Source: Candidatus Omnitrophota bacterium
GTDB lineage: Bacteria > Omnitrophota > Gorgyraeia > DTHP01
Reading direction: 5' to 3'
DNA: 64,000 bases
NCBI GenBank assembly: GCA_023819145.1
Contig: JAMWCW010000004.1
Location: forward strand, 9,935-73,934
Position numbers and translations under genes: made by a program. Shown here piece after piece: positions 1-64,000 of the stretch. The number at the start of each line of letters is the position of its first letter. The first letter of the stretch is position 1. The notes under the pieces were generated by a model. The model had not been told where the DNA came from and searched no databases. It saw only the letters and a list, made by a program, of their open reading frames with translations.

Positions 1-283
1 TTAAATCCACAACATATAAAATAAGGTCGCAGTCGGTTTTTGCCCTTAAGGCAGTAGTATTTAAATATTTTCCCAATTCACTTTTAGGAATATGCAAACC
101 CGGGGTATCTACAAAGACAATTTGACCTCTTTCTTCATTGAGAATGCCTCGGATCTGAAATCGAGTGGTTTGTGGTTTCGAAGAAGTAATGCTTACTTTC
201 TCCTTTAAAATATTATTGAGAAGAGTAGACTTTCCTACATTTGGTCTTCCGATAATTGCTACAAATCCACATTTTTTATCCAT
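1..283 (-). CDS. era: GTPase Era, N-terminal part (gene continues beyond window start)
   Basis: Reverse-strand translation from ATG (complement of 281-283) gives [26 protein letters not shown]...QTTRF...VDTPGLH: G1 P-loop, G2 Thr and G3 DTPG motifs typical of Era; ORF runs off the window edge. Confidence 0.85.
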
Positions 284-366
284 GTTTTAAATATAACAGT
301 TTTGAGATAGATATTCAATATCAATATAAATTATACCAAATACTTATGCTGTTATTATGTTTTTCG

Positions 367-395
367 TTGACAGATATCTCAATTTTTGCTATATT
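367..395 (+). promoter_or_regulatory. Predicted sigma70-type promoter (TTGACA-17 nt-TATATT) upstream of marR-family gene; flanked by palindromes TTAATTAA/ACTTAAGT (405-425), possible operator
   Basis: Exact TTGACA at 367-372, 17-nt spacer, TATATT at 390-395, 45 bp upstream of the ORF starting at 441. Confidence 0.4.
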
Positions 396-440
396 TAGTT
401 ACATTAATATTTAATTAACTTAAGTATAACAATTATTCCT

Positions 441-890
441 ATGTCAATTAACCAATTTAGCAAGAAAATGGTGATTATCTTGCCCAAGGTAATGAGATTA
501 ATGACCAAAAGGCAATCTAATGAATTATTTAAAGGAAAAATTACCTTACCACAGTTTATAGTTATGGAGTTTTTATATAGAGAGGGACCTGCTATGATGT
601 CAAAAATAGCAGAAATTCTATCGGTAAGTGCACCTGCGGCAACAGGGATTGTGGATAAGTTAGTCAGAGATGCATATTTAATACGGGAAAGCGCACCGGA
701 AAGCAGAAGAATCATATTGATAAAGCTTACTAAAAAAGGCAAGAAATTGGTTGAAAGAACAGTTAAACAAAGGCAAATCTTAATCAAGGATATTTTTGGT
801 AAACTTGAAGAAAAAGAACGCCAGCAATATTTATACATCTTGAATAAAATTTATAAGGTTCTTCAGAATAATCACAAAGGCACAGTATGA
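441..890 (+). CDS. MarR family transcriptional regulator
   Basis: 149 aa; winged-helix region ...LPQFIVMEFLYREGPAMMSKIAEILSVSAPAATGIVDKLVRDAYLIRE...RRIILIKLTKKG typical of MarR; first gene of an efflux operon. Confidence 0.8.
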   Translation: MSINQFSKKMVIILPKVMRLMTKRQSNELFKGKITLPQFIVMEFLYREGPAMMSKIAEILSVSAPAATGIVDKLVRDAYLIRESAPESRRIILIKLTKKGKKLVERTVKQRQILIKDIFGKLEEKERQQYLYILNKIYKVLQNNHKGTV

Positions 891-2149
891 GAAAATTTAT
901 TTTATTTATCTATCTGATAGGCATTTCTTTATCCTGGGCAAAAGAACCTATAAAGCTTACCCTTGAGGAAGCAATAACTATTGCCTTGCGGGATAATCGG
1001 GAGATTCTTATTAAAGAGGAAGATTTGAAGAAGGCAAAAGAGAAATTAAGAGAAGCAAGGGCAGGAATTTTCCCCAAAATCAGTTTAGGAAGTTCAATAT
1101 CGGAGACACTCGATTATTACGATAAAAATACTACCAATTTCTCTAACCAGCTATCTCTAAAACAATCTCTTTACACCGGCGGTAAAACTTTAGGTAATAT
1201 TAAAGAGACTAAATATAGAATAGAAATGAATCAGGCTTCACTCAATAAAACTATTTTAGAAACAGTTTATACTGTTAAAAAGGCATTTTTTACTCTCCTC
1301 TTAGCGGGAGAATATGCTAAACTAAATGAATTAATTCTTGCAAATACCAAAAATCATTTTAAGGTCGTTAGCGAACGCTATAATAACGGCCAAGCATCTG
1401 AATCAGAGCTTATTAAATTACAACAGGCGATGGCAAGTGTAGAGCACATTTTTCTTACATCTCTTAATCAAATAGAAGGGGCAAAAATGAACTTGAGAAA
1501 TTTACTTAATTTGGAAAAAAGCATAGATATCGAACCTGAAGGCAAATTCATCTATGAGCCGAAAGAGATAGCTTTTGATGAAGTTTATATTAAAGCACTT
1601 AAAGAAAGACCTGAATTATCGTTCTACGAAGCACAAGAAAAAATAGATAAATTACAAAAAGAAACTGCCAGAGCAGAAATCCTTCCTAGCGTATATGCCT
1701 CATGGGACTATTATATTAATCGTTCTAATGCTCCGCAAGCGATTTCAAAAGATTGGGAAAGTCATCAGACCATTGGGATTGTCTTAACCTGGCCAATATT
1801 TGACGGTTTTGCTACTCAGGCAAAAATAAGTCAGGCAGAAATTGATTTAAAAGAAACTCAACTGCTTAAAGAAAAGACCATTATGGATATAGCCTCAGAA
1901 TTAAAAGATGCTTATTTAGAGTTAAATAACGCTCTTACAAAATTAAAGGCAAAAGATACAGAAATAAAATTCTACGAAGATAATCTACGCATAATTAACG
2001 ATAAGTATAAAATGGGGATTGCAAGCAGTTTGGATTTAGAAGATGCAAAATTGGGATTTGAAATCTCTAATTTTAATCTTAAAGAAGCAATCTATGACTA
2101 TCTACTTGCAAAAGCAAGAATGGAGAGGGCAATAGGGGAGATAAAATGA
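887..2149 (+). CDS. TolC-family outer membrane efflux protein
   Basis: 420 aa; N-terminal signal peptide; two repeats of coiled-coil/beta-barrel outer membrane factor pattern (..LTLEEAITIALRDN.., ..LSLKQSLYTGGK..); overlaps the next gene by 4 bp. Confidence 0.8.
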   Translation: MRKFILFIYLIGISLSWAKEPIKLTLEEAITIALRDNREILIKEEDLKKAKEKLREARAGIFPKISLGSSISETLDYYDKNTTNFSNQLSLKQSLYTGGKTLGNIKETKYRIEMNQASLNKTILETVYTVKKAFFTLLLAGEYAKLNELILANTKNHFKVVSERYNNGQASESELIKLQQAMASVEHIFLTSLNQIEGAKMNLRNLLNLEKSIDIEPEGKFIYEPKEIAFDEVYIKALKERPELSFYEAQEKIDKLQKETARAEILPSVYASWDYYINRSNAPQAISKDWESHQTIGIVLTWPIFDGFATQAKISQAEIDLKETQLLKEKTIMDIASELKDAYLELNNALTKLKAKDTEIKFYEDNLRIINDKYKMGIASSLDLEDAKLGFEISNFNLKEAIYDYLLAKARMERAIGEIK

Positions 2150-3030
2150 GAATCCGAAATGTTGTTCTAGCCTTTTGTGGATTTTTAATGCTCAGTGGTT
2201 GTCAGAAGAAATTAGAAGTAAAGAAAGAGGTTCTTCCAGAAACAATTCCTGTAAGGGTAATTAGGATAAAACCAAGAGACCTATTAGAGACTATAGAGTA
2301 CGTTGGGGATATCAAAGCCAAGGATGAAGTTTTAGTTTATCCCAAAGTAACAGGAAAAGTTATCGAAAAGGTAAAAGAGGACGGTAGTTTTGTAACGAAA
2401 GGAGAAACAATATTATATATTGACCGCGATGAAGTAGGATTTAAGTTCGAAAAGGCACCTGTAGAAAGTCCTTTGAATGGAGTAATCGGAAGGGTTTATG
2501 TAGATTTAGGAGAAAACGTTGGTCCTCAGACTCCGGTTGCTAAAGTCCTAGATTTAGATAAGGTAAAAATTAAATTAGAAATACCCGAGAAGCATCTTCC
2601 CCGCATCTCTTTAGGTCAAAGAGCAAAAATATATGTAGATGCCTATCCCGCCCAAGAATTTAGTGGAGAAATAACTAAAATCAGTCCGGTATTAGATAGT
2701 GATACTCGAACGTTTCCTATTGAAATAACTGTAGCCAATCTCAAACATCTTCTTAAATCTGGTCTCTTTGCTCGTGTAAGTCTAATCATTTCGGAGCATA
2801 AAAATGTTCCGGTTATTCTAAGAGAAGCAATTATCGGTAAAGAACCCGATTTATATGTTTTCACAGTAGAGGAAAATAAAGCGTTTTTAAAGAAAATTAA
2901 ATTAGGAATCCGCCAAGGTCAGTATTATGAGGTCATTGAAGGGTTAAAAGAAGGCGATTTAGTAGTAGTTATGGGACAACAAAGATTGTATGAGGGAGTA
3001 GAAGTAACAGTCGAGGAAAATAGTGATTGA
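2146..3030 (+). CDS. RND efflux membrane fusion protein (periplasmic adaptor subunit), lipoprotein
   Basis: 294 aa; lipobox LMLSGC; biotinyl/lipoyl-like and beta-barrel segments (VGDIKAKDEVLVYPKVTGKV...); sits between the TolC-like and RND genes. Confidence 0.8.
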   Translation: MRIRNVVLAFCGFLMLSGCQKKLEVKKEVLPETIPVRVIRIKPRDLLETIEYVGDIKAKDEVLVYPKVTGKVIEKVKEDGSFVTKGETILYIDRDEVGFKFEKAPVESPLNGVIGRVYVDLGENVGPQTPVAKVLDLDKVKIKLEIPEKHLPRISLGQRAKIYVDAYPAQEFSGEITKISPVLDSDTRTFPIEITVANLKHLLKSGLFARVSLIISEHKNVPVILREAIIGKEPDLYVFTVEENKAFLKKIKLGIRQGQYYEVIEGLKEGDLVVVMGQQRLYEGVEVTVEENSD

Positions 3031-3071
3031 GTTAAAAATTATAATATCAAAAGTCTAGAAAGTCTTTAAAC

Positions 3072-6000
3072 ATGAAATTACCTGAATTTGGAGTTAAAAG
3101 ACCGGTTACAAACTTAATGATTTTTGCAGGAATAATTATTCTGGCAATCTACAGCTTATCACGTTTGGGAGTAGACCAGATGCCGGAGATTGAACCGCCA
3201 GTAATTAGTGTAATTTCTGCTTATCCGGGGGCAAGTCCTGAGGATGTAGAAATAAAAGTAACTGAACCTTTAGAAAATCAACTGGCTACAACCCCAGGAA
3301 TAGAAAAAATCACTTCCATTTCTGCAGAAGGAGTTTCTGTAATTACTCTTAAATTTGCCTGGGGAACTAATCTTGATAACGCTTCAAATGACATTCGCGA
3401 CCGTATTGAATTAGCGAAACGTTCCCTACCGGATATACCAGACGAGATGGAAAACCCTTTTATCTTTAAGTTCAATACTGCAATGATGCCTATTCTGTTT
3501 GTAGGAATTACCGCTCAGCAAAATTATGCTGAACTTTTTGATTTAATCGATAAACAGATTGCTGACCCCATTAGGCAAATTCCGGGTATAGGAACGGTAC
3601 AATTATTTGGAGGTTTGGAAAGACAGATTAATGTCTGGATAGATAGAGGTCGTTTAGAAGGATATGGGTTTTCTATTTTGCATATTTTAGATGCATTAAG
3701 GAAGGAAAACATAACTCAACCCGTAGGAAATTTAAAATCAGGTTTAACCAGTTATCTCGTAAGACTCCCCGGAGAATTTTCTTCTCCCGAGGAGTTAAAC
3801 TCTGTAATTTTAGGAAAAAGGGGAAATAGAACAATATACTTAAGAGATGTGGCAAGAGTGGAAGACAGCTTTAAAGAAATAACCCTTGAGGCAAGAATAA
3901 ATAAGAATCGGGGTATGATGATGATGGTCCAGAAACAAACAGGGACCAACACTGTAGAAGTGGCGAAGAGGGCGAAAAATCTCTTGAGCGAATTAGAAAA
4001 GAAATTGCCTAAGGATATAAAGATAAATACGGTTTTTGACAGTTCTCAGGATATCATAAATTCTCTAAATTCCCTAAAAAGTTCTCTTTTGAGGGGCATA
4101 TTTTTTGTAATTTTGGTAGTCTGGTTTTTTTTAAGACAGTTCAGAACCAGTTTGATTATTGCTTTGACTATTCCCTTCTCCTTACTAATTTCTTTCATCT
4201 ATCTTTTTTTGCAGGGAAGAACTATCAATATCATAAGTCTATCTTCCTTAGCTATTGCTTCTGGGATGGTAGTGGATAACGCCATTGTGGTTGTGGACAA
4301 TATTTGGAGACATATAGAAAGAGGTGAACGTTTGCGTGAGGCAGCAATTTTTGGTACCCAGGAAATGTTTCTGGCAATCATTGCTTCCACCTTTACTACC
4401 ATCGCCGTATTTTTACCTTTCTTTTTTATACGCGGAATAATCGGAATTATGTTTGGGGAATTGGCAATGGTGGTTACTATAACTTTATTTGCCTCGCTGT
4501 TTACTGCTTCTACCTTTAGCCCCATGTTATGTTCAAAATTATTAAAAGAAAAACAAACAACCGGAACACAAAAGAAAGGGTTAAGTAAACTCTACGAATT
4601 CTCAGAGAAAGGCCTCAAATCTTTAGAAAATTTATATTCTCAAATACTTTTATCAAGTCTCAGACATAAAAAATTAATTATTTTTTGTTTCTCTTTCTTA
4701 TTCATTTCAAGCCTTTTTCTTCTGCGCTTTTTAGGTAATGAATTCATCCCTGAACAGGACACAGGAGATGTGCGGGCTACCATTCGTCTTCCACTAGGCA
4801 CACGTTTTGAGGAAACAAGAAAAATTGCTTTAAGGATAGAAGAAATCTTAGAAAAAAATGTCCCCGAAAAAAGAGTTATGTTTGTAAGACCAGGAACAAC
4901 CACGAGTATGGGGAGAGCTTTTAGAGCGTCGGGGGAATCAGGAGAAAATATAATCGTTGCCGGAGCAAAACTCGTTCCCAAAACAGAAAGAACACGCTCG
5001 GTTTTTGAAATTGGACAGGTTTTGAGAAAAGAAATTGGTAAAATCCCCGGCGTGTTAAGAATAGATATTTCTACTGGTAATCCCATGGGAAGAATGATTA
5101 CCGGAATGGGGGGAAAGGCAATTCAGGTAGAAATTGTAGGACACTCTTTTGAAACGACAAATACCTTAGCGGAGAAATTGAAAAATATAATTGAGAAAAT
5201 TCCCGGAGCAGTGGATATCAGTATTTCGCGTGAAATAAGCCAACCTGAATTGAGGATTGCCGTAGATAGAGAAAAAGCCTCTATTTTAGGTTTAAATATG
5301 CAGACGATTGCTTCTTCGTTAAAGGCTTACATTGAAGGTTCTACTGCAACAAAGTATCGCGAAAAGGGTGAGACTTACGATATCTATGTGAGATTGGAAG
5401 AAGCTTCACGCACAAAGATAGAAGACATTGAGAATCTATCTGTTGTTGCTCCTCTAACCGGAAACCTCGTAAAGCTGGCTAATTTTGCAAAGGTTTACGA
5501 AACCACAGGACCTGTAGATATTGAAAGAACCAACCGAGAGAGGGTAGTAAAAGTTGAATGTAACGTCTTTGGAAGACCAGTAGGAAAGGTTAGGGAAGAT
5601 ATCGAACAAAACTTGAAACAGTTGGTTATACCTTCAGATATAAGAATTAACTTTGGAGGAGAAGCTGAGGAGCAGATGAAGGCCTTTAAAGATTTAACAA
5701 TTCTGCTAATCTTAGGCATTATTCTTGTCTATATGATTATGGCGGGACAATTTGAGTCTCTCCTCGATCCCTTTGTAGTAATGTTTAGTGTTCCTTTTAC
5801 TTTCTCGGGGGTGTTCTTAGGGCTTTTTCTTACCAAAACAACCCTTAATGTTATTTCCTTCATGGGTATAATAATGCTTATGGGAATAGTAGTAAATAAT
5901 GCTATAGTTTTAATCAGTTATATAAATATATTGCGCGCCAGGGGACTGGTTATGTATGAAGCAGTAGCGCAAGCAGGAAAAGAAAGATTAAGGCCAGTGT

Positions 6001-6200
6001 TTATGACTACTTTTACTACGCTGGCTGGTCTTTTTCCTATGGCTTTTCTAAAAGGAGAAGGTTCAGAAGTATGGCAACCTCTGGGTATAACCATGATTAG
6101 CGGATTAACTGTTTCCACTTTTATCACCCTTATTTTTGTACCTACACTCTATACAGCCCTAGAAACGAGGGTTAAGCAAAGGAGAGAAAGGCGCTTATGA
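3072..6200 (+). CDS. RND family efflux transporter permease (AcrB/CzcA-like)
   Basis: 1042 aa; 12-TM RND architecture with two large periplasmic loops; conserved segments such as AIASGMVVDNAIVVVDNI and MLMGIVVNNAIVLISY. Confidence 0.9.
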   Translation: MKLPEFGVKRPVTNLMIFAGIIILAIYSLSRLGVDQMPEIEPPVISVISAYPGASPEDVEIKVTEPLENQLATTPGIEKITSISAEGVSVITLKFAWGTNLDNASNDIRDRIELAKRSLPDIPDEMENPFIFKFNTAMMPILFVGITAQQNYAELFDLIDKQIADPIRQIPGIGTVQLFGGLERQINVWIDRGRLEGYGFSILHILDALRKENITQPVGNLKSGLTSYLVRLPGEFSSPEELNSVILGKRGNRTIYLRDVARVEDSFKEITLEARINKNRGMMMMVQKQTGTNTVEVAKRAKNLLSELEKKLPKDIKINTVFDSSQDIINSLNSLKSSLLRGIFFVILVVWFFLRQFRTSLIIALTIPFSLLISFIYLFLQGRTINIISLSSLAIASGMVVDNAIVVVDNIWRHIERGERLREAAIFGTQEMFLAIIASTFTTIAVFLPFFFIRGIIGIMFGELAMVVTITLFASLFTASTFSPMLCSKLLKEKQTTGTQKKGLSKLYEFSEKGLKSLENLYSQILLSSLRHKKLIIFCFSFLFISSLFLLRFLGNEFIPEQDTGDVRATIRLPLGTRFEETRKIALRIEEILEKNVPEKRVMFVRPGTTTSMGRAFRASGESGENIIVAGAKLVPKTERTRSVFEIGQVLRKEIGKIPGVLRIDISTGNPMGRMITGMGGKAIQVEIVGHSFETTNTLAEKLKNIIEKIPGAVDISISREISQPELRIAVDREKASILGLNMQTIASSLKAYIEGSTATKYREKGETYDIYVRLEEASRTKIEDIENLSVVAPLTGNLVKLANFAKVYETTGPVDIERTNRERVVKVECNVFGRPVGKVREDIEQNLKQLVIPSDIRINFGGEAEEQMKAFKDLTILLILGIILVYMIMAGQFESLLDPFVVMFSVPFTFSGVFLGLFLTKTTLNVISFMGIIMLMGIVVNNAIVLISYINILRARGLVMYEAVAQAGKERLRPVFMTTFTTLAGLFPMAFLKGEGSEVWQPLGITMISGLTVSTFITLIFVPTLYTALETRVKQRRERRL

Positions 6201-6487
6201 AAATGGTAATGATTGTCTATAATGAAGCAATAGAGGAAATGGTGATGGAAATTATGGTAAAATGTGGCTTAAAAAATTACACAAAAATTGCCGGGGTATA
6301 TGGAAAGGGAACATCTTCAGGAACGCACTTAGGAAACGATATCTGGCCAGGAAGAAATAATCTTTTATACGTCGCCTGTGAAGAAAAAGAAAAGAATGAA
6401 ATGGTTTGTTGCATTAAAGAATTGAGAAAGAGATTTGGATACGAAGGGGTAAAGGCATTTGTTCTTCCGGTAGAGGAAATAACTTAA
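6197..6487 (+). CDS. PII-like small protein (nitrogen-regulatory PII fold, T-loop-like GVYGKGTSSGTHLGND), translationally coupled to the RND pump
   Basis: 96 aa; ATGA start/stop overlap with the RND gene; predicted beta-alpha-beta pattern and a glycine-rich loop resembling the PII T-loop; PII-like proteins (DUF3240-type) are known to ride in RND metal-efflux operons. Confidence 0.4.
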   Translation: MKMVMIVYNEAIEEMVMEIMVKCGLKNYTKIAGVYGKGTSSGTHLGNDIWPGRNNLLYVACEEKEKNEMVCCIKELRKRFGYEGVKAFVLPVEEIT

Positions 6488-6488
6488 A

Positions 6489-7010
6489 ATGATTCTTATA
6501 AAACTATTTTTTACTTTTCTTAAAATTGGACTATTTACTATTGGAAGTGGCTATTCAATGCTTGTGCTTGCGCAGAAATATATAGTAGACACCTACCAAT
6601 GGTTGACGATGGAGGAATTTACAGACTTAGTGGCTATTGCCGAATTAACCCCCGGCCCAATTATCATAAATTTAGCTACCTTTGTAGGAACAAGGGTTGC
6701 CGGGTTGAAAGGAGCCATTCTTTCCACCGTCGGACTTATTATCATCCCTTTTGGATTTTTATTTATTATTGCCAGCAAGTATTTACAGCTTAAAAACTTT
6801 CCTTTTATGCAAAATTTTCTTAATGTCATTAGGCCCATTGCCATAGCGCTTATTACCATTGCCATCATAAATCTTTTTAAAACATCAATTACCAACCTCA
6901 AAACTTTCTTAATTGCAATCATAGCGATTGTCCTCTTGCAATTTTTTAAAGTTAATCCTATATTTATAGTAATTGGAGGATTAATTATTTCCCTTATTTT
7001 TAAAGTATGA
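6489..7010 (+). CDS. chrA: Chromate transporter family protein, short single-domain type (ChrA-like)
   Basis: 173 aa, about 5 TM; N-terminal FLKIGLFTIGSGYSMLVL...WLTMEEFTDLVAIAELTPGPIIINLATFVG matches the CHR family signature. Confidence 0.7.
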   Translation: MILIKLFFTFLKIGLFTIGSGYSMLVLAQKYIVDTYQWLTMEEFTDLVAIAELTPGPIIINLATFVGTRVAGLKGAILSTVGLIIIPFGFLFIIASKYLQLKNFPFMQNFLNVIRPIAIALITIAIINLFKTSITNLKTFLIAIIAIVLLQFFKVNPIFIVIGGLIISLIFKV

Positions 7011-7927
7011 GGATACTAACACGCCTACTCTTGAAATTATTTGTAAAAGATTACGGAGATTTTCATAATCCGGGAGTAAGGGCAAAATATGGCTATCTGG
7101 AATCAGTAACGAGTATCATCGTTAATCTAATTCTTTCGCTGGCCAAATTCTTACTTGGTATCCTTTCTAACAGTATCGCCCTTATCGCCGATTCTTTCCA
7201 TACCTTTTCCGATGTGATCACCTCGGTTATTGTATGGGTAGGATTCAAAGCTTCGCAACGCCCTGCAGATAGTGAACACCCTTTTGGTCATGGGAGAATA
7301 GAATTTATTTCTACCTTAATCATCGGAGTTTTACTGTTATTTGCAGGATTTAATTTCTTAAAAGACTCTTTCCTGCGTATATTAAATCCCCAAGCAGTAA
7401 AAGCAGGCCTTGGAACCATTATTTTTCTTGTTATTTCTGCGTATCTAAAAGAAGAATTGGCAGTATTTGCTACAGAATTAGGGGAGAAGATAAAAGGTGA
7501 TTCCTTACTTGCTGATGCCTGGCATCATCGCACTGATGCCATCGCTTCTTTATTGATAATTTTATCGATCATCGCCTCAAAATTTGGTTACTTCATTGTT
7601 GACGCTTTTTTAGGGTTAATAATCTCTTTAGTAATAATTTGGCTGGGAATAAAATTTGTTCATAAATCTTCAAATAAATTAATAGGTCATGCTCCCAATA
7701 AAGAAATTTTATATAAAATTCAAAGTGAGGCATATAAAATTAAAGGGGTAAAGAACATCCATGACATAGAGATTCATGAATATGGAGAAGAATTAAGAAT
7801 ATCCTTACATATCAAAGTAAAATCCCGACTCCGTGTAGACTCTGCCCACCAAATAGCAGAAGCAGTAGAGCAAAGGTTGAAAGAGAACTTGGGAATTTCT
7901 GCAGTAGTCCACGTCGACCCCCTATAA
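7007..7927 (+). CDS. Cation diffusion facilitator (CDF) family transporter
   Basis: 306 aa; TM domain with HTFSDVITS...SEHPFGHGRIE and C-terminal cytoplasmic dimerisation domain; ATGA overlap with the upstream gene. Confidence 0.85.
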   Translation: MRILTRLLLKLFVKDYGDFHNPGVRAKYGYLESVTSIIVNLILSLAKFLLGILSNSIALIADSFHTFSDVITSVIVWVGFKASQRPADSEHPFGHGRIEFISTLIIGVLLLFAGFNFLKDSFLRILNPQAVKAGLGTIIFLVISAYLKEELAVFATELGEKIKGDSLLADAWHHRTDAIASLLIILSIIASKFGYFIVDAFLGLIISLVIIWLGIKFVHKSSNKLIGHAPNKEILYKIQSEAYKIKGVKNIHDIEIHEYGEELRISLHIKVKSRLRVDSAHQIAEAVEQRLKENLGISAVVHVDPL

Positions 7928-8018
7928 TCGTAAGTTAGAGTAGACATTCTTCCTTAAATTTTTTGATTTCTTTTTTTATCTTATAATGCTATAATTAATG
8001 TTCAAAAAAAGGACAGTT

Positions 8019-9257
8019 ATGGAAAATATATTCCGTTTCTTCAAATGGTTATACCCCGGCATGCGGATTAAGCGCTGGATATTTCTCTGTGCCTTGGGTA
8101 TATTCTGCGTGAGTATTGGTTCGGCAAAGGTTGTCTCCCAGAGAGACCCGTTGTTTATCCTTAGCGGTTCTTTACTGCTTTTATTGGGAATAATTTTATT
8201 AACGTTAGGTATAAAATATATGGTTAAATCATTTATCAATATAATATTGCCTGAAAAAGATAAAGAATTGGTAGATATTGTATATCAGAAAAGACACTTA
8301 CAAAAAGGCCCGCGTATCGCAGCAATTGGAGGAGGAACAGGACTGTCTGTGCTTCTGCATGGAATAAAAGAATACACTTCCAACATTACAGCGATTGTTA
8401 CAGTAGCAGATGACGGTGGTAGCTCGGGAAGAATACGGGAACAGTTTGACATGTTGCCGCCAGGAGATATTAGAAACTGCTTAGTAGCCCTTGCGGATGC
8501 CGAACCTTTAATGCGTGAGTTGTTTCAATTTCGTTTTGATAATGATTCCGAATTAAAGGGGCACAATTTTGGCAATCTTTTTATAACCGCACTCTCTAAG
8601 GTTACTGGAGATTTTGAAAAAGCCATCAAAGAGTCAAGTAAAGTATTGGCTATAAGAGGGCAGGTAGTTCCCTCTACCCTAAATAAGGTAAAACTGATTG
8701 CCGAACATACAGATGGAACAAAAACAATAGGGGAATCCAAGATTCCCAACCGCGGAATGCCCATCAAAAAACTTTACCTTAATCCTCTGGAATGCAACCC
8801 TACTGATGAAGCACTAGAGGCAATTTATGAAACAGAGGCAATAATATTGGGACCGGGAAGTTTATATACATCAGTTTTACCTAATCTACTTGTCCGGGGT
8901 ATGACAGAAGCAATTTTAAGAACAAGTGCAATAAAAATATATATCTGCAATGTAATGACTCAGCCCGGAGAAACTGATAATTTTACCGCCTCTGACCATG
9001 TTAAGACAATTATTGAACACACTCATCCCCGTATTATTGATTATTGCATCGTAAACACTGCCCCCATTCCCTATTCACTACGGGAGAAATACAAAGAAGA
9101 AAATGCTTATCCTGTAACAAACGATTCTGCAAAAATCAGAGAATGGGGATATAAAGTTATAGAAGAGGATGTAATTTCTACAACCAACTTTGTTCGGCAT
9201 AGTCCCGAAAAACTTGCACGTTGTATTATGGACTTGCTAAACTCCCTTAGAAAATGA
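8019..9257 (+). CDS. yvcK: YvcK / gluconeogenesis factor (CofD-like, UPF0052) with about 90 aa N-terminal 2-TM extension
   Basis: Core starts PRIAAIGGGTGLSVLLHGIK...VTVADDGGSSGRIREQF.MLPPGDIRNC, diagnostic of YvcK/CofD; the ORF track starts at 7998, but ATG 8019 has a better RBS (AAAGGA); N-terminal hydrophobic helices precede the core. Confidence 0.85.
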   Translation: MENIFRFFKWLYPGMRIKRWIFLCALGIFCVSIGSAKVVSQRDPLFILSGSLLLLLGIILLTLGIKYMVKSFINIILPEKDKELVDIVYQKRHLQKGPRIAAIGGGTGLSVLLHGIKEYTSNITAIVTVADDGGSSGRIREQFDMLPPGDIRNCLVALADAEPLMRELFQFRFDNDSELKGHNFGNLFITALSKVTGDFEKAIKESSKVLAIRGQVVPSTLNKVKLIAEHTDGTKTIGESKIPNRGMPIKKLYLNPLECNPTDEALEAIYETEAIILGPGSLYTSVLPNLLVRGMTEAILRTSAIKIYICNVMTQPGETDNFTASDHVKTIIEHTHPRIIDYCIVNTAPIPYSLREKYKEENAYPVTNDSAKIREWGYKVIEEDVISTTNFVRHSPEKLARCIMDLLNSLRK

Positions 9258-11260
9258 ATTCAGTAAATATGGAAAAGATGAAACTTTTGATAGCAATTCA
9301 TTCGCATCAACCTGTGGGGAATTTTGACCACGTTTTTGAAACCGCATTTAATAAGGCCTATCTTCCTTTTCTGGATGTTTTAGAAAAACATCCTCAGATT
9401 AAAATAGCTCTGCATTACTCCGGAAGTCTCTTGGATTGGTTAGAGCATAAAAAACCAGAGTTTATTCAACGTATCAAGAGATTAACCGAGAAAAAACAGA
9501 TAGAGATCCTCTCTGCGGGATATTATGAACCAATCCTCGTTCTTTTGAACGAAGAGGATAGAATTGGGCAGATAAAGCTTTTAAATGAAAAAATATTCCA
9601 TCTCTGGTCAGTTAAGCCACAGGGTGCCTGGCTTACGGAGAGAGTTTGGGAACCTGATTTGCCCAAGACTTTCAAAGAAGCAGATATAGCTTATACAATC
9701 GTGGATGATACACATTTTGAAAAAACAGGAAAAATGCGCGAAGAGCTCTGGGGGTATTACCTTACCGAATACGATAACAAGATTACCAAAATATTCCCCG
9801 GTTCGAAGTTTTTACGCTACGCATTACCTTTTAAGCTTCCTGATGAGACGATAGGTTATTTAAAACAATCTTTTAACATAGGAAGAAAGGCTATAACCTT
9901 TGCTGATGATGGAGAAAAATTTGGTCTCTGGCCAGGAACCTACAAATGGGTATATGAAGAGCACTGGTTAGAAAGGTTCTTTCAAATTATTGAAAATAAC
10001 GGCGAATGGTTGGAAACAGTAACTTTTAGTGAATATTTAGCAAAATTTCCTCCTACGGGAAGAATCTATTTACCCTGTGCAAGTTATGACGAGATGCTCG
10101 ATTGGTCAAACGGATATTTTAGGAATTTTTTGGCAAAATATCCTGAAGCAAACCATATGCACAAAAGGATGCTGGAAGTAAGCAGGAAAGTACAAAATGC
10201 AAAATGCAAAATGCAAAGTTTAGAATTTGAAGAGGCCAGACGTTATCTCTACATGTCCCAGAACAATGACAGTTATTGGCACGGTGTATTTGGGGGATTG
10301 TATCTAAACCATTTAAGATGCAGTGCCTACTCTAATCTTATCCGAGCAGAAAATATCGTGGAGAAATCCTGCTACAATAAAAATGATTGGTTAGATTACA
10401 AGACAGATGATTTCGATTGCGATGGGGCAAATGAGCTTATGCTGTCAAACAAACTACTCAAAATCTATATAGACTTAGAAGAAAAAGCTGGCATCTACGA
10501 GATTGACCATAAAGATAAAGAAATTAACATTGTAAATACTATCGCCCGAAGAAAGGAGAAATATCACGATAAAATAAGAGAAAAAATTCTTGCAAACACC
10601 GAATGTTCTACCCATCGCGAGAACACAGCCAGTATTCATGACATAGAAAAACACATACCGCGAGAATGGGAAGAGTTCCTGGTCTATGACCGTTATCGTA
10701 AAGGATGTCTCCTGGAACACTTTCTTAACGCTGATGTTACCAAAGAAAATTTTTTAAAGAATAATTACGAAGAAAAGGAATCTCTTCTTAATAGATATAT
10801 ATTGGATTCTGTAGACCAAAAGAGTAGTTTAATCAGAGTAAATTTAAAAAGGGAATTTTTTTGTGATGGGCTACCTTTTGAAATACAAAAAACTTTAATA
10901 CTGGAATCAAATATGAAGAGGATATCCTATGCTTATTCAATCTTAAATAAATCAAAAACATTTTGGAATGGAAAATTTGCAGTGGAATTCAATTTTTCCC
11001 TATGGGATAACCTTCTCTCATCTTTAGGAGAAAGAGACAATATAAATAATTTATTAATTAAAGATACTTGGTTTGGTATAGAGATAGAAATGAATTTTAA
11101 CAAACAGGGCAAGCTCTGGCACTTTCCGGTAGAAACAATCTATGAAACAGAAAGTGGTTTTGAGAAAACCTACCAAGAATTGGGGATTGTTCTTGTTTGG
11201 GAACTAAACTCCATCCCAGAGAAAGAATTTAGAATCTCAGGTGATTTTGAACTTAAATAG
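9254..11260 (+). CDS. Glycoside hydrolase family 57 protein (alpha-amylase / 4-alpha-glucanotransferase-like)
   Basis: 668 aa; N-terminal LLIAIHSHQPVGNFDHVFE...ALHYSGSLLDWLE and ...WLTERVWEP..., hallmark of the GH57 catalytic domain. Confidence 0.85.
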   Translation: MNSVNMEKMKLLIAIHSHQPVGNFDHVFETAFNKAYLPFLDVLEKHPQIKIALHYSGSLLDWLEHKKPEFIQRIKRLTEKKQIEILSAGYYEPILVLLNEEDRIGQIKLLNEKIFHLWSVKPQGAWLTERVWEPDLPKTFKEADIAYTIVDDTHFEKTGKMREELWGYYLTEYDNKITKIFPGSKFLRYALPFKLPDETIGYLKQSFNIGRKAITFADDGEKFGLWPGTYKWVYEEHWLERFFQIIENNGEWLETVTFSEYLAKFPPTGRIYLPCASYDEMLDWSNGYFRNFLAKYPEANHMHKRMLEVSRKVQNAKCKMQSLEFEEARRYLYMSQNNDSYWHGVFGGLYLNHLRCSAYSNLIRAENIVEKSCYNKNDWLDYKTDDFDCDGANELMLSNKLLKIYIDLEEKAGIYEIDHKDKEINIVNTIARRKEKYHDKIREKILANTECSTHRENTASIHDIEKHIPREWEEFLVYDRYRKGCLLEHFLNADVTKENFLKNNYEEKESLLNRYILDSVDQKSSLIRVNLKREFFCDGLPFEIQKTLILESNMKRISYAYSILNKSKTFWNGKFAVEFNFSLWDNLLSSLGERDNINNLLIKDTWFGIEIEMNFNKQGKLWHFPVETIYETESGFEKTYQELGIVLVWELNSIPEKEFRISGDFELK

Positions 11261-11261
11261 T

Positions 11262-11540
11262 ATGAAAAAAATAAAGAAAAAAATATTAGTCAGAAATAAG
11301 CAAGGGTTACACGCCCGACCTGCTGCTCTTTTTGTGCAATTGGCTAATAAATTCGAAGCAAATATTGTGGTGCGTAAAGATAAACTCACCGCCAATGGTA
11401 AATCAATTATGGGGATTCTTATGTTAGAAATAGGACCGGGAACAGAAATTTGGATTGAGGCAGAAGGAGAAGATGCGGAAAAAGCAGTTACCGCCTTAGA
11501 GAAAATCATTTTAGAGGAAGAAACGCAACTAATCAAATGA
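11262..11540 (+). CDS. ptsH: Phosphocarrier protein HPr
   Basis: KKILVRNKQGLHARPAALFVQLA...ANGKSIMGIL.LEIGPGTEIWIEAEGEDAEKAV; the HPr fold includes a His in the GLHARPA motif; the ORF track starts at GTG 11241, but ATG 11262 gives the canonical ~92 aa HPr. Confidence 0.85.
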   Translation: MKKIKKKILVRNKQGLHARPAALFVQLANKFEANIVVRKDKLTANGKSIMGILMLEIGPGTEIWIEAEGEDAEKAVTALEKIILEEETQLIK

Positions 11541-13315
11541 ATATGGAAGAGGAAATATTAAAAGACAAAGAAGAGAGGATTTTAAAAGGCATTCCTGCTT
11601 CCCCCGGAATAGCTATTGGACGTGCTTTTCTTATTGATACTGAAGAACCTACTATTCCTCGAAGAGAGATTTCAGATAAAGAACTACCCAGCGAAATAGC
11701 CAGATTTGAGGAAGCATTGATTCAGACAAGAAAAGAGATTTTAGAGATACAGAAAAAAATTGCGGAAGAAATGAGTTCAGACCATGCTGAGATATTTAAC
11801 GCTCATTTGCTTGTCCTGGAAGATAAAATGTTTTTAGAAGAGGTCATCTCACGGTTAAGAAAAGAAAAATTCACTGTAGAATACATCTTAGTAGATGTAA
11901 TAAAAAAATATATAAAGGTTTTCTCCAAAATGGATGACGAATATCTCAGGGAAAGAATCAGTGATATAGATGACGTTGGCAAGAGGATACTGCGCAACCT
12001 TATCGGACAACAACGACAGGATTTGAGTAAATTAAAAGATAAAGTAGTAGTCGTCGCATATAATCTTTCTCCTTCAGATACCGCTTTGATGCATAAAGAG
12101 AATGTGCTCGGTTTTGTTACCGACATAGGAGGACGCACTTCTCATACCGCAATCATGGCAAAATCTTTAGAGATTCCTGCGGTGGTAGGTTTAGAAAAAG
12201 TTAGCCGTTGGGTTAAAAACGGTGATTATCTTATTGTTAACGGTAATGAAGGAATAGTAATTATCAATCCCCAAGAAGAAACCTTAAGTAAATACGAAGA
12301 AGAATTATTAAGATTTAAAGAATTTACACGTAGATTAGAAGGCCTGAAGGACCTCCCCGCAGAAACTTTAGATGGTTACAGAGTAAAAATAGCAGCAAAT
12401 ATTGAATCTCCCCAAGAAATTCCTTCTGTGCTTGCGCATGGTGCTTTTGGAATAGGACTTTATAGAACAGAGTATTTCTATATGAACCGAAAAGATTTGC
12501 CATCGGAAGAAGAACAATACGAGGCATACCGCCGAGTAGCAATTCAGATGGCTCCTAATCCGGTTACGATAAGGACTCTAGACTTGGGAGGAGATAAATT
12601 TATTTCTCAATTAGAAATACCTTACGAGATAAATCCTTTTATGGGGTGGAGGGCAATAAGATTCTGTTTAGCAAAACCAGATATATTTAAAACGCAACTT
12701 AAAGCAATCTTAAGGGCTTCGGTAGATGGAAAACTTCGACTGATGTATCCTTTAATTTCGGGAATAGAAGAACTACATCAGGCTAATGCTATTTTAGAAG
12801 AAGTTAAAAAAGAATTAAATGAAAAAAATATTCCTTTTGATAAAAATTTGGAAGTGGGTGTAATGATAGAGGTTCCTTCTGCCGCAGTTACAAGCGATAT
12901 TTTGGCAAAAGAAGTAGACTTCTTCAGTGTGGGCACAAACGACCTTATTCAATATTCATTAGCAGTGGATAGGGTAAATGAAAAAATTGCTTATCTTTAT
13001 GAACCTGCTCACCCTGCAATCATAAGAATAATCAGAAATATTATTAATTCTGCCCATGCAGAAGGAATCTGGGTAGGAATGTGTGGGGAGATGGCTGGTG
13101 AAATACTCTTTATCCCCGTTCTTTTAGGGCTGGGGTTAGATGAATTCAGTGTCAGTCCCGTAAGTGTTCCGGAAGTCAAACAGGTTATCCGCGCAATAAC
13201 TCTTACCCAAGCCAAAGAGATTGCCCAAGAGTGCCTTTCCTTGTCCACCAGTGAAGACATCCTGAGATTTTTAAAGCTAAAATTGAAAGAAATTATCCCA
13301 GAAATAATCATCTAA
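11537..13315 (+). CDS. ptsI: Phosphoenolpyruvate-protein phosphotransferase (PTS enzyme I)
   Basis: 592 aa; GGRTSHTAIMAKSLEIPAVVG (phospho-His domain) and a PEP-utilising C-terminal TIM barrel (SVGTNDLIQY). Confidence 0.9.
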   Translation: MNMEEEILKDKEERILKGIPASPGIAIGRAFLIDTEEPTIPRREISDKELPSEIARFEEALIQTRKEILEIQKKIAEEMSSDHAEIFNAHLLVLEDKMFLEEVISRLRKEKFTVEYILVDVIKKYIKVFSKMDDEYLRERISDIDDVGKRILRNLIGQQRQDLSKLKDKVVVVAYNLSPSDTALMHKENVLGFVTDIGGRTSHTAIMAKSLEIPAVVGLEKVSRWVKNGDYLIVNGNEGIVIINPQEETLSKYEEELLRFKEFTRRLEGLKDLPAETLDGYRVKIAANIESPQEIPSVLAHGAFGIGLYRTEYFYMNRKDLPSEEEQYEAYRRVAIQMAPNPVTIRTLDLGGDKFISQLEIPYEINPFMGWRAIRFCLAKPDIFKTQLKAILRASVDGKLRLMYPLISGIEELHQANAILEEVKKELNEKNIPFDKNLEVGVMIEVPSAAVTSDILAKEVDFFSVGTNDLIQYSLAVDRVNEKIAYLYEPAHPAIIRIIRNIINSAHAEGIWVGMCGEMAGEILFIPVLLGLGLDEFSVSPVSVPEVKQVIRAITLTQAKEIAQECLSLSTSEDILRFLKLKLKEIIPEIII

Positions 13316-13324
13316 AGATAAACT

Positions 13325-14389
13325 ATGCTTGATTTAATTAAGAAATTTGACTCTGCAGATATGCTCACTATGCTACAAAACTTCCCCCAGCAATGCAGGG
13401 ATGCTTTCATGTTGGGCAAAGGAATAGAACTTCCTTCCTCATACCATCAATTCAATAATATAGTTTTCTCAGGTATGGGAGGTTCAGCTATTGGAGGAGA
13501 CATCATCCGCACTTACTGCTTGTACAAATTAAATCTACCTATCTTTGTATTCCGCAACTATAATCTTCCCAGTTTTATTAATGAAGATACCTTATTTTTT
13601 GCCTGCAGTTATTCCGGAAATACCGAAGAGACCATTGCTTCTTTCCAAGAAGCAAGAAGAAAAAAAGCAAAAATAGTCGTTATTTCTTCTGGCGGAGAAC
13701 TCATTACTTTAGCCCAGAGGAAAAACATCCCTTTTATAAAAATTCCCTCCGGATACCCACCACGTCAATCATTAGGATATTTTGTATTTGTTCCTCTTTA
13801 CCTCTTACAAAAGATTAAGATATTAAATAACTTAGAGCCAGAATTAGAAGAGACCTTCTATCTTTTGGAAAGGATGCGCGATAAAAAACTTAGTCCAGAA
13901 ATCAAGAAAGAAAACATTGCTTTTGACACCGCCTTGCTTATGTTAAACAGGTTTCCAGTAATTTATAGCCAAATAGATTACTTAGATGTTGTTTCTATGC
14001 GTTGGCGAGCACAATTAGCAGAGAACTCCAAGGTGCTTTCTTCTATAAATTTCTTACCTGAGTTAAATCATAATGAAATAGTGGGCTGGCGATTTCCAAA
14101 ATCTGTGCTTAAAAATTTCATAATCTTCTTACTAAGGGATAACACTGAACAAGCACGGATAAGACTGAGAATAGAGATAACCAAGGAGCTTCTCAAAAAG
14201 GACGGTTTCCTAATTAAAGAGGTTCGTGCAGAAGGCAGGTCGCTGATGGCAAGGATTTTATCTCTTATCTATATCGGAGACTTTGTTAGTTACTATTTAG
14301 CTATTTTGAACCAGATAGACCCTACACCTGTAAAGCCAATTGCTTATTTAAAGAAAAGATTAGCAAAAATTAGTCATAAAGGTAAATAA
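13325..14389 (+). CDS. Bifunctional phosphoglucose/phosphomannose isomerase (archaeal-type SIS-domain PGI/PMI)
   Basis: 354 aa; FSGMGGSAIGGDIIRTY...FFACSYSGNTEET SIS motifs in the arrangement typical of the PGI/PMI family. Confidence 0.75.
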   Translation: MLDLIKKFDSADMLTMLQNFPQQCRDAFMLGKGIELPSSYHQFNNIVFSGMGGSAIGGDIIRTYCLYKLNLPIFVFRNYNLPSFINEDTLFFACSYSGNTEETIASFQEARRKKAKIVVISSGGELITLAQRKNIPFIKIPSGYPPRQSLGYFVFVPLYLLQKIKILNNLEPELEETFYLLERMRDKKLSPEIKKENIAFDTALLMLNRFPVIYSQIDYLDVVSMRWRAQLAENSKVLSSINFLPELNHNEIVGWRFPKSVLKNFIIFLLRDNTEQARIRLRIEITKELLKKDGFLIKEVRAEGRSLMARILSLIYIGDFVSYYLAILNQIDPTPVKPIAYLKKRLAKISHKGK

Positions 14390-14390
14390 G

Positions 14391-15137
14391 ATGAAAGCAA
14401 TAATCTTAGCAGCAGGATATGCTACAAGACTTTATCCCCTTACTATAAATTTGCCCAAGGCATTACTTAAAATAGATAACAAACCCATTGTTGAATTTAT
14501 AGTAAACAAATTAGAGAAAATTAAAGAGATAGATGAACTTGTCATCGTAAGCAACAATAGATTTTATGCTTTATTCGAAGAATGGCTCAAGAAAATAAAT
14601 TTTAGTAAAAAAACCAGTCTCATTAACGATTTAACCAATGCCGAGGAAAACCGTTTAGGAGCCTTAGGAGATCTTGACTTCGCAATTAAAAAATCTAATA
14701 TAGATACCGATATTCTGGTTATTGCCGGAGATAATATTTTTGACTTTGATTTAGAGAACTTTATTAAATTCTCTCAAAGAAATCATAGTATAAATATAGG
14801 AATTTTTGATATAAAATGTGTTGATTGTGCTAAAAAATTTGGGGTAGTGGAAATAGATACCTCTAATCGAGTTACTAAATTCGTAGAAAAACCAAATAAA
14901 CCTTTCTCTACACTTATTGGAATAGGGATCTATTTTCTTCCCAAATTTGCTATCAATTTTGTAAAGGCGTATCTGGCCCAGAATAACCCTCAAGACGCCT
15001 TGGGTCACTTTTTAGAATATCTGCTTAAAAATAAAATAGAAATTCTGGGTCATAAATTTGCAGGGAAATGGTTTGATATCGGAGACGTCGAAGCTTACGA
15101 AGAAGCACAGAAATATTTTGGTAAAGAAAGGACTTAA
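14391..15137 (+). CDS. Sugar-phosphate nucleotidyltransferase (NTP_transferase family; mannose-1-P/glucose-1-P nucleotidyltransferase-like)
   Basis: 248 aa; N-terminal [28 protein letters not shown] nucleotide-binding signature; follows PGI/PMI, consistent with an NDP-sugar pathway. Confidence 0.75.
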
Positions 15138-15138
15138 T

Positions 15139-16299
15139 ATGGAAAGAAAAAGATATTTACTTACCTCTGAATCCGTGACAGAAGGGCATCCCGATAAACT
15201 TTGCGACCAGATTTCGGATGCTGTTCTTGATGAAGTTTTGAGACAGGATAAGAATGGTCGTGTTGCTTGTGAAACCTATGTTACGATGGGATTAATTATT
15301 GTAGGAGGAGAGATTACTACCTCGGGGTATGTAGATACGCATAAACTCGTGCGGAAACTTTTATATAATATCGGTTATACCCATCCTTGCTATGGCCTGG
15401 ATTACAATACCTGTGCTATCCTAAATGCTATTCATACTCAATCACCCGACATTGCCCAAGGAGTGAATCGAGGAGGCGCGGGAGACCAAGGAATTATGGT
15501 TGGCTACGCCTGTCGAGAAACTGAAGAATTTATGCCTCTGCCTATAGTTTTGGCCCATCGTTTAGTAAGGAGAATGGCCGAAGTGAGAAGAAAGAAAATT
15601 TTAGGATATTTAGGTCCGGACGGAAAATCTCAAATAACGGTAGAGTATGATAATGGTAAACCTTTACGTGTGGATTCGGTAGTTTTGGCCTGTCAACATA
15701 CTGAAGATATTTTGGATAAAACGAAACAGCAGATAACTAAAGAGGCGAGAAAAGAAATTATTAATACTATAGCCTTCCCAGTTTTAGGAAAATTCGTTGA
15801 TAAAAAAACAAAATTTTACGTAAATGAAACGGGAAAATTCGTTATCGGTGGTCCTCAGTCCGACACAGGAATGACGGGAAGAAAGATTGTTGTAGATACA
15901 TACGGAGGAATAATTTCCCATGGGGGAGGAGCATTTTCTGGAAAAGATCCCACAAAAGTAGACCGTTCTGCTAGTTATATGGCAAGATACCTTGCTAAAA
16001 ATATCGTTGCCGCAGAAATTGCAGAAAAGTGTTGTGTACAACTTGCCTATGTCATTGGACAAGCAGAACCTTTAGCAATCTATGTGGATACCTATGGAAC
16101 AGGTAAAATCCCTGAAGAAAAAATCATTAAAATTATTAAAAAACACTTTTCTTTAACTCCTCAAGGTATAATTGAAACACTTAACCTTTTAAGACCCATC
16201 TATCTTAAAACCGCCTGTTATGGACATTTTGGCAGAAATGAACCGGAATTCAGCTGGGAGAAATTGGACAAGGTAAAGGAAATTCAAAAATCTACATAG
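15139..16299 (+). CDS. metK: S-adenosylmethionine synthetase
   Basis: [28 protein letters not shown]...[19 protein letters not shown]; textbook MetK motifs; the longer ORF-track start (15058) overlaps the upstream gene and is rejected. Confidence 0.95.
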
Positions 16300-16309
16300 G
16301 AGAAATAAG

Positions 16310-17578
16310 ATGCGGTACGAGATAAAAGATATCAATTTAGCAAAGAAAGGTTCTTTAAGGATTGAATGGGCAAGAAATAATATGCCGGTATTAAGATTAA
16401 TCGGCGAGAGATTTGCTAAAGAAAAAACGCTTAGAGGAATTAGAATTTCTGCCTGTCTGCATGTTACCACAGAAACTGCCGTGTTGATGGAGATTCTAAA
16501 GAAAGGAGGAGCAGAAATAGCTTTATGCGCCTCTAATCCTTCATCCACCCAGGATGATGTCGCAGCCAGTTTAATCAAAAATTCTAAAATATCCGTATTT
16601 GCTATAAAAGGAGAGGATAAAAAAACTTATTATCGCCATATAAACTCTTGTTTAGCCATAGAGCCTCAAATTACCATGGACGATGGAGCAGATTTGGTTT
16701 CTACCATTCATAAGCACACGAGAATATCGGCGCACCCACGCACCAGCTTACCCTGGGGAGGAACGGAAGAAACTACTACCGGAGTAATTAGATTAAGGGC
16801 ATTAGAGAAAGAAGGAAAATTAAAATACCCGATTATTGCCGTAAATGATGCCCAAACCAAACATCTTTTTGATAACCGCTATGGAACCGGACAATCTACA
16901 CTCGATGGAATAATCCGGGCAACCAATCGGTTAATCGCTGGGACAAATTTCGTCGTCTGTGGTTATGGGTGGTGTGGAAAAGGTGTAGCGATGCGTGCTA
17001 AAGGTATGGGGGCTAATGTAATTATATGCGAAACTAAACCCTTGAAAGCACTAGAAGCGTGTTTGGATGGATACCAGGTAATGCCCTTAAAAGAAGCAGT
17101 CAGAATAGCAGATATATTGGTTACAGTAACAGGAAATGTCAAAGTGTTAAGTAAAGATTATTTTCTATCGATGAAAGAGGGCGTCATCTTGGCTAACGCT
17201 GGACACTTCAATGTAGAAATCGATATCCCTACCCTTAATAAACTAAGTATAAAAAAGAAGAAAATTAGGGAATTTGTAGAAGAATATACTCTTAAGAATA
17301 ATAGAAAAATTTATCTTTTAGGCGAGGGCCGGTTGATAAATCTTGTTTCTGCTGAAGGTCATCCTGCCCAGGTTATGGACCTGAGTTTTGCCAATCAGGC
17401 GTTAGCGGTGGAATACATTAAGAATTATGGTAAAAGATTAAAAAAGAAAGTCTATCCTGTACCTGAGGACATTGATGATTCTATAGCTTTACTTAAATTA
17501 AGAACTATTGGAGTAAAAATAGATAGTCTTACTTACGAACAAAAAAAATATCTTTCTTCTTGGAAATTAGGAACTTGA
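16310..17578 (+). CDS. ahcY: Adenosylhomocysteinase (S-adenosyl-L-homocysteine hydrolase)
   Basis: 422 aa; NAD-binding [25 protein letters not shown] and catalytic-domain motifs; adjacent to metK (activated methyl cycle). Confidence 0.9.
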
Positions 17579-17587
17579 TTTAAAATA

Positions 17588-18670
17588 TTAATGGGGACTC
17601 TTTTTTATAAGAATTATGCTAAAAACTATAAAAACAAAAGGAACCAGCCATGCAGAAATACAAGGAGGAAGCATTCCTGCCTTAGCGAGCCCAAGACTTA
17701 CGGCGTTCATTCCATAGAATAAAATTCCTGTAGCAAACGCTATCCCCACACACATAAATTTGCCAATACTCTGGCGGACGAGTCCATAAGGTATACCTAA
17801 AAGAATAAGTATAAATACATAAAATGGAAAAACTCTTTTTTGTTCCAATTCTACTAAGAAACGACGCACTATCTTATCCGAGCTACCCTTAAATCTCTCC
17901 ACATAATCTCGAAGTTGATCACTGCTCATTGCTTCGGCAATGATATCGTTGCGAATGATATCCTGGGGTGATTCGGTCAATTGCATCTCTCGGTCTTCAC
18001 GAAAATCAGGTTCACCCAAAAAATGCCCTTCTGGGTCTAAACGATAGATCACAATACCATAGAGTTTCCATGTTTTCTCTTCCCATATTGCTAACCTTGC
18101 AGTAATTTTGGTAGTAAGTATTTGTTTTCTATCGTGTTCCAAGATAACAAGGTCATAGAGAATTTTCTTCTCCATATCATATCGACGTGCATAAATAATT
18201 CTATTATCTTTTCCATAAAGTGTAACATTTTCAATATAACCTCTTTGTAGTTTATTTTTTTCGAAATTTTCCTTTAGGTTATAGGTAATTCTAAATGCAT
18301 GAGGATTTACTTTTTCGTTCAGAATATAGGTAAGAATACTTAACATAAGGCCGATTACAAAATATGGCCTTATAATCTTAAATAGACCAATTCCACAGGA
18401 ATGCATTGCAGTTATTTCATTGTATCTCTGCAGGTTACCCAGTGAATATATACTTGCCAATAATCCTGAAAAAGGTAATACCTGAACAAAGATAATGGGA
18501 AGATAGTTAAAATAATAGTTCAGAATAAACCTTAATTCTACTTTAGCCCGAATAAATTCATCGAGGTGTCCGAATATATCGATGATAACAAAAAGCAAAA
18601 CAAAAGAGGCACTGATGTAAATAAGGGGAAGAAGAAAATTTTTTAAGATATATTTTTCAATTATTCTCAT
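17588..18670 (-). CDS. LptF/LptG family LPS export permease (YjgP/YjgQ)
   Basis: 360 aa; 6-TM topology with a periplasmic beta-jellyroll insert between TM3 and TM4; paired with a second paralog upstream. Confidence 0.75.
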   Translation of the reverse strand: MRIIEKYILKNFLLPLIYISASFVLLFVIIDIFGHLDEFIRAKVELRFILNYYFNYLPIIFVQVLPFSGLLASIYSLGNLQRYNEITAMHSCGIGLFKIIRPYFVIGLMLSILTYILNEKVNPHAFRITYNLKENFEKNKLQRGYIENVTLYGKDNRIIYARRYDMEKKILYDLVILEHDRKQILTTKITARLAIWEEKTWKLYGIVIYRLDPEGHFLGEPDFREDREMQLTESPQDIIRNDIIAEAMSSDQLRDYVERFKGSSDKIVRRFLVELEQKRVFPFYVFILILLGIPYGLVRQSIGKFMCVGIAFATGILFYGMNAVSLGLAKAGMLPPCISAWLVPFVFIVFSIILIKKSPH

Positions 18671-18676
18671 TATTTA

Positions 18677-19771
18677 TTAATTTTTATATACATAAATATT
18701 TAAAATTACCCCCATAATCCCTAATATAATATTAGCCAACCACATTGCCAAAGGCGGTTTTACCAATCTTTGAATAGCCAGTGCTTCTCCACCAATCATT
18801 ATAAGATAATACAATCCTAAAACTACTAAACTCAAACCAAAGGCAACCGCGCCCGTTCTTCTTTTTGTAAGAACACCTAACGGAAAACCAACAAATACAA
18901 AAACAAGACAGGCAAAAGATAAGGCAATCTTTTTATGTATCTCTGTCTCAATAGGTGATATGTCTATATTCTTGATAGAAAGTTTTTCTTTCTCACTTAT
19001 CAATTCTTGTATATTCATCTCCTTGGGTTTCTTATTTATGGTTTCTTCCATAAACTCAACAGGTATTTTCAAGTTTATGGTATAAGTCTTAAAATTAAGT
19101 TTATAAAATCGTCTGGGATCGTTGGGGCTAGGTTCATCAGAAGTTCCTACGAACAGCTCCAGCTTAACTGTTTTTTTATCGGTTAAAGTCGTTATCTTAC
19201 CCTGTTGTGCAATAATTGTCCTCGGCAATCCATCTTCTTTTAACTCATATATTCTTATATTGTAGAGCATATTTCCATTAATACCATAAAAGAACAAAAT
19301 ATAATTCTCAAAATTCCTGATAAAAGTGCCGGGCTCAAAATAAGCGGTCGGATTTTTAATCCCTACCTGTTTTATAATTTTACGAGATGCAAAACGGGCA
19401 TAGGGAATTATCTCATTATTAAGAATAAGTGAGAAAAGGCTAAAAATCACTCCTGTAAGCACTAAAGGTAATTCTAAATGAAAAATATTTATACCACTGG
19501 CTTTGATAGCAGTTATCTCTAAATCCGAAGACAACCTCCCTAAACCAAGGAGAAGAGCAGTAAGGATGGCCATAGGTAATATATAACTTATAAGAGAAGG
19601 AATCTGCCAAAGGAATAATCTCATTACATCTAATAAAGAAATCCCTTTAATAATTATGAGTTCTATTAATCTTATAATATTTCCGCTCACAAGAACAAAA
19701 GTAAAGATGAACATATACAGCCAGAAAGGTTTAGCAACTTCACCAAATATGTAATTTCTCAAAATTCTCAT
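18677..19771 (-). CDS. LptF/LptG family LPS export permease (YjgP/YjgQ)
   Basis: 364 aa; same architecture as the downstream paralog; the tandem lptF/lptG arrangement is typical. Confidence 0.75.
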   Translation of the reverse strand: MRILRNYIFGEVAKPFWLYMFIFTFVLVSGNIIRLIELIIIKGISLLDVMRLFLWQIPSLISYILPMAILTALLLGLGRLSSDLEITAIKASGINIFHLELPLVLTGVIFSLFSLILNNEIIPYARFASRKIIKQVGIKNPTAYFEPGTFIRNFENYILFFYGINGNMLYNIRIYELKEDGLPRTIIAQQGKITTLTDKKTVKLELFVGTSDEPSPNDPRRFYKLNFKTYTINLKIPVEFMEETINKKPKEMNIQELISEKEKLSIKNIDISPIETEIHKKIALSFACLVFVFVGFPLGVLTKRRTGAVAFGLSLVVLGLYYLIMIGGEALAIQRLVKPPLAMWLANIILGIMGVILNIYVYKN

Positions 19772-19775
19772 TTTT

Positions 19776-20501
19776 CTAACAGGCCAAGGTCAATACCTCT
19801 ATAAGATTTGCACCATTTGATTTCAAAAGCTTCGCACACTCATCGACTGTTGAACCGGTAGTAAGAATATCGTCAATAATAAGAATGTTCTTTCCTCTAA
19901 TATGTTCTGGCTTTTTAATCTTAAACGCCCCTTTAATGTTTGACAAACGGTCCTCTGCATTCAGTTCACTCTGCGGTAGGGTAAATTTAACACGATAGAT
20001 ATTCTTAAGCAAGGCCTTGCTAAACTTCTTTGAAATAGGATAAGCAAGCAAAAGTGCCTGATTAAATTCTCTTTCCCTTAATTTTGTAGGGTGTAAAGGA
20101 ATAGGAAGGACATAATCAAATTTATCTATATTAATAAACTTAGCAATAAAATCATTTAATATTTTTCCAAAAAAATAGACCAGACCAGTGTAACGTTCGT
20201 ATTTAAATTTACGAATGCATTCACGCATTACCCCCTCATACAGAGCAACCGACCAAGCCCGATTAAAGAAGTGTTTTTTTGTCTTACAATCAACACAAAT
20301 ATTCTCGGGAATCAACTCTACCGCAATACTTCTACCACAGACGCTGCAAAAAGGAGGGTGATTCCACTGTATACTATAAAAACAGCTAAAACATAAGGGA
20401 CCCAATTCTTTAATATTTATTTTGTTCTGGCAAATAACACAACGAAAAGGATAAATTAGGTCAACCGTCCCTATAAATAAATCCTTCAAAACCTTAATCA
20501 T
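19776..20501 (-). CDS. comF: ComF family protein (double zinc ribbon + phosphoribosyltransferase domain)
   Basis: 241 aa; N-terminal CxxC...CxxC pairs; C-terminal PRTase motif ILIIDDILTTGSTVDE. Confidence 0.8.
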   Translation of the reverse strand: MIKVLKDLFIGTVDLIYPFRCVICQNKINIKELGPLCFSCFYSIQWNHPPFCSVCGRSIAVELIPENICVDCKTKKHFFNRAWSVALYEGVMRECIRKFKYERYTGLVYFFGKILNDFIAKFINIDKFDYVLPIPLHPTKLREREFNQALLLAYPISKKFSKALLKNIYRVKFTLPQSELNAEDRLSNIKGAFKIKKPEHIRGKNILIIDDILTTGSTVDECAKLLKSNGANLIEVLTLAC

Positions 20502-20561
20502 TGTTAATAATGATTATACAATTTCTGTCTCATTTTGTAAATAAATTTGGTTTATTTTTAT

Positions 20562-20590
20562 TTGACTAATATATATTTATAGAATAAAAT
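20562..20590 (+). promoter_or_regulatory. Predicted sigma70-like promoter (TTGACT-17 nt-TAAAAT) upstream of rmuC, in a divergent intergenic region
   Basis: TTGACT at 20562-20567, 17-nt spacer, TAAAAT at 20585-20590, 8 bp before the ATG at 20598. Confidence 0.3.
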
Positions 20591-20597
20591 AGGTTAT

Positions 20598-21647
20598 ATG
20601 GGTATCTTATTATTTATAATAGCTACATTAATCTTATGTTTATTGTTTTATTTATTTTTCTTTTTGAGACGTTACCTAAATAAAGAAACAGAATTTATAA
20701 AAAAAGATACCGATGAGAAATTGAATCTCCTCGCTCGTCAATGGAGTGAGGTTTTAGACCGAAATACCCAACTAATCACTTCCCAGTTAAACAATCTCCA
20801 AAATCAAGTAACCCAAAATTTAATAAACACTTCAAACGTAGTAACTAACGTACATAAGACATTGGGTAAATTAGAAGAAGGGACAAAACAGATATTTGAA
20901 GTAGGTAAAGATATAGCCAGTTTCCAAGAATTACTCCGTCAGCCTAAGTTTAGAGGAGAGTTTGGGCAGTTTATGTTAGAAAACGTTTTAGAGCAGATTA
21001 TACCTAAAGAGTATTATATCTTGCAACATCGGTTTAGAAACGGAGAGATAGCAGACGCAGTGATAAAAATTGGAGGTAATTTGGTGGTTGTAGATGCAAA
21101 ATTTCCTTTGGAGAGTTTCAAAAGAATAGTGGAAGCAAAAGAAGAATCAGAAAAAATGCGTGCTCGTAAAGATTTTATTCGGGCGGTGAATAAACATATA
21201 GAAGATATTTCGAATAAATATATCCTTCCTGATGAAGGAACCTATGACTTTGCCTTACTTTACATTCCTGCAGAAAATGTCTATTACGAAACGATTATAA
21301 AAGATAATTTAGATAATGAAAAGAGTATTCGGGATTATGCTCTGAGTAAAAAGGTAATACCGGTGTCTCCCAATAGTTTCTATGCCTACCTGATGATAAT
21401 TTTACGAGGCCTAAAAGGGCTAACCATTGAGAAACAAGCTCAGGAAGTTTTAGACAATCTTGCCCGTTTAAGGAATGAGTTTGGAAAGTTTTGTGAAGAG
21501 TTTGAAAAAACTGGTGCGCATCTAAAAGACGCAAACAAAAGCTATGAACGTGCAGTGATAAATCTGGAGAAATTTGACGATAAATTTAAACAGGTTGAAT
21601 CTCCAATCTCTAATTCAGATAGAACCCTTCCTCATGCAAGAATATAG
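20598..21647 (+). CDS. rmuC: DNA recombination protein RmuC
   Basis: 349 aa; N-terminal TM helix, long coiled coil, C-terminal RmuC nuclease-like region (LPDEGTYDFALLYIPAENVYYE). Confidence 0.8.
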   Translation: MGILLFIIATLILCLLFYLFFFLRRYLNKETEFIKKDTDEKLNLLARQWSEVLDRNTQLITSQLNNLQNQVTQNLINTSNVVTNVHKTLGKLEEGTKQIFEVGKDIASFQELLRQPKFRGEFGQFMLENVLEQIIPKEYYILQHRFRNGEIADAVIKIGGNLVVVDAKFPLESFKRIVEAKEESEKMRARKDFIRAVNKHIEDISNKYILPDEGTYDFALLYIPAENVYYETIIKDNLDNEKSIRDYALSKKVIPVSPNSFYAYLMIILRGLKGLTIEKQAQEVLDNLARLRNEFGKFCEEFEKTGAHLKDANKSYERAVINLEKFDDKFKQVESPISNSDRTLPHARI

Positions 21648-22251
21648 AAAAATTTATGAAGACAGATGGTTACTGATAGTTAATAAACCTCAAGGAATAT
21701 TAACCGCCCCTTTCAATCCGCAAGATAAAGATTCTCTACTTCAATTACTTAATAAGGAATACGAAAAACCTTTATTCCCCTGCCATCGCTTAGATAAAGA
21801 TACCTCAGGGCTGGTTATCTTTGCTAAGAGTAAAACAATACAAAAGAAAATTATGGGGCTATTCCGATCAAGAAAAATTAATAAAAAATATATAGGTGTT
21901 GTCCATGGTTGGATAGAGAAGGATAATGGAACAATTAAAAACTATCTATTCGACGGTTCAGATAAAAAAATCGCCATTACAAACTACAGAATAATATTGC
22001 GAAAGCCAGAGTACACGATATTAGAAATTGAACCTTTTACCGGAAGAAAGAATCAGATTCGTCTTCATTTTAAACAAATTGGACATCCTATAGTTGGAGA
22101 ACGAAAGTTTGTGTTTGCTCGAGATTATGACCTAAGGACAAAAAAATTACTTTTACATGCTGTGGAATTAAAATTTCCCCATCCCATAAATGGAAAAGAA
22201 CTAAAGTTATCTTCTCCTATACCAGAAGAAATTAAAAAATTTTTTCAATAA
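21634..22251 (+). CDS. RluA family pseudouridine synthase
   Basis: LLIVNKPQGIL...CHRLDKDTSGLVIFAKS (catalytic Asp motif HRLD) ...GRKNQIRLHF; start chosen at ATG 21634 (14-bp overlap with rmuC) rather than the ORF-track start 21574. Confidence 0.8.
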   Translation: MQEYRKIYEDRWLLIVNKPQGILTAPFNPQDKDSLLQLLNKEYEKPLFPCHRLDKDTSGLVIFAKSKTIQKKIMGLFRSRKINKKYIGVVHGWIEKDNGTIKNYLFDGSDKKIAITNYRIILRKPEYTILEIEPFTGRKNQIRLHFKQIGHPIVGERKFVFARDYDLRTKKLLLHAVELKFPHPINGKELKLSSPIPEEIKKFFQ

Positions 22252-22273
22252 TTTTATAATAAAGTAAGGGAGG

Positions 22274-22792
22274 ATGATGAATAAATTAAATTTATTTTTA
22301 ATCATTATTTTTGCCATGTTAAAAAATGCCTTTGCCATAGAAATAACCAGTAGCTCTTTCGAATCTAATGAGTTTATTCCACCAAAATTTACCTGCCAAG
22401 GTGAGAACATATCGCCACACCTTGCTTGGAAATATTTTCCCGAAGAGACAGAAAGTTTCGTGATTATCTGTGATGACCCCGATGCCCCATTTAAAACATG
22501 GGTTCACTGGGTAATATATGACATTCCTAAGGAAACTAATAAGCTTGATGCAGGAATTCCTCCTAAAGAAATATTAGATTTTGGAGCAAAACAAGGAATA
22601 AATGATTTTGGTAACATTGGCTATGGTGGGCCATGTCCTCCCCCTGGAAAACCTCATCGTTATTTTTTTAAAATCTTTGCCTTGAAAAAAAGGCTCAATC
22701 TTCCTCCTGGTTTAGACAAGGAAAGTGTTCTTAAAGCGATGGAAGGGAATATTATTGAAGAAGCAGAATTGGTAGGTAAATATAAGAGATAG
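22274..22792 (+). CDS. YbhB/YbcL family Raf-kinase-inhibitor-like (PEBP) protein, secreted
   Basis: 172 aa; signal peptide; ICDDPDAP...WVHWVIYDIP...GYGGPCPPPGKPHRYFFKIFAL PEBP signature. Confidence 0.85.
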   Translation: MMNKLNLFLIIIFAMLKNAFAIEITSSSFESNEFIPPKFTCQGENISPHLAWKYFPEETESFVIICDDPDAPFKTWVHWVIYDIPKETNKLDAGIPPKEILDFGAKQGINDFGNIGYGGPCPPPGKPHRYFFKIFALKKRLNLPPGLDKESVLKAMEGNIIEEAELVGKYKR

Positions 22793-23562
22793 ATGTATAA
22801 AATAATCCTTTTGGGAGTTATTCAGGGTATAACCGAGTTTCTACCCATCAGCAGTTCTGGACATTTAATTATTTTCTCATGGTTATTTAAAGAAAAAATT
22901 TCTTTAAGTTCAGTGGTATTTTTCCATGCAGGAACTTTGCTAGCTCTTCTGTGATTAAAGGAGGAATATCTTTTTTAAGAAATAAAAACATTAACAAATC
23001 AGAGGAAGGGAAGATATTCTGGCTAATTATACTGGCTACAATTCCCGCAGCAATCTTTGGAAAATTATTTGAAACAGAAGTAGAAAAAATATTCTATAAA
23101 CCTTTACTAGTGGCATTAAATATCGGTGGTTTTGCGGTTCTATTCTATTTTATTGATAAATTTAGCAAAAAAAATAAAAATATCGCTGAGCTTAATATTT
23201 CCCAAGTATTGTTCATTGGGATAACACAGACATTTGCAATTATTCCAGGTATTTCTCGCTCAGGTATAACTATAGTAGGTGGCCTTCTTATGGGCATGAA
23301 CAGAGAAAACGCTGTAAAGTTTTCTTTTTTTCTTTCCTTTCCTATAATTCTTGGTTCGGTCATATTAAAATCGCACGATATTCTACATGATTTCTCTTGC
23401 TATTTATCTAACCAACATGGTTTAGCGTTTATCTCCTCCTGCATTTCTAGTATATTAGCAATAGATTTTCTAATTAGATTCGTGAAACATCACACTTTTA
23501 AGATATTTATAGCCTATCGTATCCTGTTTTCTCTTTTAATTATGAGCATAATTTTGATATAA
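22793..23562 (+). pseudogene. uppP: Undecaprenyl-diphosphate phosphatase (UppP/BacA) interrupted by a frameshift near 22945-22955
   Basis: Frame A 22793-22954 encodes [27 protein letters not shown]...[10 protein letters not shown] (UppP N-terminus). Frame B 22951-23562 continues with ...GITQTFAIIPGISRSGITIVGGLLMG... (UppP core). Together they give ~257 aa, a normal UppP length. Confidence 0.7.
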
Positions 23563-23579
23563 TTAATAACAAAAAAATT

Positions 23580-24671
23580 ATGAAAAATTCTTCTCGTAAG
23601 AATAAAATCATACATCGGGAAAAAATTTACGGAGTGGATATCGGAAAGAGTGGAGTAAAAATTGCTCTTCTTTTCAAGAATCAAGAAAAAAACATTATGT
23701 TAGAGAATTTAACTTACCAAGATTTTCCAATATACATAGATTCTTTGAAAAACACGACCGTCGTCCAAACAATTCGCGAAGCAATAAGCAAACTGGAAGT
23801 AGAAACAGAAAGAATAAAAGCGGTAGTCAATCTTTACGGAACAGAACCTGTAATAAAATTTCTCACCCTCCCCCATATGCCTGAAGATGAGCTTAATAAG
23901 ACTATAAGATGGCAGGCGCAAAAACATATCATATACGATTTAGAAAAAATGATTATAGATTATGCTATATTAAACACGTTTGAGGAAATGGGCGTAAAAA
24001 AAATCAGTTTAGTTTTAGCTGCAACAATGAAAGAAACAATAATCAATCAATTAGAGATATTGAAAGAAGCAAATATTGAACCTGTGGCTATAGATGTGGA
24101 TTGTTTAGCACAGTTTTATTTAGCAAGAGAAAAAGGAATCCTTAATACTACTGATAGCGTATGCATCTTAGATATTGGAGCTAAAAATGCAGTAATACAG
24201 ATTATAGACAATGGTATTCCACGTTTTAGAAGAGAATGCATAAACATTGGGGCTTCAGAAATCAACAAAGCGATCAAAGAAACTCTTAAAGTCAGTTGGG
24301 AAGATGCAGAAAAAATAAAAAGAGAATTTTCTTTAAGTTCTCTAGAAATGGAAAACAATGGAGAAGATAAAGTTAAAGGTATAATAAAGAAGGTTATAGA
24401 AGATGCAATAATTGAAATAAAACGTTCATTAGATTATTATATTGATATCTCCCCGCAAAAGAGTGTGGAATGTATATTCCTTACTGGTGGAGGAGCTCTC
24501 CTTGGCCATCTCGACCTTTATCTTAAACAACAATTGGGCATTAAAGTAGAGAAACTAGACCCCTTTAAAGATGTGGTATTCTCTGAAAAGATTAAAGATA
24601 TAAAATACGCACAGAATAATTCATTGCGTTTTGTAACGGCAATGGGCTTAGCTTTGGAGGCGATTTTATAA
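23580..24671 (+). CDS. pilM: Type IV pilus assembly protein PilM (actin-like ATPase fold)
   Basis: 363 aa; GVDIGKSGVKIALL N-terminal ASKHA fold; ...IDVDCLAQFY...LTGGGALL; first gene of a pilMNOPQ array. Confidence 0.8.
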   Translation: MKNSSRKNKIIHREKIYGVDIGKSGVKIALLFKNQEKNIMLENLTYQDFPIYIDSLKNTTVVQTIREAISKLEVETERIKAVVNLYGTEPVIKFLTLPHMPEDELNKTIRWQAQKHIIYDLEKMIIDYAILNTFEEMGVKKISLVLAATMKETIINQLEILKEANIEPVAIDVDCLAQFYLAREKGILNTTDSVCILDIGAKNAVIQIIDNGIPRFRRECINIGASEINKAIKETLKVSWEDAEKIKREFSLSSLEMENNGEDKVKGIIKKVIEDAIIEIKRSLDYYIDISPQKSVECIFLTGGGALLGHLDLYLKQQLGIKVEKLDPFKDVVFSEKIKDIKYAQNNSLRFVTAMGLALEAIL

Positions 24672-25286
24672 ATGAAAACAAAACTGAATCTCTTGCCTAA
24701 GGACTTAATAAAGAAAGAAAGAAAAGAACAAGAAAGACTAAATTTAAACCAATTTAAGATTATTATTGTAATTTTCATACTTCTTCTTTCCTGGAAATCA
24801 CTCGCCTTTGGTATCCTATTGAAGATCAAATCAACCACCAATAGAAAAACAAAAGAAATCGTGAAACTAGACCAAAAAATTGCTACCCTAAAGATGTCTG
24901 CAGAGGCTGAGCTAAAAACCAAAGAGGACAAACTAAATCTGTTAAAAGACCAGCTTGCTATTAAAGAAGAGGAGGTTAAGAATTTGGAGCCAATTAGGCA
25001 ACTCATCTCACAAAAAGAAAAATTTGTTTATAATTTACTGAAAGCAATTGCAGATTATATTCCTGAGGAAGTATGGTTAGAGGAGTTTGGTTTCGAACGA
25101 GAAGAAAACAACTGTTTTTTAAAAGGATGTGGATTATCCCATAATAAAATCGCAGTGTTTTTATCCAAAATAAACCAATTGCCCTATTTTAAAGAACTAT
25201 ACCTAAAGCAATCCGAGAGAATATTTGATGAAAAATTTGAAAAGGATATAGTCCGTTTCGAAATAATTGGTAAATTGAATTTATAA
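24672..25286 (+). CDS. pilN: Type IV pilus assembly protein PilN
   Basis: 204 aa; LNLLP motif at the N-terminus, single TM, coiled coil, periplasmic domain; position after pilM. Confidence 0.65.
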   Translation: MKTKLNLLPKDLIKKERKEQERLNLNQFKIIIVIFILLLSWKSLAFGILLKIKSTTNRKTKEIVKLDQKIATLKMSAEAELKTKEDKLNLLKDQLAIKEEEVKNLEPIRQLISQKEKFVYNLLKAIADYIPEEVWLEEFGFEREENNCFLKGCGLSHNKIAVFLSKINQLPYFKELYLKQSERIFDEKFEKDIVRFEIIGKLNL

Positions 25287-25287
25287 A

Positions 25288-25890
25288 ATGTTTAAAATAA
25301 ACATCAATAATATCAGTAGAGGTAGTGGTTTATTAAAATCTAAGCGAGAAATGTATCTATTAGCATTGTTTATCTTTATAATTTTCTTACGACTCTTTGT
25401 GCCGGGGGATCTCAAAAAGATTAAAAACGCTAATCTGGAAAATTTAGCAAAACAAGAAGAACTAAACCGTAAAAAGACTGAATTTTTTTCTATCGAGAGT
25501 CTGCTTAAAGACCAGCAGAGATACGAAGAAGAATACAACCAGATATCAAAAGTTTCAGAATCTTTAGACAAGCAAATAGCCGAATCTAAAAATGCTTTGG
25601 TAGCCAAAGAAAAGGTGGCAGAGATTCTAAATGAGCTTACTTCCATTACAAAATCCGGTGATATAGAATTTATTTTGATAACTACGGCCCCTATGGTAAA
25701 ATATGAAAAATATGACGCGTTGTCAATCAAGATGAAAATAAATGCAAGATATTCTAACCTTATGTCTTATATAAAAAGTTTAGAATCGCTTCCTTTTCTA
25801 TTAGATATTAAAAGGTTAACTGTCAGTTCACCTAAGGCGAATGGATTTATACTTGCAGAAACCGAACTTGTCATGTATGTTAGTAAATAG
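25288..25890 (+). CDS. pilO: Type IV pilus assembly protein PilO
   Basis: 200 aa; single TM, coiled coil, C-terminal ferredoxin-like part; position between pilN and pilP/Q. Confidence 0.55.
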   Translation: MFKININNISRGSGLLKSKREMYLLALFIFIIFLRLFVPGDLKKIKNANLENLAKQEELNRKKTEFFSIESLLKDQQRYEEEYNQISKVSESLDKQIAESKNALVAKEKVAEILNELTSITKSGDIEFILITTAPMVKYEKYDALSIKMKINARYSNLMSYIKSLESLPFLLDIKRLTVSSPKANGFILAETELVMYVSK

Positions 25891-26257
25891 AAGAATTTTA
25901 TTTATATTTCTACTTTTTTATTATTTATTGTCTCTTAAAAAAGTTCTATCCGAAGAAATAACGACGTTACGAAACCCCTTTGAATCGTGGTTTTTTATAA
26001 AGGAAAGAGAAGAAAGAAAACTCAAAGAAAAAGAAATGGCTATCCAAGAACCATTTAAGCAACGCAGAGACATCAAACTGCAGCTTAAGGGTATTTTAAC
26101 GGGTAAGCGTAATTTAGCTATAATTAACGAAGAGATTCTGGGAGAAGGAGAAATTATCGAGGGTAAAAAAGTATTAAGAATAGAAAAGAAAAAAGTTGTT
26201 CTCCAAGGAATACAGGAAAAAGAAGAGGTTATTCTGGAGTTAGCCGATGAATTTTAG
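25841..26257 (+). CDS. pilP: PilP-like pilus assembly protein
   Basis: 138 aa; N-terminal hydrophobic segment, RNPF motif, C-terminal beta domain (LKGILTGKRNLAIINEEILGEGEII); position immediately upstream of the secretin; alternative start ATG 25877. Confidence 0.4.
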   Translation: MDLYLQKPNLSCMLVNRRILFIFLLFYYLLSLKKVLSEEITTLRNPFESWFFIKEREERKLKEKEMAIQEPFKQRRDIKLQLKGILTGKRNLAIINEEILGEGEIIEGKKVLRIEKKKVVLQGIQEKEEVILELADEF

Positions 26258-27989
26258 ATATATAAAAATATCAGCGGTTTTTATTTCAGTTTTAATCTTT
26301 GGTTTTCTAAGAAACACAAACGCTTCTTTAGAAACTAAGATAATTCTCGTAGATATCCAGAATAAACTGATTGCGATAGATAGGGGAAGTATCGATGGTT
26401 TAGAAGAGAAGACTTTTTTCTATGCCTATCGTCAAAACAAGTTTGTAGGAGAACTTATCATTTTTAAAACCTCTCGCCAGGTAGCTATTTGCGAAATTAG
26501 AAGCCTAGAAAAAGGAATAGATTTTAAAGTCAATGATACGTTAACCTTACTCAATCCTCAAGAAAAAGTACAGCTGGATAAAGAAAGAGTATCAAGCGTT
26601 TCAACATTAGAGAATCAACAGAGGCTTAGTGCACAAGAACTAGCTAATGAAGAGGCAAAAAAAAGGGAAATAGAAGAAGTGTTGCTTAAAGAAAAAGCAC
26701 GAGGGATTGCAGAGGTAGTAAAATCAGAAAAAGAATTACAGAAGATCAAAGAAGAAGCAGAAACAATTGTCAAAGAAGTAATCGAAGAAAAGAAAAAAGC
26801 AAAGAGAATAATTTCTTTTGATTTTAGAGATGTAGATATAAGAAATATCATCAAAAGTATTGCCCGCGAGGCAGATGTAAATATTGTAACACCACCAGAT
26901 TTACCTTCTCTTCCCATTACGATAAATCTTAAAGATGTAGATATGGAGAGTGCGCTGGATACTATCCTCCGTATGGTTGATTATACGTTTATAAAAGAAG
27001 ATAACCTCTATAAAGTTGTTAAAGTAGAATTAGCAGAAAAGAAAACCACCTCTAAAACTTTTACCCCCCTTTATATTCAAGTAGATAAGTTAAAGACTTT
27101 AATCAGTGATGGTGGTTTACTTTCTTCTGAGGGAAAAGTAGTAGTCGACAGCCGTTCAAATAAGATGGTAGTCATAGATGTCATCTCCAATCTAAATAAG
27201 ATTGAAGAACTCGTTACACAGGTAGATGTAAAACCGAGACAAGTTAACATTGAGGCAAAGATCTTAGATGTTTCTTTAACGGATACCGAAACTTTGGGAA
27301 TAGAATGGACCTGGGTAAAGCCAAGAAGCGGAGCTTCTACAAGTGATAAGCTTACCTCGGGATTTACTATTGATTCCACTTCGGGAATAGGAAAAGGATT
27401 TTTTAAATATGGAACCTTAAATGCGGAAGAGATTGCCATGGTTTTAGAAGCACTTATGAAGCGTGAACACGCTAATATCCTTTCTAAACCTACCATTACC
27501 ACTTTAAATAATGAAGAGGCCAAAATAAATGTTACTTCAAAGATTCCTTATCAAACCGGAACGACTACTACTGAGACCACCGGAGGGGTAACTACTACAA
27601 CGGTTAGTTGGGAAGAAAAAGAAGTGGGCGTAACTCTCTCAGTTACTCCTTATATCTGCGAAACGGGAGATATTATTATGAAAATTGAGCCTACGGCAAG
27701 TTTATTACAAGGATATACTTCCGATGACCCTGCGACTCGCTATCCGTTGATTATGTCACGTTCCGCTACTACCCAGGTAATGGTTAAAGACGGAGAGACC
27801 TTAGTCATTGGAGGGTTGATCACTCAAGAGTTGAGAGATACAAAGACAGGTATCCCCATCTTAAGCGACATTCCCTTACTGGGCATACCCTTTCAAAAAA
27901 GGAGTAAAGAGTTAAAAAATACGGAGCTAATAATTTTCATTACACCCCACATAGTGCCTTCAGAGGAGGAGGTGAAACCGAAAGGATAA
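26247..27989 (+). CDS. pilQ: Type IV pilus secretin PilQ
   Basis: 580 aa; signal peptide, AMIN/N-domains, C-terminal secretin domain (...ETLVIGGLITQE...IPILSDIPLLGIPF...ELIIFITPHIV). Confidence 0.85.
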   Translation: MNFRYIKISAVFISVLIFGFLRNTNASLETKIILVDIQNKLIAIDRGSIDGLEEKTFFYAYRQNKFVGELIIFKTSRQVAICEIRSLEKGIDFKVNDTLTLLNPQEKVQLDKERVSSVSTLENQQRLSAQELANEEAKKREIEEVLLKEKARGIAEVVKSEKELQKIKEEAETIVKEVIEEKKKAKRIISFDFRDVDIRNIIKSIAREADVNIVTPPDLPSLPITINLKDVDMESALDTILRMVDYTFIKEDNLYKVVKVELAEKKTTSKTFTPLYIQVDKLKTLISDGGLLSSEGKVVVDSRSNKMVVIDVISNLNKIEELVTQVDVKPRQVNIEAKILDVSLTDTETLGIEWTWVKPRSGASTSDKLTSGFTIDSTSGIGKGFFKYGTLNAEEIAMVLEALMKREHANILSKPTITTLNNEEAKINVTSKIPYQTGTTTTETTGGVTTTTVSWEEKEVGVTLSVTPYICETGDIIMKIEPTASLLQGYTSDDPATRYPLIMSRSATTQVMVKDGETLVIGGLITQELRDTKTGIPILSDIPLLGIPFQKRSKELKNTELIIFITPHIVPSEEEVKPKG

Positions 27990-27992
27990 ATC

Positions 27993-29153
27993 ATGGGAGA
28001 ATGGATTGGTATTGGTAAAAAAGCGCGGCGTTGTTACGGCTTTGACGAAGTAGCGTTGGTGCCAGGAAAGATAACTATAAATCCTGAAGAAGTTGACACT
28101 TCTTGGCGATTAGGTTCTATGTGCTTTAAAGTTCCCATAATTGCTGCTGCCATGGATGGAGTAGTAGATGTAAAATTTAGTATCACCATGGGTAAATTGG
28201 GAGGGTTAGCAGTTCTTAATCTTGAAGGAGTACAGACGCGTTACAATAATCCCGACCGTGTATTAAAAAGAATTGCCGAAGCAAGTCCTGAAGAAGCTAC
28301 TCATCTGGTACAGAGTATTTATCGTGAACCGATTAAAGAAAAACTGATTGAAAAAAGAATTAAAGAGATAAAAAAAGCAAGAGTCCCCTGTGCGGTATCG
28401 AGTATTCCTCAAAGGGCCAAGAAATTTGGGAAAATTGCTTATGATTCAGGAGTAGATATATTTGTAGTTCAGTCTACAGTAGCAACCTTAAAACACATTG
28501 CTAATCAATATGAAATTCTTGATTATGCAGACTTCTGTAGAAAAATGAGAATTCCGGTAGTCATAGGAAACTGTGTTACCTATGAGACTACCTTAGAATT
28601 AATGATGGCGGGAGCAGCTGCCATCCTTGTAGGAATTGGTCCCGGTGCAGCATGCACTACAAGAGGAGTTTTGGGAATTGGTGTCCCTCAAGTTACCGCC
28701 ACAATAGACTGCGCAGCGGCGAGAGACTTTTATTATAAGAAAACAAAAAAATATATCCCCATTATCACAGACGGGGGTATGCGTACTGGAGGAGATATTT
28801 GTAAAGCATTTGCCTGCGGAGCAGATGCAGTGATGGTTGGTTCTGCTTTTGCTCGGGCGAAAGAAGCTCCCGGGCGAGGTTACCATTGGGGCATGGCGAC
28901 TCCTCATCTCAATCTTCCGCGAGGAACGAGAATCTATGTAGGTACAGCGGGAAATCTTGAAGAAATTCTCTTTGGCCCGGCTAAGATAGACGACGGTTCA
29001 CAGAACCTTGTAGGAGCTCTAGCAACTGCTATGGGTTCATTGGGAGCAAAGAATATAAAAGAAATGCATCGGGCAGAAATAATTATTGCACCCTCTATAC
29101 AAACCGAAGGAAAACTCCTTCAACGCATCCAACGTGTAGGTATGGGAAAATAA
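27993..29153 (+). CDS. IMP dehydrogenase/GMP reductase family protein (GuaB3-like, no CBS pair)
   Basis: 386 aa; TIM barrel with GIGPGAACTTRGVLGIGVPQVTA (catalytic Cys loop) and ITDGGMRTGGDICKAFACGADAVMVGS. Confidence 0.75.
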   Translation: MGEWIGIGKKARRCYGFDEVALVPGKITINPEEVDTSWRLGSMCFKVPIIAAAMDGVVDVKFSITMGKLGGLAVLNLEGVQTRYNNPDRVLKRIAEASPEEATHLVQSIYREPIKEKLIEKRIKEIKKARVPCAVSSIPQRAKKFGKIAYDSGVDIFVVQSTVATLKHIANQYEILDYADFCRKMRIPVVIGNCVTYETTLELMMAGAAAILVGIGPGAACTTRGVLGIGVPQVTATIDCAAARDFYYKKTKKYIPIITDGGMRTGGDICKAFACGADAVMVGSAFARAKEAPGRGYHWGMATPHLNLPRGTRIYVGTAGNLEEILFGPAKIDDGSQNLVGALATAMGSLGAKNIKEMHRAEIIIAPSIQTEGKLLQRIQRVGMGK

Positions 29154-29196
29154 ACTACTACAGATTAAACAACATAAAAGATGACATTACACCAAA

Positions 29197-32100
29197 ATGA
29201 AACATGCCAATTTTGTCCATTTACATACACACACCCAGTATAGTCTCCTAGACGGTGCTTGCCGAATTTTGGAACTGATTGACCTTGCTAACCAATTTCG
29301 CATGCCAGCCTTAGCCATAACCGACCATGGAAATATATTTGGAGCCATAGAATTTTATCAAGCGTGTATGGAGAAAGGAATCAAACCGATTATCGGATGC
29401 GAAGTCTATGTGGCTCCCAATAACCGTTTTGAAAAAACCTCTCATGGCATTCAAGATGCAGCTCATCATCTTACGCTTCTGGTAAAAGATGAAGAGGGAT
29501 ATAAGAATTTAATAAATCTTGTTTCCAAAGGATATCTTGAAGGTTTTTATTATAAACCTCGTATTGACAAGGAACTGCTTAGCCAATACTCACATGGTTT
29601 GATTGGTTTAAGCGGTTGTCTGAAATCAGAACTTTCTTATCTTCTCAACACTGAACAAATTAAGATTGCCCTGGAAACTCTTGAAGAGTTTAAACAGATT
29701 TTTGGAAAAGATAATTTTTATATTGAAATACAAGACCAGAATTTGAAAGAACAGAATAGAATAAACAAAATGGCCATAAACTGTGCTAAAGAACTTAGTC
29801 TACCTACGGTGGCTACTAACGATGTGCATTATCTTTATGAAAAAGACGCAGCCGCTCACGAAATTCTCCTCTGCATTCAGACACAAACCAATATAGAAGA
29901 CCCTAACCATATGCGTTTTGGTTCAAATGAATTTTATTTCAAAACGCCGGAAGAAATGCAAAGGAAATTCAGCGAAATACCCGAAGCAATTACCAATACC
30001 ATAGCCATCACTGAACAGTGCAATCTGGAATTAGACTTCAATCAGATACACTTACCACATTTTTCTCCTCCCGAAGGAAAATCAAAGTTTGAGTATCTAA
30101 AGGAATTATGTGAAGAGGAACTGTATAAAAAATATAAAAATCCAAGTGAAGAGGTTCTAAAACGCTTGGACCACGAACTAAAAATAATAAAAGACTCTGG
30201 TTTTGTAGGCTATTTTCTAATTGTATGGAATTTTGTCCACTACGCAAAATCACAAAAAATACCTGTAGGACCAGGACGTGGTTCGGCAGCAGGTAGTTTA
30301 GTAAGCTATCTGCTCGGTATCACCGATATTGATCCTTTAAAATATGGGTTACTCTTTGAAAGATTTCTCAACCCTGAAAGAATCAGTATGCCCGATATGG
30401 ATATAGATTTTTGTTATGAAAGAAGACAGGAAGTAATTGACTATGTGGTAAGAAAATACGGTAAAGAATGCGTCGCTCAGATAGTTACTTTTGGAACGAT
30501 GATGGCACGAGCAGTAGTAAGAGATGTGGGTAGAGCTCTTAATATGCCTTATGGGGAAGTAGACAAAATTGCAAAATTAATTCCCCATGATCCTAATATA
30601 AATCTTCAACAGGCTCTCAAAATAGAACCACAGTTACACTACTTGTATAAAAATGACTCTCAAGTTCATAAACTTATTGATATCGCACTTTCTTTAGAGG
30701 GTTTAACACGTCATATTTCTACCCATGCTGCTGGAGTAGTAATTGCAGAAAAGCCTCTCACCGAATACATCCCATTATGCAAGATGGGAGACGGCCAGAT
30801 TATTACTGGATATTCTATGGATGCTCTGGAAAAGATGGGACTTCTCAAAATAGACTTCCTTGGCTTAAGAACCCTTACGGTAATCAATGAAACAATAAAA
30901 ATAATTCAGCGGGCAAGGAATATATCTTTGGACATTAATAATATCCCAATGGATGATAAAAAAACTTTTAGAGTCCTACAGAAAGGTGAAACTTCTGGCA
31001 TATTTCAATTAGAGAGTGTGGGAATGAGGGAACTACTAAAAAGGATAAAACCAGAGAAATTTGAAGACATTATTGCCATCTTAGCGCTTTTTCGCCCCGG
31101 TCCACTGGGAGCGGGTATGGTAGAAGATTTTATCAAACGAAAAAGGGGAGAGGTTTCTGTAAGATATGATCATAAGAAGTTAGAACCGATTCTGAAAGAA
31201 ACCTATGGAACAATTCTGTATCAAGAACAGGTTATGCGTATCGCTTCTGAAATAGGAGGATTCAGTATGGCTCAAGCGGACGTGCTTCGTCGCGCTATGA
31301 GTAAAAAGAATCCAGAAGTAATGGACCGTGCAAGAAAGTCTTTTATAGAAGGAGCTTCACGAAACGGCATAAATATAGATACAGCAAATAAAATCTTTAA
31401 CCAAATAGAATTCTTTGCAGGATATGGTTTTAATAAGTCGCACTCTGCGGCCTATGCTTTAATTTCCTATCGGACTGCATATCTGAAGGCAAATTTTACT
31501 CCTGAGTTTATGACTGCATTACTCACAAGTGAAAAAGATAATACAGAAAAGGTGGTTCAATATATCAACGAGTGTTTAAGATTAAATATAAAAGTCTTGC
31601 CTCCGGACATAAATGAAAGTTTCGCTAATTTTACCTTGATTTCTTACGATACTATTCGTTTTGGACTTACAGCAATAAAAAATGTTGGTGAGACAGCAGT
31701 AAACGAAATAATAAAGGCAAGGAATAATAATGGACCTTTTAGGAGTCTTTACGACTTTTGTGAAAGAGTTGATTTAAGAACCGTTAACCACAAAGTAATC
31801 GAAAGCATGATAAAATGTGGAGTGTTTGATAGGTTTGGTCTAAAAAGAGCCCAACTTATGGCTATATTAGATGATGCTATTGAAGTAGCAAATAGTCTAC
31901 AAAAAGATAGAGTAGTAAAACAAAACACCTTTTTTGATCCCTTTAGTACTTCTGTATTTCGCAGGAGCTACAAACCTATACCAAACATCAAGGAATGGCC
32001 GGAAAATCAACTCTTAAATTTTGAAAAAGAATTATTAGGATTCTATATTACTGGACATCCTTTGGCAAAGTTTGAAGAATTGATAAAAAAATACTCCAAT

Positions 32101-32670
32101 GTAAAAATTGCAGAATTAAATACCCTTAAAGATGGCGATGAGATATTTCTATGTGGAATGATATCCAGATTTAAAAAAACTACCACCCGAAGACAAAACG
32201 AACTTATGGCGGTTATGATGGTAGAAGACCTTTCGGGAGAGGTCGAGGTAATTGTTTTTCCAGAAATATATAGAAAATTCGAAAAGTTTATTTACAATAA
32301 TAGTTGCATATTACTACACGGTAAACTTTCTTTACGTGAAGATTCTCCCCGTATCATTACAACCGAGATATTCCCTTTAGAAGAAGTCAAGAAAAGATTC
32401 ACAAAAGCAATAATTTTAAAGATTGGACAGAGTTTACTTGAAGAAGATTTGAAGGAATTGAAAAATTTATTCGCTAACCATCCAGGAAAAACTCGAATAA
32501 TATTTGAGTTTCATAATGACTCTACGAATAAGTCTTGGCTAGATTTAGGCAAAGAATTGGAAGTGGAGCCCAATAACGACCTTATGCAAAGTATAAAAAA
32601 TATTATCGGAAATGAAAATATAGATTATGTTCCTGTTTTTGTTAATAATTATATTAAGAAAATAGTTTGA
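29197..32670 (+). CDS. dnaE: DNA polymerase III alpha subunit
   Basis: 1157 aa; N-terminal PHP domain (FVHLHTHTQYSLLDGA), palm/fingers (PDMDIDF...), OB-fold C-terminus. Confidence 0.95.
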   Translation: MKHANFVHLHTHTQYSLLDGACRILELIDLANQFRMPALAITDHGNIFGAIEFYQACMEKGIKPIIGCEVYVAPNNRFEKTSHGIQDAAHHLTLLVKDEEGYKNLINLVSKGYLEGFYYKPRIDKELLSQYSHGLIGLSGCLKSELSYLLNTEQIKIALETLEEFKQIFGKDNFYIEIQDQNLKEQNRINKMAINCAKELSLPTVATNDVHYLYEKDAAAHEILLCIQTQTNIEDPNHMRFGSNEFYFKTPEEMQRKFSEIPEAITNTIAITEQCNLELDFNQIHLPHFSPPEGKSKFEYLKELCEEELYKKYKNPSEEVLKRLDHELKIIKDSGFVGYFLIVWNFVHYAKSQKIPVGPGRGSAAGSLVSYLLGITDIDPLKYGLLFERFLNPERISMPDMDIDFCYERRQEVIDYVVRKYGKECVAQIVTFGTMMARAVVRDVGRALNMPYGEVDKIAKLIPHDPNINLQQALKIEPQLHYLYKNDSQVHKLIDIALSLEGLTRHISTHAAGVVIAEKPLTEYIPLCKMGDGQIITGYSMDALEKMGLLKIDFLGLRTLTVINETIKIIQRARNISLDINNIPMDDKKTFRVLQKGETSGIFQLESVGMRELLKRIKPEKFEDIIAILALFRPGPLGAGMVEDFIKRKRGEVSVRYDHKKLEPILKETYGTILYQEQVMRIASEIGGFSMAQADVLRRAMSKKNPEVMDRARKSFIEGASRNGINIDTANKIFNQIEFFAGYGFNKSHSAAYALISYRTAYLKANFTPEFMTALLTSEKDNTEKVVQYINECLRLNIKVLPPDINESFANFTLISYDTIRFGLTAIKNVGETAVNEIIKARNNNGPFRSLYDFCERVDLRTVNHKVIESMIKCGVFDRFGLKRAQLMAILDDAIEVANSLQKDRVVKQNTFFDPFSTSVFRRSYKPIPNIKEWPENQLLNFEKELLGFYITGHPLAKFEELIKKYSNVKIAELNTLKDGDEIFLCGMISRFKKTTTRRQNELMAVMMVEDLSGEVEVIVFPEIYRKFEKFIYNNSCILLHGKLSLREDSPRIITTEIFPLEEVKKRFTKAIILKIGQSLLEEDLKELKNLFANHPGKTRIIFEFHNDSTNKSWLDLGKELEVEPNNDLMQSIKNIIGNENIDYVPVFVNNYIKKIV

Positions 32671-32746
32671 CATGGATTATTACTGTGATAAAATATATAC
32701 AAATAAAACAATACAAGAATAACCTTTAAAATATAGAGAGGGGAAA

Positions 32747-33811
32747 ATGAAGATATTTGATTATATCCCACGGGGGCTTAATTATTTAATGGGGCTTTTT
32801 TCAAATGATATGGGAATTGATTTAGGCACAGCAACTACTTTGGTCTACGTGAAGGGAAAGGGGATAGTACTCTGTGAACCATCGGTAGTAGCCATTGAAC
32901 GCGGAACAAATAACGTCTTAGCGGTTGGAGAAGAAGCTAAAAGAATGTTAGGAAGAACCCCTGGTAATATCATCGCTCTTAGACCCATGAAAGACGGTGT
33001 CATTGCGGATTTTGAGATAGCTGAAAGAATGTTGCGTTATTTTATCAATAAAGTCCATGAACGAAGAGTTCTTGTAAGGCCACGCATTGTAATCGCCATA
33101 CCCTCAGGAATTACCGAGGTAGAAAAACGTGCGGTTAAAGATTCTGCGCTTCATGCCGGTGCAAGACAGGTTTATCTCGTTGAGGAACCCATGGCTGCTG
33201 CTATTGGAGTGGGTTTGCCTATTCAAGAACCTGCTGGGAATATGATCATAGATATCGGTGGAGGAACCACGGAAATAGCGGTAATTTCTCTCGCAGGAAT
33301 TGTCCTCTCGAGAAGTATTAGGGTAGGTGGAGATGAAATGGATGAGGCAATTATTGAGTATTTAAAAAAGACTTATAATCTGATGATTGGTGAACGCACT
33401 GCAGAAGAAATTAAAATTAAGATTGGTTCTGCCTATCCTTTGGAAGAAGAAATGAATATGGAAGTAAAAGGAAGAGACCTCGTAGCAGGATTACCCAAAA
33501 CAATCACCATTAACTCTGAAGAAATTAGAGAAGCAATGCAAGAACCTATTAGAGCCATCGTAGAACTAACTCGTTTTGCTTTAGAAAAAACCCCACCAGA
33601 ATTGTCTGCCGACCTTATAGAAAGAGGAATTGTGCTGGCAGGAGGAGGTTCACTTTTACGTGGTATAGACAAATTAATATCAGAAGAAACGGGGCTTCCT
33701 GTCCATGTAGCAGATGAACCATTGACCGCAGTGGCTTTAGGAACAGGTAAGGTCCTCAATGAATTGAAGTATCTAAAAAGAGTAACAGTTTCCACAAAAC
33801 TTGAATCATAG
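32747..33811 (+). CDS. mreB: Rod shape-determining protein MreB
   Basis: [35 protein letters not shown]...; actin-like; strong RBS GAGAGGGGA before ATG 32747. Confidence 0.95.
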
Positions 33812-33846
33812 AGAAAAGTACGGAGGGTTGTATTTCTTTTTAAGAT

Positions 33847-34623
33847 GTGAAGAAAAAATCTTCTTCTAAATACTATTTTTTATTAATATTATGTATCGTC
33901 CTTCTAAGTATACCCCGTAAAAACACCGAGAAATTAAGAAACTCCTTCATAAAATTCTTTAAGCTTCCTCTCACCGTTTTAACAAATACTGCCTATTTCC
34001 TGATGCATCATTATGATTATAAACAGATAATTAGTGAGAATAAGAAGCTAACGGAAGAAAACATAAAATTGAGATTAGAAAATTGGCAACTTAATCATCT
34101 CCGTTTAGAAAACCAACAACTACGCAGCCTTCTGGAGTTTAAAAAAAATGCGCTTTATTCCGCCATCACGGGGGAAGTGATTGGTTTCGATTATTCAGAG
34201 AATAGGAAGATAATTTTTGTCGATCTTGGTTTTAAAGAAGGAGTATATAAAGAGATGGTCTGCTTGAATTCCGCTGGTCTTATCGGAAAGGTAATAGAGG
34301 TAGGAGAGAGTATATCCAAAATAATGTGTATAAACGACCCCAATTCACGAGTACCTGCAATGACGGAAGATACACAAGAAATTGGTTTAGTATATGGAAC
34401 CATGGAAGGAGATAAGTTACAAATGAAATTTATCTCTTCAGAGAGTAAAACAAAAATAGGGGCAGTTGTAGTTACCTCAGGATTAGGGAATATCTATCCC
34501 AAAGGTATTGTTATTGGAGAAATCAAAGATATTATAAATTATGGTTTTTATAAAACTGCAATAATTAAACCCAAGGTAAATTTTTTAAAACCCAGAACCG
34601 TAATTCTGCTAAAGCAAAAATGA
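33847..34623 (+). CDS. mreC: Rod shape-determining protein MreC
   Basis: 258 aa; N-terminal TM, coiled coil, beta domains (GLIGKVIEVGESISKI...); follows mreB. Confidence 0.8.
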   Translation: MKKKSSSKYYFLLILCIVLLSIPRKNTEKLRNSFIKFFKLPLTVLTNTAYFLMHHYDYKQIISENKKLTEENIKLRLENWQLNHLRLENQQLRSLLEFKKNALYSAITGEVIGFDYSENRKIIFVDLGFKEGVYKEMVCLNSAGLIGKVIEVGESISKIMCINDPNSRVPAMTEDTQEIGLVYGTMEGDKLQMKFISSESKTKIGAVVVTSGLGNIYPKGIVIGEIKDIINYGFYKTAIIKPKVNFLKPRTVILLKQK

Positions 34624-35093
34624 AAAAATTAATTTTCATCGTTTTAATCACATTCTTTTCCATCTTCATAGACTACACTCTTATTCCCATAATTCCTCCG
34701 CCTTTAAATAATTTGAGATTTGCAATATTAAGTTTTGTTCCTATCATCATAACTAACTCTAAAATAATTCTTTATTATGCTGTTATTGCCGGATTATTCA
34801 AAGATATTTTGAGCTCTTATCCCTTTGGAATTTATACACTGTCTTTTATCATTACTGCTTATATAATCGCTATTTTATCAAGATGGATAGTAAAGGATAA
34901 TATGTATACAAAATTTTTATATACAACAGTTGCTTTAATACTCGTATCCTTAATACCGAATATATGGGATTATAGTTTTAATCCCTACGCTTCTGGGAAC
35001 ATTATTGCGAAAGAAACCATTGCCAAAAAAATAATTATAAATAATATCTTTGTTACCTTCTGGTATGGTTTACTCATGAAGATATTAAAATGA
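34620..35093 (+). CDS. mreD: Rod shape-determining protein MreD
   Basis: 157 aa polytopic membrane protein overlapping mreC and mrdA; conserved gene order. Confidence 0.6.
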   Translation: MKKLIFIVLITFFSIFIDYTLIPIIPPPLNNLRFAILSFVPIIITNSKIILYYAVIAGLFKDILSSYPFGIYTLSFIITAYIIAILSRWIVKDNMYTKFLYTTVALILVSLIPNIWDYSFNPYASGNIIAKETIAKKIIINNIFVTFWYGLLMKILK

Positions 35094-36808
35094 ATATATA
35101 TCGTTTAGAAAAATTATTCTTAATATGTTTCTTGTTTCTTATTATTATCCTTTGGTATTATCAAATAATAAAGGGAGAATATTTCTTTTCCCTTAGCGAA
35201 AAAGGACGTATAAGAATTATACCTTTTCTCTCAGAAAGAGGAAAAATTTTAGATAGAAACGCCAAAGAACTTGCTACATATATACCCATATTAAACATTG
35301 TAGCTATTCCCCATATCTTAAAAGATAAAAAAATGGTTTTTGAAGAATTAAGCAACATACTGGGAATACCAACTGAGGAGTTGAATAATAAATATGAAAG
35401 AAATTTGTATTTTCCTTTTATGCCGGTTGTTCTTGTTAAAAACATCTCTTTAGATAAAGTATTTATTATAGAAGAGAAAAAACCAGAACTGATGGGTATA
35501 GATATAGAAGTGTATCCACTACGGTTTTATCCTTTTGGCCCAGTAGCATCTCATCTCCTCGGTTATCTGGGCGAAATCAGTTCAGAAGAACTTTCTGAAT
35601 TAAAACCCTATGGATATAGGATAAAAAACCTTGTCGGGAAAATGGGAATAGAAAAAACCCTAGATGTATATTTACGAGGAGAGAATGGTGGTTTGCAAGT
35701 TGAAGTAGACAATTTTGGAAACATAGTTCGGACCATTGGAGAGAAGAAAGCTTTACGCGGTAAAGATATTCACTTAACCATTGAAGCGGACTGGCAGAAA
35801 AAAGCCCATTCTTTATTAAAAGGACTTAATGGAGCTATTATTATTATGGATGTTAACAATGGAGAAATTCTAACCATGGAAAGTTCACCTACATTCGACC
35901 CAAATATATTCCTTGCTGAAGAAGAACAGAAAATACAGTCGGTCCTAACTTCTCATAGGGCAATTTTTTTAAATAGAGCTACCAAGGTAAACATACCACC
36001 CGGTTCTATATTTAAATTAATTGTTGCTATTGCAGGTCTAACCAGCGGTAAAATAACTGCCTATACACAATATAAATGTGAAGGGAAATTTTATTTGGGT
36101 TCGGGTGAGTTCCGCTGTTGGTTAGAAAATGGCCATGGCTATGAAACAGTAGTTGAGGCAATTAAACACTCATGTAATATATTCTTCTACAAACTGGGGT
36201 TAGAATTAGGCATAGAAAGAATAAAAAATTTTGCTGATTTATTTGAATTAGGAAAAAAAACGGGCATAGAAATAGAAGAAAAAAACGGATTCATTCCCAC
36301 TCCTAAATGGAAACAAACGAAATTTAAAGAAAGATGGTTCGAGGGAGATACCGCAAATATTTCTATTGGACAGGGATACATTTTAGTAACTCCACTACAA
36401 ATATTACGCTTGGTAGCTGCCATCGCTAATGGAGGATTTCTTATCAAACCACATCTTGTAAAAAGTATAGAAGGAATCCCCATACAGGATACAACAAAAG
36501 AATATACCGGTATTAACCCGAGGATTTTGAAAATAATTCGGGAAGGAATGTTTAAAGTAGTAAATGAACCGAATGGAACTGGGAGTCGAGCAAATGTAGA
36601 AAAATTGGAAATTGCCGCCAAAACTGCCACAGTACAAACAACCAGGGGCAACTCCCACGCACTTATTACTGGTTTTTTACCTTATTCAAATCCAAAATTA
36701 TGCTTCATTATTTTTCTCGAACATGGCGGCAGTGGAGGAGTAGAAGCTGCCGAGTTATGCCACAATCTATTTTCTGCACTGAAAAATGGAATTGTTGAAT
36801 ATCAATGA
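35090..36808 (+). CDS. mrdA: Penicillin-binding protein 2 (elongasome transpeptidase)
   Basis: 572 aa; N-terminal TM, dimerisation domain, transpeptidase motifs (SIFK = SxxK; KHSCNIFF = SxN region; KTAT = KTG-like). Confidence 0.85.
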   Translation: MNIYRLEKLFLICFLFLIIILWYYQIIKGEYFFSLSEKGRIRIIPFLSERGKILDRNAKELATYIPILNIVAIPHILKDKKMVFEELSNILGIPTEELNNKYERNLYFPFMPVVLVKNISLDKVFIIEEKKPELMGIDIEVYPLRFYPFGPVASHLLGYLGEISSEELSELKPYGYRIKNLVGKMGIEKTLDVYLRGENGGLQVEVDNFGNIVRTIGEKKALRGKDIHLTIEADWQKKAHSLLKGLNGAIIIMDVNNGEILTMESSPTFDPNIFLAEEEQKIQSVLTSHRAIFLNRATKVNIPPGSIFKLIVAIAGLTSGKITAYTQYKCEGKFYLGSGEFRCWLENGHGYETVVEAIKHSCNIFFYKLGLELGIERIKNFADLFELGKKTGIEIEEKNGFIPTPKWKQTKFKERWFEGDTANISIGQGYILVTPLQILRLVAAIANGGFLIKPHLVKSIEGIPIQDTTKEYTGINPRILKIIREGMFKVVNEPNGTGSRANVEKLEIAAKTATVQTTRGNSHALITGFLPYSNPKLCFIIFLEHGGSGGVEAAELCHNLFSALKNGIVEYQ

Positions 36809-37881
36809 GTTATAAAAATAATTATTATAAAATTCTCCTTACGGTGATAATTCTTTTGTCTATAGGAATTTTTTCTCTAACTGGTGAGGAGGGTTTTAAA
36901 AAAGAACCACCGCTAAAAGATAATCTTGTATTTAAGCAACTAATGTGGGCATTTATAGCCATACTGATATTTTTATTCAGTTATTTTTGGGGATACAGAA
37001 GATTCCTTGATATTTCTATTCCCCTCTACTTTGTAGTCCTAGGACTGCTTCTTTTAGTTTTGGCCTATGGTCCCATTAGGTCTGGTGCACAGAGGTGGCT
37101 AAAATTATTCGGTTTAAACTTCCAACCTGCTGAATTTGCTAAATTGGCTATGATACTCAGTGTAACGCGATACTTTGTCTCCCATAAGGATGAAATTAAA
37201 AAAACGATGGTCTTTATCGTTGCCTTAACAATGGTTATACTCTATATACTGCTCATCTTTCTGCAACCCGATCTTGGTTCTGCGGTCATACTCATTCCTA
37301 TTTTTATCTCTATTGCTTTTATTTGCAATGTCAATAAGAAAAACATTCTGGTTTTATTTTTGTTAGGACTATTATTTTCTCCTTTATCATGGCATATATT
37401 AAAAGATTATCAAAAACAGCGCATTCTGGTGTTTGTAAATCCGAATGTAGATCCATTAGGAGCAGGCTATACGGTAATCCAATCAAAAATTGCCATTGGT
37501 TCAGGAAAAATATTTGGTAAAATTTGGCTTAAAAAAACTACCCAATTTAGCTTCCTACCCGAAAGCCATACAGATTTTATCTTTGCTTCTATCGGTGAAA
37601 AACTAGGCTTTTTAGGAACGAGTTTGATAATCTTAATTTATTACCTGCTTCTCAGGGAAATATTGAGTATAGGAATTGTAACTGCTGATTTAGAGGGAAA
37701 AGCAATTACGGTGGGAATAGCTACTATGCTTTTTCTTCATATTTTTATCAATATTGGAATGAGTCTGGGAATCTTACCTGTAGTGGGCATACCTCTTCCT
37801 TTTATAAGCTATGGTGGTTCTAATTTAGTATTAAATATGATGGCCTTAGGAATAGTGGCATCCATTGAAAAAGAACATTAA
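36805..37881 (+). CDS. rodA: Rod shape-determining protein RodA (SEDS family)
   Basis: 358 aa; 10-TM SEDS protein; ...PESHTDFIFA...GMSLGILPVVGIPLPFISYGGS motif. Confidence 0.9.
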   Translation: MSYKNNYYKILLTVIILLSIGIFSLTGEEGFKKEPPLKDNLVFKQLMWAFIAILIFLFSYFWGYRRFLDISIPLYFVVLGLLLLVLAYGPIRSGAQRWLKLFGLNFQPAEFAKLAMILSVTRYFVSHKDEIKKTMVFIVALTMVILYILLIFLQPDLGSAVILIPIFISIAFICNVNKKNILVLFLLGLLFSPLSWHILKDYQKQRILVFVNPNVDPLGAGYTVIQSKIAIGSGKIFGKIWLKKTTQFSFLPESHTDFIFASIGEKLGFLGTSLIILIYYLLLREILSIGIVTADLEGKAITVGIATMLFLHIFINIGMSLGILPVVGIPLPFISYGGSNLVLNMMALGIVASIEKEH

Positions 37882-37900
37882 GGTCATTTAATTACTTAAT

Positions 37901-39673
37901 ATGCTCTCAAAAAATATTTTACTAAGTTTATCAAAACCAGGAAGGTATATCAATAACGAATTAAATACTTATCACCGCACCTCTACAAAAGCGACTTTGA
38001 AGTTCTGTCTGGCCTATCCGGATATATATGAAGTAGGCATGAGTAATCTGGGATTTAGAATAATTTACGATATTCTTAATCAAGAACCAGAAGTTATCTG
38101 TGAACGCGTTTTTCTACCCTGGGTAGACTTGGAAGATTTTTTAAGGAAAAATAATATCACACTCTACTCTCTAGAATCAGAAATACCTTTATGCGATTTT
38201 GACATCTTAGGAATATCCATACAAACAGAATTAAATTATACAGGGGTTTTAAACTTGCTCAATTTAGGTAAAATACCTGTTTTTGCCACGGAAAGAAAAG
38301 AAGGGTTTCCTTTGGTTATAGCTGGGGGTAGTGCATGTTTTAATCCTGAACCATTGGCTGAATTCATAGATATTTTTGTGGTTGGGGAGGGGGAGGAGAT
38401 AATTTTAGAGATAATAAATATTTGCAAAAATAGAATAAAAAATCTAAAACAAGAAAAAAAAGAAATTCTTATAGAACTTGCTCGTTTAGAAGGAATTTAT
38501 GTCCCTTCTCTTTATAATGTTGAATATTTCCCTCAAGGAACAATAAAAGAATTTTATCCTCTTATTCCAAACATCCCACTAAAAATAAAAAGGAGAGTCA
38601 TCCACGATTTAAATAATGCTTACTATCCTAAAAGAACAATCCTTCCCTACATCGAAATTATCCATGATCGCATCGGTATAGAAATTATGCGGGGGTGTCC
38701 CCATCGCTGTAGATTCTGTCAGGCAAGAAACATATATTATCCGAAACGCGAAAGAGATCCTGCGAAAATAAAGGAGTTGGCTTACCAAAATTTTCGCTCA
38801 TCAGGTTATGAGGAAATAGCTTTATTATCTCTTTCCAGCCTTGACCACCGTGATATAGACGATATTTTTTCTACCTTAAATAGTATCTTCAGAAGTCAGG
38901 GCGTAGGCATATCTCTTTCTTCATTAAGAATTAATGCTGTGATGAAAAAAATAATAAAAGAATACCAAGGAACTTACCGTAGCGGTCTTACTTTCGCTCC
39001 TGAAGTAGGAAGTGAAAGACTACGCAGAATTATAAATAAAAACATTGATATAAATCTATTTTATGAAATTGTAGAAAACATCTTTAAGCTTGGATGGAGA
39101 GGCTTGAAACTTTATTTTATGATAGGACTACCCGAAGAGAAAGAAAAAGATCTTCAGGAAATTATAGAAATGGTGGATAAAATATTAGTGATCAAAAAAA
39201 GGAATCAAAATAATTCTGGGAAAATACGTCTAAGCTTCAATATTTTTATACCTAAACCTCACAGTACTTTTCAATGGCTTCCTATGGAAGAAGAGCATTT
39301 ACTGAAAGAGAAAATAAAATATTTTAAAGAAAAAATAAGGAATAAATTAATAAAATATAATATAAGCAGTTGGGAGGAAAGTTGGTTAGAAGCTTTAATT
39401 TCAAGAGGAGATAGAAAATTGAGTAAGGTTATATTCAAGGCTTGGGAAAGAGGGGCAAAATTTGATGGTTGGAGAGAACAATTTAATTTTCCTATCTGGC
39501 AAAAGGCATTGGAAGAAACAAAAATAGACCCAAATTTTTATATCCACCGTAAAAGAACATTGGAAGAAATATTACCGTGGGATTTTATAGAAACGGGGGT
39601 TAAAAAAGAGGAGTTGGTTGCGGATTATAAAAATTTCGAAAAGTCTTTAGAGATTGACAGGATAACAATTTAG
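37901..39673 (+). CDS. B12-binding-domain radical SAM protein (TIGR03960-like uncharacterised family)
   Basis: 590 aa; N-terminal ...KPGRYINNELN...FCLAYPDIYEVGMSNLGFRIIYD; CPHRCRFCQA radical SAM cluster motif. Confidence 0.7.
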   Translation: MLSKNILLSLSKPGRYINNELNTYHRTSTKATLKFCLAYPDIYEVGMSNLGFRIIYDILNQEPEVICERVFLPWVDLEDFLRKNNITLYSLESEIPLCDFDILGISIQTELNYTGVLNLLNLGKIPVFATERKEGFPLVIAGGSACFNPEPLAEFIDIFVVGEGEEIILEIINICKNRIKNLKQEKKEILIELARLEGIYVPSLYNVEYFPQGTIKEFYPLIPNIPLKIKRRVIHDLNNAYYPKRTILPYIEIIHDRIGIEIMRGCPHRCRFCQARNIYYPKRERDPAKIKELAYQNFRSSGYEEIALLSLSSLDHRDIDDIFSTLNSIFRSQGVGISLSSLRINAVMKKIIKEYQGTYRSGLTFAPEVGSERLRRIINKNIDINLFYEIVENIFKLGWRGLKLYFMIGLPEEKEKDLQEIIEMVDKILVIKKRNQNNSGKIRLSFNIFIPKPHSTFQWLPMEEEHLLKEKIKYFKEKIRNKLIKYNISSWEESWLEALISRGDRKLSKVIFKAWERGAKFDGWREQFNFPIWQKALEETKIDPNFYIHRKRTLEEILPWDFIETGVKKEELVADYKNFEKSLEIDRITI

Positions 39674-39714
39674 AGTTAAAATCTTTACAAACTTTATAAT
39701 AAAAAGGAGGAGAA

Positions 39715-40782
39715 ATGCTCGATAAAAGACTGGAAGAACTGTTAAGGATGACGGTAGAAGAAAAGGCTTCAGATTTACATTTAGGAACTGGTATGCCTCC
39801 GTATCTTCGTATAGACGAAAAACTTATTGCGGTAGGAAAAGAACCGCTTAATAGAGAAACAGTCAAAGAAATGGCCTATAGTTTAATAGACGAGAGACAA
39901 AGAGCCCAGTTTGAAGCAGAAAAGGAACTCGATATGTCTTTTGGAATCGAAGGCTGGAGCCGTTTCAGAGTCAATCTTTTCTATCAACGGGGAGATATCG
40001 GAGTTGCTATCCGTGCATTACCATATCATATTATGAGCATAGAAGAATGTGGATTACCGCCGGATATTATAAAAGATTTAATTACTAAGCCAAAAGGGTT
40101 GGTGTTGGTTACTGGAGCCACGGGGAGTGGAAAGTCTACGACGTTGGCGGCGATGATTGAAGAAATTAATCGAGAAAGAACATGCCACATTGTAACTATA
40201 GAAGATCCTATAGAATATGTCTATAAAAATAAAAAATCCATCATTGATCAACGGGAAGTAGGTTCCGATACATATTCCTTCTCCAGTGCTTTAAAACATG
40301 TTCTTCGTCAAGATCCCAATGTCATTCTTATTGGTGAAATGCGTGATCTGGAAACGATAGAAGCAGCTCTAAATATAGCAGAAACAGGTCATCTTGTATT
40401 AGCTACTCTTCATACCTCAGACGCAGTACAGACAATAAACCGCGTAATAGATGTTTTTCCGCAGTATCAACAGAATCAGGTAAGAATTCAATTATCCTTT
40501 GTCCTACTAGCAGTTTTATCACAACAATTAATCCCCCGCTTAGGAGGAAAAGGAAGGATCCTTGCTATAGAATTGTTAGTTGCTAACCATGCGGTACGTA
40601 GCCTCATCAGAGATGCTAAAGTACACCAGATATATTCTATAATCCAAACTAGCCAGAAAGAAGGCATGAAAACTATGAACCAGTCTCTTTATGAGCTCTA
40701 CATCAACAAAATGATAACCATGGACGATGCCCTTTCAAGAACCTTAGATCCCGATGATTTAAAGAGGCTATTAGAAAAATAA
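39715..40782 (+). CDS. pilT: Type IV pilus retraction ATPase PilT
   Basis: 355 aa; Walker A GLVLVTGATGSGKSTTLAAMI, Asp box, Walker B, His box; AIRxLIRE-type C-terminal motif (AVRSLIRDAK). Confidence 0.9.
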   Translation: MLDKRLEELLRMTVEEKASDLHLGTGMPPYLRIDEKLIAVGKEPLNRETVKEMAYSLIDERQRAQFEAEKELDMSFGIEGWSRFRVNLFYQRGDIGVAIRALPYHIMSIEECGLPPDIIKDLITKPKGLVLVTGATGSGKSTTLAAMIEEINRERTCHIVTIEDPIEYVYKNKKSIIDQREVGSDTYSFSSALKHVLRQDPNVILIGEMRDLETIEAALNIAETGHLVLATLHTSDAVQTINRVIDVFPQYQQNQVRIQLSFVLLAVLSQQLIPRLGGKGRILAIELLVANHAVRSLIRDAKVHQIYSIIQTSQKEGMKTMNQSLYELYINKMITMDDALSRTLDPDDLKRLLEK

Positions 40783-41255
40783 TGTTCACACTCAAGAAAA
40801 ATTTTACAGCATTTATTCTGCTAACATTTTACATTGCTCCTATTTATATCCTGGCAGAGGAAAATCCAGAATTAAATTTTACCAGTGAACTAAGTAAAAA
40901 TAGGATAAAAATGGGAGAAAACGTTATCCTTACTGTAACTATCTCAGGAGCGTATAAAGTTCCGCCGGAAATTAAACTACCCAATCTCTCAGATTTCACT
41001 ATCATCTCATCTAATCAATATTCCTCTTATAATATCAAAGAAAAGAAATACGAAGCAAAGACCAAATATGAGATTCATCTTTTACCAAAAAAACCAGGAA
41101 CTTTCTCTATCGGTCCCATAGAATTACACTACGCCCGTCAGGTATATAAAACGCAGATTCTTACGCTGGAAGTTTTACCATCTAAAGAATATGAAGAATC
41201 TCCTTTACCTAAAAAAGAAATTCCTTGGAAGGATAAAAAAGGCATCATTATTTAA
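40782..41255 (+). CDS. BatD-like N-terminal domain protein (secreted/membrane)
   Basis: 157 aa; signal/anchor then a beta-rich domain (VILTVTISGAYKVPPEIKLP...FSIGPIELHY) resembling the BatD N-terminal domain. Confidence 0.35.
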   Translation: MFTLKKNFTAFILLTFYIAPIYILAEENPELNFTSELSKNRIKMGENVILTVTISGAYKVPPEIKLPNLSDFTIISSNQYSSYNIKEKKYEAKTKYEIHLLPKKPGTFSIGPIELHYARQVYKTQILTLEVLPSKEYEESPLPKKEIPWKDKKGIII

Positions 41256-41266
41256 ATAGGAAACCC

Positions 41267-42193
41267 ATGCTTAAAGAATTAAATAAAATAGTGGACAAGA
41301 TAGTTTATCAATGCATGGGTTACCAAAGAGGAGAAAGGATTCTGATTATTACTGATGATAAATTGGTAAAAATTGCTAAAATTTTTTACGAAAGGATTAA
41401 AAACCTCGGCATAGAAATTTCGCTTATGTGTATACCCCCGCGTTCGGTTCACGGTGAAGAACCTCCTCCAGAAGTAACTTTCGCATTGAAAGCTACCAAT
41501 GTAGCATTATTAATCACTTCTAGATCACTATCCCACACCTACGCAAGACAGTCTGCTTCAAAAAAATATGGCGTAAGAATAGCTTCGATGCCAGGAATAA
41601 ATCTCGATATTCTTAAACGCAGTTTGAATCTAGATTACAAAGAACTTAGTAATAAAACCAATAGATTAGCAGTGGTTATAAACAGAGGTAAGAATATCAG
41701 GGTTAAGACAAAAAAGGGGACAGATGTAAATTTTTCTATAAAGGGGAGAAAAACTTTAGAAGATAATGGTTTATATATACAAAAGGGTGCATTTGGCAAC
41801 TTACCTGCTGGAGAAGTGTGCATTGCCCCTTTAGAAGGAACTACGCAAGGAATACTTTTAATAGATGCGAGTTTTGCTATGTTAGGAAGATTGAGAAAGC
41901 CCATAGAATTAGAAGCTAAAAATGGAATTGTTGTGAAGATTAATGATACGAGATTGAAAAGATTATTATCGAGAATGGGAAAATCTGCTTTAAATATTGC
42001 AGAATTTGGCATTGGTTTAAATCCTAAGGCAATAATCTCTGGGAATATCCTTGAGGATGAAAAAGCTACAGGTACTGCCCATATTGCTTTAGGCGACAAT
42101 CTTTCTTTTGGAGGTAGGACGAAAGCAAAATGTCATTTAGACGGAGTATTTCTAAACCCAGAGGTCTGGGTAGATGAAGAAAAAATAATATAA
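41267..42193 (+). CDS. M29-family aminopeptidase (thermophilic metalloprotease-like), short form
   Basis: 308 aa; NLPAGEVCIAP and ILEDEKATGTAHIALGDN match the M29 PsGEvf.aP / DEKigGtvHiAlG signatures. Confidence 0.55.
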   Translation: MLKELNKIVDKIVYQCMGYQRGERILIITDDKLVKIAKIFYERIKNLGIEISLMCIPPRSVHGEEPPPEVTFALKATNVALLITSRSLSHTYARQSASKKYGVRIASMPGINLDILKRSLNLDYKELSNKTNRLAVVINRGKNIRVKTKKGTDVNFSIKGRKTLEDNGLYIQKGAFGNLPAGEVCIAPLEGTTQGILLIDASFAMLGRLRKPIELEAKNGIVVKINDTRLKRLLSRMGKSALNIAEFGIGLNPKAIISGNILEDEKATGTAHIALGDNLSFGGRTKAKCHLDGVFLNPEVWVDEEKII

Positions 42194-42240
42194 TAATCTT
42201 TCTTCTTTTTTATTCTTCTCCATAAAAAATTAAACTTTCC

Positions 42241-42302
42241 CACGGCGTCACCCGTTATTTTTTATTAGGGCACAATGCCACGGGCATTTTTAAGACGCCG
42301 TG
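42241..42302 (+). repeat. Structured repeat copy A: 9-bp perfect inverted arms CACGGCGTC/GACGCCGTG enclosing a ~40-nt conserved core
   Basis: Core ACCCGTTATTTTTTATTAGGGCACAATGCCACGGGCA, shared with copy B about 115 bp downstream. Confidence 0.6.
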
Positions 42303-42353
42303 CATTTTCTATTTTATATAACACTTTCTTTGCAATTTTTATTACAATATTTT

Positions 42354-42426
42354 CACCGGGTGCCACCCGTTATTTTTATTAGGCACAATGCCACGGGCAA
42401 TATTTAAGGCACCCAGGTATTTTTTT
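42354..42426 (+). repeat. Structured repeat copy B: inverted arms GGGTGCC/GGCACCC around the same core, followed by a T7 run (possible intrinsic terminator)
   Basis: Core ACCCGTTATTTTTATTAGGCACAATGCCACGGGCA; arms differ in sequence from copy A but keep perfect pairing; TATTTTTTT at 42419-42426. Confidence 0.6.
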
Positions 42427-42728
42427 AATTATATTTTAAGCAAATTCCATACCAAAATAAAGAAAATCAAATAAACAAATGTTTAATATATATAAGTTAT
42501 TGATAATAAACATACTTATAGAATAAGAACTTTCTTAAGCTAAATTCTTCTCTTATACCTGAGTTAGAAAAAGTTGGTTACTTTTTTTACTATTATCAAC
42601 AAGCGAAAAAAATAATTTACATATACCTTCCGTAACTATATGATAATTAGATAAATAACCTAAAACAGAGAATAAGGAAATTGTAAATAAAAGTTTCCCT
42701 ATATGTAATTTTTATTTCCTTTTTTCCC

Positions 42729-42757
42729 TTGACAAATATTCTCTTTATTAATATTAT
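42729..42757 (+). promoter_or_regulatory. Predicted sigma70-type promoter (TTGACA-17 nt-TATTAT) for the PG-binding lipoprotein gene
   Basis: TTGACA at 42729-42734, 17-nt spacer, TATTAT at 42752-42757; RBS AAAGGAG at 42786-42792 before ATG 42800. Confidence 0.45.
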
Positions 42758-42799
42758 TATATCTAAAATCTATTCAATTAAAAAAGAAAGGAGCGAGAT

Positions 42800-43198
42800 A
42801 TGAAGAAAAAGGGGATAGTCGTTTGTTTTTTGTTCGCATTTATTTTTATTTCAGGATGCGCGAAGAAGAAAGAAGAAATTAGAATCTTTGAGCCTGAGGA
42901 ATTTGAATCCGAAACCAAAGAAATCGAAACTATAAAAATAGTTCCTCCCGAAATAAGCACCTCACCATCTCCTACTCCTGAGGAGGAGAAAATATTACAT
43001 AACCAAAAGATACAGAGGGCCTTAAAAATCAGCGGTTTCTACACTGGAGAAATTGACGGGAAAATTGGTCCTAAGACACGTGAAGCTATTCGTAAGTTCC
43101 AAGCAGCGAGAGGACTAAAGGTAGATGGTATAGTTGGACCTAAAACATGGCAAGAATTAGAGAAGGTTCTTGTCTCTCAACCCTCATCTTCTCAGTAA
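42800..43198 (+). CDS. Lipoprotein with a C-terminal peptidoglycan-binding domain (PG_binding_1)
   Basis: 132 aa; lipobox FISGC; Pro/Glu-rich linker; LKISGFYTGEIDGKIGPKTREAIRKFQAARGLKVDGIVGPKTW, the classic PG-binding repeat. Confidence 0.8.
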   Translation: MKKKGIVVCFLFAFIFISGCAKKKEEIRIFEPEEFESETKEIETIKIVPPEISTSPSPTPEEEKILHNQKIQRALKISGFYTGEIDGKIGPKTREAIRKFQAARGLKVDGIVGPKTWQELEKVLVSQPSSSQ

Positions 43199-44601
43199 TC
43201 TAACTGTTCATAGGAATAAAACTTTCTTGTTATTGAGGGACGATAAGATAATTTTGTCTTTCTTATATTCTCTAAACCCGAATCATCCATAGTATTGATA
43301 AACTTAAAATTCTTTAACCTTCTGCAGAATTCAGAAAACATATATTGAGCAATTCCCTTAAATCTAAAATCTACCACTTCCGCAAATATGCAAAAATTAT
43401 CCTGATCTAAAGGGTACCCAAAGCTGTACCCTTTAATTTCACCTCCTATTTCCAATACAATACCTTCCAAATCTAATAATTCATAATCAGATAATAATCG
43501 ACGTTGGGCAAAGAAATTATCTTCGATAAGCAAACGGTAATGTTCAGATTTATATTTCTTCAACCTATCTCCTGTCCACAATTCATATAGTTTAAGACAC
43601 TCACTACCGTCTTTAGAAGTGAGTTCTCTAATTTTCGCAGGGTAGTTCTTATGAAAATAATTATAAGCACAACGCTGGGATTTAAAACCATCACCTTTTA
43701 GCTCTGCAATTTTTAAACTCTCATATATGTATTCTAAATTCACGCATTTTAATTTGAAATTATTCTGTTTAAAGAAATCAGAATAATGAACGGTAACGTT
43801 ATCTATTCTCATATTTTTTCCCAAAAAACTTTTACCAAAATTGATGGCTTGAGGAGAAATTGTTTTACCAAGAGGAGGCAAAATAAGAAAAGAACTTTCT
43901 CCTTGCTTACAAAATACTAAAAGATTATTATCCACTACCTCCCAAAGTAAATAAGCAATGTTTCTCCAGCTATATAAATATTCAAAAGCGTAACTAAAAT
44001 TTTTCCCATCTTCTGTTAAGAATTTATTAAAGAGTTCCTTGTCTTTTAAAGAAATCATTTTTAAATTTGTTTCTTTACCAAAAATTTTAGAGCTAATTTT
44101 ATCTAGGATACCAAAAGTAAAAAAATTTGTATTATAATCCATTATTAATCCTGGATTTTGGTAAACTGTTTCGAAATTTTCTTCATTTTCTAAAATAGAT
44201 TTCAGTCTTTTGGCAAAGTTAAGAAAAATATTCATATCTTTATCTCTTAAATATGGACATTGCAAATCTATCCCTAAGTGAACCTCTGTATAATCTTCGT
44301 TGTAAAATAAAACAAAAGGATACAACCTACAATCTAATGGTCTTTCATTATAGATTAAACATTTTTTCTGATTAGAATTAAAAAATGGACAGACATAAAA
44401 GTTTCTATTTTTGATACCTCTTAAATTAATGCCATAAGAATTAATAAAAGAAGGTAAAAATTTATAGCATTTATATTTATCAATCTCTCCTTTAAGTATA
44501 AAAGGAGCCCATGGACTAAATTCGTCTATAAAACGACAGCAGACTTCGCATTTTAGGCAGATTTCTTGGGGAATAAATTGAGGAATAAAGAAAGTTTCCA
44601 T
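43192..44601 (-). CDS. Fusion protein: N-terminal CxxCxxCC (YkgJ/FliB-like Zn/Fe-chelating) domain + C-terminal DUF2156 (MprF aminoacyl-PG synthase C-terminal-like, GNAT fold) domain
   Basis: 469 aa; N-terminus CLKCEVCCRF...VCPFF...KCLIYNERPLDCRLYPF matches PF03692; C-terminal ...YAFEYLYSWRNIAYLLWEVVDNNLLVF...ILPPLG... and ...IGGEIKGYSFGYPLDQDNFCIFAEVVDFRFKGIAQYMFSEF resembles DUF2156/LPG_synthase_C. Confidence 0.5.
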   Translation of the reverse strand: METFFIPQFIPQEICLKCEVCCRFIDEFSPWAPFILKGEIDKYKCYKFLPSFINSYGINLRGIKNRNFYVCPFFNSNQKKCLIYNERPLDCRLYPFVLFYNEDYTEVHLGIDLQCPYLRDKDMNIFLNFAKRLKSILENEENFETVYQNPGLIMDYNTNFFTFGILDKISSKIFGKETNLKMISLKDKELFNKFLTEDGKNFSYAFEYLYSWRNIAYLLWEVVDNNLLVFCKQGESSFLILPPLGKTISPQAINFGKSFLGKNMRIDNVTVHYSDFFKQNNFKLKCVNLEYIYESLKIAELKGDGFKSQRCAYNYFHKNYPAKIRELTSKDGSECLKLYELWTGDRLKKYKSEHYRLLIEDNFFAQRRLLSDYELLDLEGIVLEIGGEIKGYSFGYPLDQDNFCIFAEVVDFRFKGIAQYMFSEFCRRLKNFKFINTMDDSGLENIRKTKLSYRPSITRKFYSYEQLDY

Positions 44602-44691
44602 ATAATATGTCTCATTACTTACTCTTTACAAGATATTTTATATATTATAAAATTAAATACAGAAGTTTTTCCATCTAAAAATTGCTTAAAT

Positions 44692-45747
44692 ATGAAACAG
44701 GATATAAAAAATTTAACTATTGAGGAATTGGTAAACTATCTATCCTTAAAAGGAGAAAAAACCTACCATGCTAAACAGATTGCTACTTGGATATACAAAA
44801 AGGATTTATACGATTTCACTAAGATGACCGATATATCTCTACAACTAAGAGAGAAGTTGATAAGCGATTTTTATATTGGGAAAATAAACTTAACCGAAGA
44901 AAAGATTTCGGAAATCGACTCTACGCGAAAATTTCTTTTTCAATTGAAAGACAACCGTCTAATCGAATCCGTACTTATCCCTAACATTAACCGCCTCACT
45001 GCCTGCATATCCACACAAATAGGGTGTAAATTTGGTTGTGTATTTTGTCTAAGCGGAGCAAGGGGTTTTATCCGTAATCTTTGTACCGGAGAAATTGTAA
45101 ATCAACTACAATCAATTATCTATATTTTAAAAAATAGCAATAACTTACAAAAAGGAATTCTAAATCAAAGGGTTAATAATGTAGTGTTTATGGGGATGGG
45201 AGAACCTTTAGATAACTATAAAAATGTAATCAAAGCAATCAAAATTATCAACCATCCTTATGGTTTAAATATTGGCGCAAGAAAAATCACTATTTCGACA
45301 TGCGGTTTACCTGAGGAAATAAAAAAACTCAGTCAGGAAAATATCCAGGTGGAACTATCTATTTCTCTTCACGCACCAACCGATAGCCTACGGAATAGAT
45401 TAATGCCTATAAATAAAAAATTCTCCCTTAAGGAATTAATTCCTATCTGTAGAAAATATTCTCTGGATACGAAGCGCATAGTTACCTTTGAATATGTGCT
45501 AATAAAAGACGTAAATGATAGTAGAGAAAATTTAGAAGAATTGATAAAATTATTACAAGGTTTTAAATGGAAGGTAAATCTGATAATCTATAATCCTTCT
45601 AGAAAAATGAAATTTCAACCATCTTCTATGGAAAGAGCAATTTTGTTCCAAAAGGGATTAAAAATCGCTGGCATAATCGCTACCATAAGACAGTCTAAAG
45701 GAGAAGACATAGGAGCGGCTTGCGGACAACTTGCTCTAAGAATATAA
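44692..45747 (+). CDS. rlmN: 23S rRNA (adenine2503-C2)-methyltransferase RlmN (radical SAM)
   Basis: STQIGCKFGCVFCLSG (CxxxCxxC) ...VVFMGMGEPLDN...; start at ATG 44692 (the ORF-track start 44566 would overlap the divergent gene). Confidence 0.9.
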   Translation: MKQDIKNLTIEELVNYLSLKGEKTYHAKQIATWIYKKDLYDFTKMTDISLQLREKLISDFYIGKINLTEEKISEIDSTRKFLFQLKDNRLIESVLIPNINRLTACISTQIGCKFGCVFCLSGARGFIRNLCTGEIVNQLQSIIYILKNSNNLQKGILNQRVNNVVFMGMGEPLDNYKNVIKAIKIINHPYGLNIGARKITISTCGLPEEIKKLSQENIQVELSISLHAPTDSLRNRLMPINKKFSLKELIPICRKYSLDTKRIVTFEYVLIKDVNDSRENLEELIKLLQGFKWKVNLIIYNPSRKMKFQPSSMERAILFQKGLKIAGIIATIRQSKGEDIGAACGQLALRI

Positions 45748-45751
45748 AAAC

Positions 45752-47536
45752 ATGAAGAGAAAAATTATAATACCTATTATAATCGCATTACTATTACTAG
45801 GAGGGTGTCTCCCAAATCAGAAAACCACCAAAGAGTTAAAAAAGTGCCATACCGCAGATAAATTTATTCTACAAAATGGATTAACTATCGTCGCTAAAAA
45901 AACACACCATTATAATTTAATAAGCATAGAGCTACTTGTCAAAACAGGCTCAGCACGAGAAAGAGGCTATTTAGGCACAGGAATTTCTCATTTCTTAGAA
46001 CATCTTATCTTTAAAGGAACTGAAAACTATACGACAGGAGAAATTGCCCGAAAGATAAAACTTCTGGGAGGGGAAATAAATGGTTTTACCAGCCATGATT
46101 ATACTTCCTTTTGTATAACTGTCCCCAAAAACAATGTAGAAGAAGCACTAAACATTTTAATCAATTCGGTTTTAAAACCACAACTGAAGGAAGAAGATTT
46201 TGAAAAAGAACGTCAAGTAATATTAAAAGAAATGCTTATTGAAGAAGATGATCCTCAGCGGAAACTCTATCGGTTATTCTGGAACAACTTTTATCAAGCT
46301 CATCCCTACAAACATCCAATCATCGGTTATCCAGAATTGTTTTCACAATTAACTTTAGAAGACATCGTCACTTACCACAAGAGAAATTATATCCCCAATA
46401 ACATTATTCTCAGTATCGCTGGAGATTTTGAAAATAGTTTTATTGAAAATGTAAGAAGGAAACTCTCCGAAATAGAAAGGGCTAAGGAAATAGAGCCTGT
46501 AAATATAACTGAACATTTCCATCTATCTCCTTACGACTATGAGGAAGAATACCCTACAAAACTAATGCATCTTATACTGGGGTTCCCCGGAATAGAAATT
46601 AATCATCCCGACCTTTACGCATTGGACCTATTAGCTACTATTCTTGGAGGAGGAAGAAGCTCGCGCTTATATGACAGAATGAAAATTAAGGAAAATCTTG
46701 CCTATACTATTTCTTGCTTTAATCACACTCCTAAGGAAAAAGGAATATTAGGAATATATGTAACTGGAGAATACAAAAACAAAGAAAAAATTATTGAACA
46801 TGTGTTGGAAGAAATAGAAAAGATTAAAAAACAAACCATTTCCTACCGTGAGCTTAATAAAGCGAAGAACATATTATTAAACCAATTTTATCTTGCCCAC
46901 GAAACAGTAGAGGATCAAGCACACCAGCTAGCAATTGGAGAATTATTTACAGGCCAACCGGAATTCTATTCTTTCTACATAGAAAAAATTAAAAAAGTTA
47001 GCCCACAAGAGTTAAAAATAATCACATATAAATATCTACTTAGAGATAGTTTGGTGGTTGTTTCTCTGAAACCCTCAGGAAATTATGAACATAGAGATAA
47101 AAATCAAAAAACTAACGAAGATATCGGAAATATAGAAAAAATTAATCTTAAGAACGGATTAACTCTGTTGATTAAAGAAGAACATTTTTCCCCCACTATC
47201 TATATCAACGCAGTTTTTCTAGGAGGATTGAGATTAGAGAGTAAAGAAAATAATGGAATTTTTAATCTTTTAGCAAATCTTCTTCTGAAAGGAACAAATA
47301 ATAAAACTGCAGAAGAAATTAATCGCCTTATAGAAGAAAATGGGGGGAGTTTAGAAACCTTCAGTGGGATAAATAGTATAGGCATATCTATAAATATTAA
47401 TAGTAAAAACATCCGCAAGGGAATTCGCTTGCTTTCAGAAATAATTAAATATGCAAATTTTCCAGAAAAGGAATTGGAAAAAGAAAAGAAACAAATACTA
47501 GCAAGAATAAAAGAGAGAGAGAAGAAGACCCTGTGA
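45752..47536 (+). CDS. M16 family zinc peptidase (pitrilysin/PqqL-like): first M16 pair plus the N-domain of a second pair; apparently truncated by a frameshift
   Basis: 594 aa; signal peptide/lipobox LLGGC; HFLEHLIFKGT (HxxEH) ...EREQVILKEMLIEEDDPQ...; a second unit starts about 47100; the stop lies inside an AAAGAGAGAGAGAAGAAG run. Confidence 0.8.
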   Translation: MKRKIIIPIIIALLLLGGCLPNQKTTKELKKCHTADKFILQNGLTIVAKKTHHYNLISIELLVKTGSARERGYLGTGISHFLEHLIFKGTENYTTGEIARKIKLLGGEINGFTSHDYTSFCITVPKNNVEEALNILINSVLKPQLKEEDFEKERQVILKEMLIEEDDPQRKLYRLFWNNFYQAHPYKHPIIGYPELFSQLTLEDIVTYHKRNYIPNNIILSIAGDFENSFIENVRRKLSEIERAKEIEPVNITEHFHLSPYDYEEEYPTKLMHLILGFPGIEINHPDLYALDLLATILGGGRSSRLYDRMKIKENLAYTISCFNHTPKEKGILGIYVTGEYKNKEKIIEHVLEEIEKIKKQTISYRELNKAKNILLNQFYLAHETVEDQAHQLAIGELFTGQPEFYSFYIEKIKKVSPQELKIITYKYLLRDSLVVVSLKPSGNYEHRDKNQKTNEDIGNIEKINLKNGLTLLIKEEHFSPTIYINAVFLGGLRLESKENNGIFNLLANLLLKGTNNKTAEEINRLIEENGGSLETFSGINSIGISININSKNIRKGIRLLSEIIKYANFPEKELEKEKKQILARIKEREKKTL

Positions 47537-48363
47537 TGTACGCAATTAAACTTGTTAAACATACTCTCTTCACTACTCATCCATACGGCATGGATGTCTT
47601 AGGAGAGAAAGAAACCATCGAAAAGATTAAAAGAGAAGATATTGTTAACTTATACCATAAAATATTTAATCCTAAAAACTGTGTAATTGCTATCTGGGGA
47701 GACTTTAACAAAAAAGATGTATTAAAAGAACTTAAAAGTTGTTTCTCCCGTTGGAAACCAGCAGAGAATTTCCTTGCATTAAAAAGCACAAAAGAATCTC
47801 CTATAGATAAACCTCAAATAAAAAAAGAAATAACAGAGAAAAAACAAGCGATAGTTGCTTTAGGTTTCCAAACCGTTTCAATCTATGACCCACACAAATT
47901 TGTCTTTGAAGTCCTGGAAAACATGTTGAGCGGATTGGGAAATAGACTGTCTGAAAAAATTAGAGAAAATTTTGGTCTGGTTTATTTTGTTGATGCTTAC
48001 AATACTACAGGACTGGATACAGGATATTTCATTATAATAGCTTCTACCGATAAAAGTAACTCAGAAAGGGTAAAAGAATTAATTTTTGAAGAAATTGAGA
48101 AAATTAAAAATTCTGGTTTTTCTAATGAGGAATTGGTTCGTTCTAAGGCATATCTAATCGGCAGAAAAAATAGATCATTACAGACCAAAAAAAATTCTGC
48201 TCTTATTAGTTCATTACATGAAATCTATGGACTGGGATTTGATTATTACAAAGACTACGAAGAAAAAATAGGATTGGTATCACAAAAGGAAATAAATAGT
48301 ATTTTAGAAACATATTTCAAAGATAATAATTATGTACTAGTTGAGTTATTACCAAAGGATTAG
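47533..48363 (+). CDS. M16 peptidase C-terminal portion (likely the continuation of the upstream M16 gene after a -1 frameshift)
   Basis: 276 aa; VMYAIKLVKHTLFTTHPYGMDVLGEKETIEKIKREDIVNLYHKIF is the mid-domain motif of an M16 unit. The same frame read upstream through the (AG)n run gives ...REREEDPVMYAIK..., an EEDP motif like the first unit's EEDDPQ. Confidence 0.75.
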   Translation: MMYAIKLVKHTLFTTHPYGMDVLGEKETIEKIKREDIVNLYHKIFNPKNCVIAIWGDFNKKDVLKELKSCFSRWKPAENFLALKSTKESPIDKPQIKKEITEKKQAIVALGFQTVSIYDPHKFVFEVLENMLSGLGNRLSEKIRENFGLVYFVDAYNTTGLDTGYFIIIASTDKSNSERVKELIFEEIEKIKNSGFSNEELVRSKAYLIGRKNRSLQTKKNSALISSLHEIYGLGFDYYKDYEEKIGLVSQKEINSILETYFKDNNYVLVELLPKD

Positions 48364-48371
48364 AATATAAA

Positions 48372-49226
48372 TTGAATATGTTCAGTACTTGTGGTAAAAT
48401 TATTCCAATGGAAGATAATAATTTTATTCGCCCTCCTTATGTAGCAGGACAATTTTATCCAGGCCAAAAAGAACCTCTGATTAAACTTCTTGATAAGTTA
48501 ATTGAGCATGATATTTCCAAAGAAAAAATCATGGGAATTGTATCTCCTCATGCCGGTTATATTTACTCCGGCCCTGTTGCCGGAGCTGGCTTTTCCAAAG
48601 TCATTATTCCCGAAAAAATAGTCCTCATAGGCCCTAACCATAGCGGTCTGGGAAAATCCTTTAGCCTTATGCCTGAAGGAAAGTGGATTACCCCCTTGGG
48701 AGAAGTATCTGTCGATAAAGAAATTACATCTCATATTCTGGAAACCTCACGCTATTTAGAAAGAGATTATCTTGCCCATAAATACGAACATTCTCTAGAG
48801 GTGCAAATTCCTTTTATCCAATATCTTAAGAAAGATTTCTCCATCATTCCCATAATTATAAGTGAAGCGCCTTTATCTCTTTATCAAGATTTAGGAAAGG
48901 AATTAGCGCAGATATTGAAACCTTGGCAAAAGAATATTCTCATAGTTGCCTCTTCAGATATGACTCATTATGAAAGTCGTAAAGTAGCAGAACAGAAAGA
49001 TAAACTTGCCATTGATGCTATAATTTCTCTAGATGAAGATTTGCTCTACGAACAGGTTAACAAATATAATATAAGTATGTGTGGATATGCTCCTTGCATT
49101 GTCATGCTTGCTACATTAAAAAACTGGGGAGCAAAATCTGCGAGTTTAATAAAATATCAAACAAGCGGTGATGTTTCCGGAGAATATACCTCAGTAGTAG
49201 GATACGCTAGTATAATTGTTAAATAA
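48372..49226 (+). CDS. Memo1-like / AmmeMemoRadiSam system protein B homolog
   Basis: 284 aa; ...YVAGQFYPG...GIVSPHAGYIYSGPVAGAGF...EHSLEVQIPFIQY...SSDMTHYES; conserved His/Asp metal-site pattern of Memo/extradiol-dioxygenase class III fold. Confidence 0.8.
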   Translation: MNMFSTCGKIIPMEDNNFIRPPYVAGQFYPGQKEPLIKLLDKLIEHDISKEKIMGIVSPHAGYIYSGPVAGAGFSKVIIPEKIVLIGPNHSGLGKSFSLMPEGKWITPLGEVSVDKEITSHILETSRYLERDYLAHKYEHSLEVQIPFIQYLKKDFSIIPIIISEAPLSLYQDLGKELAQILKPWQKNILIVASSDMTHYESRKVAEQKDKLAIDAIISLDEDLLYEQVNKYNISMCGYAPCIVMLATLKNWGAKSASLIKYQTSGDVSGEYTSVVGYASIIVK

Positions 49227-49567
49227 TGGAAAACGAAGGAAAAAAAATAGACAGTGATTGGAAAGAACAGGTAGAAAAAGAGAAACATCAATATTCTGAG
49301 CATCAAAATGATCAGTCTTCGGCAGCGAATTTCAACTTTTTTATCACTAGCCTCGCGATGCAGGCAATGATAGCAATGGGAGAAATAGAAAACCCCGTTA
49401 CAAATAGAAAAGAGAAGGACCTTAATCAAGCAAAATATCTTATTGACATCCTGGGAATACTTAAAGAAAAAACAGAGAATAATCTTAATGAAGAAGAGAA
49501 CAACTTGCTGGATAATCTCTTATATCAGTTAAGAACAACCTTTATAAAAATTTCCAATAAAAAATGA
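49226..49567 (+). CDS. DUF1844 domain-containing protein
   Basis: 113 aa; FFITSLAMQAMIAMGEIENPVTNRKEKDLNQAKYLIDILGIL matches the DUF1844 core. Confidence 0.6.
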   Translation: MENEGKKIDSDWKEQVEKEKHQYSEHQNDQSSAANFNFFITSLAMQAMIAMGEIENPVTNRKEKDLNQAKYLIDILGILKEKTENNLNEEENNLLDNLLYQLRTTFIKISNKK

Positions 49568-50529
49568 AATATTTTATCCCTTTGCTAAGAATATTGGTAA
49601 GTATTTTTTTTATTGTCGTACTTATATTTATTATGCGTAATAAACTGCATGAATTATCAGTTTATTTAAAACAGACGAAGGCAACATACTTTCTATATGC
49701 GGTATTGTTATTTCTGTTTATCATTGTAATCCTTTCCATTAGGCTAAAGAAAATAATGGAATTTCAAGAACTATCTCTTCCGCTAAGTAACGTTGTATAT
49801 CTAAGCCTCATCGGATTCTTCTTCAATAACTTTCTTCCCACTTCTGTAGCAGGGGACTTTGTTAAAGCCTACTACACTGCACGATATACCAATAGAACGA
49901 TGGAATCTTATACCTCCATTATTGTAGACCGTATTTTTGGCATTTTTGCCTTCGTATTCATAACAGTTATAGCTTTGTTCTTGGCAGATAGAAATATAAA
50001 AAAACCCATAGTAACCAATTCTATAGTAAGCCTTGTTATAATTTCTCTTTGCTTAATATTGGTATTATCAAACGACAATTTTACAAAGCGTTTACATAAA
50101 CTCTTAGAAAAAATAAAACTTCTCACAATAAGCAGTACATTACAGCATTTTTTCAAAACTGTAAGCAGATACAATAAGAATTATAGAATCATATTTTTTG
50201 CATTCTATACTTCTGTGCTTTCCCAAATTATATCTACTTTAGTAGTAGCCATCCTTGCCAAAGGATTGTCTATAGAAATACCTCTGATGTTGTTATTCTT
50301 GACATTGCCTATAATTACTACTGTAAGCATGCTACCTTCTCTCAATGGCCTAGGGATTAGAGAAAGTGCTTATGTATTTTTATTAGGAAATTATATAGGA
50401 AAAGAAAAGGCATTTGCTCTATCTATTCTTTGGTTGGGGATAATACTTTTAGTAAGTTTTTTTGGAGGAATAGCTTATTTATTCAAAGATTTTCTTTTAA
50501 ATAAAAAAGGGGAAGTTAATGTTAGATAA
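49564..50529 (+). CDS. Lysylphosphatidylglycerol synthase TM-region family protein (UPF0104/flippase-like)
   Basis: 321 aa, about 8 TM; N-terminal basic-then-TM pattern (LLRILVSIFFIVVLIF...), central SVAGDFVKAYY... typical of PF03706 members. Confidence 0.6.
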   Translation: MKYFIPLLRILVSIFFIVVLIFIMRNKLHELSVYLKQTKATYFLYAVLLFLFIIVILSIRLKKIMEFQELSLPLSNVVYLSLIGFFFNNFLPTSVAGDFVKAYYTARYTNRTMESYTSIIVDRIFGIFAFVFITVIALFLADRNIKKPIVTNSIVSLVIISLCLILVLSNDNFTKRLHKLLEKIKLLTISSTLQHFFKTVSRYNKNYRIIFFAFYTSVLSQIISTLVVAILAKGLSIEIPLMLLFLTLPIITTVSMLPSLNGLGIRESAYVFLLGNYIGKEKAFALSILWLGIILLVSFFGGIAYLFKDFLLNKKGEVNVR

Positions 50530-50674
50530 AAGATTACTCGAGATACTTGCTTGTCCTTCTTGCAAGGGAGATTTAGAATTAGAAGGAGAAAAAATTGTCT
50601 GTAAAAAATGCAATTTAAAATATCCTATCAGAAACGGAATACCTATAATGTTAATTGAAGAAGCAGAGAAATAG
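50519..50674 (+). CDS. Trm112 family protein (UPF0434/YcaR-like), 51 aa; not in the supplied ORF track
   Basis: MLDKRLLEILACPSCKGDLELEGEKIVCKKCNLKYPIRNGIPIMLIEEAEK: CPxCKG...C..C..YPI.dGIP.ML is the Trm112 signature; overlaps the upstream gene by 11 bp; followed by GGAGGAGG RBS of aroQ. Confidence 0.6.
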   Translation: MLDKRLLEILACPSCKGDLELEGEKIVCKKCNLKYPIRNGIPIMLIEEAEK

Positions 50675-50687
50675 GAGGAGGTAAGAT

Positions 50688-51128
50688 ATGCTTAAAATCT
50701 TAGTTATTCATGGACCGAATCTCAATCTCTTAGGAAAACGCCAACCAGAGATTTATGGAAGATTCAGTATTAAGCAAATCAATGATGCCCTTAGAAAAAT
50801 GGCAAAAGAAAAAAGAGTTAAGTTAGATATAATTCAAACGAACCACGAAGGCGAAATCATAGGAATTATTGGAGAAGCAAAAAAGAGATTTGATGGGCTT
50901 ATAATTAATCCTGCTGCCTATACCCATACAAGTGTAGCCATAAGAGATGCTTTGGAAGCAGTTAAAATTCCCGCGGTAGAAGTCCACCTATCTAATATCT
51001 ACGCTAGAGAAGATTTCCGTCATAAATCGCTCGTTGCTCCAGTTGTCGTTGGACAAATAACTGGCTTCGGTCCACGTAGCTATCTCTTAGCTCTAGAAGC
51101 AATCATTTATCTCATTCAGCAGAAGTAA
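50688..51128 (+). CDS. aroQ: Type II 3-dehydroquinate dehydratase
   Basis: MLKILVIHGPNLNLLGKRQPEIYG...IINPAAYTHTSVAIRDAL; canonical. Confidence 0.95.
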   Translation: MLKILVIHGPNLNLLGKRQPEIYGRFSIKQINDALRKMAKEKRVKLDIIQTNHEGEIIGIIGEAKKRFDGLIINPAAYTHTSVAIRDALEAVKIPAVEVHLSNIYAREDFRHKSLVAPVVVGQITGFGPRSYLLALEAIIYLIQQK

Positions 51129-51148
51129 AATATAAACAAGTCCCCAAA

Positions 51149-52219
51149 ATGAAACGCATTAAAAAAATAGATACCATTTTAGCACAAAAAAAATTAGATG
51201 CCTTTCTGATTACCAAACAGGTAAATGTAGAGTACATCTCTGGTTTTTCAGGCGATGATGCCCTTTTATTAATAGTTCCGGGAAAATTAAATTTAATTAT
51301 TACTGATGGGCGCTTTATTCAAGAAGCTTCTAAATTAACAGACTTCACACCGGAAATAACAAACCAAAAAATAACGGGGTTTCTTGCTTCGAAACTCAGG
51401 AAATTGCATCTTAAACGAGTTGGATTCGAAAGTAATGGTTTAACCTATGGACAATATAATTTATTAAAAGAAGCGTGTTATAAAAACACAGAGTTGATTC
51501 CATTGGATAACATCATTGAAGAAATGCGTATGATTAAAGACAAAGAGGAAATTAGAATAATTAAACAAGCCATAAATATTTCGATTATTGCTTTTGAAAA
51601 TCTTTTTTCAGAATTGACTCCCGGCTATTCAGAAAATACGATTGCTAATCGTTTAGAATACCTAATACGAGCCCAAGGGGCAGAGTGTTCCTCCTTTAAA
51701 ATTATCGTGGCTACCGGTAGTAACACCTCTTATCCCCATGCAGTCCCCAGCTCTAAGAAATGGAGGATAGAAGAACCTCTTCTTATCGATTGGGGAGCCC
51801 GGCTAAAAGGATATAATTGCGACTTGACAAGGACGATATTTTCTTATAAAATTAACCCTATTCATAAAAGGATTTATAAAATTCTATCCGAGGTACAGGA
51901 AAAAGCAATTTCTTTTATAAAACCAGGAATAGAAGCAAGAAGAATTGATATCCTTATCCGAAAATATCTCAAAAAATATAAAATAGATAAGCTTTTTCTC
52001 CATAGTTCAGGTCATGGAGTAGGTAAAGAAGTTCACGAACCTCCATGGATTTCGCAACAAAACGAAACAGTATTGAGAGAAAATATGTTATTTACGATAG
52101 AGCCAGGAATATATTTAAAGGGTAAATATGGTATGCGCATAGAAGACATGGTATGGGTCAGATCGCATGGTTGCGAAATCATCAGCAGTAAATTAAAAAA
52201 AATATATATTAAGGAATAA
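51149..52219 (+). CDS. pepP: Xaa-Pro aminopeptidase (M24B family)
   Basis: 356 aa; creatinase-like N-domain plus pita-bread fold with a His/Asp/Glu metal-ligand pattern (HSSGHGVGKEVHE...FTIEPGIY...MRIED). Confidence 0.85.
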   Translation: MKRIKKIDTILAQKKLDAFLITKQVNVEYISGFSGDDALLLIVPGKLNLIITDGRFIQEASKLTDFTPEITNQKITGFLASKLRKLHLKRVGFESNGLTYGQYNLLKEACYKNTELIPLDNIIEEMRMIKDKEEIRIIKQAINISIIAFENLFSELTPGYSENTIANRLEYLIRAQGAECSSFKIIVATGSNTSYPHAVPSSKKWRIEEPLLIDWGARLKGYNCDLTRTIFSYKINPIHKRIYKILSEVQEKAISFIKPGIEARRIDILIRKYLKKYKIDKLFLHSSGHGVGKEVHEPPWISQQNETVLRENMLFTIEPGIYLKGKYGMRIEDMVWVRSHGCEIISSKLKKIYIKE

Positions 52220-52780
52220 ATGATTAATACAAACCAATTCAAAACAGGGTTAACTTTATTAATTGAAGGAGAGGTATATTCTATAGTTGACTACGAACAT
52301 GTAAAACCCGGTAAAGGAAGCGCCTTTGTAAGAACAAAACTCCGTAATCTAAAAACCCAAGCAGTGATAGAAAGAACTTACAGAGCAGGAGAGAAATTTG
52401 AAGAAGCATTTGTGGAAGAAAAAAAACTGAATTTCTTATATCGCTCAGGAGACCTTTTCTATTTCATGGACGAAGAAACCTATGAGCAGAAAGCAATTAC
52501 CAAAGATGAATTAAAAGATAGTATAAATTATATAAAAGAGAACACGCCGGTTAGCGTGTCTTACTTTGACAACAAAATCATCTCGGTAAACCCTCCTAAT
52601 TTTGTAGAACTAAAGGTAATTTATACGGAACCGGGAATAAAAGGTGATACCGCAAAATCCACTTACAAACCCGCTACTTTGGAAACAGGATACATCATAC
52701 AAGTTCCTCTTTTTATTCAGAACGGCGATATCGTCAAAGTTGATACTCGAACAGGAGAATATGTAGCCAGAATAGGCTAA
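52220..52780 (+). CDS. efp: Elongation factor P
   Basis: 186 aa; ...EHVKPGKGSAFVRTKLRNLKT...; KPGKG loop carrying the modified Lys. Confidence 0.95.
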   Translation: MINTNQFKTGLTLLIEGEVYSIVDYEHVKPGKGSAFVRTKLRNLKTQAVIERTYRAGEKFEEAFVEEKKLNFLYRSGDLFYFMDEETYEQKAITKDELKDSINYIKENTPVSVSYFDNKIISVNPPNFVELKVIYTEPGIKGDTAKSTYKPATLETGYIIQVPLFIQNGDIVKVDTRTGEYVARIG

Positions 52781-52809
52781 ATTTTGTATCAAAAAAGGAG
52801 AGGGAAGAA

Positions 52810-53271
52810 ATGGACATTAAGGAAATTAAAGAACTAATTGCGTTAATGAACGAACATAACCTTCTCGAGATAGAGATAGAAAAAGAAGGGAAAAAAATCC
52901 GTCTGAAAAAAGATTCTTTGCATGGTCCCACTAATAATGTAGTAATGAAAGAAACGTTACAAAAATCAGCACATAACAATTTTTTAGCTAACAACGCTTC
53001 AAAAATGGAAATGCCTATTTCAACATCAAAGATTGTACAAGTCAAATCTCCAATGATTGGAACATTCTATCGCGCTCCCCATCCAGATTCTCCACCTTTT
53101 GTAGAAATAGGAGATATTGTAGAACCTGGACAAGTAATCTGTATTATAGAAGCAATGAAATTGATGAATGAAATAAAGGCTGAGATAAAAGGAAAAATTT
53201 CTGAAATATTGATAAATAACGGCGATCCAGTCGAATTTGGACAACCATTATTCTTAATTGAACAGATATAG
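52810..53271 (+). CDS. accB: Acetyl-CoA carboxylase biotin carboxyl carrier protein
   Basis: 153 aa; C-terminal biotinyl domain with the EAMKLMNEI biotinylation motif. Confidence 0.95.
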   Translation: MDIKEIKELIALMNEHNLLEIEIEKEGKKIRLKKDSLHGPTNNVVMKETLQKSAHNNFLANNASKMEMPISTSKIVQVKSPMIGTFYRAPHPDSPPFVEIGDIVEPGQVICIIEAMKLMNEIKAEIKGKISEILINNGDPVEFGQPLFLIEQI

Positions 53272-54624
53272 ATGTTTTCAAAAATCTTAATTGCCAATCG
53301 AGGAGAAATTGCCCTGAGGATAATTCGTGCCTGCAAAGAGATGGGAATACGTACTGTCGCAGTTTACTCCGAAGCAGATGCGGATGCCCTACATACGAGG
53401 CTTGCCGACGAAGCAATATGCATAGGTCCTGCCAACCCGAAAGAAAGCTATCTCAACATACCAAATATCATCTCAGCAGCGGAGATAACTGATGTGGAAG
53501 CAATACATCCCGGTTACGGTTTCCTAGCAGAAAATGCACATTTCGCAGAGATTTGTCAATCCTGCCAAATTACGTTTATTGGACCAACTTCTGACAACAT
53601 CCGTCTTATGGGAGATAAATTATTAGCAAAAGAGACAATACGAAAAGCAGGAATCCCTGTTCTTCCAGGAAGTTTTGGTGTAGTAAAAAATAAAGAGGAT
53701 GCGTTAAAAACTGCTCAACAGATAAAATATCCGGTGATAATAAAATCAGCTGGTGGAGGTGGTGGAAGAGGTATGCGCATCTGTCATAACGACATACGTC
53801 TCGTAAGCTCCCTCTTAACCTGCAAAACCGAATCTGAAGCTTCTTTCGGTAGAGCAGATGTCTATATTGAGAAATATATTCCCCGCGCACGCCATATAGA
53901 AGTTCAGATACTGGCTGATAAATATGGAAAAGTAATTTATCTTGGAGAAAGAGAATGTAGCATACAAAGACGCTATCAAAAACTAATTGAAGAATCCCCT
54001 TCCCCAGTCATCACTCATAAAATGCGTAAAAAACTAGGAGAGTGGGCAGTAAAAGGAGCAAAAGCAATAAATTACACTAACGTCGGAACGATGGAATTCT
54101 TACTTGACGAAGAAGGTAATTTTTATTTTATGGAAATGAATACAAGAATCCAAGTTGAACATCCGGTAACGGAGATGGTAACCGGTATAGATATAGTAAA
54201 AGAGCAGATTAAATTGGCTGCAGGCGAAAAACTGAATCTTAAACAGGATGATTTAAGAATAAACGGATGGGCAATAGAATGTCGAATAAATGCAGAAGAT
54301 CCGGATAACAATTTCTTACCATCACCAGGTAGAATTAATACCTACATTCCACCAGGTGGTTTCGGAGTCAGGATAGATAGTACGGTCTATCCCGGCTACG
54401 ATGTACCTCCTAACTACGACCCACTATTAGCAAAATTGATTGTCCATGGTAAAACACGTATAGAGACGATAAAAATTATGCAACGGGCTTTAGAGGAATT
54501 TACTATAGAACCTATTAAAACCACCTTGCCTTTTTACCGAACTGTTTTTTCAAATCCAGAATTCATGGAAGGGAAATTCTACACAGATTTTGTAAACAAG
54601 TTATTAGGAATGGAGGCGGAATGA
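53272..54624 (+). CDS. accC: Acetyl-CoA carboxylase biotin carboxylase subunit
   Basis: 450 aa; ATP-grasp; [26 protein letters not shown]...[14 protein letters not shown]. Confidence 0.95.
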
Positions 54625-55004
54625 AGAAAAAAATATTTTGGAGTCTACACGAGGAAGAAACCAAAGACGAACATGGTTTTCTAAAAATAAACAATAAAGT
54701 AATCGCCTCTATAGCCCATATTGCTGCTTTAGAAGTTGGAGGAGTTGCGAGGATAGGAAAAAACATTTTACATAATATAAAGGCACTTTTATCTAGAAAG
54801 TTATATCATCGTGGAGTATTTGTGGAATTCAATAATGAGAATGAGTTAATAATCACTTTATACATCGTTGCAGAATACGGCGCTAATCTCTCAGAGCTGG
54901 CAAATGGAGTACAGCATAGTGTGCGTTCGGCTTTAGAAAAGATGGCGGATATAATCCCTTCGGAAGTAAATGTAGTAATTCAAAAAGTAGAAAAACACAA
55001 ATAA
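54621..55004 (+). CDS. Asp23/Gls24 family envelope stress response protein
   Basis: 127 aa; ...[18 protein letters not shown]... Asp23 core. Confidence 0.85.
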
Positions 55005-55037
55005 ATTTCTCATCAGAAGAAAGGGGAGGGTAATAAA

Positions 55038-55631
55038 ATGAGAATATTTAAAAAATTGTTTATCCTAATTGTAGGACTGTTTTTTGTTATCCTAAGTTTA
55101 TTTGTTATCGCTATTTCTCTAAGAATAATTTCTTCACAAGACATAGCAGCTATTATTGAACTAGTTGGGAGTAATTATAAACTTCGTCTATCTTTAGGTA
55201 TTATCGGATGCGTCTTGATGGTATTCAGTTTTTTAGGTATACAGTTAACTTTAGGAAGATTACAAAGGGAAAAAACTATCGCCTTTACTAACCCAGATGG
55301 CCAAGTTACAGTTTCTTTACATGCCATAGAAGATTTCATACACAAAGTTGTCCGTGGTATTGAAGAAGTAAAAGAGTTAAGAGCAGATGTTGTGGCTACA
55401 AAAAAAGGAATTTATATCAACGCAAAAGTAGTGCTCTGGGAAAACACAGATATACCAGCAACAACTGAGAAAATTCAGCAACTTATAAAAATGAGACTTC
55501 AGGAAATGTTGAGCATCGAAGAATCGATACATATTCGTATCCATGTAGTAAAAATATCAGAAAGACAAACCACTTCAACAAAAGAACAAATACCGGATAT
55601 TCCTTTTAGAAACTATGATTATAAAAAATAA
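55038..55631 (+). CDS. Alkaline shock response membrane anchor protein AmaP-like
   Basis: 197 aa; two N-terminal TM helices then an Asp23-like soluble domain; directly follows asp23, as in described asp23-amaP pairs. Confidence 0.6.
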   Translation: MRIFKKLFILIVGLFFVILSLFVIAISLRIISSQDIAAIIELVGSNYKLRLSLGIIGCVLMVFSFLGIQLTLGRLQREKTIAFTNPDGQVTVSLHAIEDFIHKVVRGIEEVKELRADVVATKKGIYINAKVVLWENTDIPATTEKIQQLIKMRLQEMLSIEESIHIRIHVVKISERQTTSTKEQIPDIPFRNYDYKK

Positions 55632-55640
55632 GAAAGGGGG

Positions 55641-56672
55641 ATGAAGATGCGCATAGGAATTCTAACTGGCGGTGGTGACTGTCCGGGATTAAATCCAGTG
55701 ATTCGCGCCGTGGTAAGAAAAGCCCTAAATGAAGGATATGAAGTAATTGGCATCAAAAATGGCTGGAAAGGAATGATTGAGAAAGACGTAATTACCTTAG
55801 ATCTTCATTCGATATCAGGAATACTTCCTAAAGGAGGAACGATATTAGGAACTTCGCGTACTAATCCTTTCAAGAAACCCGAGGATGTAAAAAAAGTTAT
55901 TGAGAATTACAAAAATCTTGGTCTAAATGCCCTCGTGGCAGTAGGGGGAGAAGATACGTTGGGGGTAGCCTACAAATTAACAAAAGAAGGAATAAATATC
56001 GTTGGCGTTCCTAAAACCATAGACAATGATCTCTCTGCTACAGATTATACATTTGGTTTTGATACTGCTGTGAATATTGCTACCGAATGCATAGATCGTC
56101 TTCATACTACTGCGGAAAGCCACCACCGGATTATTGTAGTAGAAGTAATGGGCCGTCACGCAGGGTGGATTGCGGTAGAAGCAGGTATTGCTGGAGGAGC
56201 AGATGTGGTTCTTATTCCTGAAGTTCCTATAAACATAGACGAAGTATGTACTCTCATAAAAAAGAGGCATAGCAGAGGGAAAACATTTAGCATCGTGGTA
56301 GTGGCAGAAGGAGCAAAATTTGAAGAAAGCCAGATAACCACCCAGAAAGAAAAAATAGATGAATTCGGACATGTGAGATTAGGTGGAGTAGGGGAGCTAT
56401 TAGGAGAAATAATAGAGCATAAAACAGGTTTTGAAACAAGAGTAGTAATACTTGGACACCTACAGCGAGGAGGAACCCCTACTGCCTTTGATAGGGTATT
56501 AGGCACGCGTTTTGGTATAAAGGCTGTAGAGCTTATTATAAAAGGAGAATTTGGAAAGATGGTTAGCCTCCAGGGAAACAGAATAGTAAGTGTTCCTTTA
56601 GAAAGAGCTGTAGAGAAATTAAAAACAGTAGATATGGAACTTTACGAAATTGCGAAAACATTCTTTGGTTAA
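55641..56672 (+). CDS. pfk: 6-phosphofructokinase, probably pyrophosphate-dependent type
   Basis: 343 aa; GGGDCPGLN; GGEDT has Asp at the position of E. coli Gly104, and PKTIDND has Lys at the position of Gly124; these two residues are the published PPi-PFK signature. Confidence 0.85.
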   Translation: MKMRIGILTGGGDCPGLNPVIRAVVRKALNEGYEVIGIKNGWKGMIEKDVITLDLHSISGILPKGGTILGTSRTNPFKKPEDVKKVIENYKNLGLNALVAVGGEDTLGVAYKLTKEGINIVGVPKTIDNDLSATDYTFGFDTAVNIATECIDRLHTTAESHHRIIVVEVMGRHAGWIAVEAGIAGGADVVLIPEVPINIDEVCTLIKKRHSRGKTFSIVVVAEGAKFEESQITTQKEKIDEFGHVRLGGVGELLGEIIEHKTGFETRVVILGHLQRGGTPTAFDRVLGTRFGIKAVELIIKGEFGKMVSLQGNRIVSVPLERAVEKLKTVDMELYEIAKTFFG

Positions 56673-56674
56673 TT

Positions 56675-57253
56675 ATGAAAAAAAATAGAGAAAAAATATC
56701 CCTCTGGATAAAAGATTCAATAGAGCTAAAAGATAAAATCCTCAAGGAGCAAATAAATAATATATCAGAGATAGGCAATATAATGATCTCTTGTTTAAGA
56801 AAAGGGGGGAAGATAATTTTCTTTGGCAACGGCGGAAGCGCCGCTGATGCACAACACATTGCCGCAGAATTAGTTGGCAGATTCAGACGAGAAAGAAAGG
56901 CATTATCCGCCATATCTCTCACTACGGACACTTCAGTAATTACTGCTATTGCTAATGACTATAACTTCAAGGATATTTTTGTGCGCCAACTCCAAGCAAT
57001 AGCCAAAAAAGGAGACGTCGCTTTCGGAATTTCTACAAGCGGAAACTCCGATAATGTTTTTGAAGGACTAATTATCGCAAAACATCTGGGTTTGACTACT
57101 GTTTCGCTGACTGGTAAAAATGGAGGTAAAATTGCCCGTATTAGTGACTACAATATAAATATCCCCTCGGAACACACCGCCCATATACAAGAAGCACACA
57201 TTACCATAGGACACATCCTTTGTGAGTTGATTGAGGAAAATTTTGTTAAATGA
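56675..57253 (+). CDS. gmhA: D-sedoheptulose 7-phosphate isomerase (SIS domain)
   Basis: 192 aa; ...KIIFFGNGGSAADAQHIAAELVGRF...GISTSGNS... Confidence 0.9.
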   Translation: MKKNREKISLWIKDSIELKDKILKEQINNISEIGNIMISCLRKGGKIIFFGNGGSAADAQHIAAELVGRFRRERKALSAISLTTDTSVITAIANDYNFKDIFVRQLQAIAKKGDVAFGISTSGNSDNVFEGLIIAKHLGLTTVSLTGKNGGKIARISDYNINIPSEHTAHIQEAHITIGHILCELIEENFVK

Positions 57254-57795
57254 TTACAAACAAATTAAAGACACTTGCCCAGATAAATAGATTGGTCTCC
57301 GTTCTGAGAAAAAGAAATAAAAAAATCGTTTTCACTAATGGATGTTTTGACATTCTTCACTACGGACATCTTAAATATCTGGAAGAGGCAAAAAAAAATG
57401 GAGATATTTTAATAGTAGGAGTCAATACTGATTCTTCAGTAAAGGCCCTAAAAGGAAAATCTCGTCCCATTAATAAGTGCAGAGACAGAATTGCACTATT
57501 GGCGGGCTTGGAATGTGTAGATTACTGCTTGGCCTTCAAAGAAAAAACACCTATAAAAATTATAAAAGTAATAAAACCCGATATTTTGGTTAAAGGAAGC
57601 GATTGGAAAAAAGAAGATATAGTAGGATATAAATTTGTTACTGCTTACGGAGGAAAAGTAAAAACAATTAAATTTGAAAAAGGTTATTCAACAACTAATA
57701 TTATAAAGAAGATTATAGACAATGAAAAAAAAGAATTTACTTCGCATACTGGATGCAAACATAAATCGGACAAAGGAAGGACTGCGTGTATGTGA
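57250..57795 (+). CDS. D-glycero-beta-D-manno-heptose 1-phosphate adenylyltransferase (RfaE/HldE domain II only)
   Basis: KIVFTNGCFDILHYGHLKYLEEAKKNGDILIVGVNTDSSVKALKG..RPIN, a cytidylyltransferase-like HxGH motif; the last ~20 codons of the ORF overlap the next gene. Confidence 0.85.
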   Translation: MITNKLKTLAQINRLVSVLRKRNKKIVFTNGCFDILHYGHLKYLEEAKKNGDILIVGVNTDSSVKALKGKSRPINKCRDRIALLAGLECVDYCLAFKEKTPIKIIKVIKPDILVKGSDWKKEDIVGYKFVTAYGGKVKTIKFEKGYSTTNIIKKIIDNEKKEFTSHTGCKHKSDKGRTACM

Positions 57796-58162
57796 GGATA
57801 TCCTGCGGTTTTTAATCGCTAAGAAAGAACTCACCTTTTCCTTTAAAAGATTACGCCATCAGATAAATAAAGTTTTAGAAAAATATAGTTTTTTATCAAA
57901 GAAAGCTTTGCTCAAATATAGGAGTCCGCGATACGATGTAGGAAGGAATCTAAATAGTGAAAGAATTAAAAAGAATATCGTTGATTTATTCTTTGCTAAC
58001 ATACAAAGAGTGGAAGAGGCTTTAAGGGTATTAGAAGAGCTTTCAAAAATATTCGATCAAAAAACAGAAGCTGAATTTAGAAGATTGAGATTTCGTACAT
58101 ACTATTTAGAAAAAAAAGCATCGAAATTTATCTTACGCTATGAGGGGAAAAAACATTTTTAG
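57722..58162 (+). CDS. Hypothetical protein of unknown domain family, encoded immediately upstream of and overlapping thiE (possibly a detached ThiE N-terminal/accessory domain)
   Basis: 146 aa; MKKKNLLRILDANINRTKEGLRVCEDILRF...IQRVEEALRVLEELSKIF; predicted all-helical; both neighbouring genes overlap its ends. Confidence 0.4.
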   Translation: MKKKNLLRILDANINRTKEGLRVCEDILRFLIAKKELTFSFKRLRHQINKVLEKYSFLSKKALLKYRSPRYDVGRNLNSERIKKNIVDLFFANIQRVEEALRVLEELSKIFDQKTEAEFRRLRFRTYYLEKKASKFILRYEGKKHF

Positions 58163-58793
58163 ACACTCTTTGTATGCTATCCTCGATTTAGATTTACCAT
58201 ATTTAAAGAAAGACCCTTTTTCTTTAACCAAAGATTTGATTTGTGGAGGAATAGACATATTGCAACTTAGGGCAAAATCGTTATCCGGGAATTATCTGGT
58301 TGACATAGGAATGAAAATTAAAAAGATCACCAAGAAGAAAAAGGTAATTTTTATAATTAATGACCGAGTAGACATTGCTAAAGCGATAGATGCAGACGGA
58401 GTCCACTTGGGCCAAGAAGATCTGCCTGTAAATTTAGCCAGGAGAATTTTAGGGAAAAACAAAATTATTGGTCTTTCTACTCATAACCTATACCAAGCCA
58501 AGAGAGCTCAGTTACAAGATATTGACTATATAAGCGTAGGGCCTGTTTTTAAAAGCCCTACCAAACCAAATCTTAAACCTTTAGGGATAGAAACCTTAAG
58601 AAAAATAATAGAAATTGTTAACCTCCCTATTGTAGCCATAGGCGGGATCAATTTAAGAAATATCCAACTTGTCCTCTCATCGGGTGTAGAATCGATTGCT
58701 TTAATCAGCGCTATATTAAGAACCAGAGAAATTGTCAGTAAGGTTAAATTATTCAAGCGGTTAATAACCAATTCTGCATATGGAAATTTATAA
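58140..58793 (+). CDS. thiE: Thiamine-phosphate synthase
   Basis: 217 aa; ...LYAILDLDL...GGIDILQLRAKS...DGVHLGQEDLPV...SVGPVFKSPTKP...VAIGGI. Confidence 0.9.
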   Translation: MRGKNIFRHSLYAILDLDLPYLKKDPFSLTKDLICGGIDILQLRAKSLSGNYLVDIGMKIKKITKKKKVIFIINDRVDIAKAIDADGVHLGQEDLPVNLARRILGKNKIIGLSTHNLYQAKRAQLQDIDYISVGPVFKSPTKPNLKPLGIETLRKIIEIVNLPIVAIGGINLRNIQLVLSSGVESIALISAILRTREIVSKVKLFKRLITNSAYGNL

Positions 58794-60054
58794 AAACATC
58801 TCCCTCTTGGAAAAAATTTCTCATAAAGAAAAAGTGTCTATAAGACTATTACAAGAAAAATTAAAGAAAGGAACAGTAGTTATTCCTTTTAATAATAAGA
58901 GAAAAATAGTTAATCCCTGTGCTATCGGAGAAGGAATGCGTGTAAAAGTAAACGTTAATCTTGGAAATTCTTGGGATAATAACGGAGTAAAAGAAGAAAT
59001 CAAGAAATTAGAAATATCTATAAAATACGAGGCGGATACCGTAATGGACCTCTCTACGGGAAAAAATATAAGAGAAATCAGAAAGGCAATTTTGGATAAT
59101 TCTACCATTCCTGTCGGCACGGTTCCTATTTATGAAGCAGCGATAAAGGCAATGAATGAAAAAGGTAATATCTCTTCGATGACAGCTCAAGGTATAATGC
59201 GCACAATAGAAGAACAGGCAAAAGACGGAGTGGATTTTTTTACCATTCATTGCGGATTAAATAAAAGAACTTTAGAAGTTTTCTCTAAACAGAAGAGGAT
59301 AATGGATATTGTAAGTAGAGGAGGGGCTATTTTATTGAATTGGATGATAGCTACAAAAAAAGATAATCCTCTTTATGAACATTTTGACGATATACTGGAC
59401 ATTGCCAAAAATTATGGTATAGTTTTAAGTTTGGGGGACTCTCTCCGTCCCGGCTCAATAATCGATGCTACAGACCGTGCACAAATAGCAGAACTAATTG
59501 TACTTGGCGAATTGACTCAAAAAGCAAGGGAGAAAGGAGTCCAAGTCATCATCGAAGGGCCAGGACACATGACTTTAGACCAAATAGAAACAAACATAGT
59601 TGCCGAAAAGAAACTTTGTCAGGGAGCACCTTTTTACGTATTAGGCCCATTAGTCACCGATGTCGCCTTGGGGTATGACCATATAGCAGGGGCAATAGGA
59701 GCAGCTTACGCTGCTTATTGTGGTGCAGACTTTTTATGTTACGTAACTCCTGCAGAGCATCTGAGTTTACCTACTACTGAAGATGTTAAAGAAGGTCTGA
59801 TTGCCTTCAAAATTGCCGCTCATGCCGGAGATCTTGCCAGAGGCAATAAAGAAGCTTACAAAAAAGACAAAAATATATCCGTAGCGAGAAGAAAAAGAGA
59901 CTGGAAACAACAATTCGAATTCTGTCTTGACCCCCAGAAAGCAAAAATTTATCACTATCAAGGTATTTCTAAAATCAAAAATGTTTGTTCAATGTGTAGT
60001 AAATTTTGTTCAATTAAATTAGTGGACAAATGTCTTAAATCTTTAATAAAATGA
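58780..60054 (+). CDS. thiC: Phosphomethylpyrimidine synthase ThiC (short anaerobe-type)
   Basis: 424 aa; ...DTVMDLSTGKNI...GTVPIYEA...FFTIHCGL...; C-terminal CxxCxxxxC-type cluster region (CSMCSKFC). Confidence 0.9.
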   Translation: MEIYKNISLLEKISHKEKVSIRLLQEKLKKGTVVIPFNNKRKIVNPCAIGEGMRVKVNVNLGNSWDNNGVKEEIKKLEISIKYEADTVMDLSTGKNIREIRKAILDNSTIPVGTVPIYEAAIKAMNEKGNISSMTAQGIMRTIEEQAKDGVDFFTIHCGLNKRTLEVFSKQKRIMDIVSRGGAILLNWMIATKKDNPLYEHFDDILDIAKNYGIVLSLGDSLRPGSIIDATDRAQIAELIVLGELTQKAREKGVQVIIEGPGHMTLDQIETNIVAEKKLCQGAPFYVLGPLVTDVALGYDHIAGAIGAAYAAYCGADFLCYVTPAEHLSLPTTEDVKEGLIAFKIAAHAGDLARGNKEAYKKDKNISVARRKRDWKQQFEFCLDPQKAKIYHYQGISKIKNVCSMCSKFCSIKLVDKCLKSLIK

Positions 60055-60088
60055 TAAAAATAATAAAATTTTCTAATTATTCTAATAT

Positions 60089-60159
60089 GCGGGTGTAATT
60101 CAATGGCAGAATGACAGCTTCCCAAGCTGTATATGGCGGTTCAATTCCGCTCACCCGCT
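60089..60159 (+). tRNA. tRNA-Gly (anticodon CCC)
   Basis: Cloverleaf: acceptor GCGGGTG/CACCCGC, D-arm, anticodon stem ACAGC/GCTGT with loop TTCCCAA (CCC), T-arm GGCGG-TTCAATT-CCGCT, discriminator T; no encoded CCA. Confidence 0.8.
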
Positions 60160-60168
60160 TTATCGAAA

Positions 60169-60837
60169 ATGCAAAAGCCAAGAAAGCAAATTTTGTATTT
60201 TGTATTCTGTATTTTAATTTCATGGGGGTGCGCAACTTCTCCTAAAAAAGAGACTAAAATTACTCCTGTTTGTCCGCAAGTAAAACCATTTAAAAAAGAA
60301 GGTGTATATCATCGAGTTAAGAGAGGAGAAACTCTTTGGAGAATTTCAAAATTGTATGGGGTGGAATTAGAGCAAATAGTAAAGGCAAATAACTTAAGTG
60401 ATGCTACAAAAATATACCAAGGACAATTAATTTTTGTTCCAACTTCTATTCAACATAACGAAATAAAAGAACATTCCAAAAAAGAATTTATCTGGCCTAT
60501 AAAAGGAAAAGTAATTTCTTTCTTCGGAACCAAAAGGGCGGACGGAACAGTAAATAGAGGAATTGACATTACCCCCGAAGAAAACCTTAATGTTGTAGCA
60601 ATTAGAAAAGGGAAAATAATCTTTTCTTCCGAGAGAATGAAGGGATTAGGAAAAACAATTATTATTGAACACGAAGACCAGATTCACAGCATATATGGAA
60701 ATAATTCATCAGTTTTTGTAAAACTTGGGCAAGAAGTCCAACAAGGAGAATTAATTGCAGAAGCGAAAAAAGATATTCTACATTTCGAAATACGTAAGGG
60801 ACATATACCTCAAAACCCTTTATATTTTCTACCTTAA
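60169..60837 (+). CDS. LysM domain-containing M23 family metallopeptidase (NlpD-like lipoprotein)
   Basis: Lipobox ISWGCA; LysM (YHRVKRGETLWRISKLYGVELEQIVKANNL); M23 motifs (GIDI..., HSIYGNNS, LHFEI); start at ATG 60169 because the ORF-track start 60133 would overlap the tRNA. Confidence 0.85.
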   Translation: MQKPRKQILYFVFCILISWGCATSPKKETKITPVCPQVKPFKKEGVYHRVKRGETLWRISKLYGVELEQIVKANNLSDATKIYQGQLIFVPTSIQHNEIKEHSKKEFIWPIKGKVISFFGTKRADGTVNRGIDITPEENLNVVAIRKGKIIFSSERMKGLGKTIIIEHEDQIHSIYGNNSSVFVKLGQEVQQGELIAEAKKDILHFEIRKGHIPQNPLYFLP

Positions 60838-61074
60838 ATGCCAATATTTGAATTCAAATGTAAAAATTGTGGTAATAAATTTGAAGAGTTGATAAAAATG
60901 ATGTATTTACTAGAAAGTATAACTTGTCCCCATTGTCAAAGCAAAAATCTAGAAAAAATTTTCTCGAAATTCTCTATCGTTCAGTGTGGTAGAGAATCAA
61001 ATAATGAAACATCCTCATCTACAAATAAATGTTCGGGATGTTCCGCAAGCTCGTGTGCCAGTTGTAATGTTTAA
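60838..61074 (+). CDS. FmdB family zinc ribbon protein
   Basis: 78 aa; MPIFEFKCKNCGNKFEEL...CPHCQS... and C-terminal Cys cluster. Confidence 0.75.
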   Translation: MPIFEFKCKNCGNKFEELIKMMYLLESITCPHCQSKNLEKIFSKFSIVQCGRESNNETSSSTNKCSGCSASSCASCNV

Positions 61075-61101
61075 TAAAACAACTCGGCTGTAAAAAAGCC
61101 T

Positions 61102-62748
61102 ATGTTTACTGATCCTGTTACGGGAAACAATTTTTATGACCGGGAAGAATATTTAGATATACTCCTCAAAAGAGCGAAAGGCTTAGAGAAAGGATACAGA
61201 CAAAACATCGCTCTATTAGGAGAAGAAACTATCGGAAAGACTTCACTTATTCTGCATTTCCTCTCTAAAATTAAAGAAGATAGCTTTCGCGTTCTGCCCT
61301 TCTATTTAGAAATAGACACAGAACTAACATTTGACTATTTCGTTAAAAGGCTTATTTCTATAATACTTTTTAATATCATTAAACTAAATCACAAGACTGC
61401 GCCCTCCCATAATATAGATGAGCTCCTTAAACATTCTGAAGATTTAATTCCCAAGACAATACAGGAAGTCAAAAAATGTTTAGTGCATCTAAAAAATAGC
61501 AAATTTTATGATGCCTATATCACCATCCTAACTGTGCCCCAATCGCTATCTCAAGAATTAGGTATACCTGTGATTGTAATAATTGAGGAGTTTCATAGAT
61601 TAGAAAGATTCACCATTCTGCATAATCCCTTTAATGAATTGGCAAAGACAATAATGGTATCCAAGGACACAATGTACATTGTAACAAGTTCCTCTACAAC
61701 CCATGCTAAAAAAATCCTCTCTAAAGAATTAACTCTCCTATTTGGAAACTTTGAAATAATTAAACTGGAACCATTTGATATAAAAACAAGTAATAATTTT
61801 TTAGAAAAGCGTTTAGAATCCATTAAATGTAGTGCATACTATAGAGATTTCATCTCGGAAATCACTGGTGGACAACCTTTATACTTAAATATAATCTCTG
61901 AAGAAACGAAAATAACCGCTATCGAGAAAAAATCTAATTTCATCACTGACGAAATCCTCATTGAAGCAATCACCAGAATTCTATTTGATTCTATGGGTAT
62001 ACTCAATCAGATATTTTCCCATCGAATAAAAGAAATCCCTACTAACCGCTCACCTCTATCTTATACTTCCATTCTAATCTCGTTGGCTCATAAATGTTAT
62101 AAAACAAGAAATTTGAAAGAATTTCTGGATACTAAATCAGAAAAAGAATTCATAAATCACCTCAATACTTTAATAGAAATGAATTATATTGACAAAAATG
62201 GAGTATTTTACTACCTCAACGATGAACTATTTAGAATATGGCTAACTGAAGTATATGAAAGTAAAAGGTCTTCTCTGGATGTAGGGCTGGAAGTTAAAAG
62301 AGAATGTTTTAAACGTTATCTGAGGGAAAAACTCAATTCTTTCTTAAAAAACAGGAGAAAGAGTATAGTAGAACGGCTTCATGAACTTTTCGAAAACTTT
62401 GGTAATGAAACTGTATACTTTGGCTCCCGTAAGATAAAATTACCTAATTTTGATAACATAGAGATTAAAAATGCCCATAGCCGTTTACCCATATTGACTG
62501 GCAAAACCCGAGATAAATCCTGGATATTCGTAGTAAGTAAAGGACACCTTAATAGAGACTTAATGGAAGAAATTGATTGCCAATGTAATAAACTAAAACT
62601 CAAAAAAGAACGCAAATTTGTTATAGCCCTGGATAGCGTTGATGAAGACGCTCGTCTTATAGCAAAAGAGACAAAATTTATAACCTTGGAAAACCGAGAT
62701 TTAGACAGAATATTAAAACTCTATGGCAAATATAGGATTTTCTATTAA
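61102..62748 (+). CDS. AAA-type ATPase of the Arch_ATPase (PF01637) family with a C-terminal DUF234-like domain
   Basis: 548 aa; FYDREEYLDILL...IALLGEETIGKTSLILHFL (Walker A), VIVIIEEFHRL (Walker B), C-terminal ...WIFVVSKGHL...EIDCQCNKL...FVIALDSVDEDA (DUF234-like). Confidence 0.55.
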   Translation: MFTDPVTGNNFYDREEYLDILLKRAKGLEKGYRQNIALLGEETIGKTSLILHFLSKIKEDSFRVLPFYLEIDTELTFDYFVKRLISIILFNIIKLNHKTAPSHNIDELLKHSEDLIPKTIQEVKKCLVHLKNSKFYDAYITILTVPQSLSQELGIPVIVIIEEFHRLERFTILHNPFNELAKTIMVSKDTMYIVTSSSTTHAKKILSKELTLLFGNFEIIKLEPFDIKTSNNFLEKRLESIKCSAYYRDFISEITGGQPLYLNIISEETKITAIEKKSNFITDEILIEAITRILFDSMGILNQIFSHRIKEIPTNRSPLSYTSILISLAHKCYKTRNLKEFLDTKSEKEFINHLNTLIEMNYIDKNGVFYYLNDELFRIWLTEVYESKRSSLDVGLEVKRECFKRYLREKLNSFLKNRRKSIVERLHELFENFGNETVYFGSRKIKLPNFDNIEIKNAHSRLPILTGKTRDKSWIFVVSKGHLNRDLMEEIDCQCNKLKLKKERKFVIALDSVDEDARLIAKETKFITLENRDLDRILKLYGKYRIFY

Positions 62749-63943
62749 CCAAGACTACGAAGATAAATTATTTGCTCCTTACGCGGTAAAGAGTAGAATG
62801 AGCCGTTTACGTAAATATCCTGAAGAGGAACATCCCTACAGAGGAATTTATCAACGTGATAGAGATCGCATAATACATTCTACGGCTTTTCGCCGCCTTG
62901 AATATAAAACTCAAGTTTTTGTAAATCATGAAGGAGACCACTACCGTACAAGATTAACCCATACCTTAGAAGTTGCTCAAATAGGCCGTTCCATTGCTAG
63001 GGCACTACGGTTGAACGAAGATTTAGTAGAAGCGATAGCCCTTGCTCACGATTTAGGACACACCCCTTTTGGCCACTCAGGTGAAGAAATTTTACATGTT
63101 ATAATGAGAGAACACGGAGGATTTGACCATAATCTGCAAGGATTAAGGGTAGTAGACTATTTGGAAGAACGCTATCCTAATTTTAGAGGCCTAAATCTAA
63201 CTTGGGAAGTAAGAGAAGGAATTCTAAAACATACTACTCGTTTTGACTACGCAGGGAAAATAAATGCTACTGAGAACATAAAAAAAACCAACATACCCTC
63301 GCATTATGCAGGCATAGATTTAACAGATTTAGAACCAGCAATGCCTCCATCACTAGAAGCACAAATAGTTGATATAGCCGACGAAATTGCATATGATAAT
63401 CACGATTTGGATGACGGTTTAAATTCAAGGCTTTTGGATATAAAAGAAATACAAAAAATAGAACTATGGGAAAGAGCAAATAAGTTAATAAAAGAAAGAA
63501 ATCCTAATTTAGAAAGTAAAATAGAAAAAATACAAACCATAAGAAATATAATTGATTTACAGGTAAGTGATGTAATCAAGAATTCGGATAAGATAATCAA
63601 AGAAATAAATATAAAAACCTTGGCTGATGTAAGAAGTCGTTCTCAACGGATTATAGGTTTTAGTAAAGATATGGAATTAGCACGTCAACCTATGCGAGAT
63701 TATTTAATGAAAAATCTCTATAACCATTATCGTGTAATCCGTATGGCAGAAAAAGCGAGAAGATTTATTGAGGAACTTTTTAATGTATATATAAAAAGAA
63801 TGGAACAACTCCCTCCTACCAGTAGGAAGCGTCTCGCTACTGAAGACCCCTATAGAGTAGTTTGTGACTATATCGCGGGAATGACCGACCGTTATGCCCT
63901 AGAAGAATACAAAAAATTATTTGACCCCTTCGAGAAAGTATAA
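62723..63943 (+). CDS. dgt: Deoxyguanosinetriphosphate triphosphohydrolase-like protein (HD domain)
   Basis: 406 aa; ...RDRDRIIHSTAFRRLEYKTQVF...HYRTRLTHTLEVAQIGRSIA...LAHDLGHTPFGHSGE... HD motifs of the Dgt family; overlaps the upstream ATPase gene by 26 bp. Confidence 0.85.
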   Translation: MANIGFSINQDYEDKLFAPYAVKSRMSRLRKYPEEEHPYRGIYQRDRDRIIHSTAFRRLEYKTQVFVNHEGDHYRTRLTHTLEVAQIGRSIARALRLNEDLVEAIALAHDLGHTPFGHSGEEILHVIMREHGGFDHNLQGLRVVDYLEERYPNFRGLNLTWEVREGILKHTTRFDYAGKINATENIKKTNIPSHYAGIDLTDLEPAMPPSLEAQIVDIADEIAYDNHDLDDGLNSRLLDIKEIQKIELWERANKLIKERNPNLESKIEKIQTIRNIIDLQVSDVIKNSDKIIKEINIKTLADVRSRSQRIIGFSKDMELARQPMRDYLMKNLYNHYRVIRMAEKARRFIEELFNVYIKRMEQLPPTSRKRLATEDPYRVVCDYIAGMTDRYALEEYKKLFDPFEKV

Positions 63944-64000
63944 CTGTTTTCTCGCTTGAAAAATAAAAAAAACTCTGTTAGAATAGTTTAGATACATAAT

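Follow-up and report, generated by a model that had tools for sequence, protein, structure and literature searches.

Sigma-54-dependent small RNAs of bacteria include Qrr, GlmY and Pxr. The Omnitrophota, a phylum of widespread, mostly uncultured and very small bacteria, had no regulatory RNA described in the literature that we found. Searches of the literature on Omnitrophota with sigma-54, RpoN, sigma factor or small RNA returned nothing relevant, and the one sigma-54 match concerned Elusimicrobiota. The closest described systems come from Pseudomonas. NrsZ is reportedly built of repeated similar stem-loop modules. It is an RpoN/NtrC-dependent, intergenic, processed small RNA of ~226 nt, and CrcZ/CrcY are RpoN/CbrB-dependent RNAs, in which several A-rich motifs titrate Hfq (PMC8395346).

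Here we analysed two tandem repeats in a stretch of DNA of 64 kb (referred to as the window), whose M29 peptidase matches, at 100% identity, an NCBI protein assigned to Candidatus Omnitrophota. With a probability of roughly 65%, we read the two copies as tandem modules of a small RNA gene that stands alone on the minus strand and depends on sigma-54. The RNA family is new, but its kind is known. The features of the locus are listed below, in positions of the window.

41267-42193, plus strand: M29 aminopeptidase gene (Pfam PF02073), the last gene of the convergent cluster.
42223-42228, minus strand: U6 tract, 10 nt after module A; candidate 3' end of the RNA.
42238-42305, minus strand (predicted): copy A, or module A, the second to be transcribed; covariance model 73.6 bits, E 2e-16; supported also by its fold.
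42331-42348, minus strand: spacer hairpin UUGUAAU-AAAA-AUUGCAA, weak and AU-rich, between the modules; taken from the minimum free energy fold of the whole predicted transcript.
42353-42419, minus strand (predicted): copy B, or module B, the first to be transcribed; covariance model 82.5 bits, E 1e-18; supported also by its fold and by pair counts.
42420-42428, minus strand: predicted short A-rich 5' leader, with the predicted transcription start at ~42428, 12 nt after the GC of the promoter, the usual sigma-54 spacing from -12 to +1.
42454-42439, minus strand: sigma-54-type promoter TGGTATGGAATTTGCT, with GG at -24 and GC at -12, 10 nt apart, pointing into the modules.
42493-42518, no strand assigned: inverted repeat TAAGT-N16-ACTTA, 39-64 nt upstream of the promoter; tentative site for an activator (enhancer-binding protein).
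42800-43198, plus strand: PG_binding_1 lipoprotein gene, with its own promoter TTGACA-17-TATTAT at 42729-42757.

The initial annotation of the window had claimed two tandem copies of ~65 nt with perfect arms of differing sequence around a conserved core, and it had named the M29 gene upstream and the promoter of the PG-binding lipoprotein downstream as neighbours. Arms, core and T7 run all read in the sequence as it stated, and both neighbours were correct. Each copy comprises ~67 nt; the cores are near-identical, and the outer stems are different yet pair perfectly. The arms of copy A, CACGGCGTC (42241-42249) and GACGCCGTG (42294-42302), form 9 perfect pairs, and those of copy B, GGGTGCC (42358-42364) and GGCACCC (42408-42414), form 7, which are lengthened across a one-base bulge by ACC (42355-42357) and GGT (42416-42418). 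The core common to both copies runs from ACCCGT through a T-rich strand, GGCACAATGCC and ACGGGCA to an AT-rich strand, and the two versions differ by only two single-base indels, copy A having a T and a G that copy B lacks. On the plus strand, copy B is followed by the T7 run (42420-42426).

These two repeats are far beyond chance. When the 16-nt core GGCACAATGCCACGGG was searched with up to 3 mismatches, only 2 sites were found on both strands of the 64 kb, with 0.08 expected, and for the 35-nt core of copy B the expected number of matches is zero. An unfiltered search of the window with the covariance model returned the two copies at the scores given above and nothing else over 10.3 bits. 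The folds of copies A and B were 3.5-4.1 SD better than those of shuffled sequences on either strand. No extended complement to the core was found elsewhere in the window. The modules matched no family when the whole window was compared with Rfam 15 at gathering thresholds; the sole match at that threshold was a tRNA gene at 60089-60159 on the plus strand (66.9 bits). A search of 42150-42800 on both strands with E values up to 10 likewise gave no match centred on a module, and all hits in this region were far under threshold, e.g. MicF with 25.9 vs 79 bits.

On the minus strand, each module folds into one long irregular hairpin with three helices, P1, P2 and P3. P1 is the GC-rich outer stem, composed of P1a (6-7 bp, mostly GGCGCC/GGCGCC) and, past a bulge of 1-2 nt, P1b (3-5 bp). 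It is followed by the junction J1/2 of 9-11 nt, UUAAAAAUUG, which starts with an invariant UUAAA. P2 is a stem of 5-6 bp, CCCGU/ACGGG, closed by an invariant G·U, and P3, the invariant capping hairpin GGCA-UUG-UGCC, is stacked directly on it. J3/2, an A-rich strand of 9-14 nt (42-73% A), returns to P2. The helices of the two modules lie at the following plus-strand coordinates.

Module B: P1 at 42355-42364/42408-42418 (bulge at 42415), P2 at 42366-42370/42393-42397, P3 at 42382-42392.
Module A: P1 at 42241-42249/42294-42302 (no bulge), P2 at 42251-42255/42280-42284, P3 at 42269-42279.

Covariation was assessed in a model-derived alignment of 10 modules from 8 species, from which L055, a locus introduced below, was left out. 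In the three-helix fold, 96.8% of the cells over the 10 modules were standard pairs, and changes on both sides occurred in 6 pairs. None of 500 shuffles matched the observed pairing, the count of compensatory pairs or the covariation score, and pairing fell to 40-54% when the partners were slid by 1-3 columns. The sequence of P1 varies, and its pairing is kept through compensatory change, from GGCGCC to GGUGCC/GGCACC in copy B and from GGCGCC to GGCGUC/GACGCC in copy A. In P2, L042 has CCUGC/GCAGG where the others have CCCGU/ACGGG, which amounts to two compensatory pairs. The module of L055, the 11th module, from a ninth species and outside the training set, scored 74 bits in the covariance model. 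P3 never varies and thus offers no covariation evidence; its support is conservation and energy. As judged from 10-11 sequences of one clade, the module appears to be a structured RNA with compensatory pairing, and the covarying stems around a conserved core that the initial annotation had proposed are borne out both between the two copies and across species.

Two further candidates were rejected. For a pseudoknot between the junctions, pairing was no better than in shuffled sequences (P at least 0.18 in every module). A small peptide of 10 codons in module A (AUG CCC GUG…) was discarded because it has no ribosome-binding site, its changes are compensatory RNA changes, and the junction lengths differ by non-multiples of three.

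In order to follow the module beyond the window, we compared loci or contigs from other genomes or metagenomes (numbered L001-L055). The first came from searching one genome of each species for the core pattern, which led to 4 other Omnitrophota MAGs, and further loci by following the contigs of M29 homologues of at least 60% identity. In total, 11 intact modules were found in 9 species-level loci, that is, in the window and 8 further ones. The window and L046 (identical to L005) carry two modules each; one each is found in L001, L003, L041 (=L002), L042 (=L043), L051 (=L052), L054 and L055. Partial modules are present in L053, at a contig end, and in L044/L045, beside an IS256-family transposase gene. 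All copies lie just past the end of a dnaE-mreBCD-pbp2-rodA-radical SAM-pilT-like-(batD)-(M29)-(lgt) cluster. Across species, the module keeps a mean nucleotide identity of ~80%, as against 67% in the adjacent M29 gene and 51% in the neighbouring intergenic DNA, which at this level is essentially unalignable; the difference is in keeping with selection on the module. Distant M29 homologues with 55-60% identity (L047-L050) have a different synteny and no module. By these comparisons of sequence, a conserved module with a predicted RNA fold is present at the same spot in at least nine Omnitrophota species.

The gene cluster is itself long, conserved and co-directional. In the window (37901-42193), and also in L041, L042 and L046 (positions 1-10920), it contains the genes for dnaE, mreB, mreC, mreD, PBP2, rodA, a radical-SAM protein (N-terminal domain PF19864), a pilT-like ATPase, a BatD-domain protein and the M29/NicX-like peptidase. 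The radical-SAM, pilT-like, BatD and M29 genes form an unusual appendix to a cell-shape operon. In L044 (7070-7480) and L045 (6230-6375), which represent one species in two MAGs, module A is cut after ACGGCGCCACCCG and is followed by unrelated sequence and the IS256-family gene (PF00872, Transposase_mut). Since the cut module adjoins this gene, an insertion sequence appears to have landed inside it.

Some matches were set aside. Genome-scan hits in Cellvibrio, Kofleriaceae and Leptospiraceae (3 of 7) were chance matches without P1. A metagenome scan with CACCCGT-N8-18-GGCANNNTGCCACGGG gave 33 loci, all of them GC-rich, coding-looking and without the outer stem; the pattern was too strict, as real JGI copies carry CACCCGC or CACCTGC. 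In these hits (L008-L040), which come from unrelated metagenomes and are in many cases near-identical, GGCA-NNN-TGCCACGGG follows CACCCGT within GC-rich coding-looking sequences. Our guess is that this string encodes a conserved Cys-His-Gly protein motif; for the RNA, the hits are false positives.

The side of the element that is downstream on the plus strand carries TAAGCAAA-N5-ATRCCA in every locus. Its reverse complement, TGGYAT-N5-TTGC, is the -24/-12 consensus of sigma-54, with GG and GC exactly 10 nt apart. This motif was found in 9/9 species, where 20-36 nt separate its end from P1a of the promoter-proximal module (15-35 nt from the module itself), and its positions GG, A5, T6 and TTGC are invariant in all nine. 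For assignment to the sigma-54 class, GG and GC had to be exactly 10 nt apart within TGGCAC-N5-TTGCW, as is the case at 42454-42439 on the minus strand. In 200 kb of Omnitrophota DNA, searched on both strands, the pattern [TC]GG[CT]A[CT]-N5-TTGC had 9 matches, as compared with a mean of 1.7 in mononucleotide shuffles. Eight of the nine matches are at module loci, and in the 64-kb window the pattern is unique on either strand. The ninth match, L048 6303-6317 on the plus strand, sits in a distant species' M29 gene and is probably due to chance.

In the window only, a sigma-70-like sequence, TTGGTA-16-TATAAT (42428-42455, minus strand, 10/12 matches), overlaps the sigma-54 motif. It could provide basal, activator-independent transcription of the predicted RNA in the window. 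A sigma-70 promoter was rejected as the driver of the family, because good hexamers are present in the window only and the -10 is unconserved elsewhere, whereas GG-N10-GC is invariant.

From the predicted start, the transcript would comprise ~205 nt, and this RNA folds 4.8 SD better than shuffled sequences. The predicted leaders of the other species have 5-25 nt and are rich in purines, and in most relatives the predicted RNA has a single module and roughly 80-110 nt. The spacer between the modules is partly conserved in L046; its hairpin contains a U·G pair on the minus strand that corresponds to a C·A mismatch on the plus strand. The U6 tract pairs with an A-rich stretch in the transcript fold and thereby extends the stem of module A.

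Upstream activator sequences of sigma-54 promoters are usually inverted repeats located 70-150 nt upstream. Of the 7-mers upstream of the promoter, TAACTTA/TAAGTTA recurs in the most loci (7/8); it lies 22-45 nt from TGG in five of them, and its position varies. In view of the AT-rich background, the inverted repeat listed above is a weak and tentative candidate for an activator site. In the window, TATCAATAACTTA fits the consensus of IHF sites; visual comparison showed no conservation of it elsewhere among the loci, and an IHF site was discarded. Searches of ~200 kb of these genomes for an RpoN box or a GAFTGA motif found none, and neither did those for Hfq and CsrA motifs, in an amount of sequence too small to be informative.

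Among the alternatives, the one that survives best places the element on the plus strand, as a conserved part of the 3' UTR of the mre…M29(-lgt) operon and its intrinsic terminator. It could be a tandem terminator with a stabilising or protein-binding loop structure, or a 3'-UTR-derived small RNA, and a plus-strand 3' element or terminator is also what the initial annotation had assumed. We consider this reading unlikely. It agrees with the location of the element, always just beyond the end of the gene cluster, and with the plus-strand folds, which are as significant as those of the minus strand. Moreover, every module has a U- or pyrimidine-rich tail on the plus strand (T7 after copy B, TTTTCTATTTT after copy A), so that the stems are equally compatible with a terminator function on that strand. 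However, the pairing within P2 speaks for the minus strand. Its closing pair (28-54) is U-A in 7/10 aligned modules, U·G in 2/10 (L051 and L054) and C-G in 1/10, and L055, outside the alignment, also has U·G, which brings the number of species to three. On the plus strand this U·G becomes a C·A mismatch, and the invariant G·U adjoining it becomes A·C. The gene order argues in the same direction: at four loci (L046, L044/45, L051/52 and L053) the gene that comes after the end of the operon and before the element has minus-strand orientation, so that there is no plus-strand operon to run into the element, and L003, L054 and L055 already have a separate, canonical terminator hairpin between M29 and the module. 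Finally, a plus-strand element leaves the invariant GG-N10-GC motif unexplained. The promoter and the wobble pairs thus point to the minus strand, contrary to the initial assumption.

The separate hairpin, GCCAGCA…TGCTGGC with T-runs on both sides (L003 4330-4358, L054 ~2965-2995, L055 908-937), looks like an ordinary bidirectional terminator common to the operon and the small RNA. As for the module, its loop had been called too big for a simple terminator, and indeed it is a 46-nt structure; a terminator consensus scan does not call the modules, although they have the U-rich tail. In L041, L042 and L051, P1 is directly followed on the minus strand by U7, U6 and U7, respectively, and module A in the window has no U-tract immediately after P1. 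Given the evidence for the minus strand, the T7 run most likely corresponds to the A-rich 5' leader of the minus-strand transcript; it may help to stop plus-strand transcription too.

A second alternative keeps the minus strand and takes the element for a cis-acting 5' leader, a riboswitch or an attenuator, of a small secreted-protein gene, with the window holding what is left of it once the gene had been lost. Riboswitches with tandem aptamers are known, and in L046, L044/45, L053 and L051/52 a gene for a signal-peptide protein of 126-186 aa lies directly downstream in the same orientation; in L046, module A also has no minus-strand U-tract after it. Nevertheless, we regard such a leader as very unlikely. 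In the window, L001, L041, L042, L003, L054 and L055, the element is followed only by the 3' end of the convergent gene, and U6-U7 runs suggest termination in L041, L042 and L051. Where the downstream gene is present, it has its own near-consensus sigma-70 promoter, and no Rfam riboswitch matched on either strand with E values up to 10.

The small signal-peptide protein, which is encoded right after the module on the same strand in some loci (L046 11723-12140, L044 6620-7075, L051 1871-2560, L053 3393-3820) and is absent in the window, has no Pfam hit. Its gene has its own near-perfect promoter, TTGACA-17-TATATT or TATAAT, which falls between module and start codon, and hardly any 5' UTR.

The last alternative, a DNA-level element in the form of a palindromic operator pair, a REP/MITE mobile repeat or a recombination or transposon-end hairpin, can draw on arms that are inverted repeats, on the invariant sequence of P3 and on the IS256-family transposase gene that abuts the partial module in L044/L045, but it is hardly credible, because the P1 and P2 arms vary yet stay complementary, which is the opposite of half-site recognition, the promoter precedes the element, whose syntenic location is fixed, the other 8 species have no transposase or integrase there, and beyond the two copies in the 64 kb there was no copy outside the syntenic site in 137 kb of related loci and no match in plasmid collections, phage collections or viral contigs. 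Hence, neither the dispersed REP/MITE-like unit nor the protein operator pair that the initial annotation had offered as options was retained.

For the small RNA gene, which we prefer, we propose the following course of events. A putative sigma-54 activator would switch on the promoter at 42454-42439, and transcription would start near 42428. The RNA would then pass through module B, the short spacer and module A, to end near the U-tract at 42228-42223. Each transcript would show the invariant P3 and the A-rich unpaired strands once or twice to a trans-acting partner. As the conserved parts are structured and repeated, an RNA-binding protein, titrated or recruited, is a likelier partner than an mRNA with a linear seed. 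In a secondary role, P1 and the flanking A/U runs would terminate the small RNA itself; in the window, L041 and L042, transcription of the convergent operon, too, probably ends at the GC stem with its A/U runs. In agreement with a stand-alone gene, 6/9 species lack an ORF downstream on the minus strand; the distance to the next plus-strand gene, which has its own promoter, is 380-750 nt.

We further speculate that the module is a new, Omnitrophota-specific sensing or decoy RNA domain, in which P3 on P2 and the A-rich strands form a defined pocket, or a platform, to which a small ligand or a global RNA-binding protein would bind. This is rather unlikely; if true, it would couple sigma-54 signalling to post-transcriptional control in an ultra-small, largely uncultured phylum. 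Irrespective of this, the locus is a testable regulatory unit that combines a recognisable sigma-54 promoter with a compact RNA backed by covariation, and it provides a handle for finding the sigma-54 activator and its signal. It also holds a lesson for annotation: a palindrome that follows an operon and resembles a terminator may turn out to be a gene when read from the opposite strand.

The resemblance to bidirectional terminators is real, since the module has a GC-rich stem flanked by an A-run and, at the opposite end, by a T-run and lies between convergent units, and L041, L042 and L051 have U/T runs after the stem on both strands. However, ordinary terminators have loops of 3-8 nt and no sequence conservation across species, whereas here a 46-nt structure is conserved between species whose neighbouring genes are ~67% identical. 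To NrsZ, CrcZ, Qrr, GlmY and Pxr we detected no homology in sequence or structure, and these RNAs are analogues in function only. Like CrcZ, the modules carry A-rich unpaired strands (42-73% A), once or twice per transcript. In contrast to CrcZ, an RNA of 407 nt with linear A-rich motifs, the A-rich strands here are internal loops of a conserved hairpin, and the most conserved part is the hairpin GGCA-UUG-UGCC. NrsZ differs in its phylum, shares no sequence or structure with the modules, which have no Rfam hit, and base-pairs with rhlA mRNA. No general principle is changed by our findings, as sigma-54-dependent small RNAs with repeated modules were already known in Proteobacteria, and it is NrsZ that the locus recalls in its stand-alone design of one or two modules behind a -24/-12 promoter.
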